DNA of 64,000 nt, from NCBI RefSeq assembly GCF_964204645.1, contig NC_134035.1:9704451-9768450 (forward strand), given 5' to 3'. Below, piece by piece: positions 1 to 64,000 of the stretch (position 1 is the stretch's first letter; each line of letters begins with the position of its first letter). A program made the translations under genes and the position numbers. A model generated the notes under the pieces. It was not told where the DNA came from, made no database searches, and worked only from the letters and a program-made list of their open reading frames with translations. This DNA is from Tubulanus polymorphus. Taxonomy: Eukaryota; Animalia; Nemertea.

Positions 1-840
1 AACCACCAAGTGCAAGAAATGAAGAGGTTAATTGCGAGAAGTTCTGGAGAGAAGTTGAGTTAGAAATGCTATACAGAGGTCATGGTGCACAGAAAGGTAT
101 CCTAGGCCCAGGCTGGTTTGGTTTTATTATCATAATAGTTGCTGAAAGTCTTAATTATACATGTATACTGGTGAATATATTCAGATCACAGAGTAATCCC
201 AACATATGAAGCGTGGAGTCCATGGATTGGAGAGAAAACTAGAAGATCATCGATGTTGATTAACACTGAATATGAGAAATGCTCAGTGGAGGCAGGATTA
301 GAGGGTTCTGAGCCAATTCCTGAGGAAACTATTGAGCATCTTTTGAAGAATGAAAAGGCAAGTAATGTGAAACCTATTCACTATATGCTTCACTCAATTG
401 TAAAAATGAGAATTATGGGAGGTTATCATTTATGATTTATGTACATAAAGCCTACTTGTAACTCTCTATATTTATCCTTCATGCTAAACAGGTCAAGAAT
501 ATTCGTGCATTTTGTCGCAGAGCAAAAGTGGACAGTTAAGGTTCAGCAATGGACATGATACGCCGTCTGAGGGACATATCTAGAGCATCCTTCGACAGTA
601 TTTATGAAGATGTATTTGGACACTCAGGTAATCTAATGTGTTCAGGTGTTCTCAAATTAGTTGACTTCTTCATGTATGTGTTGATTGAAAGCTGCTTCTG
701 ACAAGTTGTTTACAGCGGATAGAAATCCCTTGGTCATTGAGACTTCAAAATAGAAATATCAGCACATATGTCTTCTTAGGTACAGGGGCATTTGCATATC
801 TGCTAAAAAAACTTGCCTTTACCTATTTCATTTTTTTCAG

Positions 841-1400
841 GTGGATGGGCAGTTGGTTGTTGTCCACATGGTGTATCGTATGCGATAAAAAATAATTTTC
901 GAGGTGAAAGTCCGAGGGATTATGTTGACCTGTTAAGAGGCATGAAACATCAGCCAACAATATCGATCTGTGATGTTGCCCATCTTGTGGCAAACTTTGC
1001 AAACTCCCGTTTTGACCAGATGTTTGGCCCAAATGATGGTCGACTGGCTGAAGCTAATGAAGATAATATACGGCGAGCAAAATCACATGAGCTAACTTTC
1101 AAAGCCGAATTTTTGGATGATATCAATAAACCGTATGAAATTTGTGATGATCCAGTTCATCCAGTTAAAAAATCCAATCATCACTATGCTTTATATGACT
1201 GGTTTCATCAGGAAAACTGTAAATCTGAGACAGAAATACTCAGACGTATATCCCTAGTAGATAATATTGCTGGTTTCATTGATTCAGAACGTGATGAACA
1301 GGAGTTCAGTCAACGCAAAAAAGATATCTATTTCTTAAATAAGATGAAACCAGGGACACACATGTTTGTCTTCAGACTTATCACTCATCTGCGTAATGAG
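841..1400 (+). CDS. KDZ transposase catalytic-core region (part of exon 841-2354)
   Basis: GGW..CCPHG..Y..K...RGESPRDYVDLL, H.P.ISICD, YDWFH..N and EQ.FS motifs in ORF 813..2378; polypyrimidine acceptor (ttttttcag) at 840. Confidence 0.8.
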
Positions 1401-1811
1401 TCTATCAATCTAATGCTCAACAAAAAGATGAAAGACCATCTGGGAAGCATTCAGCAGGACCCTATTGGTCGTACAATTCAGGCCCCAAAAGGATCAATGC
1501 AAAAACATGCTGATTGCAATAAAAAAGTAGAAAAATCCACCATCTCAATAACTCGCCGACTGCCAGAACAGAATATTTCATCAAATCAGTCGCGGGTTGA
1601 TGAAGTTTCATTACGGTCTAGATGTTTGTCCTTTATTAATAAACTCACAAATCCAAAAATTCTCAATGCATTCATCGATTTGAACATTAGTGAAATGTGT
1701 GGTGAAGAATTACGTGGAGTACATGACAACCTCCTTTATGCGTCAACGGTTATTGGAAAAACTGCTCCATCGCACAGACATATTGAAGTAAGAGCAAATT
1801 GTGATGGAGTC

Positions 1812-2330
1812 ATGTACATGCAGACTCAAGGGAGTACAAATTATTGTGGTCTGTGTGCTGTCAATAATTTAGTTGGCGCAAGCGCAATCTCGATCAAATA
1901 TATGGATAGTATATCTGATGCTTTGTGGATTGGACAACTGTTGAATCCAGGAATTGGTCCAACATGCCGTATTCTTCCTCCTAGAGATCTGGAGGGATTC
2001 TATAGCATGGATGTAATAGAAGATTGTTTAGAGCGTCTGCACTGTGAAGTCATAAACATTGTGGCTGGCGTTGGTAGTAGTGAATCAGATGAGGAATTGT
2101 TGCTTCTTTTAGAGAGTGCATTTGGAGGTAGCGCTGGTACATGTATAATGTCTCTTCTGATAAAAACTGCACGTAGTGATCATTGGGTTGTTGTAAGGCG
2201 TGGTGCAAGTAAAAGATTTTACCTACTTGACTCAAGGCAAGCTCGGCCTGTTGAATTAAGTAACAGCTATTGTTTAGATTATCTACGAATACAAAGTATC
2301 TCCGGAGCTGTTTATGCTGTGCGATCGCGT
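1812..2330 (+). CDS. Josephin (ataxin-3/JOSD-like) papain-fold deubiquitinase-like domain, in frame with the transposase
   Basis: MYMQTQGSTNYCGLCAVNNL (Cys 1845-1847), GFYSMDVIEDCL, HWVVVRR (His 2181-2183) and FYLLDSRQARP (Asp 2229-2231) parallel the Josephin motifs YHExQ...LCxxHALNN / GNYDVNVIMxAL / HWxxxR / YxLDS.xxP. Confidence 0.75.
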
Positions 2331-2504
2331 CAAACCCATGTACTTTTACAAGATGTGAGTAAGAAATTTTACTTTTGAAGTTATAAAGTTCTATACCTCG
2401 GTATCTTATTTTCACCTCAATTGTCAAATTGAATATGTACATGGAATCTATTTCAGCAGGATCAATCGCCGCCTGACTTGACACCAGTAAGTAACACATC
2501 TTGT

Positions 2505-3466
2505 TCAACTTATGTTATTGTTATATGAATAATCAATTTATTTCGAAAATGAATAATTTTCATTCCAGAATCTTGTCGGCGAAAATAATGAAGAAAATGT
2601 AGTCACTGATATGACATCATCTGAATTAAGAAGTGTAAGTAAACAAATAAATCTTATATGTACGTTGTTCGACTTCTTATATTGTTATATGAATAATCAA
2701 TTTATTTCGAAAATGAATAATTTTCATTCCAGAATCTTGTCGGCGAAAATAATGAAGAAAATGTAGTCACTGATATGACATCATCTGAATTAAGAAGTGT
2801 AAGTAAACAAATAAATCTTATATGTACGTTGTTCGACTTCTTATATTGTTATATGAATAATCAATTTATTTCGAAAATGAATAATTTTCATTCCAGAATC
2901 TTGTCGGCGAAAATAATGAAGAAAATGTAGTCACTGATATGACATCATCTGAATTAAGAAGTGTAAGTAAAAAAATAAATCTTATATGTACGTTGTTCGA
3001 CTTCTTATATTGTTATATGAATAATCAATTTATTTCGAAAATGAATAATTTTCATTCCAGAATCTTGTCGGCGAAAATAATGAAGAAAATGTAGTCACTG
3101 ATATGACATCATTTGAATTAAGAAGTGTAAGTAAACAAATAAATCTTATATGTACGTTGTTCAACTTCTTATATTGTTATATGAATAATCAATTTATTTC
3201 GAAAATGAATAATTTTCATTCCAGAATCTTGGCATCGAAAATAATGAAGAAAATGTAGTCACTGATATGACATCATCTGAAGTAAGAAGTGTAAGTAAAC
3301 AAATAAATCTTATATGTACGTTGTTCAACTTCTTATATTGTTATATGAATAATCAATTTATTTCGAAAATGAATAATTTTCATTCCAGAATCTTGTCGGC
3401 GAAAATAATGAAGAAAATGTAGTCACTGATATGACATCACGCAAAAGATCTTTTCTTGAACAAGCA
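2505..3466 (+). repeat. Tandem array of six 164-bp intron+exon units, each with a 66-nt phase-0 exon (NLVGENNEENVVTDMTSSELRS)
   Basis: Exon starts at 2569, 2733, 2897, 3061, 3225 and 3389, each preceded by ttttcattccag. Units 1-5 are followed by gtaagt; the sixth exon has a different 3' end (to 3466). Only a few substitutions between units. Confidence 0.9.
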
Positions 3467-4056
3467 GTATGTGAGAAAGAATTAATCAACATTAATGAAA
3501 AAATGAAACTTTCAATCTAAAAACTTTCAGATTGTATGTGAACGTTGTTTGTAGCAATCTAAATGAATTTCATACAATTTGACATTCATAAATGAATTTT
3601 ACTAATTAACCTTTTTCCATGCATTTCTGACTATAGAACACCATTCTGGAAAAATGTGCATGCGCATTTTCAATCATCCTCTTAAGAATTGACCTGGTAT
3701 GTCATTGTTTCCAGGTATCTGAAATTGATTTAGAAGTACACCAACAACTTCGAATTAATCCAAAGAAGGTAATTTTAGATTCATTTTCTCCCCATATAAG
3801 TGTGGTTATTAATGGAATGTATGTATGGGATACTGGAAATAAATTTATACCGGTAATTGATTTTCAGGCAAGACAGAGTGTATCATTTGTTTGGGAGTTT
3901 CCAAGACCTCAGGTACTTGGTAGCCACAGATAGAAATTAGATATCAAATCAGTTTCACATTGTATCGCTTTACTAAACATATCATAGAACTAATATCACA
4001 TCATTTGTGTCTCGTTTTAGAAAATATTCTTAGAATGTACATGTACTTAATTTCAG

Positions 4057-4478
4057 AAACGTAGGAGAAGTGCCTTCTTATCTGACCTACCAGCTGATAT
4101 CCAGATATATTGTTTGTGTGAGAAAACAGATACAGGCAGGTAAGCTTTCATATCTATTCAATCAATGCCTTATGGTGAACGTTTGGTCGCATTACCTTCA
4201 TATATGATATCATTCTTATATTTTGTATTTCTTCTAATTTCCTAGATATACTTCCTAAAATGTTTACATAATACTGTTGTCAATACTGTACATAGCATCG
4301 TTTATCTTATAACATATGTGAGAGAATGTTGGATACATAAACCTTTTACTGTAGTTTGTATATTGCTTGTGATGAATGTAAGTGCTGGTTCCATCCACCT
4401 TGTGTCGGAATGAAGGAATTGTCAGAGTTGGAGGCAGAAGCCATAGAATTTGTGTGTGACACATGTCAAAATAAAGAG
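4057..4478 (+). CDS. PHD finger 1 of the KDZ gene (two exons)
   Basis: Spliced 4057-4139 + 4355-4478: IYCLCEKTDTGSLYIACDECKCWFHPPCVGM...FVCDTC (C4HC3). Confidence 0.85.
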
Positions 4479-4782
4479 GTAACTATGTCATCATCAAGAT
4501 GAACTGGATGAAAAACAATATGACACAGTCTTTTCTGATAAATTTCAGATGAAAAATACTGGAACCGTAAGAAATGTAGCTTTGAAGAGGAAATCTCGAA
4601 AACCAAAAGTAAAGGAACTTCTTTTTAATCTTCGCTAAGAAAACATATCCTTTCTGCTATAAGGCATTTGTAAATGTGTATGATTTCATTATGATGTCAT
4701 TGTATTCATCGTTTGAAAAATGTACAGTCTGCATTATAAATATATTTCTAATGGAATTTTTCTTGATAATATTCTTTTAAAG

Positions 4783-5109
4783 GAGTCACGTTTAAAGAGT
4801 ATATCTGAATTACCTCAAGATATGAAAGTATTCTGTTTTTGTAAGAATAAAAGGTAATCTATGCTTTTTGATAAGAAAAATGATATATTTTTACATGTAC
4901 CTGATATTTCATTTACATTTATTGAATTATTATTACCTTCTCATTGCAGTGTTAATGTTATTGTTTGCAATAGCCAGTTTTGTCAATGGGCCATACATCC
5001 TGAATGTATAGGTGTTAAGTCCGAACATCTCGACCTGAATGATATGTATTTTTGTGTGATGTGTTCGATTGGTCAGTTACGGAAAAAATGTCTGGATGCC
5101 CTGAAGAAG
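4783..5109 (+). CDS. PHD finger 2 of the KDZ gene (two exons)
   Basis: Spliced 4783-4853 + 4950-5109: VFCFCKNKSVNVIVCNSQFCQWAIHPECIGV...YFCVMC; intron in a similar position and the same phase as in PHD1. Confidence 0.8.
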
Positions 5110-5291
5110 GTCTTTTTCAATACCAAAAATTAATTTTTGTCAATACCCATACATTTTTGTATTTTCGATAGGCTTATAAGCTATGAGAGGCTTAAATGAT
5201 CAGTTGGCAAATGTATATCATTATTGTTTATAAAGGTTGAAAAAGTAGTCGAGATGAGGTCCCCCTGTCCTTGCTGCTTGACAGATAGAGT

Positions 5292-5533
5292 TGTCGAGAA
5301 CAGGATGTTTATGTAAATATGTCAGTAACCATATAGTGTTCACTCCCCCTTAGCCTATGTAGCGAATCATCATATATTTTAGCATGCGCATGTGCAGTCG
5401 GGACAGGTGGTTAGCCTGTGTGTGACCGAAATAAACGAGTATCTTATGATCTGTAGACTGAACCCGTCGTGTTTTTAGTCTTTCTCTTCTTTTATCTCCG
5501 AACCTGGTCTTCTTTGTGACTCGCAACGCCACA
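5292..5533 (+). repeat. 5' LTR (242 bp)
   Basis: TGTCGAGAAC...AACGCCACA; no differences from the 3' LTR seen by eye. Confidence 0.97.
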
Positions 5534-5534
5534 T

Positions 5535-5552
5535 TGGTGCCGTGACCAGGAT
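5535..5552 (+). promoter_or_regulatory. Primer-binding site complementary to the tRNA-His 3' end
   Basis: TGGTGCCGTGACCAGGAT one base after the LTR; reverse complement of a eukaryotic tRNA-His acceptor end (...TCACGGCACCA). Confidence 0.85.
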
Positions 5553-5559
5553 CAGCCGA

Positions 5560-8500
5560 ATGGAGGATACTCAACTGAACCGGTCGACAATCACACGAAC
5601 TGCAATCAGGCAGAAAGTTGATGATCTCGTCGTGAAATCGTCAACAATCGTCGAAGATTTTCGAACGACCGAAGACGATGTAGATTTACTAAATATCTAC
5701 ATCGAGCAGATCACAGAAAAGTTAAGTCGACTAGAGAAGCTAGACTCGACAATCGAGGACCTAACTCCTTTAACGCATCTTTCAGACACGATTCAAGAAG
5801 CAGAGGACTTCAGATCTAGCGTCATCGAAAAACGCGGCCGAATAATCCGATTTGTAGAAAAGGCGAAGCACACAACGCAACCTCATAATTCTTCGATGAA
5901 CAATTCCGGTGCTTCTGCGACGCCATTTCGCCCGAACAAGGTAAATCTACCTAAACTTACGCTCGCCAAATTCGACGGCGATTTACTCAAATGGCAGGAA
6001 TTCATAGACGGATTCAATTCAGCGGTCAACGACGACTCGAATCTCGACGACGTCGTTAAGTTTCAATACTTACGCGCACAACTTAACGGCGAAGCTTACA
6101 GAACGATCGAGGGTCTGGCCCTCACCGCGTCGAATTATGCGAACGCACTTCAAGTACTGATAAAAAGGTATGGGCAACCGCAAATCATTATCAGTGCATA
6201 TATGCGAGCGTTATGGGAACTTTCGCGACCGACAGAAGACATGCAGAGTCTGATGGAATTTTCGGACAAACTGGAAACATATATCCGAGGACTAAGTGCG
6301 CTCGGAAAAAACGAAGATAGCTACGGAGATTTGTTGACTCCGATTATCTTAGATAAACTGCCTGGGATGATACGACGACAGATAACGAGGGATAATAACG
6401 GCGCGAATTGGAATCTCCAGTCGTTGCGAGATGCCCTTTCGAGAGAGATAACAGCGTTCCAGGCAGGAGTTTCAGTGTACCCAGAAACTGCTCACCTGGG
6501 TACCACGTCAGCGTTCCACGTGGGCAATGCGATCAAGAGAAAACCATTAAAATGTACATTTTGTAAAGGGACACATTTCGCGTCAGATTGTGTTCTTGTA
6601 ACCGAACCAGAGAAACGCCTGGATATCGTTAAACGTGATAAACTTTGTTTTAATTGCATGGGCACTCATCGTTCTCGGGACTGTAAATCCAAGAACACAT
6701 GTAAAAAGTGCAGAGGGAAACATCACACGTTACTATGTGGTTCCTCCCTTACAGAAACGCGCGAGATTTCTACGAAAAATCGACCGCAAAACCCACAAAA
6801 CGGAAGCAGAAGCGATTCTCACGATGTAAAAACTGTTCATCAAACGTATGCCGGCGCCCAACAACCACGACCAGATGGGCCCATACTTCTTAAAACAGCT
6901 GTGGCGGAGATTTTTTCGCCATCAACTTCCGCTAATAACCGCTCGAATGGTCGTAAGATAAACATTTTACTGGACGAAGGCAGCCATAGATCGTTTATCA
7001 CGACGCGAGTTTCTGTCAGCTTAAATCTCCCACATCTGGGCCAAGAGGAAATCAATCTAGCGACGTTCGGAGAACAACTGGCCGGTCGGCGATTACTTCA
7101 AAGAACGAACTTTAACATCGCGTCATCAGAGGGTTCACCGATACTAATTGAAGCCCTCGTGATACCGACCATCTCCACGCCAATCAGCAATCTTGTAAAC
7201 AATAAAGTTTTGGATCTTCCGCATCTGCGAAACCTAACTCTAGCGGAACAGCCATCATCAATAACCGGCGACTTTGATATCGATGTATTAATTGGCGCCG
7301 ATTACTACTGGTCTATAGTCGGCGATAATACCGTGAAGGGCTACGGCCCGACTGCCGTTTCATCACGTATAGGGTATCTCTTATCAGGGCCCATACCGAG
7401 CCACACCTTACTCACCGGAGTAAGGAATTCAACCGTTCTCAACGTATCTTGTGTGAGAAATATGGATCTCAATTCGCACCGCGGAGAGGAAGTCTCATTA
7501 CAATCGTTTTGGGACTTAGAAACGATCGGCATCAAAGATGACGCTTCTTTGATAAAAAACCGTGGACTTGCTTATTCGGACTATATTAAAACCCATCTAA
7601 CTGTTGATAGCGATGGACGCTATACTGCGAAACTACCTTGGAAAGAAAGCCACGCCCCCTTGCCGGACAACAGACACGTGGCCGAAGCACGGACTCGCAG
7701 TATGATACGCCGTTTATCCGCAGAAATGAGAACCGTATACGATGCAATAATTGAAGAACAACTGTCGCGTGATTTCATAGAGGATGTAACACATGACATC
7801 TCCAGTATCGGACACTATTTACCCCACCGAGGAGTAAAAAAGGACTCTACTACCACGCCCCTCAGAATCGTTTTCGACTGCAGTTGTAGAGTCGGAAGCG
7901 AACCGTCGTTGAATGATTGCTTGGAAACTGGACCCCCGCTCCTAAACGATTTGGTATCTATATTGTTGCGATTTCGATTGTACTCTACGGGAATATCCAC
8001 CGATATCGAAAAGGCATTTTTACAAATAAGACTCCACGAACACGATCGGAAGTATACCAAATTCTTGTGGTTAACCGACCCGAATGATCCAGAAAGCGAT
8101 TTCAAAGTACTTCAGTTTAAAAGTATCCTGTTCGGAGCGGTCTCGAGCCCGTTTGTTCTTAATGCCACTGTCAAATCCCACTTAGCCAATTACGATTGCG
8201 AAACCGCGGGGAAATTGGCCGAAAACATATACGTGGATAATATCGTCACTGGAATAACATCTGAGGACAAAGCGATAAACTTTTATGCACAATCAAACGA
8301 AATAATGAATTCTGCAGGCTTGGCCCTCAGAGCGTGGGCAACTAATTGCCAGAGACTGCGTAATTTGGCGAGCTCGGATGGAGTAGCCGAGTCGAAACCC
8401 ATCGCGAACGTCCTCGGGATCCGATGGGACACTCATAACGACACCCTTAGCATTAAGGTAGATGACGGAACGTCCGATCTGGTGACAAAACGTGAGGTAG

Positions 8501-10893
8501 TTAGCGCGGCGTCGAAGTTATATGATCCGCTTGGTTTTCTGGCCCCCGTACAGGTCAGGGCTAAGATGTACATCCAGGAACTCTGGAAACTTAATCTAGG
8601 CTGGGACGACCCAGTACAGGACGAATCAATGCGAGAAAAATGGTTCTCGATTCGGAATGATTTGTCACGTGCGTCAGAAATTGTGTTATCAAGGAAATAC
8701 TTAAGTCAACCGCAAACCCAGAATTATGAAATACACGTGTTTGCTGATAGCAGCAAAGCAGCATTTGGAGCTGTGGTTTATTTACGAAACCAGCATGATA
8801 CATCGTTTGTTATGTCTAAGACACGTGTCGCACCAGTAAAGGAATTAACTATTCCACGACTGGAATTACTTGCTGCTTTGACCGGTTCGAAGCTTATCGA
8901 TTATGTAACTGAATCGCTCGGTTCCGAAATCGCTATAACCAAAAAAGTGCTTTGGAGCGATAGTCAGATTGTGCTTTGTTGGTTGAACTCCGATCGAAAG
9001 TTACCAGTATTCGTCAGCAACCGCGTGAAACAGATTAAATCTATCAAAATTGACGAGTACCGTTACTGCCCGACGTCTGATAATCCGGCAGACATACTGT
9101 CGCGTGGAATCGACTCCGAGAAACTACGGCATTCTAATTTGTGGTGGTTTGGCCCCGAATGGCTGAAACATGGCGACTGGCCCGTGGATAAATTATACGC
9201 TGACACTAGCACAGTTAATATCCTCCACATCAACGATCCTCAACCCGGGCAGGTTGAAGACGCGGAGGACGAACGGATTGGTTTGGTAGAATTAATCGAC
9301 ATTGAACGATTCATAGAGTTAGGATCATTATTACGTGTCACCGCTTACGTTTTCTTGTTTGTCGCGAAACTTCAACGCCAGACAGATCGGTCCGCCGCGG
9401 ATCTGACGCCGAATGATATAGCCCGAGCTAGAACGGCGTGGATTAAAGCTGTGCAAAATGCTAATTATTCGAATGAAATTTTCGTGCTGCAGGGTAATCA
9501 TGCAAAATCGCGAGCGCCCCTGACAAAACAGCTACGGTTGTTTTTTGGCGATGATAGCTTGTTGAGAGTTGGAGGGAGACTCCATAACGCCCCGATTGAT
9601 TATGGCGCGAAATTCCCAATATTACTTCCCCCGAAAGGGCGATTTACCGAGTTAACTGTGATTGATGCTCACGCGAGAGCACTTCATTTGGGTACAGAAT
9701 CAACGATTAACCGTATTCGACAAACGTATTGGATTCAAAGTATCAGGAAAGTCGTTAAATCTCTGTTGCGAAAATGTTACAATTGCAAAATCATTAGTGG
9801 TCAGCCATACCCACTACCGGACCCTGCACCGTTGCAGAAGAGCAGGCTGACAGATGCCCCTCCCTTTACCGTAACGGGAGTGGATTTCACCGGACATTTG
9901 TTCGTGAGAGATAACAACAGAGAAGCGAAAGCGTATATAGTCTTGTTTACATGTGCGAACACACGTGCCGTTCATCTCGAGGTTGTTTCTGATATGTCGT
10001 GTGCCACATTTCTTCTCGCCTTCCGACGTTTCGCCGCACGTCGATCCTTACCTCAAAAGTTGATAAGTGATAACGGATCGGCATTCGTGGCCGCGGTGGG
10101 AGAATTAAAGAAGCTTCTCGATATTCATTCGGTTCGAAAATACATGCTCGAGAAAAATGTTGAATGGGTATTTATACCAAAGGCCGCCCCATGGCATGGT
10201 GGCTTTTGGGAACGTTTAGTTGGACTTACGAAACAAGTTCTGAAACGTGTTTTAGTCCGCGCATACATATCGATGTCTGAACTTATTACGCTCGTCGCGG
10301 AAATCGAAATGGTGATCAACAACCGCCCGCTTACGTATTTGTCCGATGACGTAACTGACCCAGAACCGCTAACACCATCGCACCTCCTTCACGGACGAGT
10401 TATGTCGAATCTACCGCACCTATCTGATACCGATGCTATCAGTGATCCGGAGTATGGTGTTTCGATAAACACACAAAACCTCCAGAAACGCGCACAAAGA
10501 GTGATGGAACTCTTCGAACATTTTCGGTCTCGTTGGACCAACGAATACGTTATTGCGCTACGTGAACGACATCTGTCCATGCGAAATAATGGCAGAACAA
10601 GCGAGATTCGATCAGGAGACGTTGTACTCGTACACGACGACCAAAAACGTAGAATTAACTGGAAGCTCGCGATCGTAACGAAACTGAACTACGGGAACGA
10701 CGGCGCAGTTCGTTCAGCAGAAATTAGAATGGGCACTACAAATACTAGCCGACCTATAAATAAACTGTTCCCGCTTGAAATTAACACCGATATGGACTTT
10801 AAAGAGCCTGGCCCAGTTATAGCCTCCGATCCGCGACCCGTGCGAAACGCAGCGCGAAAGGCTCGTGCAAAAATCGTCGAATGTTTGAAATAG
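5560..10893 (+). CDS. BEL/Pao Gag-Pol polyprotein (DUF1759-type gag, 3 Zn knuckles, aspartic protease, RT, RNase H, integrase)
   Basis: LPKLTLAKFDGD..KWQEF; CTFC..H...C / CFNC..H...C / CKKC..HHTLLC; LLDEGS; YLPH..V, DIEKAFLQI, YVDN; FADSS..AFG, ELTIPRLEL; H..H..C..C, GVDFTG, SDNG, GGFWERLV. First ATG at 5560 within ORF 5542..10893. Confidence 0.97.
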   Translation: MEDTQLNRSTITRTAIRQKVDDLVVKSSTIVEDFRTTEDDVDLLNIYIEQITEKLSRLEKLDSTIEDLTPLTHLSDTIQEAEDFRSSVIEKRGRIIRFVEKAKHTTQPHNSSMNNSGASATPFRPNKVNLPKLTLAKFDGDLLKWQEFIDGFNSAVNDDSNLDDVVKFQYLRAQLNGEAYRTIEGLALTASNYANALQVLIKRYGQPQIIISAYMRALWELSRPTEDMQSLMEFSDKLETYIRGLSALGKNEDSYGDLLTPIILDKLPGMIRRQITRDNNGANWNLQSLRDALSREITAFQAGVSVYPETAHLGTTSAFHVGNAIKRKPLKCTFCKGTHFASDCVLVTEPEKRLDIVKRDKLCFNCMGTHRSRDCKSKNTCKKCRGKHHTLLCGSSLTETREISTKNRPQNPQNGSRSDSHDVKTVHQTYAGAQQPRPDGPILLKTAVAEIFSPSTSANNRSNGRKINILLDEGSHRSFITTRVSVSLNLPHLGQEEINLATFGEQLAGRRLLQRTNFNIASSEGSPILIEALVIPTISTPISNLVNNKVLDLPHLRNLTLAEQPSSITGDFDIDVLIGADYYWSIVGDNTVKGYGPTAVSSRIGYLLSGPIPSHTLLTGVRNSTVLNVSCVRNMDLNSHRGEEVSLQSFWDLETIGIKDDASLIKNRGLAYSDYIKTHLTVDSDGRYTAKLPWKESHAPLPDNRHVAEARTRSMIRRLSAEMRTVYDAIIEEQLSRDFIEDVTHDISSIGHYLPHRGVKKDSTTTPLRIVFDCSCRVGSEPSLNDCLETGPPLLNDLVSILLRFRLYSTGISTDIEKAFLQIRLHEHDRKYTKFLWLTDPNDPESDFKVLQFKSILFGAVSSPFVLNATVKSHLANYDCETAGKLAENIYVDNIVTGITSEDKAINFYAQSNEIMNSAGLALRAWATNCQRLRNLASSDGVAESKPIANVLGIRWDTHNDTLSIKVDDGTSDLVTKREVVSAASKLYDPLGFLAPVQVRAKMYIQELWKLNLGWDDPVQDESMREKWFSIRNDLSRASEIVLSRKYLSQPQTQNYEIHVFADSSKAAFGAVVYLRNQHDTSFVMSKTRVAPVKELTIPRLELLAALTGSKLIDYVTESLGSEIAITKKVLWSDSQIVLCWLNSDRKLPVFVSNRVKQIKSIKIDEYRYCPTSDNPADILSRGIDSEKLRHSNLWWFGPEWLKHGDWPVDKLYADTSTVNILHINDPQPGQVEDAEDERIGLVELIDIERFIELGSLLRVTAYVFLFVAKLQRQTDRSAADLTPNDIARARTAWIKAVQNANYSNEIFVLQGNHAKSRAPLTKQLRLFFGDDSLLRVGGRLHNAPIDYGAKFPILLPPKGRFTELTVIDAHARALHLGTESTINRIRQTYWIQSIRKVVKSLLRKCYNCKIISGQPYPLPDPAPLQKSRLTDAPPFTVTGVDFTGHLFVRDNNREAKAYIVLFTCANTRAVHLEVVSDMSCATFLLAFRRFAARRSLPQKLISDNGSAFVAAVGELKKLLDIHSVRKYMLEKNVEWVFIPKAAPWHGGFWERLVGLTKQVLKRVLVRAYISMSELITLVAEIEMVINNRPLTYLSDDVTDPEPLTPSHLLHGRVMSNLPHLSDTDAISDPEYGVSINTQNLQKRAQRVMELFEHFRSRWTNEYVIALRERHLSMRNNGRTSEIRSGDVVLVHDDQKRRINWKLAIVTKLNYGNDGAVRSAEIRMGTTNTSRPINKLFPLEINTDMDFKEPGPVIASDPRPVRNAARKARAKIVECLK

Positions 10894-11065
10894 TTGCATA
10901 ATAGTTACTATCAATGCCTGAATTTACTATTTAATCGTATTTTGAATTAACGTTTAGTTGTTTATTGATTTCCATAAGCTTTATTTACTTAATCCATTGT
11001 AATGATTAGTCATATATCTCTCCGTTCTTACTCTTTATTTGTTTACCTTTGTCGCCCCGGAGAAA

Positions 11066-11307
11066 TGTCGAGAACAGGATGTTTATGTAAATATGTCAGT
11101 AACCATATAGTGTTCACTCCCCCTTAGCCTATGTAGCGAATCATCATATATTTTAGCATGCGCATGTGCAGTCGGGACAGGTGGTTAGCCTGTGTGTGAC
11201 CGAAATAAACGAGTATCTTATGATCTGTAGACTGAACCCGTCGTGTTTTTAGTCTTTCTCTTCTTTTATCTCCGAACCTGGTCTTCTTTGTGACTCGCAA
11301 CGCCACA
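11066..11307 (+). repeat. 3' LTR (242 bp)
   Basis: Copy of 5292-5533 followed by TSD AGAGT. Confidence 0.97.
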
Positions 11308-13078
11308 AGAGTAAGGTAACTCATAACAAACAATTCAGAATCTATGGCCCTCGATATTCTGTCATTTATTGCTTATGAAATTAAACGTATGATTTCTTTT
11401 TCAGAATTCAAGAATTGAAAGTATGTTTCAGCTGCTCATTGTATGTCAGGGGTGCAGAATGCCCAGATTATGTTAAAGGACGTGTAGTAGATTACGAATA
11501 CCTCATCAGTAATAACTGCCAAAAGGTTTGAATTTAATGTGGTGTCTTTGTATGATATATTTGAGGCCACAATTTCTAAACATACTTAATCCTGGTCTTA
11601 ATGAAATTGCTACCTTTGATATTAATGTACATACAGCTGCAAATATTCTACATGTATACTCAAAGCTTTTGCATGATTAATCTCATTGTGTTGCCAGAAT
11701 TTTCATGCCTTTAAATTTCTTACAGATGAGGGAATTACATGAATACATCCATGGTATCATCAGTGTGGATTTTCATGCGTAAGTTTCTCATTATTTGACA
11801 TCATCATGAATAATTGTACATAAGATCAGAATTGTGAAAATTCAATCTGCATTACATTTTACGGTAACGATATTTTATAAGAATGATGTTATATGCACAA
11901 GTACTTGTGTGTGTATGGTATATCTAAAAATTATCATATCTTTCGTTAATCTTAATTATAGTGATTTAGAAAAGTACTTGCGCGGTGAGCCTTTGTCAGA
12001 TATGCAACATGGAGCTGGTGTAACAAACCCAGACGTTCTTGGATTTATTTTTTCCTTTGTTCGAAGAGGAGTATCAAAGAAACTAAAAGTTCATCCAACG
12101 TAAGCTATATCCCCATCGTACTGTATATGATTTACTGATATCGATATTGCTATCACAATGTAAGTACATGTATGATAAAATAACCACTGAGAATGATCAG
12201 AACTTATGGGTATGGAATTCTTTACAAATTTTGCATAATTTATTTTTGCATCATGAACAAATCGTTGATAAATTTTTGCCCTGATTATTTGTTTCCTTTA
12301 ATTTGCAGTTATTATTTGACATATCCCAAGGTTACCTTACCGATAATGGCTAGTGAAAAAATGTTATCATTGATCCTTAGAGATAGAGTAAGGTATGTGT
12401 ATGTGTACATTCCCCTATGGTGTAATTAGTAATGGCAATGAGAAATAACTAACTGAATCATGTTTATGTGAGTCAGGTGGAGTCGGCTGTAACGTAGATG
12501 AGTGTAATATTGTTAACCTTCTTTCTTTTAGCCCAGAACGTATATCAAAGGCTTTGCAGATGCAAGCTACTGTATTCATAGTATCATCATATTTTGGAAT
12601 TTCACTGGATCTGGGGTATATCATATGCCGAGCTACTACAGGTAAATCTAGCTCTGAGCGCTTCAGAAACCTGAAATATTTTAAATTGGAGGACTTTGGT
12701 GTTAAACCAAGGCAGTCATAAGAACTTGCACTACATAGTAATGCTGAAAAAATGAGTGTTAATATGTAAACATTAATATTTTAGGTTGGTTGATTTTTAG
12801 TTTTAGGATAAAGTATGTAAGTACACATGATAGAGTAAAAGGTAAACTTTAGGAAAGTTTCTTTTGTTTTGGCTAGTTACAGTTTACCCTTTACTTTTAA
12901 CCTTCATAACCTGTGTATTTTATGTATCATACATTCTGCTTAATCTATCCTGCTTTCCTCATAACAAATGCACAAGAATAATATAGTTGGGCTTCTAAGC
13001 TTCTCTTTTTTTACTATTTATTGTAATAAATCTAATATCTAGAAATGGTGATAAATATATGTCGGATGATCAGTACTA

Positions 13079-13253
13079 CAGGAGATTCTGCCTAAACTGG
13101 TACAGTTGAGACAAATTTTTCCACCAAATTCGGGGGTTACTGGTTTAAAAAAGCGTGAAAATCAATGTACCAAACAGAAGACTTATCTTTATCTTACCGA
13201 ATTGAATCGGATTTGAATTGAATAATTGGTACCTTTTTGGGCGGAGTCTACTG
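13079..13253. mobile_element. TA-flanked Tc1/pogo(Tigger)-type MITE
   Basis: TA|CAGGAGATTCTGCCTAAA ... TTTGGGCGGAGTCTACTG|TA imperfect TIRs; related sequence near 26100-26173 and 39004-39183. Confidence 0.65.
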
Positions 13254-14837
13254 TACTAATACATACGTACTTGATAGGGAATGATTTACAAAAACTTGTT
13301 CTCCCTGTACCGATATATGGTTAAATATATTCAAATATCTTATTATTGTGTCTCCTTGTCTACCAGGACACTCTCAATCATTACGCTTTGGTTGCACTTG
13401 TTTTATGTCTTTCACTGGATTCAATGTTACATGTACGTAAGTATGTATGTATTTTATGTCTAATGTATAATGTATGTTTCATGGTGTGATTTCACTAAGG
13501 TTTGAAATCCATGTGCTTTGAAAAAAGATGCTGCAGGTCACCTGGAAATATTTCGTAACATACATAGAGCCCATCAGCACTCGCCCATTCTCAAATATTA
13601 GGTACACGCACTCCAATTTTCTTATACAGAACCCAGCACCTGGTAATATTTGTCAAGTGTTCAAGTGTTAAGCAGCACCCATCAGTAGCAAGTCAACTAT
13701 TTGTAATGTTGATATTTTGCGATATTGTCTAAAAAATTGTACCCTGTATATGGCGTTTGGGCGTCGGTTGTTCGGAGTTGACAGCATTTTGACAGTGAGT
13801 GGATATTAATTCATAAAAATAGTCTGTAAAGAATTTATTGAAACGGTCTTTGGATCGGCTGCAAACACCTATCAACGGAAGCAATTAATGAGGGGCCACT
13901 AGTTCTCACGTGTGTCGATCGACTTGACGCGCGATATGTCGACGGCGACTTGTTGAGTTGGAACGCGACAACTAGAGGCCTCTTGTCGCTTCGGTACCAC
14001 CTTGTGATTTTTATTCATTTCACCGTTTTATGGGCAATATTTTTTAGTTTTAATTTTTTGTGTAAGTGGACCAGGTGACCAGCTAGTTGCGTATTCAGAA
14101 TCTCTCTTGATTATTTGGTTGTATAATTTTCGTTGTTGTTACCGTGTAGCCTATATGCTTCGTGACTAAATTCTTAGGTAACAAATAAAGATCCTTTATA
14201 TAGAAATATATTTGAGCGTTTTTTGTTTCATTTTCTGTTGTGCATTATTCTTTCTTACAAAACTTTCAAAACTAATTTTTGCCTACATGCAGGAAGTGTG
14301 GATCATCCCTTATGAAACCTTTTCTTTTTAGTTCAAACATCTTTTTAATCCGGTCCTACTAAAAAGATTCAAGATCAAACATTAATATTATTCCGATTTA
14401 AGTATAGAGAAATTCTGATTATCAAACTCAATGATCTTTAGAGAGGGTTGCATGTAACACCGAAGAGTGTGACTTTAAACATTCATTACAATTAATTCCA
14501 AAAAAGAAAGATTATTAAACGTAACACCATTTAGATTTAAAAGTATAACTGAAGGACCATCTGGTAGTATCCCTTAATCCCAACTTCAAAATAGGAAATT
14601 AAAATGATACTCGATTCAGATTTTTCTGACTATAGTCGCGGATGCACTTCATGCTTTAATTTTCGGGCTGCAAAACGGTTTCATTTTGATTTTTGGATTG
14701 TTTGGAAATCTTTTAGATAATCCACCTATTAAAATCGAACAGGTTAAAAGCATCATTTCATAAACTTGAGCCACTGATCACACCCGAAATTTATATATGT
14801 ATCTGAAAGTACAGATTGTGTTTGTAGTACATATTCT

Positions 14838-14886
14838 GGGATTTGAACCTAGTAGCAATACTTTGCCTAAAACTGAGCTATTGAAG
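14838..14886 (-). mobile_element. tRNA-derived SINE head remnant
   Basis: On the minus strand: TAGCTCAGTT (A-box-like) ... GGTTCAAATCC (B box); no intact cloverleaf. Confidence 0.4.
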
Positions 14887-15099
14887 CCACCTGTGGCAAG
14901 AGAGGTACTACTCGGTGTCAGTTACCACATCGTGTGGCAGCTACTCGGTGTCAGTTGCTACATGGTGAGTGGATATACTGTTGTAAAACTGAGCTATTGA
15001 AGCCACCTGTGGCAAGAGAGGTACTACTCGGTGTCAGTTACCACATCGTGTGGCAGCTACTCGGTGTCAGTTGCTACATGGTGAGTGGATATACTGTTG
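14869..15099. repeat. Near-perfect 116-bp tandem duplication with internal CTACTCGGTGTCAGTT sub-repeats
   Basis: AAAACTGAGCTATTGAAGCC...GGATATACTGTTG at 14869 and 14985. Confidence 0.9.
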
Positions 15100-16148
15100 A
15101 CCGCGACCGGTGATATCTACATATGAAATGAATTGTTTCCACGCAACTGCAAGCTGAAAGGCGTACATCCCATCAAGGCATCAGTGTCCTGGTGATGACA
15201 GTGGTTCTACTCTTCGAAAGTTTTCTGGTAGGCCCAAACGATTGTACCTTTCTCTGAGAGTCTTGTTCGAATCCATTCAATTTCAATTCAAGCCCTAGTT
15301 AGTTACCTAATCAATCGTTGGTGGTAAGCTTTTTATAATCGGATGGGCTTATACCAACGTTAGGGATGACAAGGACCAAAACTCGGTTGAAAAAAGTAAC
15401 ACTTAAAAAATATACTTTCTATTCACTTCAGTTCACAATTAATGGCTTAATTCACAAACTTACACAGGTACCTTTCGAAATAATCCAATTCTATGTATGT
15501 TTCGAGTGGTTAATCAACATTATTTTGAGAAATTAATTAATTTCTCCACCAATTTCGCCATTGGCCGCCATTTCTCTGTATTGCACATGTGGCATGATAA
15601 GACAAGTGGACCTACAAGGATTTATATAAATCTTCCAGGACGAAACGACAATTTTTATTTTTGATGGTTTTCCAACTTATATTTCAAATCTTCGTGTTTT
15701 CCATAATGAAATGATAAATTCTGGTAAAAGAAAAATGTGAATAAGTGTTGATTTCTTAATTTTTTTCAATTTCGTCGTTTCGCTTCGTTAGTTTGTGCTG
15801 TTGTCCTGGCCTCAGTCCACAGGTGCCAGCACCTCCAGTAATTTTCAAAATGGCAGCTGTTGACCAGACGGAAATTTACTCTCACTTTACGGCCGATTTG
15901 CACATGGATTAAGATCGTCAGGTGAGGTGTTATAGGTATCAGACAAACTACGAATCTGTTGTGCGTCGATTACAACAAAAATTAGACGGATATCTTAAGA
16001 GACAATGAAATGCCAGGCAAATTACTCGTCAGTCAAATTGGCTGACGAAGATTTCATACAAAAATGACCTTCCCATTCCTGACTGTGGTTTGTGAAAATA
16101 TCCGATCGTGAAACTAAACCACAGACAGGTTACTGACTATTCAAGCCC

Positions 16149-16209
16149 TAGTCTGAATACCAGTCGTTGTTACGGTTCCGTACAGGAACAACGGCTAGGT
16201 ACTAGACTA
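16149..16209. mobile_element. 61-bp hairpin mini-MITE with 9-bp target duplication
   Basis: TAGTCT..TACC.AGTCGTTGTT / AACAACGGCT.GGTACTAGACTA inverted arms, flanked by TTCAAGCCC on both sides. Confidence 0.6.
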
Positions 16210-16820
16210 TTCAAGCCCCAGCAAGTAAGCAACAGCATAGATTTGATTGTTATGTTAATGTTGAATAGAAACGTGTTTTTTCTCGCAACCCTGCCCCCAA
16301 CGGCCACAGGGTCTGTCTATTTATTTAGTCAGTCTAGTCTGGTGGGTCGTGTGTATGCTTAAGACAAGACTCTCAAACCGGCCTAAACCACCAACTCAAG
16401 ACGCGTACACTCAAATAAATTTGCGATACACTTGCCAAAATTTTGGCAGCTCTTTCTCTCGCAGTGTCGGTACCGGTCAACCCGTACCCTACAGCTATTA
16501 TTGCGGACAATTTGTACGTAACGTATTTTTGTACGTGCATTTTGATATGCTTTTCACCAACCCCTCTATCTGAAAAACTTATTTTGGTTTTTGAAATAAG
16601 GCTATTTTTCCTGTTTGACATCGCGCAAAGCAAAAAAACATGAATTTTCGTTTTGTGACATCAGACCGATCAGATATACACGCGATAGGAGATATTTTCG
16701 ACGATGAAACTGTTTCTAATACAATTAAATTGAACATCATGTAAAATGATGCCCGGTTTGTTTAGCGATAGACGAGCGTCGCTCGCATTGTCTTGTTGCT
16801 AACGAACAATTTAGATGCCT

Positions 16821-16949
16821 GGGGCCAGTTGCTCAAAGGTTGGTTAGAATTTACCAGTGGATAGTTGACATAGTGGCGATTAAAACTTCATTGTTACTAT
16901 GGTATTTATCCATTGGTTTTCTTTAACCAACTTTTGAGCAACTGACCCC
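16821..16949. mobile_element. Palindromic MITE family (GGGGYCAGTTGCTCAAA TIR); second copy ~42003-42132
   Basis: GGGGCCAGTTGCTCAAAGGTTGGTTA ... TAACCAACTTTTGAGCAACTGACCCC; homologous copy downstream of LIN9. Confidence 0.75.
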
Positions 16950-17347
16950 TGCACTCTATTTATTAATGGATGGGACCTGTTTTTCTGGGATATTTTGCTT
17001 ACGTTTTCGGGTACAGTTCTGTACCAATAAATAGGGATTGCCAAACAGTCCCGTTTAATCAGGTTAGAGAGACCAGTAGGCCTACTGTTAAAATAGGCGC
17101 GGTCTTTTGTTATCAGTAGCCGATGGAATAGCTCACCAAACCCATGTATCTTGATCTTTCTTATCATTTCTATTCAACTTTGCTGTTTTGATGTTTTCAG
17201 CCACATGGTTACAGCGGTCTTATACATCTTAGACACATTACCCCTGGTTCTAAGTGTAGACGTGCGTAAGCTGTTGAAATGTCAATTAACATTTCTAATT
17301 TCATATTTCCAGCGTGTAATTCGATAGTCGAAAAAAGAAGGTCCCGA

Positions 17348-18466
17348 ATGAACTCCGCCAAAATGCAGTGGTTAACCGCAAAGAAAGTGATAGTCGTTAT
17401 GCTGCTGTTATTTTTCGTAGTCGCCGTGTCAGTGTTTCAATTCGCGAAGATATCCGTGCCGACCATGCCTCGGTTTCTCATACGCAACGTCCACCACCGC
17501 GAAGTGAACTTAACCGGCTTCAACAACCGGTCGTTCGGCAACACTCAGCTGTTACATAAATACTGCGACGACCACATGGTCAGTCTCGTGCCGCCCGGTT
17601 CGAGAAACGAAATCGAACTGTCCAACTTTCGAAAGCTGATGAAGACGTGGCCGATATCTGTCCCGAAAGCGGCCGTCATTCTGCTGATTGATAAAGCGGA
17701 AACGCGTATGAAAATGCTCAAACGTCTGCTACTGCAATACGAGACGAACTTCGCGGCGAAGTTCACCAACTATCCGATCATCCTGTTCCACGATAAGAAC
17801 TTTCCCGAAGATCTGAAGCTGAAAATACGCTCGTGGAGTAAAACGTTGCATATTTTTCTCTACCTCGTGTCGTTCGAGTATCCGAACTGTTTCGTGATAC
17901 GCGAGAACGTCGCCAAGGCGGCGCCGTGCAGCGGACACACGATCGGTTATCGCCACATGTGTCGGTTCATGATGCTGAAGATGTTTCACCAGGAGATCAT
18001 ACACGAAGTCGAGTATTACTGGCGCCTCGACACCGACTCGGAATTGCCGTCGCCGGTCGCGTACGACGTTTTCAAAAAGATGCGCGACGAAAACCTCGAA
18101 TACGCGTTCAAGTCGAAAACGTCGGAGCGCGCGTCGTGTATGCTCGGTTTGCGCGAGTCGACCGAGCGTTATGTCAAGCTCAACCATATCAAACCGACGT
18201 TCCTCGCGCAGTGGGGGAAGGTGGACATGTTCTATAACAACTTCGAAGTGTCGAAGATTAGTTTCTGGACGTCGGTCGAAGTGCAGAATTTTCTACGATA
18301 CATCGACGTGCTCGGAGGTGTTTATTATATTCGCTGGGGCGACGCGCCGATTAAGTCGTTGGCCGTAGCCGTTTTCATGGACAAAAGCAAAGTGCGTCAA
18401 TTCAACGAAATCGTTTACTACCATGCTGCTCATACAGATGTTAGAAATATAAAACTGCGCAGATAG
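17348..18466 (+). CDS. Glycosyltransferase family 15 (KRE2/MNT1/KTR-like alpha-1,2-mannosyltransferase), type II membrane protein, intron-free catalytic region
   Basis: N-terminal KKVIVVMLLLFFVVAVSVFQF anchor; GT15 motifs YPIILF, GYRHMCRF, YYWRLDTDS, YDVF..M, FYNNFEV....FW, YID..GG.Y..RWGDAPI.SLAV. Acceptor at 17312 suggests an upstream exon (~17201-17265, in frame), so the true start is uncertain. Confidence 0.9.
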   Translation: MNSAKMQWLTAKKVIVVMLLLFFVVAVSVFQFAKISVPTMPRFLIRNVHHREVNLTGFNNRSFGNTQLLHKYCDDHMVSLVPPGSRNEIELSNFRKLMKTWPISVPKAAVILLIDKAETRMKMLKRLLLQYETNFAAKFTNYPIILFHDKNFPEDLKLKIRSWSKTLHIFLYLVSFEYPNCFVIRENVAKAAPCSGHTIGYRHMCRFMMLKMFHQEIIHEVEYYWRLDTDSELPSPVAYDVFKKMRDENLEYAFKSKTSERASCMLGLRESTERYVKLNHIKPTFLAQWGKVDMFYNNFEVSKISFWTSVEVQNFLRYIDVLGGVYYIRWGDAPIKSLAVAVFMDKSKVRQFNEIVYYHAAHTDVRNIKLRR

Positions 18467-19157
18467 GGTTTCGATTGAATCGATGTAACGAAGGTTTAGG
18501 ATCAAAATCTTTTTATTCCAAGGCTCATAGCTGTCCTTGAAGGTCATGGAGTCATGGAATGGGTCAATTCAAGGCCTTGAAGGTCATGGAATGGCCTCTA
18601 GTACTCTTGAATCACGGTCATGGTTAAAAAATTCTACTTCAGTGTGTTGAAATAAAATGGGGTACAAAGCTTCAGTGGTCTACACTGCGGTGTTGTGTAT
18701 TTATTATTAGTTACTTATATTTCACTATGTTTGACAGTTGTTGCAATTGTTCAATAGAGATTTAAAACAAACTGATTATAAATGACATCAATACACTGCA
18801 CTGGTGCGCATTAACCGAAAGGGTTGATTGACCTCATATCAGTTTGGATTGAAATAAAAAAATTTAAAACTTTGTCAGCGTTCTTTACCAGCGCCTTAGA
18901 AAACGGGAGCAGAATGAGAGAATGTTTTAAGGCCTTGAATAGCCGCAAAATCCTTTCATGAAGGGTATTGAAAACTGAAGAATTGGCAGTAATCCACAAC
19001 CTAGTCTATGAATTTGTTTCCAATATTTTAACCCTTGATTAAGATTCTAACCTACAACTACAGGAATCTGGATATTCATAAGTTTATGTACTGTCTACTA
19101 TATTGCTATATTAACCTGTTAGCACTTTCGCTAGAATTTCACTATTTAGTGTCTATT

Positions 19158-19570
19158 CAGGGTTTACAGCGGTCCTTCCAAGTCCTTCTTTTGGAAAAAG
19201 TTTGAACAAACATCATCTTTGTCCTTCTTTTTGACTTTAAGTCTTTCCTTTTGATAAGAAAGTCCTTCCAAATTTGATTCTTATGTATTTTCGTGCGCAA
19301 TTTTGTCGCGAATTCGACTGTTGAAGTATTTTATTACTCAGGCCTGTTAATTCATCAGAAAGATTGAAACACAGGAAAGTGTTATGAAATTACCCTGAAA
19401 TTTATGACTGGTCTACTATTGTATTCCGGCAAAGGCATTGCGAAAATGCTCCGTTATGGGGCCTCATTTTACTGGAAAGTACCGCTTTCTGAGTCTTTTC
19501 GGGTCTAAAATGGCCGAAAATGTCCTTCTTAGCATTTCTTTTTACCCTGGCCTTACCACTGGAAACCCTG
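19158..19570. mobile_element. Non-autonomous DNA element with CAGGGTTT TIRs (hAT-like ends)
   Basis: CAGGGTTTACAGCGGT ... ACCACTGGAAACCCTG; internal AAGTCCTTC repeats. Confidence 0.5.
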
Positions 19571-20848
19571 ACTATTGCTGCACAGAAATCCACATTTATC
19601 GTTATTACGGAATTGTTCATTTCCAGTTGATTTTCATGTGACAAGTTGGTGTTATTTTGTAGTAAAAACACTGGGCTTTCATGTGACGTGAGATTTGATG
19701 AGGTGGGCCGCCAAAATCATGACCTTTTGACCATCAAATTTCATCCTGACCTACTTGAAGGGTACTTCCAGAATACAGTCAGTGCAATGAATTTTTGTTT
19801 TCCCAACTCGTCCTTGACTGACGGCAAACTTTTTCCGGTGTTAAAAATGTGTGCCTTGACCTGATTATTTATTTGAAATCTTAGAAAAACGTAGCAGAGA
19901 TTTCCCTTCTGCACTTGGATAGAACTGAGAGCGTTCTGGTCCGTCGTGTTCATACCCCAAATACTCGAGAATTTCAAATAGGAAGATGTTGATTTCTGTA
20001 CAGAATTTCGACGTCATGGATGTCTAGTTTATCCTAGTGCGATTCCTACTGCAACTAGTTTTGTTTAGCAGACGAAAAAAAGTCAGTCGATTTCGGGTGG
20101 CTTGATGAGTTAGGTTAGATCTCTTAAACTCCTGCTGACATGTACCGACAAATATAAGGCATGTAAAATCTTGTCCTACAGAGGTTCAAAAAGATAGAGC
20201 AGGCCATGATACAGTTAGAAACCTATAGCTTGATATTGTATAAATAAGGCGTCATTTTAAGAATATATATTTCCATAAACGCCACGCCAAACTTGGATAT
20301 GCATATTTATGTTCTGCGTACATTTACAATGTACTATTTATCATTCCTCTGAACATAATCATTCGCGCCTCAACGGTTTAATGCATTAGGGGAAACAGAA
20401 ATATATGTAGTATAATTTATTCATTCTTCTATTTTTTTAAAGTATTGTCGATTCACTGAATGATATTTTCTTGACCGTCCGCGTGATCGATGTTTGATTT
20501 ATTGTGTCTTTTACAATTAGTAAATAAAATCATAACTGCTTGTTCATATCAAAGAAAGTCTAAATTACTGGTTTAGTTGGTATGGTTCACTCTTTCAATG
20601 GTGAGAAGGCTACTCCACTCAAGGCAGCGGGCACTCGGCGGTGCAGACAGGAGTTTCCATGTTGTCTCTGAACACAATTCCCGTTCGGTGAACTTTAACA
20701 AAAGGTTCTTCATCGGAGGAAGACACGGATGTCATATGTTTCGGTGGCTTGATTTAATCGATGCCATGATACATAAAGTACATTGACCTATACCTCAGAG
20801 AAGAGGACAAACAAACTTAATGGTTGAATTGTACGTAGTGATTGAATA

Positions 20849-21002
20849 CGGTCGAACCCTCTATCCGGATAATGGTATAATCTGGACAATATTTGCAATC
20901 CATTTGTTCGTTAATACACAAGAAAACGACTTAATCCGGATTTCCTGTAAACCGTATGAATTTTGTTGGTCCCAAATGAGCCAAATTTAGCGGATTCTAC
21001 TG
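20849..21002. mobile_element. TA-flanked Tigger-like MITE; inverted homologue at 42670-42825
   Basis: TA|CGGTCGAACCC...CGGATTCTACTG|TA versus TA|CAGTAGAACCCGCTTAATTCGG...GCGGGTTTGACTG|TA; shared internal sequence. Confidence 0.7.
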
Positions 21003-22640
21003 TAAATATTGCCGATAATAATTTATCAAGTTAAGTAGCTCAGTGGTATTAAGCAGGGTGGCCACTGTTGTTTGACCTGCTTTTCCCCCTGACTGTTCTA
21101 CGAAATGCACGTTTTCCCTTGACTTGATCTGTTAAGAATTCAATCAAATACGGAAGACAAAAAATCTCCCTGATTTTTAACGTTTTAACAAAATTCCCTG
21201 ACTTATGAAGAAAAGAAAATTCCATGGATTTTCCTCGTGTTTTAGTAATATCAAATTTTCATGAAAAGTGGAATATACATGTACTATCTATTGCCATCTA
21301 TTCAAAGTATTCCCGACTGAAGTCAGTCAAACAGAAAAACTCGAAAATCCAATTCATTGCTTCAAAGACAAGAATAAACATCATATATTCACTGAAAGCT
21401 ATCATATATTATATCATCCTATAATTTAACGTCAACCATACAATCTGATTTGAACAAGCACTACTCTATAACATACCAGCAACATCTGAGACAGATTACG
21501 CAATAAATCATCGTTCTGCAATACGAAGCATTTTTGATTAAAACAGTGACCAACAGTTGCGGAGAGTTTCAAACATCCTGAGAAAGCTTAAAACTATTAC
21601 TGTAAGTATAGAGAAAAATTTCTTATTCTTAAACAATATGTTATTCATGATCAAGTATAGTATCATCTACTATTTCATTGAAAAATACAAAACCATAAAC
21701 TTCACAAGCTTTGTCAACTCACATAATCCGCAGTGGCAAAGCCTAATGATCTCAATGCATCAAATATGAATAAGTTTTTAACGATTTTTTGGGACATTGT
21801 GAGATACAAGTGTACGTTCTTCAAGATCTCTTGTTCCCATTATTTGGAAAAATTATCGTCTAGTAGCCTCCAACCCTGGATTCAGTGACTTGATCGGATG
21901 TAATCTTCAAAAAGAAATTCAATTGTTTTCCGAGTACCGTGGTTACAAAGACCTCGGATATTACCATTTTGTCGCCTAGTACCAACCTAGAATTTCGACC
22001 CAATAGGGCAATACCGATAATTTCATACATGATAAAACAAACTATTGGTTATATAACAAACAGATTTTCTGGTGCCCTGGAATTTGTTCTAACATGGTTC
22101 CACTGTAGTCGAGAAATGAATCTATAGAGAATCCCATGATAATAACGAAAAGATATAGAGTCTGAAAAATGTTACCACGAGAGCTAATAGTTTATTCTAA
22201 TACCGTAGTCATCTTCAGGAATATTGAGTTACTGAAATTATTACTGTGGTATTCTCTATAGATTATCGTCATAAATCGGATATAGTGTTTTATCGACGGT
22301 TTCGAGTAAGGAATGTCGATTAAAACGTTTCTTATTGAAAATCATATCATTGAAAACGTTTTCTTCTGTATTATCGCAATATAACGTGCAACGAAACGTG
22401 TAGCAGGTTTTGATGTTATTCATCAGATCAATACACTGTTCAATAAGAAGGCAACGATAAGCTCTTCACTCATTTCAAACAGATGAATCGATCAATCACT
22501 CGAAAAACTCGAATAAATTAGCAATTGCATTGTATCGTTCTATCAAGCACATTTTCAGTATCTACTACCGGTATATAATATCTCATCGCAATATGGCAGT
22601 TTTAACGGTCAGTATACGAATATGGCACATCATTTGTTCG

Positions 22641-24478
22641 TTAATCGCTCACTTTCGCCAACAGAAACGCCGTCCTACACGGAGCGTACACCTAGAAACA
22701 GAATACAGACAATTATTTCATTTCAAGAGAGGAAAATTGAAAGATGATCGAGATGAATCATATTTGTTACGTAGGAAACAAGGAGGAACGGTGAATTGAC
22801 GATTGACATTGCAATATTTCCGATGCAGTAATGAGAGACCTAAAATCCCAGTAAAAAGTTTTGAGTGGTTACTACTACCGGTACCCTTCTCCAGTCTAAA
22901 ATGATATCATCATATCACTTTAGGCCTGAAAAAGAAAGGAAGGGATCGGATCCAATAGCTCAAATGTTGTTCATTCTGTTTACCCTGGAATATCTAATGC
23001 GTTTCATTCAATCTGTATAACATGTTCACAGCTGTAGCATATTAACCAGGGTGTCCTATACAAAATAGACGTTTCCAAGCTGTAACAACTTCGCTCAAAA
23101 ACATTTTATTCATTCTGTATGACAAACAGAGCTGTACACATATCGACCAGGAAGGATAATGCAAAATGTCAGTTCCTAACTAATTCCACTCAAAGACCTC
23201 TCGGAGCAGAAACAATCTCTCCAGCCAAGTGCTATTCACACTCAAAATACATCGACATGTTCAGTGTTACATACAAATGTATGAGCAGCGTTAATGAGCA
23301 AGACCCACAGTTTTGATACCACATTTTATTTTGACAGTTTCGAAGTTTCAACTTAACATCATCATCAGAGAAATGAAAATAACCTTTTGAAAAAAATTGT
23401 TGCTCTGATGATGAAGTTTAGTCAAAACTTTGAACATGTCAGAATAAATTGTTAAATCTAAAAATAAACTGTTACATCATCACAGTTGTTAGCGGAAACG
23501 TCGCTCCTCAAATAAAATCATTCTGATATAGAATTTTTCAATCTTGGCTTCGTTATTGTGGGATTTCTCTCGTTATCATCATACACGGATATTGTGTATC
23601 TTCTCATCTTATCATGTTTCCCACAGATCGTAAAATCCTTCTTCATAACTTTTCCGCATCTCATCTCTTGTTTTCGGACTTACGAAAAACGGCACATATA
23701 ATCACTGTAATCTTAATCCTTTAATCTTAATCATTTGTCATATTCTTGCATAAATATCCTGTCATTTTATTTTGTTCTCAGTACGCCTGATGATGGCTAA
23801 CAGTTGTTAGCCGAAACTTCGCTCCTCAAATATAATCATTCTGATATAGAAATTTTCAATCTTGGCTTCGTTATTGCGGGATTTCTCTCGTTATCAACTG
23901 TGGGTTTTGCTCATTCTGACTCTGAAATACAGAGATTAATATCAGTCTCAAACAGTCACGTACGTGCATTGTGTTTTTTCGACACGAATAATGCTCGGGA
24001 ATCGTGACGAAGTCGGTGTTGTGATCGAGACGCGAAAAACCGTCGAAACGCGCGTCGTCCGTGTCGAGCACGATCTTGTACTTCCCGGGCACTTCGACGC
24101 CGATTTTGTAGTCGGTGAAACTTTTCGTCGGGTGAAAGTTGAAAACGAACACCACGTCAGCGCGTTCGAACACGATCGTCTTGTCATCCTCGTGTTTCAT
24201 ACTGACGTACGCCTACAAATAGAGAAAATACAATACATGTTGTGAACGGTTCAAGCAAATATTGGCTGATTTTCAGCTGAAACCAATCAATAATCCCACA
24301 CTATATTGATATTTCAAATTGTTGCGAAATTTATCTTTTTGCTTTACATCCTTCGGGCCCCGATTTTCACCAGACAAACCCTGTTGGATTGTTCATTCAA
24401 CCTCACAGGGTTCATAGTGTCCATGACCAATCTCATATAATGACTTTCAAGGGCTTTTTTGACTCCGATACCAGGACC

Positions 24479-24538
<60 letters not shown>

Positions 24539-27500
24539 TAACGGTCATATGATCATTACATTTGAATTGTCCAGAATCATTGTTTTCATTGGAGTTGAGA
24601 TAAATCATCTGACTAGTGTACAAGACCTAGCAATACCATAATCTGATATGCTGTGTACACCCTAGATGATATAGATGACCAAAAGGTTCAAACGCGAGGT
24701 GAGATGACGCCATTCAAGGAACATGATGAAAATGATTTAAGGATTTTACAGCCTATTCCATGATACTCCTTGGTTCTCATTTCTGCTGAACTTAAAAGTT
24801 GACCCGTTAAATCATGATCAAGCTAACCACAACAGAACCGGCAGCTATAGAAATGAACTGAAAGCAAATTTTATAAAGTTTACAAAATGATCCAGCCGAT
24901 TAGGAAAAACTAGGTAAATATTTTTCTAAAGTATCGTCAATATTATGGGATTGTTTATCATCTTCCCCACTGAAGAATACAGCAGTCCATCTGTCAGCTG
25001 AAACAATATTGTTCCGCGTAAAATACACAAATACTAACACATGTTCTCAAAGCATTGAGTTTCAGTACCGTTATCATTTCAAATGGCGGTTAATAAATAA
25101 TATCTCTATTTCAATCGATAATACTGATAAAATAAGGCGCGGTTGAATTTTTTTCAATCATTTTTACTCCAAGATACAATTTATGATCTACTATGTAAAG
25201 AGGGTCCCTACAGATCAGTCATTCCAGAATTCAACGACTTTTCATGAAGAAAAATTTCAAATTCCGAGGAGTGTCTGCATTGCTATCATATCCCTATTAC
25301 AGTAGACTCCTAAATTTGGAATGTTTTCATGGTAAACCATTCAATTCAATGGAATCTGTATAATGAATAGGCCTAAAACCTAAAAAGTTTCGAAATGCCA
25401 TTTTTAAATTCAAGGATATTCAAGGACCTTAAAAAACATTTTCAAGGAATTAATGAGTCGTAGGGACTCTGGTAAAACGAGAGAACACCTGCGGAGCGCC
25501 GAGCCAGCCGTATTTTGCTTCCACGTTATTCATCGCGCTGTCGAAATCGTACAGGTATCGATAACGTAACGTCTGATCATCGACTAAATTCCACTGGCGT
25601 CGCGCGTAGTGATAGCTCTCATTGTTGCCGTGGCGCGGGAAATCTAACCACTCCGGGTGACCGAATTCGTTACCTGAAATGTAATTAAAACCGAATAGAA
25701 ATGAAATTGAAACCGAATAAAAGTTTATCAGGGTTCTTACGGGTTGTTAAATCAATTTCATTTTCCATACATTTTCTTTATCCAAGACTCGGTTCCACAG
25801 TTGTGAGTTAGAGTTAACTCTGAGTTAAAATCAGTTTATTTTCGATGTTTTTCGGTGAGAGTCAAATTTAACTCAGAACTGTGGAACTGGATCCTGATCA
25901 TCAAATTTCCACACATCAAGATTTTTCTCAAATGTGTAGGGGTTATGAGCAATGTGTCATCTAGAAATTGACAACCTGTTGTTATCAAAATTAGAAGACA
26001 ATTAGGCATACAGCCATTATAGTCATTTTTTTATTTTCCATACCTTTTCCATAGCCGTAGAGAATAAAACAAAATTTCTAAATTCCTAAATTTGGTTTCT
26101 ATGTCAGTAACCGCCTAATTGGGTAAAAACTAATCCTGGTTCCAGCTATACCAATTCAGGCGCAGTTTACTGTAAAATTACGAACTAGACAAAAATTTCT
26201 AATTGCCCATTTCTCAAAATTGAAGTTTTATAAAAAGTGTTTTATGGATTTTGCCCAAATTAAAGGAGTTTCAAGCACCTTTAAAAGCATTTTACGCCTA
26301 GAAAGAGTTTTTAGGGAATCAAGGAGTTGTAGGGTGTTTTTTCTTTTCACTCACCCATGAAATTCAGGTAACTTTCCCCGCCGAGCCCGTGCGTTATGAG
26401 CCGAATCATTTTGTGTAACGCGATGCCGCGATCGATGACCGGATTGCGATCCGTTAAACACGACATGCTCCAATACATCTCAGCATCCATCAACCAGAAC
26501 GCAATAGTTTTATCCCCGACTAGCGCCTGATCGTGACTTTCAGCATACGCGATACACCTATTACATTAATGAATATGTGTTTCAATAAGTGGATAATTCA
26601 GAACAATCTTAATGTGTTATAAATACAGCAGGCAAACTTGCACAAGTCGTAGCTCTTGGGAGCTAATGAATCTATCGGGATCATTTATCTATTACGTACG
26701 CATGAAATTTGACCCCCCCTTGTAAGCAAAATCGGCCATTTTTTCATGAACATTAAGCATTACAGTACGCAATTGCACTTACCCCTCCCCAAATGCGTAC
26801 GTAATAAATGAATGATCCCACATGACTTATGCGATTGAAGCATAAGTCGAGTTCTTACAGTAACTGTCAAAACGTACGAGTAAGTAAATAAAACTTATAT
26901 TCAGAACTACCTCGAGAGACCACTGTCAGGGAATGATGATGGTCTCAGGAAAGTCCAAAATGTTGTTTCTTTTAATTTTTGACGAGATAAATATGTTTCA
27001 TTTTTTGAATCTTTTATATTTGTATGTAGTGGTTTTGAGTCTAATCATCTTTTCTCCAGGTCTGAGTGTACGGTCTATTCAGAAGTACATTCAGTAGATA
27101 TTGAGCCTGTTAAACCTATATTCATCATAAACGTATCTTGAATTCACTAATCGAATCGAACGACAGTAAATAATAAACGTACTTTTCACCGTGGCGTCGA
27201 TTGATAAGCGTATGTATGAGATCAGCCAGATCCCACTGTTCGTCGGACTTCTCTTTGAGCATTTTAATCCACTTGTCTGGAATAGCCATCGCGAGACGAT
27301 AATCGAAACCGGTTCCGCCTTCATCGACGGGTCGACATAAAGCCGGCATTCCAGATACCTCCTACAATAAGAGGGAGGGCAACACTGTAATCGGATAATT
27401 AACCTTCAATAGGGAATTGTCCTGCTTATTTGATTGAATCAATTTTGATTAGATTTTAATTTTGTAACAGTTACAAACCCACCACACCTGCCATGAATGA

Positions 27501-28322
27501 TACAGAGGGTTTTTGAGATAATTAATGATCAATTCACAAGTCTCAGACATTTCTATCTATTTGATTTGTACAGTTCTCAATCTTCAGTTTCAATACACCA
27601 CGACCGACATCCTTTATTTGATAGGTCTACGTGTGTTGTTTATTTGTTACGCCCCAGTAATTCTCATTTTCAATTTTAAAATGTAAAGGTGAAGTCCGTA
27701 ATGTATGTGCAGTCTGGACGAATACTTTTTGAAAAATTTCTGCCGATGAAATATCCGTGATCAGATAAAATGTGTAAAATCCCACAATAATTGAATGATT
27801 GACTAAAAAGTTTATATGAAATGTAGAAATATTTCAGGCAGTTTCTACCTTTTTTTTCATCTAAAATGACATCATTCAAGATTGAAGAAGGGTGGCAGAA
27901 ACCGTCCGAAATATTTCTACATCTTAAATGAACTTTTCAGTCATTCATTCAATCATTGTGGGATTTATCACTTATCAGGGGTAAGTAGTTCATTTTCATG
28001 TCTAAAGTGAAAAACTGGACTAAAATGAAGCCTAGACGATCTGTAAAATTGATCATAAAGGTGTTGGTCGGGAACACAGATTTGTGTCGGCATTAGGTAG
28101 AGTAACTATTGTGACCGTGTTTCGACTTACTTCAGCGACTGTCACTAAGAATGAAGGGTATAGTTCGTGCATTAGGTGATTAGCCAGCATCAAATATACT
28201 AGCGATTCGGTATCGGTATTCAACCAGAAATATTCGCGGTAGTCTCCACTGAAGCCTGTGCCTGCAAAATAATTTATCAAATTTACTTAGGAGATACAAC
28301 AAAATAATCACAATTTTTCCAC

Positions 28323-28421
<99 letters not shown>

Positions 28422-31400
28422 CAAAGAGACATTTGCAAAGCTGTATGTATCCTACAATATCTGTGTGATGACACAGCGATGCTGTCAGGCAGACATTGTC
28501 CATGAAATGATTATTTATTCTTATTCGATTATTAATTCTTATTAAGTTTGTGTCAGCTAGAAAAATATGTTTGGTCATGCACAGATGTGTTCAATAACTA
28601 AGGCTTAGTAGCACAGTGCCCATGCTCAAAGTAATACATGTACATGCATTGATTGAGGGTGCTCCTCTGTAACATTGGGTCCTGATATTGAAGAAGGAGG
28701 TGGACTCTAGGATGAACAAGTCATCAGTGTGAAGGAGGACGAGTCCTCAGAATGAAGGAGGCACTGAGTCCTTATGATAAAGGAGGAACTGAGTCAATCT
28801 GAGTCCTCGGTGTGAAGGAGGAAATGACAACTCAGAGTGAAGGAGGAACTGACTACTCAGTGTGAAGGAGGAACTTAGCCAGGAGGAACTGACTGCTCAG
28901 CGTTAAGGAGAAACTGACAGGCACAGCATGAAGGAGGATCTGACTGATCAGTAAGAGAAAATTCATAGATCAATTATTCATAAATACCTAAACCGTGGCT
29001 GTGATAAAGCATCGAAGTAACTCCATCGAATCTGAAGCCATCGAAATGATATTCCTCGATCCACCAGCGTAGATTCGACAGTAAAAATCTCAGCACTTCC
29101 CAACTTAAAATTAGATATAAATTTCATTCATTTAGAGATACATGCAGGTTCTCTACAGATTACATAAAACAGTGAAACTTGAAACCCAGTTCCACAGTTA
29201 TGTGTTAAGATTTGACTATGAGAATTTCAACTCATTGAAAATTAACTCTGAGTTAACTCTAACTCACAACTACAGAACAGGGCCCTGAAAACTGTTGAAA
29301 TAGGTCCAATTTTAACTTGAACTTCATCTCTATTCATCATCAATTGACTTTAACAGGGTGGCCACTTTTCGCCCATTCACTCCCCGAGTTTTCTATGTAA
29401 TTACACAAAATTCCCTGAGTAAATCAGAGAAATTCCTAGGGTTTAAGATGCTATAATTCATTCATTTTTCATTGAATCACGTACTGATAAAGAAGCGTAG
29501 TCATTAGCATCATCCGAAATCCCCAAATTTTCCAGGTTTTTGGAAAAACTTGTCAAATTCCCTGAGTTATTGCAAATTTTCTAGATAGTTTTAATTTCCT
29601 GAGTTTTCCAGGTTTTCCAGGTCAGTGGCCAGCTTGTTTAAGTTAAAACGAGTCCATAAATCCGACCCCCCGAATTCTAGAATCAACCCACACACATAAA
29701 CATACCTCGAATAATTAAATAGTCTACTATCCCACAAATCGTGGTTACCGCGAGCACCGTCATGGAAGAAGCAACTGTCTGTACCGTCGAACTGGTTGAT
29801 ACCGTCGATCGTGTTTTTTGACGCGTGACTGTGTACGACATCGAGAAGCACCGTTATACCGAGTTCGTGAGCTTTATCGATCATCTGTTTCAACTCTTCC
29901 GGAGTTCCGCACCGACTAGAACACAAGGAAAGCATTTAAAAGCGACATCGGTATTATAACACCTAGCCTATATCTGTAACTATGTTTCAGTCATCTCTAC
30001 CTGGAGAGAAGTGATATTGGTATCACTACCCCTAGTCTATATCTGTAACTGTGTATCAGTCATCTCTCCCTGGAGAGAAGTGACATTGGTATTATTACCC
30101 CTAGCCTATATCTGTAACTGTGTATCAGTCATCTCTCCCTGGAGAGAAGTGATATTGGTATCATTACCCCTAGTCTATATCTGTAACTGTGTATCAGTCA
30201 TCTCTCCCTGGAGAGAAAGACATTGGTATTATTACCCCTAGCCTATATCTGTAACTGTGTATCAGTCATCTCTCCCTGGAGAGAAGTGATATTGGTATCA
30301 TTACCCCTAGTCTATATCTGTAACTGTGTATCAGTCATCTCTCTTCACTTGATAAGAAATCACATAAAGTGCTCAGGAGTAAATCAACAAGGCAAGTATC
30401 GGTACCTCAAACATCTCATGAAGAGCAGAGCAGGGATAAGAATAGTGTATCTTGCCCAGGATAATCATAGCATTTACCTCGACGCAGCAAAGAAACTTGT
30501 GACTTGATAACCAAAACTACCATAATATGCATGTTCCATAACAGCCATTACTTGTATTGCATTATACCCTACAATATAACAGATACCAGATTATAGGTTC
30601 AACTGTCCACTAACTTACTTATTTCAAACAAATGCTTAGGGCGGATGATTACCGCCTTTGAAAAAAAAACACCAGGCCTGTGCCAAAGGGGTTCTAGGGA
30701 TAACGAATGACTGGCTTGATCCATACATACAAGGTATTTGCTTACCGAGGTATTTGATACGGGGAAGTATGTTATCTTTGAAATGGGTGTACGACGCCAC
30801 TTTTCCTTCCCATGATGAAATGCCCACGTGACATTCGTAAATGCGTAATCTATCAGGTTTATCAGGATGCGGATATTTCCAATCAAACGCCTGAAATACA
30901 TTAAATGCAAACAGTTCACTATATCATAGAGCTGTCAATAATCGCAGAGAAAATGGTGGCAGAATTGACGAGCAACACTTGTAATTACTTCAATAATTTG
31001 TCCCTACAATCCAAATTCGAACCCAGGGGGCCAGTTCCATAGTCATCTTAAACTTTTCAACTTAAGACCAGTCTAAGAACATGCAAGTTCCATAGTCTAT
31101 CTAACAATTTAAGACCAATCTCCAGACTTAAGCCTACTTTTGGACTAAGTTGACTGTGGAACTGGCCCCAAGGAACATGAAAATGGCTCCTGATATCCAA
31201 TTGTTGCAAGATGTTACATGAAGTTAGATGAAATTAATCTAAACTCAACTCAAATATTGTATCATTTATAGTCATTAATAAGTGAAGTTTGACCCTCGAA
31301 TTCCACATGATGCGCTCCACCAATGCTTTATCTTTAATCGATGAAGCCATTTCACAAGCTCAATAATCAAATTTAAGTTTCAGTCCGACTCAACTCCTTT

Positions 31401-33360
31401 TCAATCAGTAATACCGGTACTTTAAAGAACGCTAGTTTTTGATCGATTTCCATTAAGAACTGTGGAACTGAGTTCAACTCGTATATTCGTACCTGCGGCG
31501 GATTCCAGAACACTTGATGATATATATTTGTCTTCTCAGCACGAGTGACGTATTTCGCCCACGGTGAAATACGATCCAATAGAGAATTATCTTTACTGAC
31601 CACCAACAACTGAAAATAGACAACGATACTTATAACGGATTCTGGACTTTGGTCCGTCATTCAGCAATCATGGTGATTCAGCAATCAGGCTGAGGCAAAA
31701 ATCTGGAATTTTTGCTTGTTGGCCTAAAAGTAAGCACTTTTGTGATACTTTTTTCATCAATTAAGACTGCAGCCCTTGTCATCCATAACACACTTATTAG
31801 CCAGAGAAATTAACAAATTAAAGCCCAGTTAGAGCCGGAATCTGGACACAATACCCAGGCTTTCTATTTTTTTTTCACTGACTTACCTTGACAATACTGC
31901 CGTGTGGTATGGCACATGAGCCATCTGCATTAGCAGCTATTTTCACCTCCCATTTGCCGTAATCTAACTTGTCAAATTTGTACTGGAATTTGTCCCAATT
32001 ATCTGCAAAGATTGAGACATTCAATTATTGAATCGGCTAAATCTAAAAATCAACGAAGAGGATTGATTCAACTCTGCCTTAGTTCTATAAACAGATACTT
32101 TCTACAAGAGTAGCTTTTTTTACAAATTCTACTTTTATTCTCTGATAGTCAAATCTTTCTTCACACCGAGTTCCTCATTTATCCTCTTTCACACTCCTCA
32201 TGATATCTGATTTCTCATCCATCCAGGCAATCCTGTGGAAAGCACCTTACATAATTGATTTTTTTTTAGGGGTCATTCTTCATGAGTACCAGACAGAGAT
32301 TACCTCGAACTTTGGCCATTTTGACAAATTTGTTTCTGTTACACATTTTATGTATGACATCAATTTTTCAACAAATTCATGACATAACAGTGATGATTAT
32401 TATTCTGTGACGTCATAGCGGCCATCTTGACGCGCCTCGGTCACTGCTTAACGTGGATAAATTAGGTCCCGACCATAAACGTAAATAAGCTAGAAAATAA
32501 GCTATTCACATTTTTCTGACTATATTCGGGAAAACAGTGGAATATATAGATTGGATCTGCCCTATGTGATAGGACACCAAAAATGGTATTAATTAATATT
32601 AATTAATTATTAATTACAATTTATTAATTTCTTCTTAATAATAAAATAAATACAGGTCTAATAATAGATTTGAACATTGGGATTGCGACGAATTCACTAT
32701 GAAAGTGATCCATTTGATTTCTTACTAAAATCGCCGCGAATGAACAGAGCATCCGCTCCCGGTGCCCATTCTCTCCATACAATAGCATTATCCGGCTGAA
32801 CGTGGTATCCGTAATACTCGTAACCTCGCGAAAATTGGTCGAGACTTCCTTCAGCTTCAGCGATATTCTTGCTTAAATCCTCGAACAGGCCGTACCTTAA
32901 AATATGCAATAATGCAATATGTACAACAGAGATATAATATTAGATGACGATCCTACGAAACAGATAAAGTTAAGGATGGTAGTCTATTAGCCATTGTGTT
33001 TCCCAAGTTTCAGGAGAGCCCCGTTGTAACGACGTCTGGTATTCAGAGACTTATAAACAGTCAGTTAATTCAGACTGCAGAGTAGGTTCACTTGTCATAT
33101 TAAGACCAAATTGAAGTTGTGTTCAAAAGATTACGAGAAAAAATCAAAAAAATTTATCCCGAACAGACATGACAGAACAGAACTTAACTGCTTAAAGTTA
33201 ATGTCAGAAGAAATAGACATCATTCTTTACCCTCCTCAATCAGCACTTTATCATTTTACCTTCTCTTAATTTCTCTTTCGAACGGCTTCAGATATCCATC
33301 GAGCTCGAAAAGCTTATCTATTTTGGGCACGACAACTTTATCTGGATCAACAGGAGCCAT
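22641..33360 (-). CDS. GBE1: 1,4-alpha-glucan (glycogen) branching enzyme, 14 coding exons
   Basis: [19 protein letters not shown] (33260-33360); EWAPGA (32726-32895); DRISPWA; RIYECHVG; [24 protein letters not shown]; [10 protein letters not shown]; [16 protein letters not shown]; AEEVSGMP; GFDYRLAM; [14 protein letters not shown]; [18 protein letters not shown]; FNFHP; last exon [16 protein letters not shown] (22641-22691). GT-AG introns. Confidence 0.97.
23325..23450. ncRNA. Pair of divergently oriented degenerate minimal hammerhead-ribozyme motifs (Penelope-like-element remnant)
   Basis: Plus strand 23405-23440: CTGATGA-TGAAGTTT agtca AAACTTT-GAA-CATGTC with TTGTTGCT/AGAATAA stem I. Minus strand 23368-23333: CTGATGA-TGATGTT..AACTTC-GAAAC-T-GTC. 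Confidence 0.55.
23781..23895 (+). mobile_element. Dispersed repeat with hammerhead core CTGATGA-stem-GAAA (partial copy 23482-23577, diverged copy 33668-33780)
   Basis: CTGATGA T GGCTAAC agtt GTTAGCC GAAAC, followed by the shared tail AAATATAATCATT...GGGATTTCTC..CGTT. Confidence 0.55.
24483..24537. repeat. (TAA)n microsatellite
   Basis: Direct observation. Confidence 0.95.
25790..25892. mobile_element. Short palindromic MITE family (GTTCCACAGTT...AACTGTGGAAC); copies ~29185-29285, 48030-48136, 57158-57265
   Basis: Shared GAGTTAACTCTGAGTTAA core and inverted ends in several introns. Confidence 0.7.
26677..26819. mobile_element. MITE family with GGGATCATT..ATTACGTACGCA TIRs; copies ~41606-41762, 43144-43307, inverted ~45587-45728
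   Basis: Four homologous ~150-bp copies sharing GCAAAATCGGCCATTTT and CATTAAGCATTACAGTACGCAATT (the inverted copy is more diverged). Confidence 0.8.
28326..28418. repeat. (TA)n microsatellite
   Basis: Direct observation. Confidence 0.97.
28688..28950. repeat. Degenerate ~25-30-bp minisatellite (TGAAGGAGGAACTGA core) in a GBE1 intron
   Basis: About ten recurrences of (G)AAGGAGG. Confidence 0.75.
29950..30343. repeat. 69-bp minisatellite, ~6 copies, in a GBE1 intron
   Basis: CCTAGYCTATATCTGTAACTGTGTATCAGTCATCTCTCCCTGGAGAGAAGTGAYATTGGTATYATTACC repeated. Confidence 0.92.
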
Positions 33361-33915
33361 AGTAAACACTGGGCATTATCGGCCCAAATGACAGCACATA
33401 GACAAGGTCAATAATATACCGGAGCAACCCCTGACGGTGAACATTCAACTCAATTCAGTTTTATTTTCAGTTTATTTTGCTGAAATTAAAACATATCTTT
33501 CAGTTTAAGTGTTCATTACAATTAAATTGGACTTTTCAGAAACGATATTTCACGTCCATCAATTAGAAAACGATCACTTAGAGTTCTAGTATACCGATTG
33601 ATAACTGGGGACTGGGGTGGGGCTCGAACCCAAGTGTTCAATGAATTCCGTTATTTCATTTTGTATCTCAGTACCCTGATGATGGCTATTAGCATTTAGC
33701 CGAAAGGTTGCTCGAAATATAATCATTTTAATAGAACTTTTTATTTTTGGCTGAATTTATTAGGGGATTTCTCCTCGTTGTTCGATGAACGCGTTCTGTA
33801 TAAATCACGACCACGTGCTATTGTTTACATGTTGTTTGTGGGAGATTGTTTACATGTTGCGCGTGTCACATGTTCCCAGAATCCTTTTGTTCCGAAGAGG
33901 GCGCTAGCATTCAAA
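33361..33915. promoter_or_regulatory. Bidirectional promoter region GBE1/LIN9
   Basis: Divergent ATGs 555 bp apart; AAAATGGCGG (YY1-like) over the LIN9 start. Confidence 0.65.
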
Positions 33916-36900
33916 ATGGCGGACGATTCAGCTTTAGAAAGTGAGTTACAAAAGATGCGATTATTTACGGATAAACCACGTCTAATCGACGATACGGGCG
34001 CCGATTTGTCGCGAATTCACTCGATTTCAACGGATCGATGTGGCACGATTTAATCTGACGATTTCTGTGTATAAGACGACGAGAAATACAACGAAAATAT
34101 GCTTGAAATGCCTGAATTTGGCGAAATGTGTCATTGTTTTTCCTACACTTTTTAGTTTTTTACTTCTCGCGACTCGGCTGCGTGCATCATCTTCTTACTT
34201 GTTTACTCAAACATGCAGCCCTGCTAAATTGAGCAACGAATTAGTACTGTAATTATGATAGCTGAAATTCCCAAGTTTACTGACTGCTCCTCCCTACCAA
34301 GCAGTGTGACTGAGTCAGAGTGTTGTAACTGTAACCTCTGGCTTTAGACTTTTCAGTGTAACCAGAAAATTTGCTAGGCCTAATTGCTTGCTGCTGAAAT
34401 TGTTATTCTTTCAACAAGTATAGTATGGAGGAGAATAGGGTTTGGCTGGTTTTCTGGTTTGATTAATAAATAATAGTCACTACGTGAAATTTGTTGAATA
34501 GATTTAATAACAACTGTTGTGATATATTTTTTCACAGATTCTTCAGCTGAAGCTTTGGTCAGTTTAAAAAGTGGTAAGAATTCCAATAGAAAAGTAATCG
34601 GTTGTTCAATGTTCTTTTGATTTAACAAACTTGTAAATGTCTTCTTTCATTTATTGAACATTATGCATTCTAGCTCTTCAACGGTTATTACCTCGATTGC
34701 GATGTAAATCGAATTATAAACTCTTCACTAGACTTAAAGCGATCAATTAGCTTAAATCCCTTCAAGACTCTACAACATATTTATCATGCTGATTAGTTAT
34801 TAAAACCCTGTTTTGTTCCTATTTCAGGTAAAGGTAATACATTCGCTGCACCGGCAAATCCTAGTCCAACAAGAAGAACATTGGTAAGATATATCAACTG
34901 TTGAAAAACCAATTATGAGAACTCGAACTTTAAGGATTGACTGTGAAACCTTTAAGAGTATCTTCGACTATGTACAAGAAATTTTGCCAGAAAGCCTTGA
35001 ACCTGGGATCTAACTAGAAATTCTTAAACCTAGGATCTAACTGAAAGCCTTGATCTTTGGATCCGACTAGAAATCCTTACACTTGGGATCTGTGAACGAA
35101 CCTTGAACTTTGTGCATCTCAGTGTTCTTCTTAACAAGTTTTAGAGGTGCGGCCACCCCTCTGATTTTTACATCCACCCTCTGAAAATCAGCCACCCCTT
35201 ATGAAATATCTGCTCCCCCTGCCAGATCGGAAGTCAATATTCTATCAAGCTTAATTTTTTGGAGGATCGAAAGCCTTGCTACTTTAGCTGCCACAAAGTG
35301 ATACACTTAAAAATGAATGCAGCCGCCTTTTAAAATTCCATTAGACCTAACCCGGGGGTTAACTCAATTGAAATTGAATTGAGTTAACCCCCAGGTTAAA
35401 GTTAATACCTGTCTATAAAACCGGGCCCTTGAGCTTTGACTGTGACTAGATAACTTATGCTTTGGATATCACCTTATTTTCAATACGAAATATTTTCATT
35501 TTATTCAAAGTCGTCGCGGAATAGAAAACGAAATCGATTGTTTTTCAACGATGACGAAGACACGACGACCGGGGTCGGGATGCGAGCGTCGCCGAAAAAA
35601 CAAGCGAAAGTTTCAGCCGCAGCAGCATCACCGGCGAAAACACCGCAAACAAGGGCTAGCACTAAAGCATCCGTATGTGTCCTTAATTATCGTTAAAAAA
35701 ACATTGACAATTAGGCCTGATTATATTTTCAGCATTTTTGAATGATTTAAAGACAATCATTAACTCTTTCAGTGCTGACAAATTCTTACTCTTAAGTGCT
35801 GGAGATAATTTAAAAATTTTGGAGAATTTCACCATTTCAGTGCATACAACTAAAGTGAATCGATATCGCAGTGCGATGTATTGTTAGTTACATATATTTC
35901 ACAATTATTGACTGGTGCTGCCATCTTGCACTAGAGATTATAATTAATAACACTGCTGTGCGGTGTATTTAGCAAAGTCCATCACCGATTCATATACACG
36001 GCACTGCAGTGTAGACACACTGAAAGGGTTAAGCATTCCAACTTGGGTGTTAGATTTTGATCTACAGTCAAAATAATTAAAAATGAACTGATTTAATTTT
36101 CTACTAGATGAGAATCAAATTTAACTGAGATCTGTAAAACTGGCTTTGAAGTTATCATGATTTTTCATTCATGAACTTAACATATAGAATTACATCGCCA
36201 TCATCATTTATTATAGGCTGTGCCGAAAGGAGCTTTGAGTACCCCAGATAAGAAAGTGGCCCAAGCTATCGGAGTCCGATTACGCAATTTACTCAAACTT
36301 CCGAAAGCTCACAAGTGGGCGTGTTACGAGTCATTCTATTCAAATCTAGACGCGTAAGTCAATTTTAAGTAGTACTAGCGCAGAATATGGCCATTTCTCT
36401 GAAATGGTTTGTTCAATCACAGCATAACTTAACAGCTAAATCTTGTTTCTAATTCGATTTAATCTTGATCAGGAATTGTTTGTACCAAAAAAATGTCAGA
36501 ATATGATTTTCAACACAGATTTCTCAATCATTGAAATCGATCAGTCCCAAATGATTCTTACTAAAAAGACTACGCCTTTTTAATGCCATCATTGCAACCT
36601 TGAAAACACTGCCTTTTAACAAATTTCGTGTTATAAGGAATGTGTTATTTCCATTGAATTTGAGTGAAATTGGTGTTACGTGAGGACTAGCTTTAAAAAT
36701 GATGACGTTGATAATAACATGTTTTAAACTGTACCACACGATCCTAGCTGAACAGGCCTTATACAACTATTACTACTAACACTTAAACAATTTTTTCCGT
36801 TTTGTCTGATTATTTTCTAGGCCGATATTCGAGGGTGAAAATGATTTCTGTATCTGTCTGAAGGAGACGTTTCCGCAGTTGAAAACGATGAAACTGCGTC

Positions 36901-39900
36901 GAGTTGAGTGGTGCACGATTAGACGATTAATGGGTAAACCGCGCCGGTATGTGTCAGTCGTCGTCTATCATTCCCCCAATGACATCATCGATCGAGAAAT
37001 GGGAAGAATGCACAGGGTGGCGCCACTGGGAATCTGGGAAAACTCAGGGAATTTGACATATTTTACCAAAAACCTGGAAAGCTATGCTATTGAACGTGTG
37101 ATTCATTGAAAAATGAATGAATTGTAACATTTTAAACCTAGAAATTTCTCTGATTTCGAACCTAGAAATTCCACACCGAATTTTGTGTAATCGAACAGAA
37201 AAATCAGGGAAAACTTGTTAAAGGAATTTGTAAAAGTGGTTACTGTGATGTTTTATCGGTGGTATTTCAGGTGTTCGGCGGCATTTTTTCTTGAGGAACG
37301 AGATTTGTTGCATAAAAAGCGCAAAAAGATTCGGTTGTTGCAGCAACGTAAAGTCGGCGAATTGAAACTGGACGATTTGAAAGATCTTCCCGAGGATATA
37401 CCGATGCCACTTGTAATCGGCACCAAAGTCACAGGTGATTACTGAGCCTTGCCGCGTTTTAGTCCGAGTGTACAGTGAAATTTATCTCAGCAACGAGCAA
37501 GCCGATCGGTGCCACAAGTTTTTGTGCGGCAAACTTGCTGTGTATCTGCGCACCTGGTCTAGTGTGGCAGGGTTTCGTGCCGTGGCTGAGTCTAGCGATG
37601 CCCCCCTGCCGAGAGCGTATGTTGCTGAGCAGGGTTGATGATAAAAATGACAATTAGGGTCTTATTTTGTTAGACATTTTATGAGGAATCCGGCAATGTT
37701 TGACATGGAAGCTATTTGTAGAGCATTTCCTACATTCATTTCCGGCCCAGTTATGTACCTGTATGTGGTAAATGTTTAGAAATTAAGACTTTCTGAAAAT
37801 GTAAAAGTAATCGAAAGTATTCATTTTGTAATTGGTTTGGTTTTTACAGCGAGATTACGTAATCCACAGGATGGTCTCTTCTCCGGTACTATAGATGCGT
37901 TAGATACAGTGAATAATACATACAGGGTGACCTTCGAAAGGAATAATCTTGGAACGCATTCGATACCTGATTATGAAGTACTGGTATGTATTCAATACGC
38001 TCAGTAGGGGCCGTAGAATATCCTGAGTGTGGTTGCCCGTGAGCTTAGGCAGGGCGGCCACTGACCTGGAATGCCCAGGGCATTATTGACAACGCTTTAC
38101 TTGATTCATGAATTAAAGATGAACAGATCGTAACATTTTAAACCAAGAAATTCCTCGCATTTGCTCGGGGAATTTTGTGTCATAAAATGGAAAATCAGGG
38201 AAAACTAAATTGTTAATGGGAGGAAAGTGGCCGCCTTGTTAGAGTGCATTTCCACAGTGGATACCCCCTCTTCACTCGTCAAGGGATTCAAACCCACTAC
38301 GCTAAAGCTGTTCCCCGAACACCTTGACCTCACGAGTCATTGGAGTCGTTACTAGCCAACCAGAATCCGGTCGTACCAATCACAGCGCTTGTAACAAACG
38401 ACATTAGGCTTCTGTTGGTTTTACTGTTAAATGGACCAATCAACGAACGTTTTACCGAACAAGGGAGTATTTCGCAAATTGATATATGACGTCATGCGCA
38501 ACAGCGCCAGTAAGGAAATCACGCTTCGTGAGGCCAGGGGGCTGGTGGAAGCGAGTCCGGGAGCGATACCGGACCCCTGGCAAGCGAGGATGTAGATACC
38601 CATGAAATCATGGGATAGTTATATGATACATCATGAAACTCATATTCATCAGATTCATGAATTATTTTAAATTTCGTATCGTATTTGAATATATTTAATC
38701 GTTCTATTTTCCCTGTTTGCAGAGTAACGAACCTCAAGAAACGATGCCACTGTCGGCGTTCCAACAACGTAATCGTCCACGACAGAACTTCCTCACGCCA
38801 CCGAGATTCATACCGGGTATTAACTCACCGCAGCTGGTACGTACGGTACTCGTTCAGTCCTCAATACGACATCAGGGCCCTCAACAAGACATCGGGGTCC
38901 CTACGCTTCCTTGATTCCTTAAAAAAACTCCTAAGCTGAAAATGATTTTAAATGTGCTTGAAACTCCTTTGATTTGAGCAAAATGCGCGAAATTACTAGT
39001 ATACAGTAGACGCTATGCCTAAATCGGTAAAGTTGGAACCAGGATATATTTTTCTTTACCCAATTAGGCAGTTACCGAATTAGAAACCGAGTTTAATCGT
39101 GTAAAGGATAATAATTGCTTATAAAACCACTGAATTAATGGTTTACCGAGATAAACAGTACTGATTTAGGTGAAGTCTGCAGTATGATGTGAAAGTGATG
39201 CAGACACGTGAAATATGGCATTTTTTCCTTGAAAACTCATATCCAGGAATAACCAATTAATAGGGACCCTGAATCATCTAAATAAACGCCGCATTGAGCA
39301 CATTTTCAGAGCGGTTTATCGTTTATTTCAGTCAAACGATCCGTTATTGGGAGCTTCCCCGCTGAAAGGACAACTACTAAGCATGGAAGGCGGAACCTAC
39401 GGTGGATTCCCGATTAAATTCCTTGTACTATTAGTAAGTGCTCAAAAGCTCCTGTCACAGTATAAACTCTTATCGATAAAAATCTGAACTGAAATGACGG
39501 ATATTTTTTTTCTGTAGACTCGACTATCGAAGATTCTATCGATCAAAAAGGATCGGATCAAACATCTACGAACTCTAAACACCGACGCTGAGAAAAAAGT
39601 AAGTCGTACATGAAATGATAACTCTTGGTATAATTTGTTTAAGTCCCACTAATATCTTGCCCCAAGAGTCTGTACAAGCTCTCTTCCATACCTCGTTAGG
39701 CTCGTATGGTTAATACTGAATCATAATTGTTATATTTTCTTGTATTCAGAAATCGTTTGATTGCGACATCGACCTCGATTTCCAGAAGAAATACGCTTCG
39801 ACCGTGCTAGATCTGGAACGTTTAAACAAAGATTTAAACAATTATTTAGTCGGAGTTCAGAAGTTCTGCCATGAGGTATTTACTGCTTCGATGTTAATAC

Positions 39901-41474
39901 CGACAAACCATCCAAATATCTGATATTTTTTTAGCTCCGCTGTGACCGAAGATGGATTCTTTCCCCAGGGGGCACCCCTTAGGGTGGAGTTTCTGTTTCT
40001 TCAAATCGCTACTAGTCCTACAGTTTTAAATCGGATCAATTCCAAATTTGGTATGAATGTTCTACGGACCAATAGCTACAAAGTACAGAGCCCTTTTTGG
40101 ATTTGGCCAAAAGGGGGCACCCCTAGGTCTGCAGCTTCCATTTCTTCAAATCACACAGCGGAGCCGATAGGCTCCTTGTCTCACATTTGAATCGCGTGAC
40201 TTTCTCAAGTTATATTTAGGTTACACTATTCTCTGGTTATTACGTTTAAACTGATTATTGATGATTTTAATTGTAGCTCGCTCCGGAGCAAGGATTAGGA
40301 CCGCTAGAACAGGCAGGCGAAATTAAAAAGACTTGCGAAAACGAAGGAAATGCAACGACCGTACGAATCAATGCAGCGCAGGTCAGTTTTAATTCCTTAA
40401 ACATAAACTTCAACCTCCAGTTCTATAGTTCAGCAAGGACGTGACTACCACTAATATTTTAAATAGTTACTAAGCCTACTCTGTTAAGACCTCCACTACC
40501 AAAATTATTGAAATGCGCTCAAAATCAGGATAATTTTTAAGTCCACTTTCAAACTTCAATTTCGGACATCAAGTTGTGTTGAAAACTACTAATTTATCAA
40601 AAGATCATTAAAAGTGGTGTTTGTGTTCGTTCCAGGGGAAACGCTGCGTAAAGAATGAACGCTCTTTGTCGCTTGTGTCGCAACTCACTTCTCTGATGTT
40701 ACAAATAAAGGTTTGTTCAAATATAATGTCACTTAATGTCATCTTAATGTCATCGAAACCTGCCTTACTTAGTCTTACTGTAAACTGATAGTCAGTTTAC
40801 AGTTCTGACAAATTCTAATTTGTTGCTCGAACTTTGTTAGAGATATGAATTATATATATCATATCGCTTGAATTAGAATATCTTATTGTTTCAGAATTTT
40901 GCCGAGAACGATATGAATTCGTTTGAGTTCAAATCTCTTCAGGAAGCTCTACTGGAAATTAAGAATTCGTTGGACAGATCGAATATCAGGTATCTATCTA
41001 TCTACTGGAATGGTTGCGCTCCTAAAAGCAATTGAAACTCCTCTTAAACAATACAGGGTCCCTACGACTCTCTGAACTGTTTCAGAATGGAAAATGCTTT
41101 AAAGGTGCTTGAAACTCAATTTTGAGAAATAGGCAATTACAATTACATCAATTTTATTATTTTGATCTATAAACAGTACTGATTCAGGAGTCAGTAATAG
41201 GAATATGAAAGTGATGCAGACACTTCCTCAAAATTTGAAATGCTTAAAACTCTATATCCAGGAATGACTGATCAGTAGGGACCCTGTAGTAGTCATAGTT
41301 GGGTCTTAAATAAAAATCATATCAAGACATGTATATCATTGCGAAATGTTGTTTTTGTTTTTCAGCGTATTTCAGAACAACGTCGAAGTGCATGTGAATC
41401 ACATACAAAGTGGTCTAACTCAACTGGGAAATCTACACGCGTTCTCGGAACCTGCTCCATACTCGCTGTTATAA
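33916..41474 (+). CDS. LIN9: Protein lin-9 homolog (MuvB/DREAM subunit; DIRP and Tudor-like domains), ~16 coding exons
   Basis: MADDSALE; AEALVSLK; SRNRKRNRLF; RLRNLLKLPKAHKWACYESFYSNLD; FEGENDFCICLKETFP.LKT.KLRRVEWCTIRRLMGKPRRCSAAFFLEER; LVIGTKVTARLRNPQDGLFSG.IDA; GGFPIKFL; RLSKIL.IKK; FQKKYA..VLDLE.LNKDL; FQNNVEVHVNHIQSGL.QLGNLHAF; stop at 41472-41474. Confidence 0.95.
39926..40179 (+). mobile_element. Helentron-associated non-autonomous element (HINE/DINE-1-like)
   Basis: 5' T-run + AGCTCCGCTGTG; subterminal inverted copy CACAGCGGAGC (40154-40164) overlapping a 3' hairpin GGAGCC-GATA-GGCTCC, then TTGT. Confidence 0.7.
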
Positions 41475-43927
41475 TGAATTCATTCGTGTTAAGAGATGAT
41501 GTGCCAACTGATTTAAATATGTATCGTATTATCAACATTTTATGCCGCGAAAACAGCGAAGATTGTCCTTTGAAATAAGATAATATCTCTTTAAAGAGGT
41601 AGATTAGGGATCATTCTTTTATTACGTACGCATGAAATATGAATTTTCCCTCCCCTCTGTACGCAAAATCGGCCATTTTTCATATACATTAAGCATTACA
41701 GTACGCAATTACACTGACCCCTCCATCTCCCCTAATGCGTACGGAATAAATGAATGACCCCTAACACCGTGGTTCATTCTAAGAGAAATGTTAAAGAGTG
41801 CTGAGCTATTAAAAGCTGCTTTCTCGAATCTGAACCACCTCAAAGATTTTATACTTTATCACCATTGTTTCTCCAAAGTTTGGTCGTCCGGACTTCGCCT
41901 GTGTTCAGGACTTCAGCCGAGACATTTTTAATTCGAATTCGAACTGTAACAAATGGACTTATTTTTTCATTTACCCTTGTTAAGACTTTACAGTAAAATT
42001 CTGGGGTCAGTTGCTCAAAAGTTGGTTAAAGATAACCGGTGGATAACTACCATAGTTACAATGAAGTTTTAATTGTCTTTGTGTCACCTATCCACCGGTT
42101 AACTCTAAACAACTTATGAGCAATTGACCCCCGAGTGTCTGAAGGGTTAGTTAAGTTCAGGGCTGACAGTGTTGAACAAGCGCCGAGTACACGGAATATG
42201 TGTTCACGTGTTCTTCTGACTCTTTGTTTGAACCGTTCAACTCTTATACAACTCAAGTCATAAATTCAAAAACGATTCCACTTAAGCTTCTGCAATAATG
42301 AGCAGAATCAACTGTACTAAGATTTTTAGAAGTACAGTGGAACCTCGTTTGGATATAAGAACTATAGAATTTCATCCCAAGTAAGACAATTTGATTAATT
42401 TTATACTGGATATAATGAACTCAAGAGTTAGAACGAACATATTTTCTGGTCCCGTGAAGTTCGCTGTAACAAGTTTCCACTAAAGTACCAGCGAGGAAGG
42501 GGTTTTTTTGATCGACAAATTTTCCCAACTTCTTCGGTAACTCACGATTTGTAAAATGAATTTTGTTTAATTTTGATTTGGTTTAATGTTGATTTGATTT
42601 AGTTGCTAACTCAAGTTTTCATATTAATTACTTTCTTTATGTACATGAGCATATGTATGTATTTTGATACAGTAGAACCCGCTTAATTCGGATCTTTTGG
42701 GACCAACCAAATTCATACGGTGTATGGGAAATCCGGATTAAGTTGTTTTCTTGTATATTATTGAAAAAATGAACTGCAAATATCATCCGGATTAGACCAA
42801 AATCCGGATCAAGCGGGTTTGACTGTATCTCAGAAATTTATCTATACTACAAATATTGAAATGAAATGCAGCAGCTAGGTATTAGTAGATTTTAATGAAT
42901 TGGCAAATGCTGTAGAATATGTAAGATATAAATTATGCATTTTAAACTATGTAAATATATATATGAAAAGAAAAAAACATTTGATGCTGTAAATAAAATG
43001 ATATATCAAAATGATATGGAGAGAGTTTACGATTGTTTATTGGAGATAGTAATCCTGAAATCAGCCGCGGGCTTTGTCCTCTTTTAAATACCTAAGTCAT
43101 AACAGCATAGAAATTGAACGGTTCTTCCTGGACGGAATGGAATGGGATCATTTATTACGTACGCATAAAATTTGAATCTTTCAATCTACCCCCTCCCCCC
43201 CCATAAGCAAAATCGGCCATTTTTTCATTATACATTAAGCATTACAGTACGCAATTGCACTTACCCTCCCCCTCCCCTAATGCGTACAAAATAAATGAAT
43301 GATCCCAATGACTGACTTTCAGAGATGAACGCAGATCTCATGGTTTCTAGCAACTCTACTTGGCGCTTCTTAAATCAGCAAATGGAATATCAATGAACGA
43401 TCAACTATTCATCAACTTACGAAAACTTTGTTTATTAAACTTTGTAAATCTCTGAATCAAATGTATTCAACAACAGCAACGATGATTAAAACTGGTGAAA
43501 ACAGTTTAAACAAACAGAAGATAACAGGAGGCGGCTCCAAGAATTTGAGAACGGGTTGGCGCTAATAGAATTATGACAACTCGTTCTGGTGCACTCTGAG
43601 CACTTTATTTGCTAGGAATCAAAGGATTATCATGACAAATTATTTCATCAAACTTTTGAACAATGTATCTTCAAATTAACGTGATATCGACAATATTTTC
43701 TTGAAACGTTTAGTCAGCTGAAAGAAAAGGGGGATCCGCCACTAGTTATTTCAGAAACGAATGAATAAGTATTGCACATCTATGTTACGGTACTTAATTG
43801 CACTTGAGTTGAAAACTTAACAGAAATTTCCGCGCAAAACCGGTTTTTACGCATGAAATTAAACATAATTAACTAAAGAGAAAATACGATTTTGTGTGTG
43901 TTTTAAGCGTCGCGTTTATCTGATGAT

Positions 43928-46900
43928 TTACACCATAATTGCGTCTGTAGCTTGACTTGCTTTCCTTCGTTTTTTATACGGACGCGCGATTTTATCTTCG
44001 AAATCTTGGCTCTGCGATCTGTTGAACATTTCCTATCAATGAAAACATAACATTTTCAACATCGAATGTCTGTGGATAAAACGTACGCTTCTGCGTTCTA
44101 TACCGGAACTTTAGAGCGGCTGCATTCATTATTTTATGTATAACATTTTTGCACACCTAACGCAAAACTTTTCGAGGCTTTTCAGAGGGGTTTACCGGCG
44201 TGACAGACATTCCTGGATATACCGGTAAGGAGTTTTAATGGAGAAAATTTCAAACTTCCAGGAGTTTCTGTATCTCTTTTATATCCGAATTACTGTAAAC
44301 TCCTAAATCAGTACTGTTAGTAAACCATTAAACCTAATTGGGTAAAAATAAACTCGGTCCCGATTTCAGGGTAGTTGTAGTCGTCAACTACAATCTAGAC
44401 CATTTCTAATTGCCTATTACTCAAGTTTTCAAGGATTTTTGAGCATTTCGCTCAGATCGAAGCTGTTTCAAGCACAGGGATAAAAACGGCCGATGTTGAA
44501 AAAGTAGGAAAATATTCCGAATCAGAGTCGCTTTTCGAATGAGACGCCATATTGGTTTCTCCGACTCCACAATTGTGCTAACTACTGCCAAAAACTGTCT
44601 TAAGGAGCACTCCTAACTACGGAGCGCTCCGATGTGACGTGCGTGATTGAGGCGTTTAAAGCGATTTACACTGATCACAGGAATGAATGAAATAAAATAG
44701 AAAGTCGGAAATCCGTCTATGGTCGGAAGATTTTCATCCCTGCAAGCACCTTAAAAGCATTTTTCCGTTTTAAAGGAGTTCTTAAAGAATCAAGAAGTCA
44801 TGAGGACGCTGTGTTAGACCTGTTCAGAAAATAGCAGCTCCACGCGAGATAGTGTAATTACCTGATTCACATGAGCGAGAATACGCTTTCCTTTTTTCCT
44901 TTTCACCGGTAATTCAGGTGGAGTCGGCAATGATGAGATGTACTGTTTAGTTTTCAAAGTGGCGTCGACTTTTTGCGACATCAACGCGTTTAAAACATCT
45001 TTGTGGTGTTTACTCCCTTGAACTGATCGCTCGGGCTGAAAAAAGGGGCAAATATTGTATACGTAATAAAGATCAAATATTTACCCTGCTATCGAAGAAC
45101 GCCAGTTGGGCAGTGGCGGATTTAGGGTTGGTATCTCATATGCCTCGTATTAAGAAATCCAAAATTTAGAAAGACAGAAAATTTCAAATGAATTAGTAAC
45201 TTTGAAAAAACTTCTCAAATGTCTTATCACGCAAAATTTCCTGAGGGTGTGCCTCAAACAATTGTTTCCTTGGGGTCCTGAATGGTGTTTCAAATATTCA
45301 GTCGTACGCATTGAGTATTGTCTTGGATCCTAGATCCGCCCCGGCCTGATGGGACTCAATTCCAATGTCGAGATTTTAAGATCTGGCTTGAGTGTAAAAC
45401 AATTGTATATGAATTATTCTTAACTCATCTAGTCAAACCTAACTGAATCGAGTCCTACAGGTAAATGATAACTTCGTTCCAGACACTGATAATGTTTCGT
45501 TGTTAGGGAAACATAGCATTTTCCTAGAATCAATTAATTTTAGATATTCAATAAATCATGGCCACATTCTGAAGTAAGCACTTAAGAGGTCATTCATTTC
45601 CACACACAAGGAGAGGGGTTTAGAGCAATTGCGTACTATAACTCTTGAAGTATAGGAAAGAATGGCTGATTTCACGTAAGGGGGGAGGGACGGTAAAGCA
45701 GTTCTAATTTTATGCCTACGAATGATCCTTTATCAGATGATTACCCGGTAAAAGTATTTGATTAATCAGTAATTCGACGTAAGTGCTACCTTTTCAGGAT
45801 AGTTGATGTTCATTTGTTGCTGATCATCTGTACGTTTTTGTACTTTTTCTTTGTTTTTCTTGCCCGTCAATTTCGAACGCGATATCTTCAAACTTTCCGT
45901 ACGAGCAGAAAGTTTCTCCATCTGAAATAGTAATAATACAGATATAGATGGATAAACATATTCCATTGAACTCACAGGTGCGTTGGAAGCAATGTTTGAT
46001 CGAATAACTCCAATTTTGTCAAAAACATGGTCTGACCTGGGAGTCAACTGATCTGATTTGAGGGGATGATGTATTTACCTGATCCCCTTGTCCAATCTCA
46101 ACAGCAGACACAGGTTCTAAAACTGGTTCTCGTTCTACAACCGGTTCGACGAATTCAGTCTTCACATCTTCTTGTCGCTAAACAATTCAAAATCAATACA
46201 TTCTTATATCAATTTCCTTTAAATCAAAGATTAATATAGAAAAATAGAAGCAAAAAGTATGAAAAACCTTGTTTATCTCCATTCCTTGGTCAGGCAATGA
46301 CAATGTTTTGTGAATGTCTCTATTGAAATAAATCTTCATGTTCTCCACTAGTTTATCTTTCTGCACAAGTTTGCCTTGTCTTTAAGAGAAGATGAAAAGA
46401 AAACATAATTATTGAGACATAAGATTGAAGCTTTTTATACGGGATTTAATACCAAGAGGACGAATGAAACCGACAATCAAAGAAAAAACTGTAAAAGGAT
46501 TACGACACAAATTGTATGTGAGTTGTAAAAAAAAAGATTTTGAAATTGGCTCATGATATTGAAAATAGTTTTTCATTATAGTTGAAACATCAAAATCCAT
46601 GCATAGTTTTCTTATGAATCCAATCAAGAGAAGAGTTGAGTTGTTGTTGAACGTGGACAGTAAGATATCCTTATCACTTTCTACCTTTTGGTTTTAGAGG
46701 CATTTTTCAGACAGCCCTCTTTCTCGAGTCGCATGATCAACCCCTGGGCCACGGCTACCTGAACGCCGAGTCTCTTGGCTAATTTCGGCGCGACCACGCG
46801 ACAACCTTCGGTACAGGCAAACAGCGCTCTACGCCACAAGCATGTCGCCTAAAAATGATATTTAAGAAATAAAACCTAGCATTAAGAGAACAATTAGCTA

Positions 46901-49900
46901 ACAAACATTGTGGGGGGGGGGCAAGACCCCTTTAATGTGTATAAGTAACCTACAGGCCTATCTGCCCTACAGTAATTGAATTCGAATGAAGTGTTTTGTT
47001 CTCACCTGAACTGACAGCGGTGAGAGAGGACACAAATAAGGATCTGTAACCAAAGATCTGTCGGACAAATTCTGTAAAATATCAAATAAAACACTGTAAA
47101 GTTTTAATCAATTTTAGAGAGATTTTAGTAAACGTTCTCATGGATGAATTTACCTGAGCGCACAGATCACAATAGTGAGCAGACGGAGCCTGTGTTTCAT
47201 CTAATATCTTAAAACAAACTCCGTGTTGCCATAAATTACACTTGGCGCAAAGAATCATCAACCCATCATCCTGAAAAAAAAAAAAACTCCGAGGGTTTTC
47301 AAGGGATTCTTCGATAAGTATCAAATGGATGAGTTTGCGTTAAAATCAGTCCACTTCGATAAAATCTTAAATCAGAACTCAGGAACCAGGTCCAGTTGTC
47401 TTGAACAGTTTAATCGTAATGAAACTTATCACGATATGTGTATCATATATACCTCGTTATATCCACACGGACAGCGAACACCCGTATTCTGGGTATAATC
47501 TTCATCCATATTTTCCGTATTCGATTGTTGGGTTTCCGTTAAAACTTGACTTTCTGGAAAGAATAAAACGCAGCAAAAGAGACGATGAAATTATGAAACA
47601 ATTATTCGTTGTGTTCTATCCTGAATAAATGTCATACGCAATATCAGATAATATCACGATGATATATTCATTGAACCAGACTATACCTTTGTGTCTCCCT
47701 TTTAAAGTAGTTTTCAGCACAGATAGCAGTAATTAGACATCAAAAATAGAGTTTGAAAATTGAATGAATTCTAATTCATTTTCGATCAGCGTTTTTATTT
47801 AAAACTTAAAGGAATTGACGGATGGGCACCACCAGGAGTGGAGCCTGTGGCTTAATTTGAATCAACAAGGGAAACTCATTTGGCCCGCTAAGATTTTTGT
47901 TGTAATCGAGCTCTCGAAAGTACCAACTATTCTCAAATAGCGGTAATTTGCTCTGAATCATATGTTCTGGACTAATTTCTCAAATTCAATCCATGAGTTA
48001 TTTTTTGACGTGTTCGCTGTGAACTCCTGGACCCAGTTCCACAGTTCTGAGTTAAATTTGACTCCATAGACTCATTGAAAATCAACTAACTTTAACTCAG
48101 AGTTAACTTAAACTCACAACTGTGGAACCGGGCCCTGAATTACAACTCACCATAGTTCATCGGATCGATGTTCTCTTTTTGTTGAGAGGATTTGTTACTG
48201 AATTGTAAAATGACATCGTTAGGATCCTCATTCTCGTCGGCAAACTCATACGCATCAGGAGCGGTAGTAGGAGCCGCAGGAGCAGCTGGAACTTCAGGAG
48301 CCACAAAAGCAGCAGCGGTTGCAGGAGTAGCAGTGGAAGCTTTAGGGGAATGTTCCTCCTAGATAAACAGTGACACACAATACAGATCAACAACAAATAC
48401 AAAATACAGTTACAACTTTTTTCACTGATGCAATCAAAGAGATATTCGTCTTTTAAACGCTACATGATTGATTGAAGAAAGGAGCCAAGTTTCAGAGTTG
48501 GGAGCAAAATCTGTCTGATTACAAAATCCGCCCACTTCCAAATTTTCTGGGTTTTCCCTGTTCCCCCAGAATTGTGGTCAGTGCACCCAGTTGAAAATCG
48601 TGTAATTTATGATTACCATTTTTTCGGGAGAAACATTCGCAGGTTGTTCATCCATTTTAGTATCGTCATCATTTTCTTCATCGAACTGTTTCGCATCAGT
48701 TTTAATTCTTAATTTCACTCTGAGAAATTTTCATAAGATCAATATAAGATCATTTTGAATTCTCCAATTACACAGAAACGATATTGTAGTATTCAGCAGT
48801 TTAGGAAAGTTTTGTGAGAAACGATAAAAAATCATGATTAAAAACTTACGTGTGAAACGGCTGAAATAGCAAGATATAGAGATAAATCATATAATATAAT
48901 ATATCATAGGAAATATAGTGATATTAAATTATGTAATGTAATATAGTAGAATTAATAGGTATATAGGTAACCAAAATATCTTAAAGAATAGAAAAAATAT
49001 ATATGTACTTTTCATTCTTTTTATGTAGCAGTTTTAATACTATAAGATTAACTTCATTGGTGGAAAATTGCCCTTTTCTGGGTCTGTTAACAAACTGGAT
49101 AATCGTTAAGTACCGGTAAATAGAGCGTTTGATACAAGTCACTGGTCACACCACCACAGCTGACTATTCATGACAAATAGTTTCATACTTAAAGTACATA
49201 TCGAAATGGTCATAATTCATAGTTATGAACTTACAGTGGCGACATCACCGATATTAATATTGACGGGTTCATCTTCAAATGTGAAAGTGTCGCATTCAGC
49301 CGCTTTAAAACCGGGAGGTTCATAATCTTCGGGTGTTACTGTCGAATTAGAAAAAACTACGTTATTACCACACATATACACACCAGACTATCTGATATCT
49401 CTAATTGTAGTAGTTTTCCCCAAAAAACAAAAACCAGTGTAGTTCAATCGAAAATGAACTAGAAATTATTACGATTTTTGTGTAAATTGTAGTTGAGGTA
49501 TTAAAAAGTGCATAAAAACTTTCAAAAGTCGTCACCAAAATTCCCCTCTTTTTTCATCTGCTACACAAAAATGGTTAGTGGGATTCGAGCCCGAGGATAA
49601 ACTCTGGATAAACTAGATATCAATGACGTCAAAAGTGTGGTGTGTTTACAACAAAATAACACGAACTTGTAATACATGAAAATCTACTGGAAATGAGCTA
49701 TTTTCTGTATCATGATAAACGTAGTTTTTCCCATGCATTTTCTGAGAAGCAATAATAGACACTACATGAAATTCCTGAGTACCTTCATCGTAATATAATA
49801 ATTTCATAGTCATGATGACATCATCAGGCAGAGATTGAAGAGAATTTGTCAGGATGATGATAGTACGCAATAATCTAATTGTAGCTTTCTTCGTTTCAGC

Positions 49901-52516
49901 TGCAGAATTAGCGCTCGTAATCTGTTTATCATTTCTGAAATGAAACAAAAGAAAAATGATTTTCAAATTTGAGTGTGACGTAATTGTTGAAACACTTCAT
50001 AGGATTTTTACAGAAGATTTTTCCAAATATCTGAAGGATCTATTCTATTCGAAAGAATGAAAAACCATTTCATCGACCTATGGCATCAAATATCAGTTCC
50101 TACAATTAATTTTTGCTTTGAAACAATCAAAACTGTTTAAAACAATTCACAATTCAGCAAGTCCAGCGTGGCCACTTAGACTGCTTTTTTCCCAGACTAT
50201 TCCCTGACATGTACATTGATTTCCCTGATTTGATCTGCTAAGAATTCAATCAATTTAACACAGTCAAACACATAAGACATTGACGGAAACTGTTTGCTTT
50301 TACACACGATCTAGCCATCTCAACATATTTCCCTGACTTTTCTCTCATTTTTTTCAGCTTTTATAACTAAATTCGCTGATTTGTTTTAAAGAAAAGAAAA
50401 TTCGCTGATTTTTCTATGATTTCCAGATATAGTGGCCACCCTTAAGTAGCAAAGGTTTTTCCCGAGCAATAAGCCTAAAAAATCAGTTGATCTTAAAATT
50501 CAAAACTTGAATTCAGAATTTGAAATGGAATGCCGTACCTGTATATATCAATTCCTGAACTATTGTTGCCGTATGTAAATTTAAACGTGTAAGATTCAAT
50601 GACTGTCTGTAGTTAAACCAATAAGAAATAGGGAATTATTTAATTCATCGAAGAAAAGAAACCCTGAAATCACAGTGATACGGACACAAACCTCTGGAGC
50701 ATTCGGGTCCATGTATAACTGAAAACAAAATTACAGACACTTCAGATTAACTTTCATTTCAAATTTCAAACACGAATTGACGTTAAATCAACACAGTATT
50801 CAAGCTATGATTTCATTTATTTTATGAACAGAAATCTTCATTTTAAAACGTAAATTTTTCAACCTATGGTTTCAACCTATGTAGACATGGAATACTGTCG
50901 AATTCACTCACTAAATTTCGAAATGATTTAATTACTTACACCAATTATCAGCGTCTTCAGCTGGAAAATATTGTGATTAAATTGAATTAATTCTTTATAA
51001 TGACAGAAATTGCATCTTCTTGGCGGCGAGAGCAGGCAATGAAGTTTTGGGCATAAAAATTATTAATTATTTGGGATTTGAACCCAAGACAAGGCACACC
51101 CCAAGCAAGCACTCTACCCACTCAACCACCCACACCATTTTATGCTCTATAAGGTTAGGTTCACTCATATATTTGTTAGATTGTATGATTGCATGATTGC
51201 ATAAATTTTCTTACATATTTCTTTTCCAGGGCATCGAAACAACCTTTAACCCAGCGAATGACTTGACAAGCTCCAGGACAGAGGCTATCATCTCGCAGAA
51301 TTTTCAGAGTCAAATCTGAAAAACAATTGATTTTTTTTCATTGAATAAATAATATTTTCATATCACTTCAAACAGGGTGGCCGTTTTCTAGTTGACTTTG
51401 ACTCTAGTAGCTTTTTCCCTGAATGTTCCATGACATGTAAGTTGTTCTCTCTAACTTGATCAACTAGAATTCAATAAATTAACAGTCAAATAAGACATAG
51501 AAACTGTTTGATTAAGTGCACAATCTAGCAATCTCAACACACATTTCCCTGACTTTTTAGCTTTTTCTTTTACAAAATTTCCAGATAAATGAATTAAGAC
51601 AAGTGTGAAATCTGTAAAAAAAAATAAGATTTAAAGAATTTCAACGCAATAATAAATAAGTTAGGATTATATATACATGTCGTCAGTCCGTAGGCCTAAA
51701 TATGTAGATCATTTGAATTATTATGAATTCAAAATTATCAATTATCGAATTATTGATCTCTCAGAATTAACTCAAAATCAACAAATGTTTTTATTTTCCT
51801 GAAAAAATAAAGATAATTAAGTCTTTTAAGTTTTGTACCTTCAAGACACCTGTCACCGAAAGCGTGTTCGGGGAATATAGCTCTGAGATATGTGATATTA
51901 GACACAGCGACTGCTAGTAGTTTTTTCACAAATAAAGCAGATTGCTGTTCAGTGACTTGTTCTGTAGGAAAAACTGTCGACCACTGAAAAAGTGAGAAGT
52001 AAAATAACTAGTCTTTTCAAAGCTCATAGTTTTGATTTTCAGTTTGGAATTTATGAAGCCCGGTGATAGACCTTCCACAAAGCTAATGGGTTTTACTCTG
52101 TCTTTCAGTTGTGGATTCAATCTGTCTTCTCTTGGACCCAGCCAGACCTGACACCCTGGTATTTCTGTGGTAGTTTTTACCACAATGAATGAATGAATGA
52201 ATTTATTTTCTCAAATATATGAACATGAATTGAAACAAATGACCGTAATTTGACATCAATGATAGTAGTTTAATAACAACAGCAGGTTAAGATTTGACTC
52301 CCAATTAATAAGGTAATTATTGTCTTGATTATTGGATTGCTCAAAGTAACTTTTAAATCTGCAACTGGGTCCAGTCCAATCCATTTCTGAGGATCTTCTA
52401 TTATAATCTATTCGACCCAGGCCAGGAACATCATAAATCCACAACAAAATGAGATTGATCTAAGTTGCTAGGATACATACCCCAGTTTGAGGTCTTGTCA
52501 TTTGAGCTGTTGCCAT
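43928..52516 (-). CDS. HORMAD1: Meiotic HORMA-domain protein (HORMAD1/2, Hop1 family) with central PHD + probable winged helix and a C-terminal closure-motif-like tail
   Basis: MATAQ (52516); [42 protein letters not shown]; [29 protein letters not shown]; [11 protein letters not shown]; [35 protein letters not shown]; GDVATPFH; [29 protein letters not shown]...HYCDLC; LWRRAL..LAKRLGV...[13 protein letters not shown]; ends [15 protein letters not shown]. Probably co-orthologous to vertebrate HORMAD1 and HORMAD2. Confidence 0.93.
44475..44742. mobile_element. 268-bp MITE (CAGGGAT TIRs) nested in another repeat
   Basis: CAAGCA|CAGGGATAAAAA...TTTTCATCCCTG|CAAGCA; uninterrupted host sequence GTTTCAAGCACCTTTAAAAGCATTTT seen at ~26268. 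Confidence 0.75.
47802..47887 (+). pseudogene. Degenerate 18S rRNA fragment in a HORMAD intron
   Basis: AAACTTAAAGGAATTGACGGAtGGGCACCACCAGGAGTGGAGCCTGtGGCTTAATTTGAaTCAACAaGGGAAACTCA..GGCCCG matches the highly conserved eukaryotic SSU segment with several substitutions; flanks are not rRNA. Confidence 0.92.
51072..51130 (-). mobile_element. tRNA-derived SINE head remnant
   Basis: Minus strand: GTGGTTGAGTGGGTAGAGTG (A-box-like) ... GGGTTCAAATCCCA (B box). Confidence 0.45.
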
Positions 52517-53302
52517 TTCTTTATCTGAAAAACTTTATCAAGTAGTAGTAGAAAAATTATTTTCAGTTGAACCACCACCTATATTGGAAGCTTGGTGAAT
52601 TTGAAGAAAAAAAGCTAAGAAAGACCCAAGGCAAGGGCCAAGTCTCTGACGTTGAGGCGAGGACGCCGACGTAAAACATTTCAAAGAAATAAATCAATCT
52701 GATAAAAGTCATCAGCAAACTTGCAGTTGCAAGGCGTCTGTGGTGAAAAATGTCAATCTTTTTCATAGAAAAATAACTCAATACGAGGAGAAACCCGCCA
52801 AAATAAAGAAACGAGTTTAATTTCGTTAGGAATACGGGTAAAATAGCGGATGATTATCGATTTAGATGAGAACTGATTCTTATCAGGCAGGCGCGGTTGA
52901 CTTTTCACAAAATTTTTTAACTTTTTAAAGTAAGTTCAGACACTTAATTGATACTTTTTATAACCTATCGATACTTACTCGGTTTTATTGTTAATCTTTC
53001 GGCCAGGAATTCGGAAACTTTCGCCTCGATCTATCGTGAAACGTACTAGAAAAATGTTTCAAACGCGAACGCATTGAAGCTGAACATACATCGGCTGCAA
53101 AAGTGGGGTATTGATAAAATAAGAAATCCCAGAAAAACGTTCCGGACCCGACTCACCAACAAATGAACTCATAATGTGTCTTATTTTTAATTTTGAAATA
53201 AGTAAATGTTTTTTAACCTGAATGAAAGGGTCGGAAAATTGTAAAGAAATAATTCGAAACTTAAAGCTTGTTATAAAAATTATTTCTCTAGGTCTCTTAT
53301 TT

Positions 53303-53373
53303 TGTAAACACCCAAAACCCGGAAGTTGCGTACTGTAACATGCGCATTGGTTGCTAGCGACAACAGTAAACAA
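53303..53373 (+). promoter_or_regulatory. Motif cluster in the HORMAD/ROPN1L divergent promoter: forkhead, ETS, NRF1-like, RFX X-box-like
   Basis: TGTAAACA 53303-53310, CCGGAAGT 53319-53326, CATGCGCA 53339-53346, GTTGCTAGCGAC 53350-53361, GTAAACAA 53366-53373. Confidence 0.55.
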
Positions 53374-53784
53374 CAGGGACTCGTTATTGCTGCATCTGAC
53401 GTTATTTCAACTCACAACTGTTTTTGGTCCGGTGCTAAACGTATCAAGTACGTATAGATGATTGATATTGATCGTTTGCAGTTGAGTTTTTTCAGTTTTA
53501 TCGGAGAAATTGGGGTCTATAAATGATTTAAAATGTATTCAATTGAATACAAATTAATTTATTGACAGTTTGCCTTGGTGGTTAGATAAACGTAGTATTT
53601 GTTGATATCCAGAAAATTATTGCGATTGGAATGTAATCAGTCCAAAAACCCTATTTCTTAAGCCTATATTCACCTTGCGGAATTGTCTTGGTCTCTTCTT
53701 GATTTTTCTCAACAAGGAAGAAGTCAGTAAAAGTGTTTATGACCTAATGGATGTTTTATTGATTTTTTTTGCAGCTGTAGAAGT

Positions 53785-56445
53785 ATGCCTGCTCCTGATG
53801 AACCGTATTACTGTTCACAACAGATCAACATCCCTCCGGAATTACCGGATATTCTAAAACAATTCACAAAAGCCGCGATTCGAACGCAGCCTAGAGATGT
53901 CCTCGGTTGGTCAGCCGCGTAAGTCGACTAACAAATCTTTCAAATAATCTCTAAAGAAATCTGACTTAGTTCAGGTGAATAATCTCTGAGTCTAGATAGA
54001 TCTGACCCAGGTGCACTGACTGTCATGACTTGAGTTAAAAGTGGTCTTCAAATCTTAAGATTGGTCCTAAGTTCAAAATTACCGGTAGCTATAGAATTAA
54101 GGCCAACTTGAAAATGTCTTATATCTAAGCCATAACTACGACTGGCCCCTGGGCCCGGTTTTATAGACTGGTATTAACTTTAATCTAGGGTTTAACTCTG
54201 AAAATGAATTGAGTTAGCCCCTGGGTTAAAGTTAGTACCAGTCTATAAAACTGGGCCCTGAACTTTAAGTAAAACTTTTTCAGTGTCTTACCATATTCGT
54301 TACTATTGAATTAATGCTGTTTTCTGTTCCTTCCATGCTCGACTAATTAATTTTGTTTTTTTTTCAAAGATATTTCAAAGCTATGTCGAGAGGTGAGGTT
54401 CCGCCTGTGAAAGAAAGATTAGAAATGCCAGTAGCGACTCAGAAGACGGACACCGGACTAACTCCCGGATTATTACGGGCCTTAAATAAACAGGTTTGTA
54501 TGAAAATAAGCAAGGTCAGATCTACTAGTAGAGGGTGATTCAGGGAGGGGTGCACCCACCGATTAGTTGAATATTATATATAATTAAAAGGGCTTCCCAA
54601 AGAAAGCTCATCAGAAAACTCATGTTCGAAAATACAGAGAACAAGCTTTTTTTTTCGGTGTCGGTTTAATATTTTTCATTTTCCCATAAGATTTCAGGGC
54701 AACTTGACATTTTTAGGAGGGAATGCACGCCTTGCACCCTCTCCTCAGATCCACCCCTGATAAGACACTTTCAGCCTTAGTTAACGCGTCATATCAAACC
54801 AAATATTTATGAATTGCTTTATTTTCTCTGTGTTTTAGCTCGGACCAAAGAAAGTCACAAATATTTCGTTAATCGAGGAAAAATGGAAGGAGTTAGCACT
54901 ACCGAAAGAGAAATTTGATGACTTAGTCCGACTGGGGTCATTTGCCGGTGATGTCGAATGGCTAAAATTCTTCGCCCTCGCGAGTTCTACATTAGGAGAG
55001 GTGAGCGTTTGTATGCCGTCCACTCAGATAAGTTGTCATCGGATAAGTCATCACATTACTTAAGGCGTCACTATTTTTAATTCCCAATTTGTTTCAATTT
55101 TTAATTTAATTTACTAAGTGTAAATTGTCATTTCGATAGTGGTCGACGTAATGATGGTCTCAGCTATGACTACTTAAAGCGAGTTTGACTGTATTAGGCT
55201 TTGAAAAATTGATACAAAAGTGACCCTGCTAATTAGGAGAAACAAAGTATCATTCTTTTGCCTTATTTCTACAATTTTTCCATATTTTCCACATTTTAGA
55301 ATCTCTGCGACGCTATGAAACTGATTTGTGAAATATTGACGGCCGATCCTGAAGGTGGTGCTGCACGAATACCGTTCACGTTGTGGAAAGATCTTTACAA
55401 ATTCCTCGCGTCGGTCGATGGTGAAATTTCACAAGAATCGATCGATGAAGTCTGCGCACATTTACAATATGATGTGTGAGTATTAAACAAACCATAAACG
55501 GGCTTGGATCTTGAGACTAGATTCGTTAGATTCGCTATAGAACCAACATAGAGCTTAGACTGGTCTTAAGTTGTTAGATTGGTTATGGAACCAAGATGGA
55601 GCTTAGACTGGTCTTAAGTTGTTAGATTGGTTATGGAACCAAGATGAAGCTTAGACTGGTCTTAAGTTGTTAGATTGGTTATGGAACCAAGATAGAGCTT
55701 AGACTGGTCTTTAGTTGTTAGATTGGTTATGGAACCAAGATGGAGCTTAGACTGGTCTTAAGTTGTTAGATTGGTTATGGAACCAAGATGAAGCTTAGAC
55801 TGGTCTCAAGTTGTTAGATTGGCTATAGAACCAAAATGAGCTCAGATTGGTCTGAAGTTGTTTCTTTGGCCACAGAATCTTAAGAATAGTTTTGACTGGT
55901 AGACTGATATTAATCTCAGTATTCAGAGTTAATGAGCGAAACCCACAGTTCATCATTTGACAATATATTTTCTGACCAATTTCGAAGTTTTGGCTAAATT
56001 TTATCGGAGAAACTAAAATGGGTTTTTGCTGACGAAGATTAGTCATAAGTTGTTAGATTGATTATAGAACCAAAATGAGCTTAGACTGGACTTACGTTGT
56101 TAGATAACCAACCAAAATGAGCTTAGACTGGTCATAAGCAGTTAGATTGGTTACAATACCAAAATGAGCTTAGAGTTGTTAGATTGGATATAGAATCAAA
56201 ATGAGCTTAGACTGATTACACTTAGTGACTGTAGAACTAACATGGGGCTTAGACTGGTATTAAGTTGTAACATTGGCTCTAAGATATACTGGTCCAAGAT
56301 CTACGTTACTGGCTCTATATGCTAACTGATCCACATGTTATCAATTTCAATCGTCGCTTGTTTTACTCTTTCCAGTGATAAACAAGAAGGTTTCGTCCAA
56401 CCGAGAAATTTCCTCAACCCCGACTGCCCAAAACTATCGAAATGA
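53785..56445 (+). CDS. ROPN1L: Ropporin-1-like protein (RIIa docking domain; radial-spoke RSP11 family), 5 coding exons
   Basis: Exons 53785-53918, 54370-54493, 54839-55000, 55300-55475, 56376-56445: [103 protein letters not shown]. Confidence 0.95.
54151..54258. mobile_element. Palindromic MITE (GGGCCCGGTTTTATAGAC TIR); partial copy 35345-35428
   Basis: GGGCCCGGTTTTATAGACTGGTATTAACTTTAA ... TTAAAGTTAGTACCAGTCTATAAAACTGGGCCC. Confidence 0.8.
55500..56285. repeat. 48-bp minisatellite in the last ROPN1L intron (two blocks)
   Basis: GAGCTTAGACTGGTCTTAAGTTGTTAGATTGGTTATGGAACCAAGAT repeated ~7 times at 55540-55860, with degenerate copies at 56030-56285. Confidence 0.9.
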
Positions 56446-58609
56446 ACGATCGAATGAATGACTGATTATAATGTTGATAATACCTTGTGTAAATATATAC
56501 TAATAGTGAACGGAAATGTACTGTTTATTCTTTGGTTACATTTTGATACGAGAGACTGTGAATTTCCCACCTATTTATTTATTGACCCGTCCGTGTAATT
56601 AATGGATGAATAAAACAAAGACAATTTTGTGAATTATTTTCTCTAGTTCGGTCATTGTTTTATGCTTCTGAGCTCTTCAATCTCTGAAATATCTCTCTTC
56701 GCTACTTGGGATCTTGAGGTGTGGAGCTCTCCCAGCTTTGCCAGTATTACCTGCTGTTGAGGTGGTGGAGTAAGGAATCGAGGGGATATCAACAAATCGA
56801 AGATTTGCTGCGGCCTTAAGGAAATTATTGAGGTTCTACAGGGCCAGATCCAGAAGCTGACTTAACAAAGGGAGAGGAAATCAAGATGGCGGGATCTGGA
56901 CAATTTTGATATTTCAGTACACGATATAATGCAATTTCCAGGACTTGACTGACATAAAACAGTTTTCAAAATGGATGGGGAAAATTGCCACTGGAGCACA
57001 TGTTGAGCATGGGTCAGCCCCTGTTAATCCTTACAAACTCTGATTCAATATGCTGCCACTGTATCTACATCAAGGCTGGAGAAAGAGAAAGAAGATCCTT
57101 CAAAATCACCGGCCAGCTCCACGAATCAAATCATCGCAGATGACAATGTAACCTTGACCCAGTCCCAAACTTGCGAGTCAGATTGAACTCACGAGTTGAA
57201 ATCAATTCATTTATTAGAATATTCAACTCAATTTGAATTTCATCTCCGATCTTCGCAATTGAAATGAATCCTGATCAAAGCATTGTGAAACTGGCCGGAC
57301 CCGTAATGAAAACAATCACAAACGCGGACCACTGTAATTTTACTTTGAAAAAAAACATTTCCCAATTCACCAACTGGTTAAATCAGGTATTTATTCATCT
57401 GGGTATTACACAGAGCCAATTAATTATGAAAACGATTACACTTGGTTTCTAGTGCTAACAAAACAGGATTTACATAATAATAATAATTCAACACATATCT
57501 CTCGCTCTCTCTCACTCTCTCTCTTGCAGCATCGTTTTAATCCCCGCTATAATTCTGTATTTTTACCACCGAAAACAATTCGAACAGAGCAATTGGTGCA
57601 TGCATGTGTAAAACTTGCTTGAACGATCATCAGTTTAGGTACGGGTACGTATTAGTTTATGTTAATAACTTTTCATAATATTCAAACCATAGACAGACAC
57701 GGAGTTAAATTTCAAACGGATTTTTAAAAGTCGGGTCATTCGCTTCGAGGTTTTCGAACCAGGGTTTAACACTACTAATCGTTGTTATTGTCGACTGCGG
57801 TTTTTACTCGATTAGGCAGTACTTGTCAGAATGTTATTACTATTACTCGGTGACCAGAGAAGTCATTACAGCCGACACATTTCCATCATAATCAATACAT
57901 AATACGAATTGCCTGATTACAGTAACAGCAAAAAGGGAGCCTGAGCTAGACACATAACTGACAGATATTTCGGTAAAAAGTCGCGATGTTATGAAACACA
58001 GGCTGCGCGAGTTGTACGAATATTTTATTCCCGTTTTCATTTTCGAATAAGATTTCAATAATGAGCTGCCGAATAAACAGTGCGTGAAAAAAAAAACGCG
58101 TTCGTAAGCTTGAGCAGTTTCCGACTAAAAGTTATCGTACGTACGTCCCTGTCGGTTCTTCACAGATGAAATACCGGTACTCGGAAAACTGTGGTCAAAA
58201 CTGGGATATAGCAGTGGATAGTTCAGTATCAACGCTCTCTTCTGACATAAGCCCCTGAAAACAGGGATTGGGAGGGAGGGGGTTTAATGAAAAATACTCT
58301 GCACTTTCCGCTCTCGTCAGCGCGACAAGACGATTCGCCATCGATTTCTCGCTAACAGAACTTTTAGACGTACTCGAATAAATGGCTGAATATATCTATT
58401 ATTATTATCATCATCATCATTATCATTATATCAATAATATTATTTCATAAGATATACTATCATCATCATCATCAATAATCATAATCGTTTATTTAAGACA
58501 GCGCGAGTAGTAGAATACGTGTTAACGAGTTCCTCGACTTCTAACGAGTCACTTCTGAAATTTTATTAATATAATAAAAAGTTAGAGCTATGTATGTACG
58601 TACGTGTAT

Positions 58610-58612
58610 ATA

Positions 58613-58666
<54 letters not shown>

Positions 58667-58690
58667 TATATATATATACACACACACGTA
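58610..58690. repeat. (TA)n/(CA)n microsatellite
   Basis: Direct observation. Confidence 0.9.
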
Positions 58691-59091
58691 TTTGTATTGA
58701 TTTATCTATTTATTTCAAGAGATTTTTAAGTAACTGGAAAATGCACATGTATATAATAACATATACATGGTATATCACTAGTATCAATATAGTTTTTATG
58801 GAACAATTCTAGGCTACTGTCCATTGCGTTATTATCATCATCATTGTCACCATCATTATCATCATCATCATCATTATTCGCGGCGTTTTCGAAAAAAAAA
58901 ACGAAATTATTACGGCTTTAATTTTACACACGATCATCAGAAAAATGCGTTTTAATTCGCTGCCTAAAAGAACGTAACGTTAGATCTAAACGCGTGCCAA
59001 CTCGCCATTCCTACCGCTATGGAATTTTCCTGGCTTATTCTCCGCTATTCGAGTAGAAATATTCGACCTAATACGAATCTTATGCCCTTTA

Positions 59092-59413
59092 AAAGCCAAG
59101 CTCGGGTTGACTAAGATCCGATCAGATCGTAAGCGGTCAAGTTTGCAATTTTTCATACGGGAACCTTGTCGACATGTAATGAGTTTACGTACGATTGATC
59201 GCAGACCAACCGTAAGCTGAATTGCAAGGATAGAAAAGTTCTATTTCCTACGACCAGGTCAAAGCCAATCAGTGTCGAGCGTTGCATCACATGACTTAGG
59301 CTCCGCGATGGATTGGTCGTAGTCAACTTGAAAGCGCTCTAAAGATCGCGAGACAAACGAATCGGTAATCGGCGGTCACTAGTCGGGTCAAAAATCGACC
59401 TGAGCTTGGCTTT
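59092..59413. mobile_element. ~320-bp MITE with AAAGCCAAGCTCRGGTYGA TIRs (Harbinger-like ends)
   Basis: AAAGCCAAGCTCGGGTTGACTAAGATCCGA ... TCGGGTCAAAAATCGACCTGAGCTTGGCTTT; superfamily assignment is tentative. Confidence 0.65.
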
Positions 59414-59895
59414 GGTTGGATGAGTTTTACATATTTCGTGAGGTGGGCATCTATCGTTCATAGTTAACACGTGAATTCGGTCATCTTAACGAAATTTTGA
59501 TATCGTGCCATCCGTACGCGTCGTGACCGATGGCGCGGAAAGCTCAGGATTCGTAAAAAGTATACATTTTTTTCAATGTTCTCTTTCGCACAGCAGACGG
59601 AGCGGCGAGTTTGAAATAACGCAATTATACGATTATAAGGTCGTCTAAATCCGACGATAGGCTCTCTACGCGACCGTTAAGAATTTACGACGCACGAATG
59701 TAACTAATTATTATGTCTTTTTCGAAAAGAGAATCGAGAGAAAAATACGCATGCACAAAATGACATCCGAATGAATGACGTCGACGACGTTTTAAAACCA
59801 CCCGTCGATTAGAATCCTCGACGACTAGTAACGCCACCTATTCGATGGATGACACAACGAGAATTAGCACACGTGACATTATTATCAATTTTTAC

Positions 59896-59935
<40 letters not shown>

Positions 59936-59971
59936 ATAGTAGTAGTAGTAGTAGTAATAGTAGTAGTAGTA
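59896..59971. repeat. (AGT)n microsatellite; other (AAT)/(CAT)/(TA) tracts at ~60320-60413, 60576-60652, 61534-61579, 63006-63053, 63791-63823
   Basis: Direct observation. Confidence 0.9.
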
Positions 59972-62900
59972 CAGCAACCATCTATGATTTCAAAAGTTTC
60001 GTAAAAAGGTTTTTCGTAATTTGTTTAGTCAATGCACGCACACGCACACTCGCACACACTGCAGAAGATGTGAAACGGCCAGACGTCGTAACGTCGAACC
60101 GTAGATACGCGAGCGACCATCCTACCAAATTACCCTCGGTCACTTCACGACAACTTCATATCGTCGATCGAACGCGATTAAACGGTTTTGAAAAACTAGA
60201 AACGGCGTTCGCCATCTACAGTTCGACGTACGACGCGAGCGTCGAATGAAGTTGTTTTTTTAAAAAGACTATCTCTACTAAGCGTTTTAACATCGGTAGT
60301 TGAAGAAGTAGGTATTAGGTAGTTGTAGTAGTAGTAGTCAATAACAATAGTAATAATAATAATAATAATAACTATTATTATCATAGTAATAATAATAATA
60401 ATCATAATAATAATATCTCTTAAACATTTACAATCGTTTTATACATGGACTGATAAAGATGTAATAAAAATTCACTGTACACTATTTCGAAGTGGTTAAT
60501 TATGTTATTATTCTATACACAGGTGTTACATGTTTAATCGTAACTACAATCATATTACATAATATTTCAGTACACATCATCATCAGTATCATCATCATCA
60601 TCGTTTTATTACAGTTCATCATCATCATCAGTATCATCGTCATCATCATCATTTTTCGAGCATTTTAAAAAACCTATGTGCATTGAACAAAGTTTGCATA
60701 TAGTTAAAATCTTGGTATACGTTTCCCCTGATAAAACACTGAATACATTTACACAAATGACATGACGGTGTACAGATCACCAGAGCCACGCCGCCGTTCC
60801 GGGTCGGACCCGCAATCGAGAGAGTGCTAATGGCAATGATGGCCTGCCACCAAACATTTATCATCATACATATATGATATTATTACAAGCGATATTTTCG
60901 TCTGGCAGCTGGAAATTCACACGTATTAATCGTAGCGTGACTTTGTCTAGACACTAAATAACAGTCAATGAAGCACCATTTTGCTAAAAGAGGGAAAATT
61001 AAGATAATCGAAATCAGCTTACGCGTTTAGAAATAGGATCGTCAAAATATGAAAAGCGTCTCGAGAGGAAGATAAAGAGAACGCCGAAATTATGTTGGTT
61101 AGCTCGTGACAAATTTGAACTACATTTTTTGTGAACGCAATTCTCTTTCTACCGACGAGTATAAAGTATCACACCATCTGAAGGATCCAGCAAATTCGCG
61201 AGGTGGAAATCGAACTCCCAACTCGTGAAGTTTCGAATCGCGAATAACGATGTGAAAAAGATGGCGGCGATTACAGTGGCGTTGGACGTGCAGCGACTGC
61301 AGCGGCGGCAATAATTTACTGAATGACGTTTTTTTTCTTTGAATACCACATTTTTGAAGAAATTAAGTTAATTCAGCGCGGCAATATTTAGAACCTGTTC
61401 AAAATCGGCATTTGGCCGCGGCAATCAAAAATTGCTTCCAACGCCCCTGGATTACAGACAGACATAATGACAGGCATTTTCTGCGCGTCGAAAAAAATAT
61501 CGACGAAAACTCGCGCGTAAAAACTCCGCGGGCAATAATGACAATAATAATAATGATAATAACAATAATAATAATAATACTCGTATTCAGATATACAAAA
61601 TTAAAAATATTAACTACAGACGTATTGATGATTTTACGTACAAACTTATCACGCAAGACACAAGCACACACGCACGCGTACAGATATAAACATTAACATA
61701 AAATGGTTCTTTGTTCTTCGCTGACTAGATGCCAATAACATACATCGATAAAATATGACTACTGAACCGAAAACAACTAAGTGGAACGGAAAAAATGAAA
61801 TTTCTGGCTTTTAAATTTTTCCTGCGGACTGGCTTTAATTCTACTTGCGCGGAGTAAGTTACGGTTCACACCTATCACGCTTGTCTGAAATATGCGAACT
61901 AACTTTTTCCCGCGAATTCAGGCCAAAAAATACCATTGATAATGGAATCGTTGTTTTCGATACATGATTTTGATGTGGTAGTATTGTTAGAACAGCTTCC
62001 ATATTGATCTAACAGCACAGATGGCTTATCAAATAGGCCCGATACATGGAAGAGATTTTACCTGAAAACTTTATAATTGGATCTCGTTCGAACATAGGAT
62101 AGAATACACTATCATCTAAAGTTAAAAACTCAGTGTTCTCCACAACAGGTTTTAGAGGGGCGGCCTCCCCTTTCGTTTTTACATCGACCCCCCCACTTAT
62201 GAAATATCTGCTGCCCCTACCAGAGCGGATATCAATATTCTGATAATTGCTTTGAAATATATTCAGCTAACGTGAAAAGTAAAACATTACATCAAAATTA
62301 AGCTTAAATTTTCTGCAGTTTTCAGAGGGGATCGAAAGCCTTGCTTCATCAGCAGCCACGATGGCCTAATGCAGCCCCTGTAAAATTCCAGCATATGGAG
62401 AACACCGTAACTTCATTCGGAAATTTCGCGATATCGGTTCGCAGGGCGAAAGGGCGAATCTCAGGCGATTATTGTCGCCGATTGCGCGACGCACGCTGCC
62501 GCGACCGACCATTTCAGATCATTCGTTTAATTTTCTACGAGTCAATATACGTGCATAAATGATACAGATTCAACTATCAACAAAAACATGTGTGTAAACA
62601 TATAAAACTATCGGTAAAATCATATTTATACATATACTATAATATATGTAACATCGTCTATACCATGTCATGTTGTATGTTAGATAATAGTAAAAATAAA
62701 ATGGGTTTTTTGTTTGACACAATTTTGACTCTGATTAGTAGTGACTGACCGTCCGGGTCTCGTTAAAACAACGACGACGAAGCCGACAACAAGAGGAGAT
62801 ACAGATCATCAATAACAGTATAAACGAAGACGAATGCGAATAGACTAGACTAGACTAAAACATTGACTGGCGAGAAAATAAGCCGTATCGCGGAGCTGCT

Positions 62901-63005
62901 ATGGCCGCAGCCGCCGCTGCTGCTGCTGCTGGTGGTGTTCACGTTTTTCGTAATATCACAGAGAAAAAACATAAAAGTTCCCGAAAAACTTGGACAAAAC
63001 AACCA

Positions 63006-63054
<49 letters not shown>

Positions 63055-63790
63055 TCCGTATACATAATAACGTCATATGCAGAGATTCTGAACAGAAAGA
63101 AAAAAAAGGCGATCATTTTTTCGCGACGATTTTTTCACAGACTCTGAAATTCATCGTACGAATAACTTAACAATATGAAGCGACAGTTTCAAATTTCGTA
63201 ACAAATAAAACGAAAAATTATTTTTTTTGAACAAAATTTTGGAAAATTTTTTCAACATCTTTAACACGCTCGTGAAAAAACGGCTTACATTTTTTTAACG
63301 AATTGAAATCGTTTTTCCAGATCTCTCGGGTTTAATATTCGCACCCATCGATTTCAATAAATTTTCTATAAATTCAGACCCACTAACAGGATAAGATATT
63401 GAGATTCAAAAAAGAAATTTGAAAATGAGTCGAAAATCTCAGACTCGGAAAGCGTACGCATCTAAAATCCGACGGCAACATATCCTACGTATGCTAGCGG
63501 TACGTATAATTCTAACTATCGTGCGTTTAAAATCATAAGCTTTTCAAATACGAGAACGTAAAACATTTATGGGAGATTGTAAAAAACATCTGGGGTGAGA
63601 ATACTAATCAATTTTTTGTCTGCGGTTATTATTTATTGCCCGCCGTATGTTATTATTATGCGATATATTGAGATACTTTTTTTTTTTAAAGTCGAGTCAA
63701 TAAAATGTTAGTCGAATTTATGCCAGGCGAATGAAATCAGAAATCAGGGTTTGAAATAGAAAACGAGAAAGAGACGGCATCAGCCATAAA

Positions 63791-63823
<33 letters not shown>

Positions 63824-64000
63824 GGCGAGGATCATACGCAACCGAGAATCACTGATCTAGTATTCTTTTCCAAGCACATTCAAAAAGAGGGGGGAGAATC
63901 CATTATTATTTATTATCAATTCGTAAAATAGAAAACTTTCCCGGATTAAAAGCTTAAAATACGCGCGCATCGTACACGCAGGGTCGCGAGCGTACCGAGG

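Follow-up and report, generated by a model that had tools for sequence, protein, structure and literature searches.

Gene and transposon at the locus

The analysed window is a stretch of 64,000 nucleotides of the Tubulanus polymorphus genome. It contains only the 3' two-thirds of a large multi-exon gene; upstream of it, at distances of up to 5.3 kb, are exon 1, the N-terminal zinc fingers (C2H2/C2HC-type), the CxC4 cluster and the first candidate catalytic Asp. The CxC4 cluster (PF18717; 30.6 bits, cut-off 26.9) is encoded at window positions -560 to -396, in an upstream exon. Three lineages of the gene, with about 50% protein identity, were found in the genome, all with collinear zinc fingers, CxC4, core with SAP, Josephin domain, two PHD fingers and tail. 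The other copies considered below are denoted C4, C6 and C1. The splice sites are predicted from conservation and from a database gene model. All features in the window are on the forward strand, except the right end of the element, which is given without strand.

The window opens inside a transposase-core exon (about -9 to 98; 1..98 in the window) that contains the conserved motif VN.E.FW. This exon is collinear with C4 and C1 in tblastx and is matched in tblastn by the proteins P0013 and P0019. The next core exon (175..357) has 62-67% amino acid identity to C4 and C1, and its motif WSPWIG..TR...NTEYEK is invariant in the core alignment A4. It is followed by a SAP-like exon (489..629). In the alignment to C4 and C1, a TAA at 537-539 interrupts its frame where C4 encodes Lys and C1 encodes Met. 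The single phase-consistent spliced frame proposed in the preliminary description is thus broken within this exon. The exon at 807..2375 is a single frame of 523 aa free of stops, in which the C-terminal half of the DDE core runs directly into the Josephin domain; the fusion of the two within one exon, claimed earlier, is therefore real. Its first 220 or so residues match long proteins bearing the KDZ-associated CxC4, in the C-terminal half of their transposase core. The candidate catalytic residues in this exon are the second Asp (972-974) and Glu (1296-1298). The candidate Asp, Asp and Glu (D37, D234, E341) are invariant or nearly so in alignment A4, and all three are present in the window copy, the first Asp upstream of the window.

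The AlphaFold2 model of the core, putatively an RNase H-like DDE fold, is poor (pLDDT 57.7), and its structural matches cover the SAP-like insert only, the neighbours of which include SAP domains (Z 4-6). The SAP model (PF02037) scores 14.3 bits in C4, below the cut-off of 23.9, and 28.5 bits at the matching position in the relative P0032. The helix pair described earlier as SAP-like is thus a significant SAP match in relatives, but not in the T. polymorphus copies.

Downstream of the Josephin domain there is a minisatellite (2501..3439; 164 bp x 5.7 by TRF) with no counterpart in C4 and C1. According to the exon map of the database gene model P0001, each unit contains a 66-nt mini-exon (NLVGENNEENVVTDMTSSELRS), which preserves the reading phase and has AG/GTAAGT splice sites. 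The acidic repeats of the preliminary description are these mini-exons and do not belong to the shared architecture. The model P0001 (838 aa) has essentially the splice pattern proposed earlier for 549 to 5133. Its first codon is the ATG at 549, shortly past the TAA, and its stop codon is at 5131-5133. It ends there only because a very young retrotransposon, inserted into the intron after the second PHD finger, cuts off three conserved tail exons.

The first of these (11418..11528) contains a CxxC motif and was identified by tblastx in C1 and by a by-eye alignment to a similar CxxC frame in C4. The second (11960..12103; motif EKYLRG.PLS..HG) has 39-44% identity to C4 and C1. Neither belongs to a Pfam family. 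The last conserved exon (12527..12721; motif ICRATTG...FKLED.G..PR) has 47-52% identity to C4 and C1. The three lineages have their stop codons almost at one position, 2-5 codons past the shared PR motif, and the exon is likely to encode the true C-terminus. The tail had been described as CxCC...CxxC; its CxxC piece (11418-11528) and the block at 11960-12103 are conserved, whereas CxCC, located immediately upstream of 5292, is not. The span 1-12103 had been read as one gene. The splice pattern up to 5133 agrees with P0001, but the 5' third lies beyond the window, the last exon was missed, and 5292-11307 is foreign.

This foreign segment is a BEL/Pao LTR retrotransposon (5287..11312 with its target-site duplications) with matches to Pfam Peptidase_A17 (E 3e-47), DUF1759, RVT_1, rve and DUF5641. 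Its 242-bp LTRs are identical, AGAGT is duplicated at the target site (5 bp; 5287-5291 and 11308-11312), and a single open frame encodes gag-pol (1783 aa; 5542-10893). It is very young and unrelated to the transposase gene.

Exon 1 of the window copy is interrupted by an 846-bp MITE at codon 5/6. With this insertion and the TAA in the SAP exon, the window copy is dead as a source of transposase. The exon 807-2375 is open and retains all catalytic residues although the stop lies upstream; this could mean either that the copy died recently or that a truncated product is used.

The gene is located within an element of 21,435 bp, from -6335 to 15099, with the 8-bp target-site duplication ACCGCGAC on both sides. 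At the right end (14868..15107) the terminus at 15099 is followed by the duplication at 15100-15107, and a sub-terminal 116-bp x 2 repeat carries the inverted motif CATGTAGCARCTGACACCGAGTAGCT. At the left end, upstream of the window, the duplication occupies -6343 to -6336. The left terminus GAGTTACATATGAAC is similar to GAGTTGCATATGAGC of the C4/C6 sister family. The two ends share a 33-bp inverted sub-terminal motif with 94% identity; the outermost 19 bp match poorly between them.

The sister copies C4 and C6 are located on other chromosomes, have the same gene architecture as the window element and are 99.825% identical to each other over 9.7 kb. They are flanked by the 8-bp duplications CGCTATAC (C4) and ATCCATAT (C6), and their termini contain inverted repeats of about 240 bp with 83% identity and inverted 59-bp arrays. 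Thus all three insertions (the window element, C4 and C6) have inverted termini and an 8-bp target-site duplication, which is the length described for Zisupton (PMC12730594). Since C4 and C6 are 99.8% identical at different sites, the family is active now or was so very recently, and these near-identical, apparently intact copies are open to direct mobility testing. The closest DNA relative of the window locus in the genome is only a degraded remnant (contig C10, 83% identity).

Taken together, positions 1-15099 of the window very probably form the right-hand three-quarters or so of a 21.4-kb Zisupton-like (KDZ-clan) cut-and-paste DNA transposon with one large multi-exon gene (zinc fingers, CxC4, DDE core with a SAP-like insert, Josephin, linker, two PHD fingers, tail), in a copy inactive as a transposase source.

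Josephin domain and PHD fingers

The Josephin domain (about 1707-2360, the last 200 or so residues of the exon 807-2375) matches PF02099 with 38.1 bits (cut-off 26). A PDB profile search with this domain matched only ATXN3L, ATXN3 and JOSD2. Its AlphaFold2 model has pLDDT 89.8, and the first ten Foldseek matches are all Josephin structures (E 1.9e-8 to 1.5e-4), among them 3o65 (E 1.9e-8), 1yzb, 2dos, 9f5t and 9fpa. The fold is thus Josephin, as the preliminary description had expected, and not the non-Josephin fold that would have refuted it. The catalytic residues occur in the order noted there: Gln (1827-1829), Cys (1845-1847), His (2181-2183) and Asp (2229-2231), numbered Q41, C47, H159 and D175. 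They are invariant in 13 aligned sequences, as is an NN motif after the Cys.

PHD finger 1 (4051..4478) is encoded by two exons, 4051-4137 and 4347-4478. It scores 33.6 bits in P0001 with the Pfam model PF00628 (cut-off 24), is similar to the BPTF/DIDO1/TAF3 type, matches the BPTF PHD finger in the PDB with E 7.9e-11 and is conserved in C4 and C1. In the printed alignment it keeps three of the four positions that we take to be the BPTF cage. PHD finger 2 (4783..5133; exons 4783-4851 and 4945-5133) is a divergent C4HC3 finger with 15 bits in Pfam, below the cut-off, and E 4e-4 to BPTF; its pattern VIVCN..C.WAIHPEC..C..C is retained in C4 and C1. Two C4HC3 fingers had been claimed earlier: one passes the Pfam cut-off, the other keeps the pattern but scores below it.

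Relatives and alternative explanations

The Pfam KDZ model PF18758 matches neither the loci of this family nor 28 long relatives; it does match other elements of the T. polymorphus genome. In hhalign, the core alignment A7 matched the alignment A6 of PF18758-positive proteins over 169 columns (E 5.4e-5) with a moderate probability of 66%, pairing the motifs CPHGIVY with PCGIVV and NsQxAEQ with NTESCEQ.

Among 76 representative relatives of at least 400 aa each, 24 contain CxC4, two CxC7 (E 7e-18), 15 SAP and 13 Ulp1. The position after the core is occupied by Ulp1/C48 proteases in 13, Josephin in ten, USP/UCH in four and OTU in one, and some relatives have two proteases. PF02099 also matches 10/48 shorter relatives (best E 1.2e-15). 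In the core tree the Josephin-bearing transposases cluster, seven of nine falling into one clade (SH-aLRT 95). The Josephin-bearing kin come from bivalves and a nemertean, and one bivalve locus contains the core, Josephin and a PHD-like exon. This architecture and these relatives support the earlier proposal of a KDZ/Zisupton-type lineage with a ubiquitin-type protease in place of the SUMO protease, coupled to PHD readers.

Bivalve and nemertean relatives are named "ubiquitinyl hydrolase 1" or "uncharacterized protein" in databases. Such proteins may pass for host deubiquitinases although they are transposon genes, which matters for annotation.

One alternative is that the locus is a host gene, and that the 5'-truncated product P0001 (partial core, Josephin, repeats, two PHD fingers), translated from an internal start, is a chromatin-bound deubiquitinase. 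Indeed, the database model begins at the first ATG past the stop, the 523-aa exon is open with every conserved catalytic residue kept, and the mini-exons of the minisatellite preserve the reading phase. However, the locus lies within a duplication-flanked element with inverted ends, and its sister copies look mobile; termini, target-site duplications and multi-copy relatives were found where a single-copy host gene, the outcome named in the preliminary description as fatal to its reading, would have none. The only close DNA relative is the 83% remnant, the end of P0001 at 5133 is due only to the retrotransposon, the frame is broken by the MITE and the TAA, and an open exon is expected if inactivation was recent. 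We consider a host gene quite improbable. The possibility that the fusion is an artefact, either an unrelated Josephin gene beside a transposase remnant or a mis-joined prediction, has a negligible probability. The relatives in databases are mostly short, incomplete models (430-740 aa), but the core and Josephin occupy one uninterrupted exon at four loci (window, C4, C6, C1) and one 674-aa ORF on a metagenome contig, and two ordinary host Josephin genes are located at other places in the genome. An artefactual fusion was rejected on the single-exon continuity at the four loci.

An element of this kind might also perform no deubiquitination, if its Josephin-like domain were a pseudo-protease or a ubiquitin-binding module, or cleaved a non-ubiquitin target, as some bacterial Josephin-like enzymes do. 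The domain has only about 19% identity to ataxin-3, with TM-scores of 0.55-0.66, its Gln-Cys spacing is one residue longer than what we take to be the ataxin-3 value, and the bacterial "ubiquitin C-terminal clippase" BpJOS is among its structural neighbours. On the other hand, the Gln, Cys, His, Asp and the NN motif are invariant in 13/13 aligned sequences, and bona fide deubiquitinase families (USP, OTU) occupy the same position in relatives, which argues for a catalytic, ubiquitin-directed role. An inactive or redirected domain is thus unlikely, if less so than a host gene.

Possible function and comparison with known systems

In the mechanism we propose for the transposon, Josephin would act on the transposase, the transposition complex or nucleosomes in the vicinity and strip them of ubiquitin or a ubiquitin-like modifier. 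The PHD fingers, the first of which resembles H3K4me3 readers, and SAP would tether the enzyme to chromatin, and Josephin would fill the role that the Ulp1 SUMO protease may have in other Zisuptons. More generally, an exchangeable "modifier-protease slot" may follow the DDE core directly in Zisupton-like transposases, taken up in different lineages by Ulp1, Josephin, USP or OTU and in some cases by a pair of proteases. If so, removal of ubiquitin/SUMO from one common substrate would therefore be a required step of transposition, and the Josephin and PHD protein would be a self-targeting chromatin deubiquitinase. We offer this slot model tentatively, as possible but on balance doubtful.

If it holds, the transposase might be its own substrate; alternatively, the common substrate might be some factor of chromatin or of DNA repair at the donor or the target site. 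For the lineage with Josephin and PHD fingers, PHD1 would read H3K4me3-type marks, SAP would bind DNA and Josephin would clear ubiquitin locally. A DNA transposon would thereby have a previously undescribed means of selecting open chromatin or of escaping ubiquitin-dependent silencing or degradation. Ubiquitin-like proteases are recurrent in transposons (Ulp1 in Zisupton and MULEs, a Josephin-like domain in Dualen retroelements). The relatives are a natural experiment, with one transposase backbone and four protease families at one position, here joined to chromatin readers.

The Zisupton superfamily was reportedly described by Bohne et al. in 2012, and the KDZ group by Iyer et al. in 2014. 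As in Zisupton, the elements considered here have 8-bp target-site duplications, terminal inverted repeats and a CxC cluster N-terminal to the DDE core (CxC4 here, CxC7 in two relatives), and relatives contain SAP, Ulp1 and F-box; the elements are large and low-copy, with one long multi-exon gene. Unlike Zisupton, they have Josephin instead of Ulp1 after the core, followed by a pair of PHD fingers and a conserved tail. Their core has diverged too far for the Pfam KDZ model to match it, and the termini of the sister family contain kilobase-scale inverted tandem arrays.

KI-MULEs, which are Mutator-like elements, carry Ulp1-like protease genes, and other transposons also carry ubiquitin-like proteases. 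In most cases the KI-MULE protease is encoded by a separate, captured gene and is not a domain fused in frame. Both they and the window element are DNA transposons bearing a protease for a ubiquitin-like modifier, but the transposase superfamily and the protease clan member are different.

The Josephin domain shares with the MJD-class deubiquitinases (ataxin-3, ATXN3L, JOSD1-2) the fold, the Pfam family and the ordered catalytic Gln/Cys/His and Asp/Asn. It differs in its low identity, in lacking UIMs and a polyQ tail and in being embedded in a transposase. PHD1 is similar to the PHD fingers of BPTF, DIDO1, TAF3 and PHF2 (E 1e-8 to 8e-11), whereas PHD2 lacks the aromatic positions of the BPTF cage. 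The literature consulted contained no description of a DNA transposon combining a KDZ-type transposase, Josephin and two PHD fingers.

Josephin-type proteases have been reported in retroelements. Dualen/RandI non-LTR retrotransposons contain a Josephin-related cysteine protease (Kojima & Fujiwara 2005, as cited in bioRxiv 10.1101/2021.04.23.441226 and PMC9977147), and a Chara Penelope-like element has a weak Josephin motif. Compared by description, these elements and the window element both have a Josephin-type protease inside the main polyprotein of a mobile element. However, the former are retroelements of algae and protists, whereas the window element is an animal DDE cut-and-paste transposon in which the protease is paired with PHD fingers.

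Termini and related copies

The locus at 1-12103 of the window (G000:C11:9704451-9768450 in the 268-Mb assembly G000) belongs to a transposon. Two copies of a sister family, each about 16 kb long, were found in the same assembly on contigs C4 (G000:C4:1319422-1335792; loci L014/L021/L015) and C6 (G000:C6:16120132-16136035; loci L016/L022/L017). They have 16 kb in common, with 99.825% identity across the 9.7-kb unique interior, and the homology ends sharply at different flanking 8-bp direct repeats, CGCTATAC and ATCCATAT. At either end, about 240 bp of inverted repeat is accompanied by inverted, kilobase-scale arrays of a 59-bp unit, the copy number of which differs between C4 and C6. In neither copy did the exons matched by similarity show a stop. 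The transposon proposed in the preliminary description thus has multi-copy relatives with inverted ends and 8-bp target-site duplications.

The left terminus of the sister family is GAGTTGCATATGAGC, and that of the window element is GAGTTACATATGAAC, situated at -6335 (negative coordinates lie upstream of the window start). The 8-mer ACCGCGAC precedes this position and occurs again after the end of a repeat of two 116-bp units at 15099, and each end carries a 33-bp motif, in opposite orientations. With termini at -6335 and 15099, the length of the window element is 21,435 bp. The duplication length reported for Zisupton is 8 bp (PMC12730594). An 853-bp direct repeat (-6137 to -5289 and 15294-16139) was also considered as a pair of element ends and rejected, as it is an unrelated high-copy MITE.

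A third lineage is represented by a copy on contig C1, whose termini were not found within 30 kb. In tblastx comparisons, the copies on C4 and C1 align collinearly with the window element all the way from exon 1 through the last exon of the tail; at the nucleotide level the window element has no similarity to either of them. The order in the C4 copy is zinc fingers, CxC4, core with a SAP-like motif, Josephin, PHD1, PHD2, tail. Elsewhere in the genome the window lineage has only one degraded DNA relative, on contig C10 (83% identity).

Structure of the transposase gene

The C-terminal half of the transposase core and the Josephin domain are encoded, in this order, by a single stop-free frame of 523 aa (807-2375), as the preliminary description held when it assigned both to one exon. 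Residues 10-220 are 36-48% identical to a block situated about 700 residues from the N-terminus of predicted proteins of 1,000-1,600 aa. The Josephin domain occupies residues ~300-520. It scores 38.1 bits in Pfam (cut-off 26); a PDB search with a profile of 13 sequences matched only ATXN3L, ATXN3 and JOSD2; and an AlphaFold2 model of the domain (pLDDT 89.8) had Josephin structures as all ten of its best Foldseek matches (top E 1.9e-8). The Gln, Cys, His and Asp residues are invariant in the alignment and correspond to window codons 1827, 1845, 2181 and 2229, respectively. Two ordinary multi-exon Josephin genes were also observed in the assembly (G000:C1:4270031-4270823 and G000:C4:27131877-27133938). 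They score 69 and 41 bits in Pfam, above the transposon copies, and are presumably host genes of the JOSD or ATXN3 type.

The remaining part of the gene was found when 15 kb upstream of the window were examined. It comprises a zinc-finger segment in exon 1 (-5310 to -5050), a 399-aa exon with C2H2/C2HC-like fingers (-1897 to -701), a CxC4 exon scoring above the cut-off (-560 to -396; 30.6 bits), and an exon with the first conserved Asp in the motif ILIWDTFRE (-317 to -63). Intron 1 contains a tandem array of 91 copies of a 33-bp unit (-4997 to -1945; L020:3-3055). This is not a terminal array like those of the C4 and C6 copies, since it lies in an intron downstream of exon 1. Its unit and the sub-terminal inverted motif of the window element have a common GTAGCTGACACC core, and the array may be an amplified transposase-binding site.

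Exons were searched singly, by reference, and the only spliced sequence used was the predicted database gene model P0001 (838 aa). On the window this model starts at 549, is spliced into the 807-2375 exon, continues with 66-nt mini-exons, PHD1 and PHD2, and ends at 5133. The mini-exons belong to a minisatellite of 5.7 units of 164 bp (2501-3439), each unit of which contains one phase-preserving 66-nt mini-exon with canonical splice sites; several of them are used in P0001. They are what had been described as acidic repeats, and the minisatellite has no counterpart in the sister copies. Of the two PHD fingers that had been claimed, PHD1 scores 33.6 bits in Pfam and matches BPTF with E 8e-11, and PHD2 keeps the C4HC3 pattern but scores weakly. 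In the tail, the protein sequence of three blocks (11418-11528, 11960-12103 and 12527-12721), the first of them with a CxxC motif, is conserved between the window element and the sister copies, and the last block closes in all three lineages with a stop codon at almost the same position. As these blocks lie 3' of a BEL/Pao element, the transposase gene extends beyond this insertion, roughly as had been suggested. The "CxCC" piece immediately ahead of the LTR shows no conservation.

Inactivation and nested insertions

The window copy is dead. Exon 1 is split at codon 5/6 by a MITE-like element of 846 bp, which is flanked by an 8-bp duplication of its own, CTTTTTAC. This non-autonomous element occurs both there (-6137 to -5290) and at 15294-16139; the duplications are CTTTTTAC and TTCAAGCC, and the termini are CTAGTTAGTTACC / GGTTACTGACTA. 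At least 40 copies with 96-98% identity are present, and a first look gave 1643 candidates. The SAP-like exon placed in one spliced frame by the preliminary description is interrupted by an in-frame TAA (537-539); the C4 copy reads AAG at this codon.

The stretch 1-12103 is not a single element. A late intron of the transposon gene contains a BEL/Pao LTR retrotransposon (5292-11307) with 242-bp LTRs that are 100% identical, a 5-bp duplication AGAGT, and a single open gag-pol frame of 1783 aa. It is a very young nested insertion and not a part of the transposase gene.

Relatives, placement and possible function

Pfam scans of 76 representative relatives, each of at least 400 aa, found CxC4 in 24 proteins, SAP in 15, Ulp1/C48 in 13, Josephin in 10, PHD in seven, USP/UCH in four, CxC7 and F-box in two each, and OTU in one. 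Two proteases in one protein were observed in P0023 (1584 aa; USP/UCH and Ulp1) and P0136 (779 aa; Josephin and Ulp1). The named Josephin-bearing relatives come from the bivalves Sinanodonta, Crassostrea and Mytilus and the nemertean Lineus, and carry the database label 'ubiquitinyl hydrolase 1' or 'uncharacterized'. One Sinanodonta locus has the core, Josephin and a PHD-like exon. In a tree of the core, built by quick maximum likelihood only, seven of nine Josephin-bearing rows form a single clade (SH-aLRT 95) and the three copies from G000 group together with 100% support; the Ulp1-bearing rows are elsewhere.

The Pfam KDZ model PF18758 does not match the window family, although it matches other elements in the same assembly, and a shallow profile comparison of the core with KDZ gave only E 0.012. 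An alignment of 11 sequences yielded a poor AlphaFold2 model of the core (pLDDT 57.7), and in a wide search with it only the SAP-like helical insert was matched (Z 4-7). The protein atlas provided no more than a weak lead (0.75) to a cluster with KDZ, Ulp1 and CxC1. A deeper profile-profile comparison with PF18758-positive proteins gave E 5.4e-5 and a probability of 66% with agreeing motifs. Because of this profile match, the CxC4 and CxC7 domains, the 8-bp duplication and the SAP, Ulp1 and F-box accessories, we place the family as a divergent member of the Zisupton branch of KDZ, with a putative RNase H fold. A second, unrelated-looking KDZ lineage matching PF18758 was observed at no fewer than ten loci of G000 (e.g. 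C10:8771202-8771681, C2:16478382-16478861, C4:17723286-17723828); of its named relatives, the one from the octocoral Paramuricea clavata is the nearest.

The repeated sub-terminal motifs are presumably the binding sites of the transposase, whose cut-and-paste reaction would presumably have a stagger of 8 bp. As the catalytic residues are intact, and other ubiquitin or SUMO proteases hold the same position in relatives, the most likely role of the Josephin domain is to remove ubiquitin or a related modifier. We infer that this modifier would be taken off the transposase, or off chromatin at the site of action. PHD1 resembles readers of H3K4me3 and might bring the protein to active chromatin.

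We found no report of a Josephin-like protease in a DNA transposon in the literature searched, where the only mobile-element reports concern Dualen and a Chara Penelope-like element. A Josephin-like protease is described in Dualen non-LTR elements, and the Chara Penelope-like element is a weak case (bioRxiv 10.1101/2021.04.23.441226; PMC9977147). In both of these the domain is carried by a retroelement, whereas in the window family it is carried by a DNA transposon.
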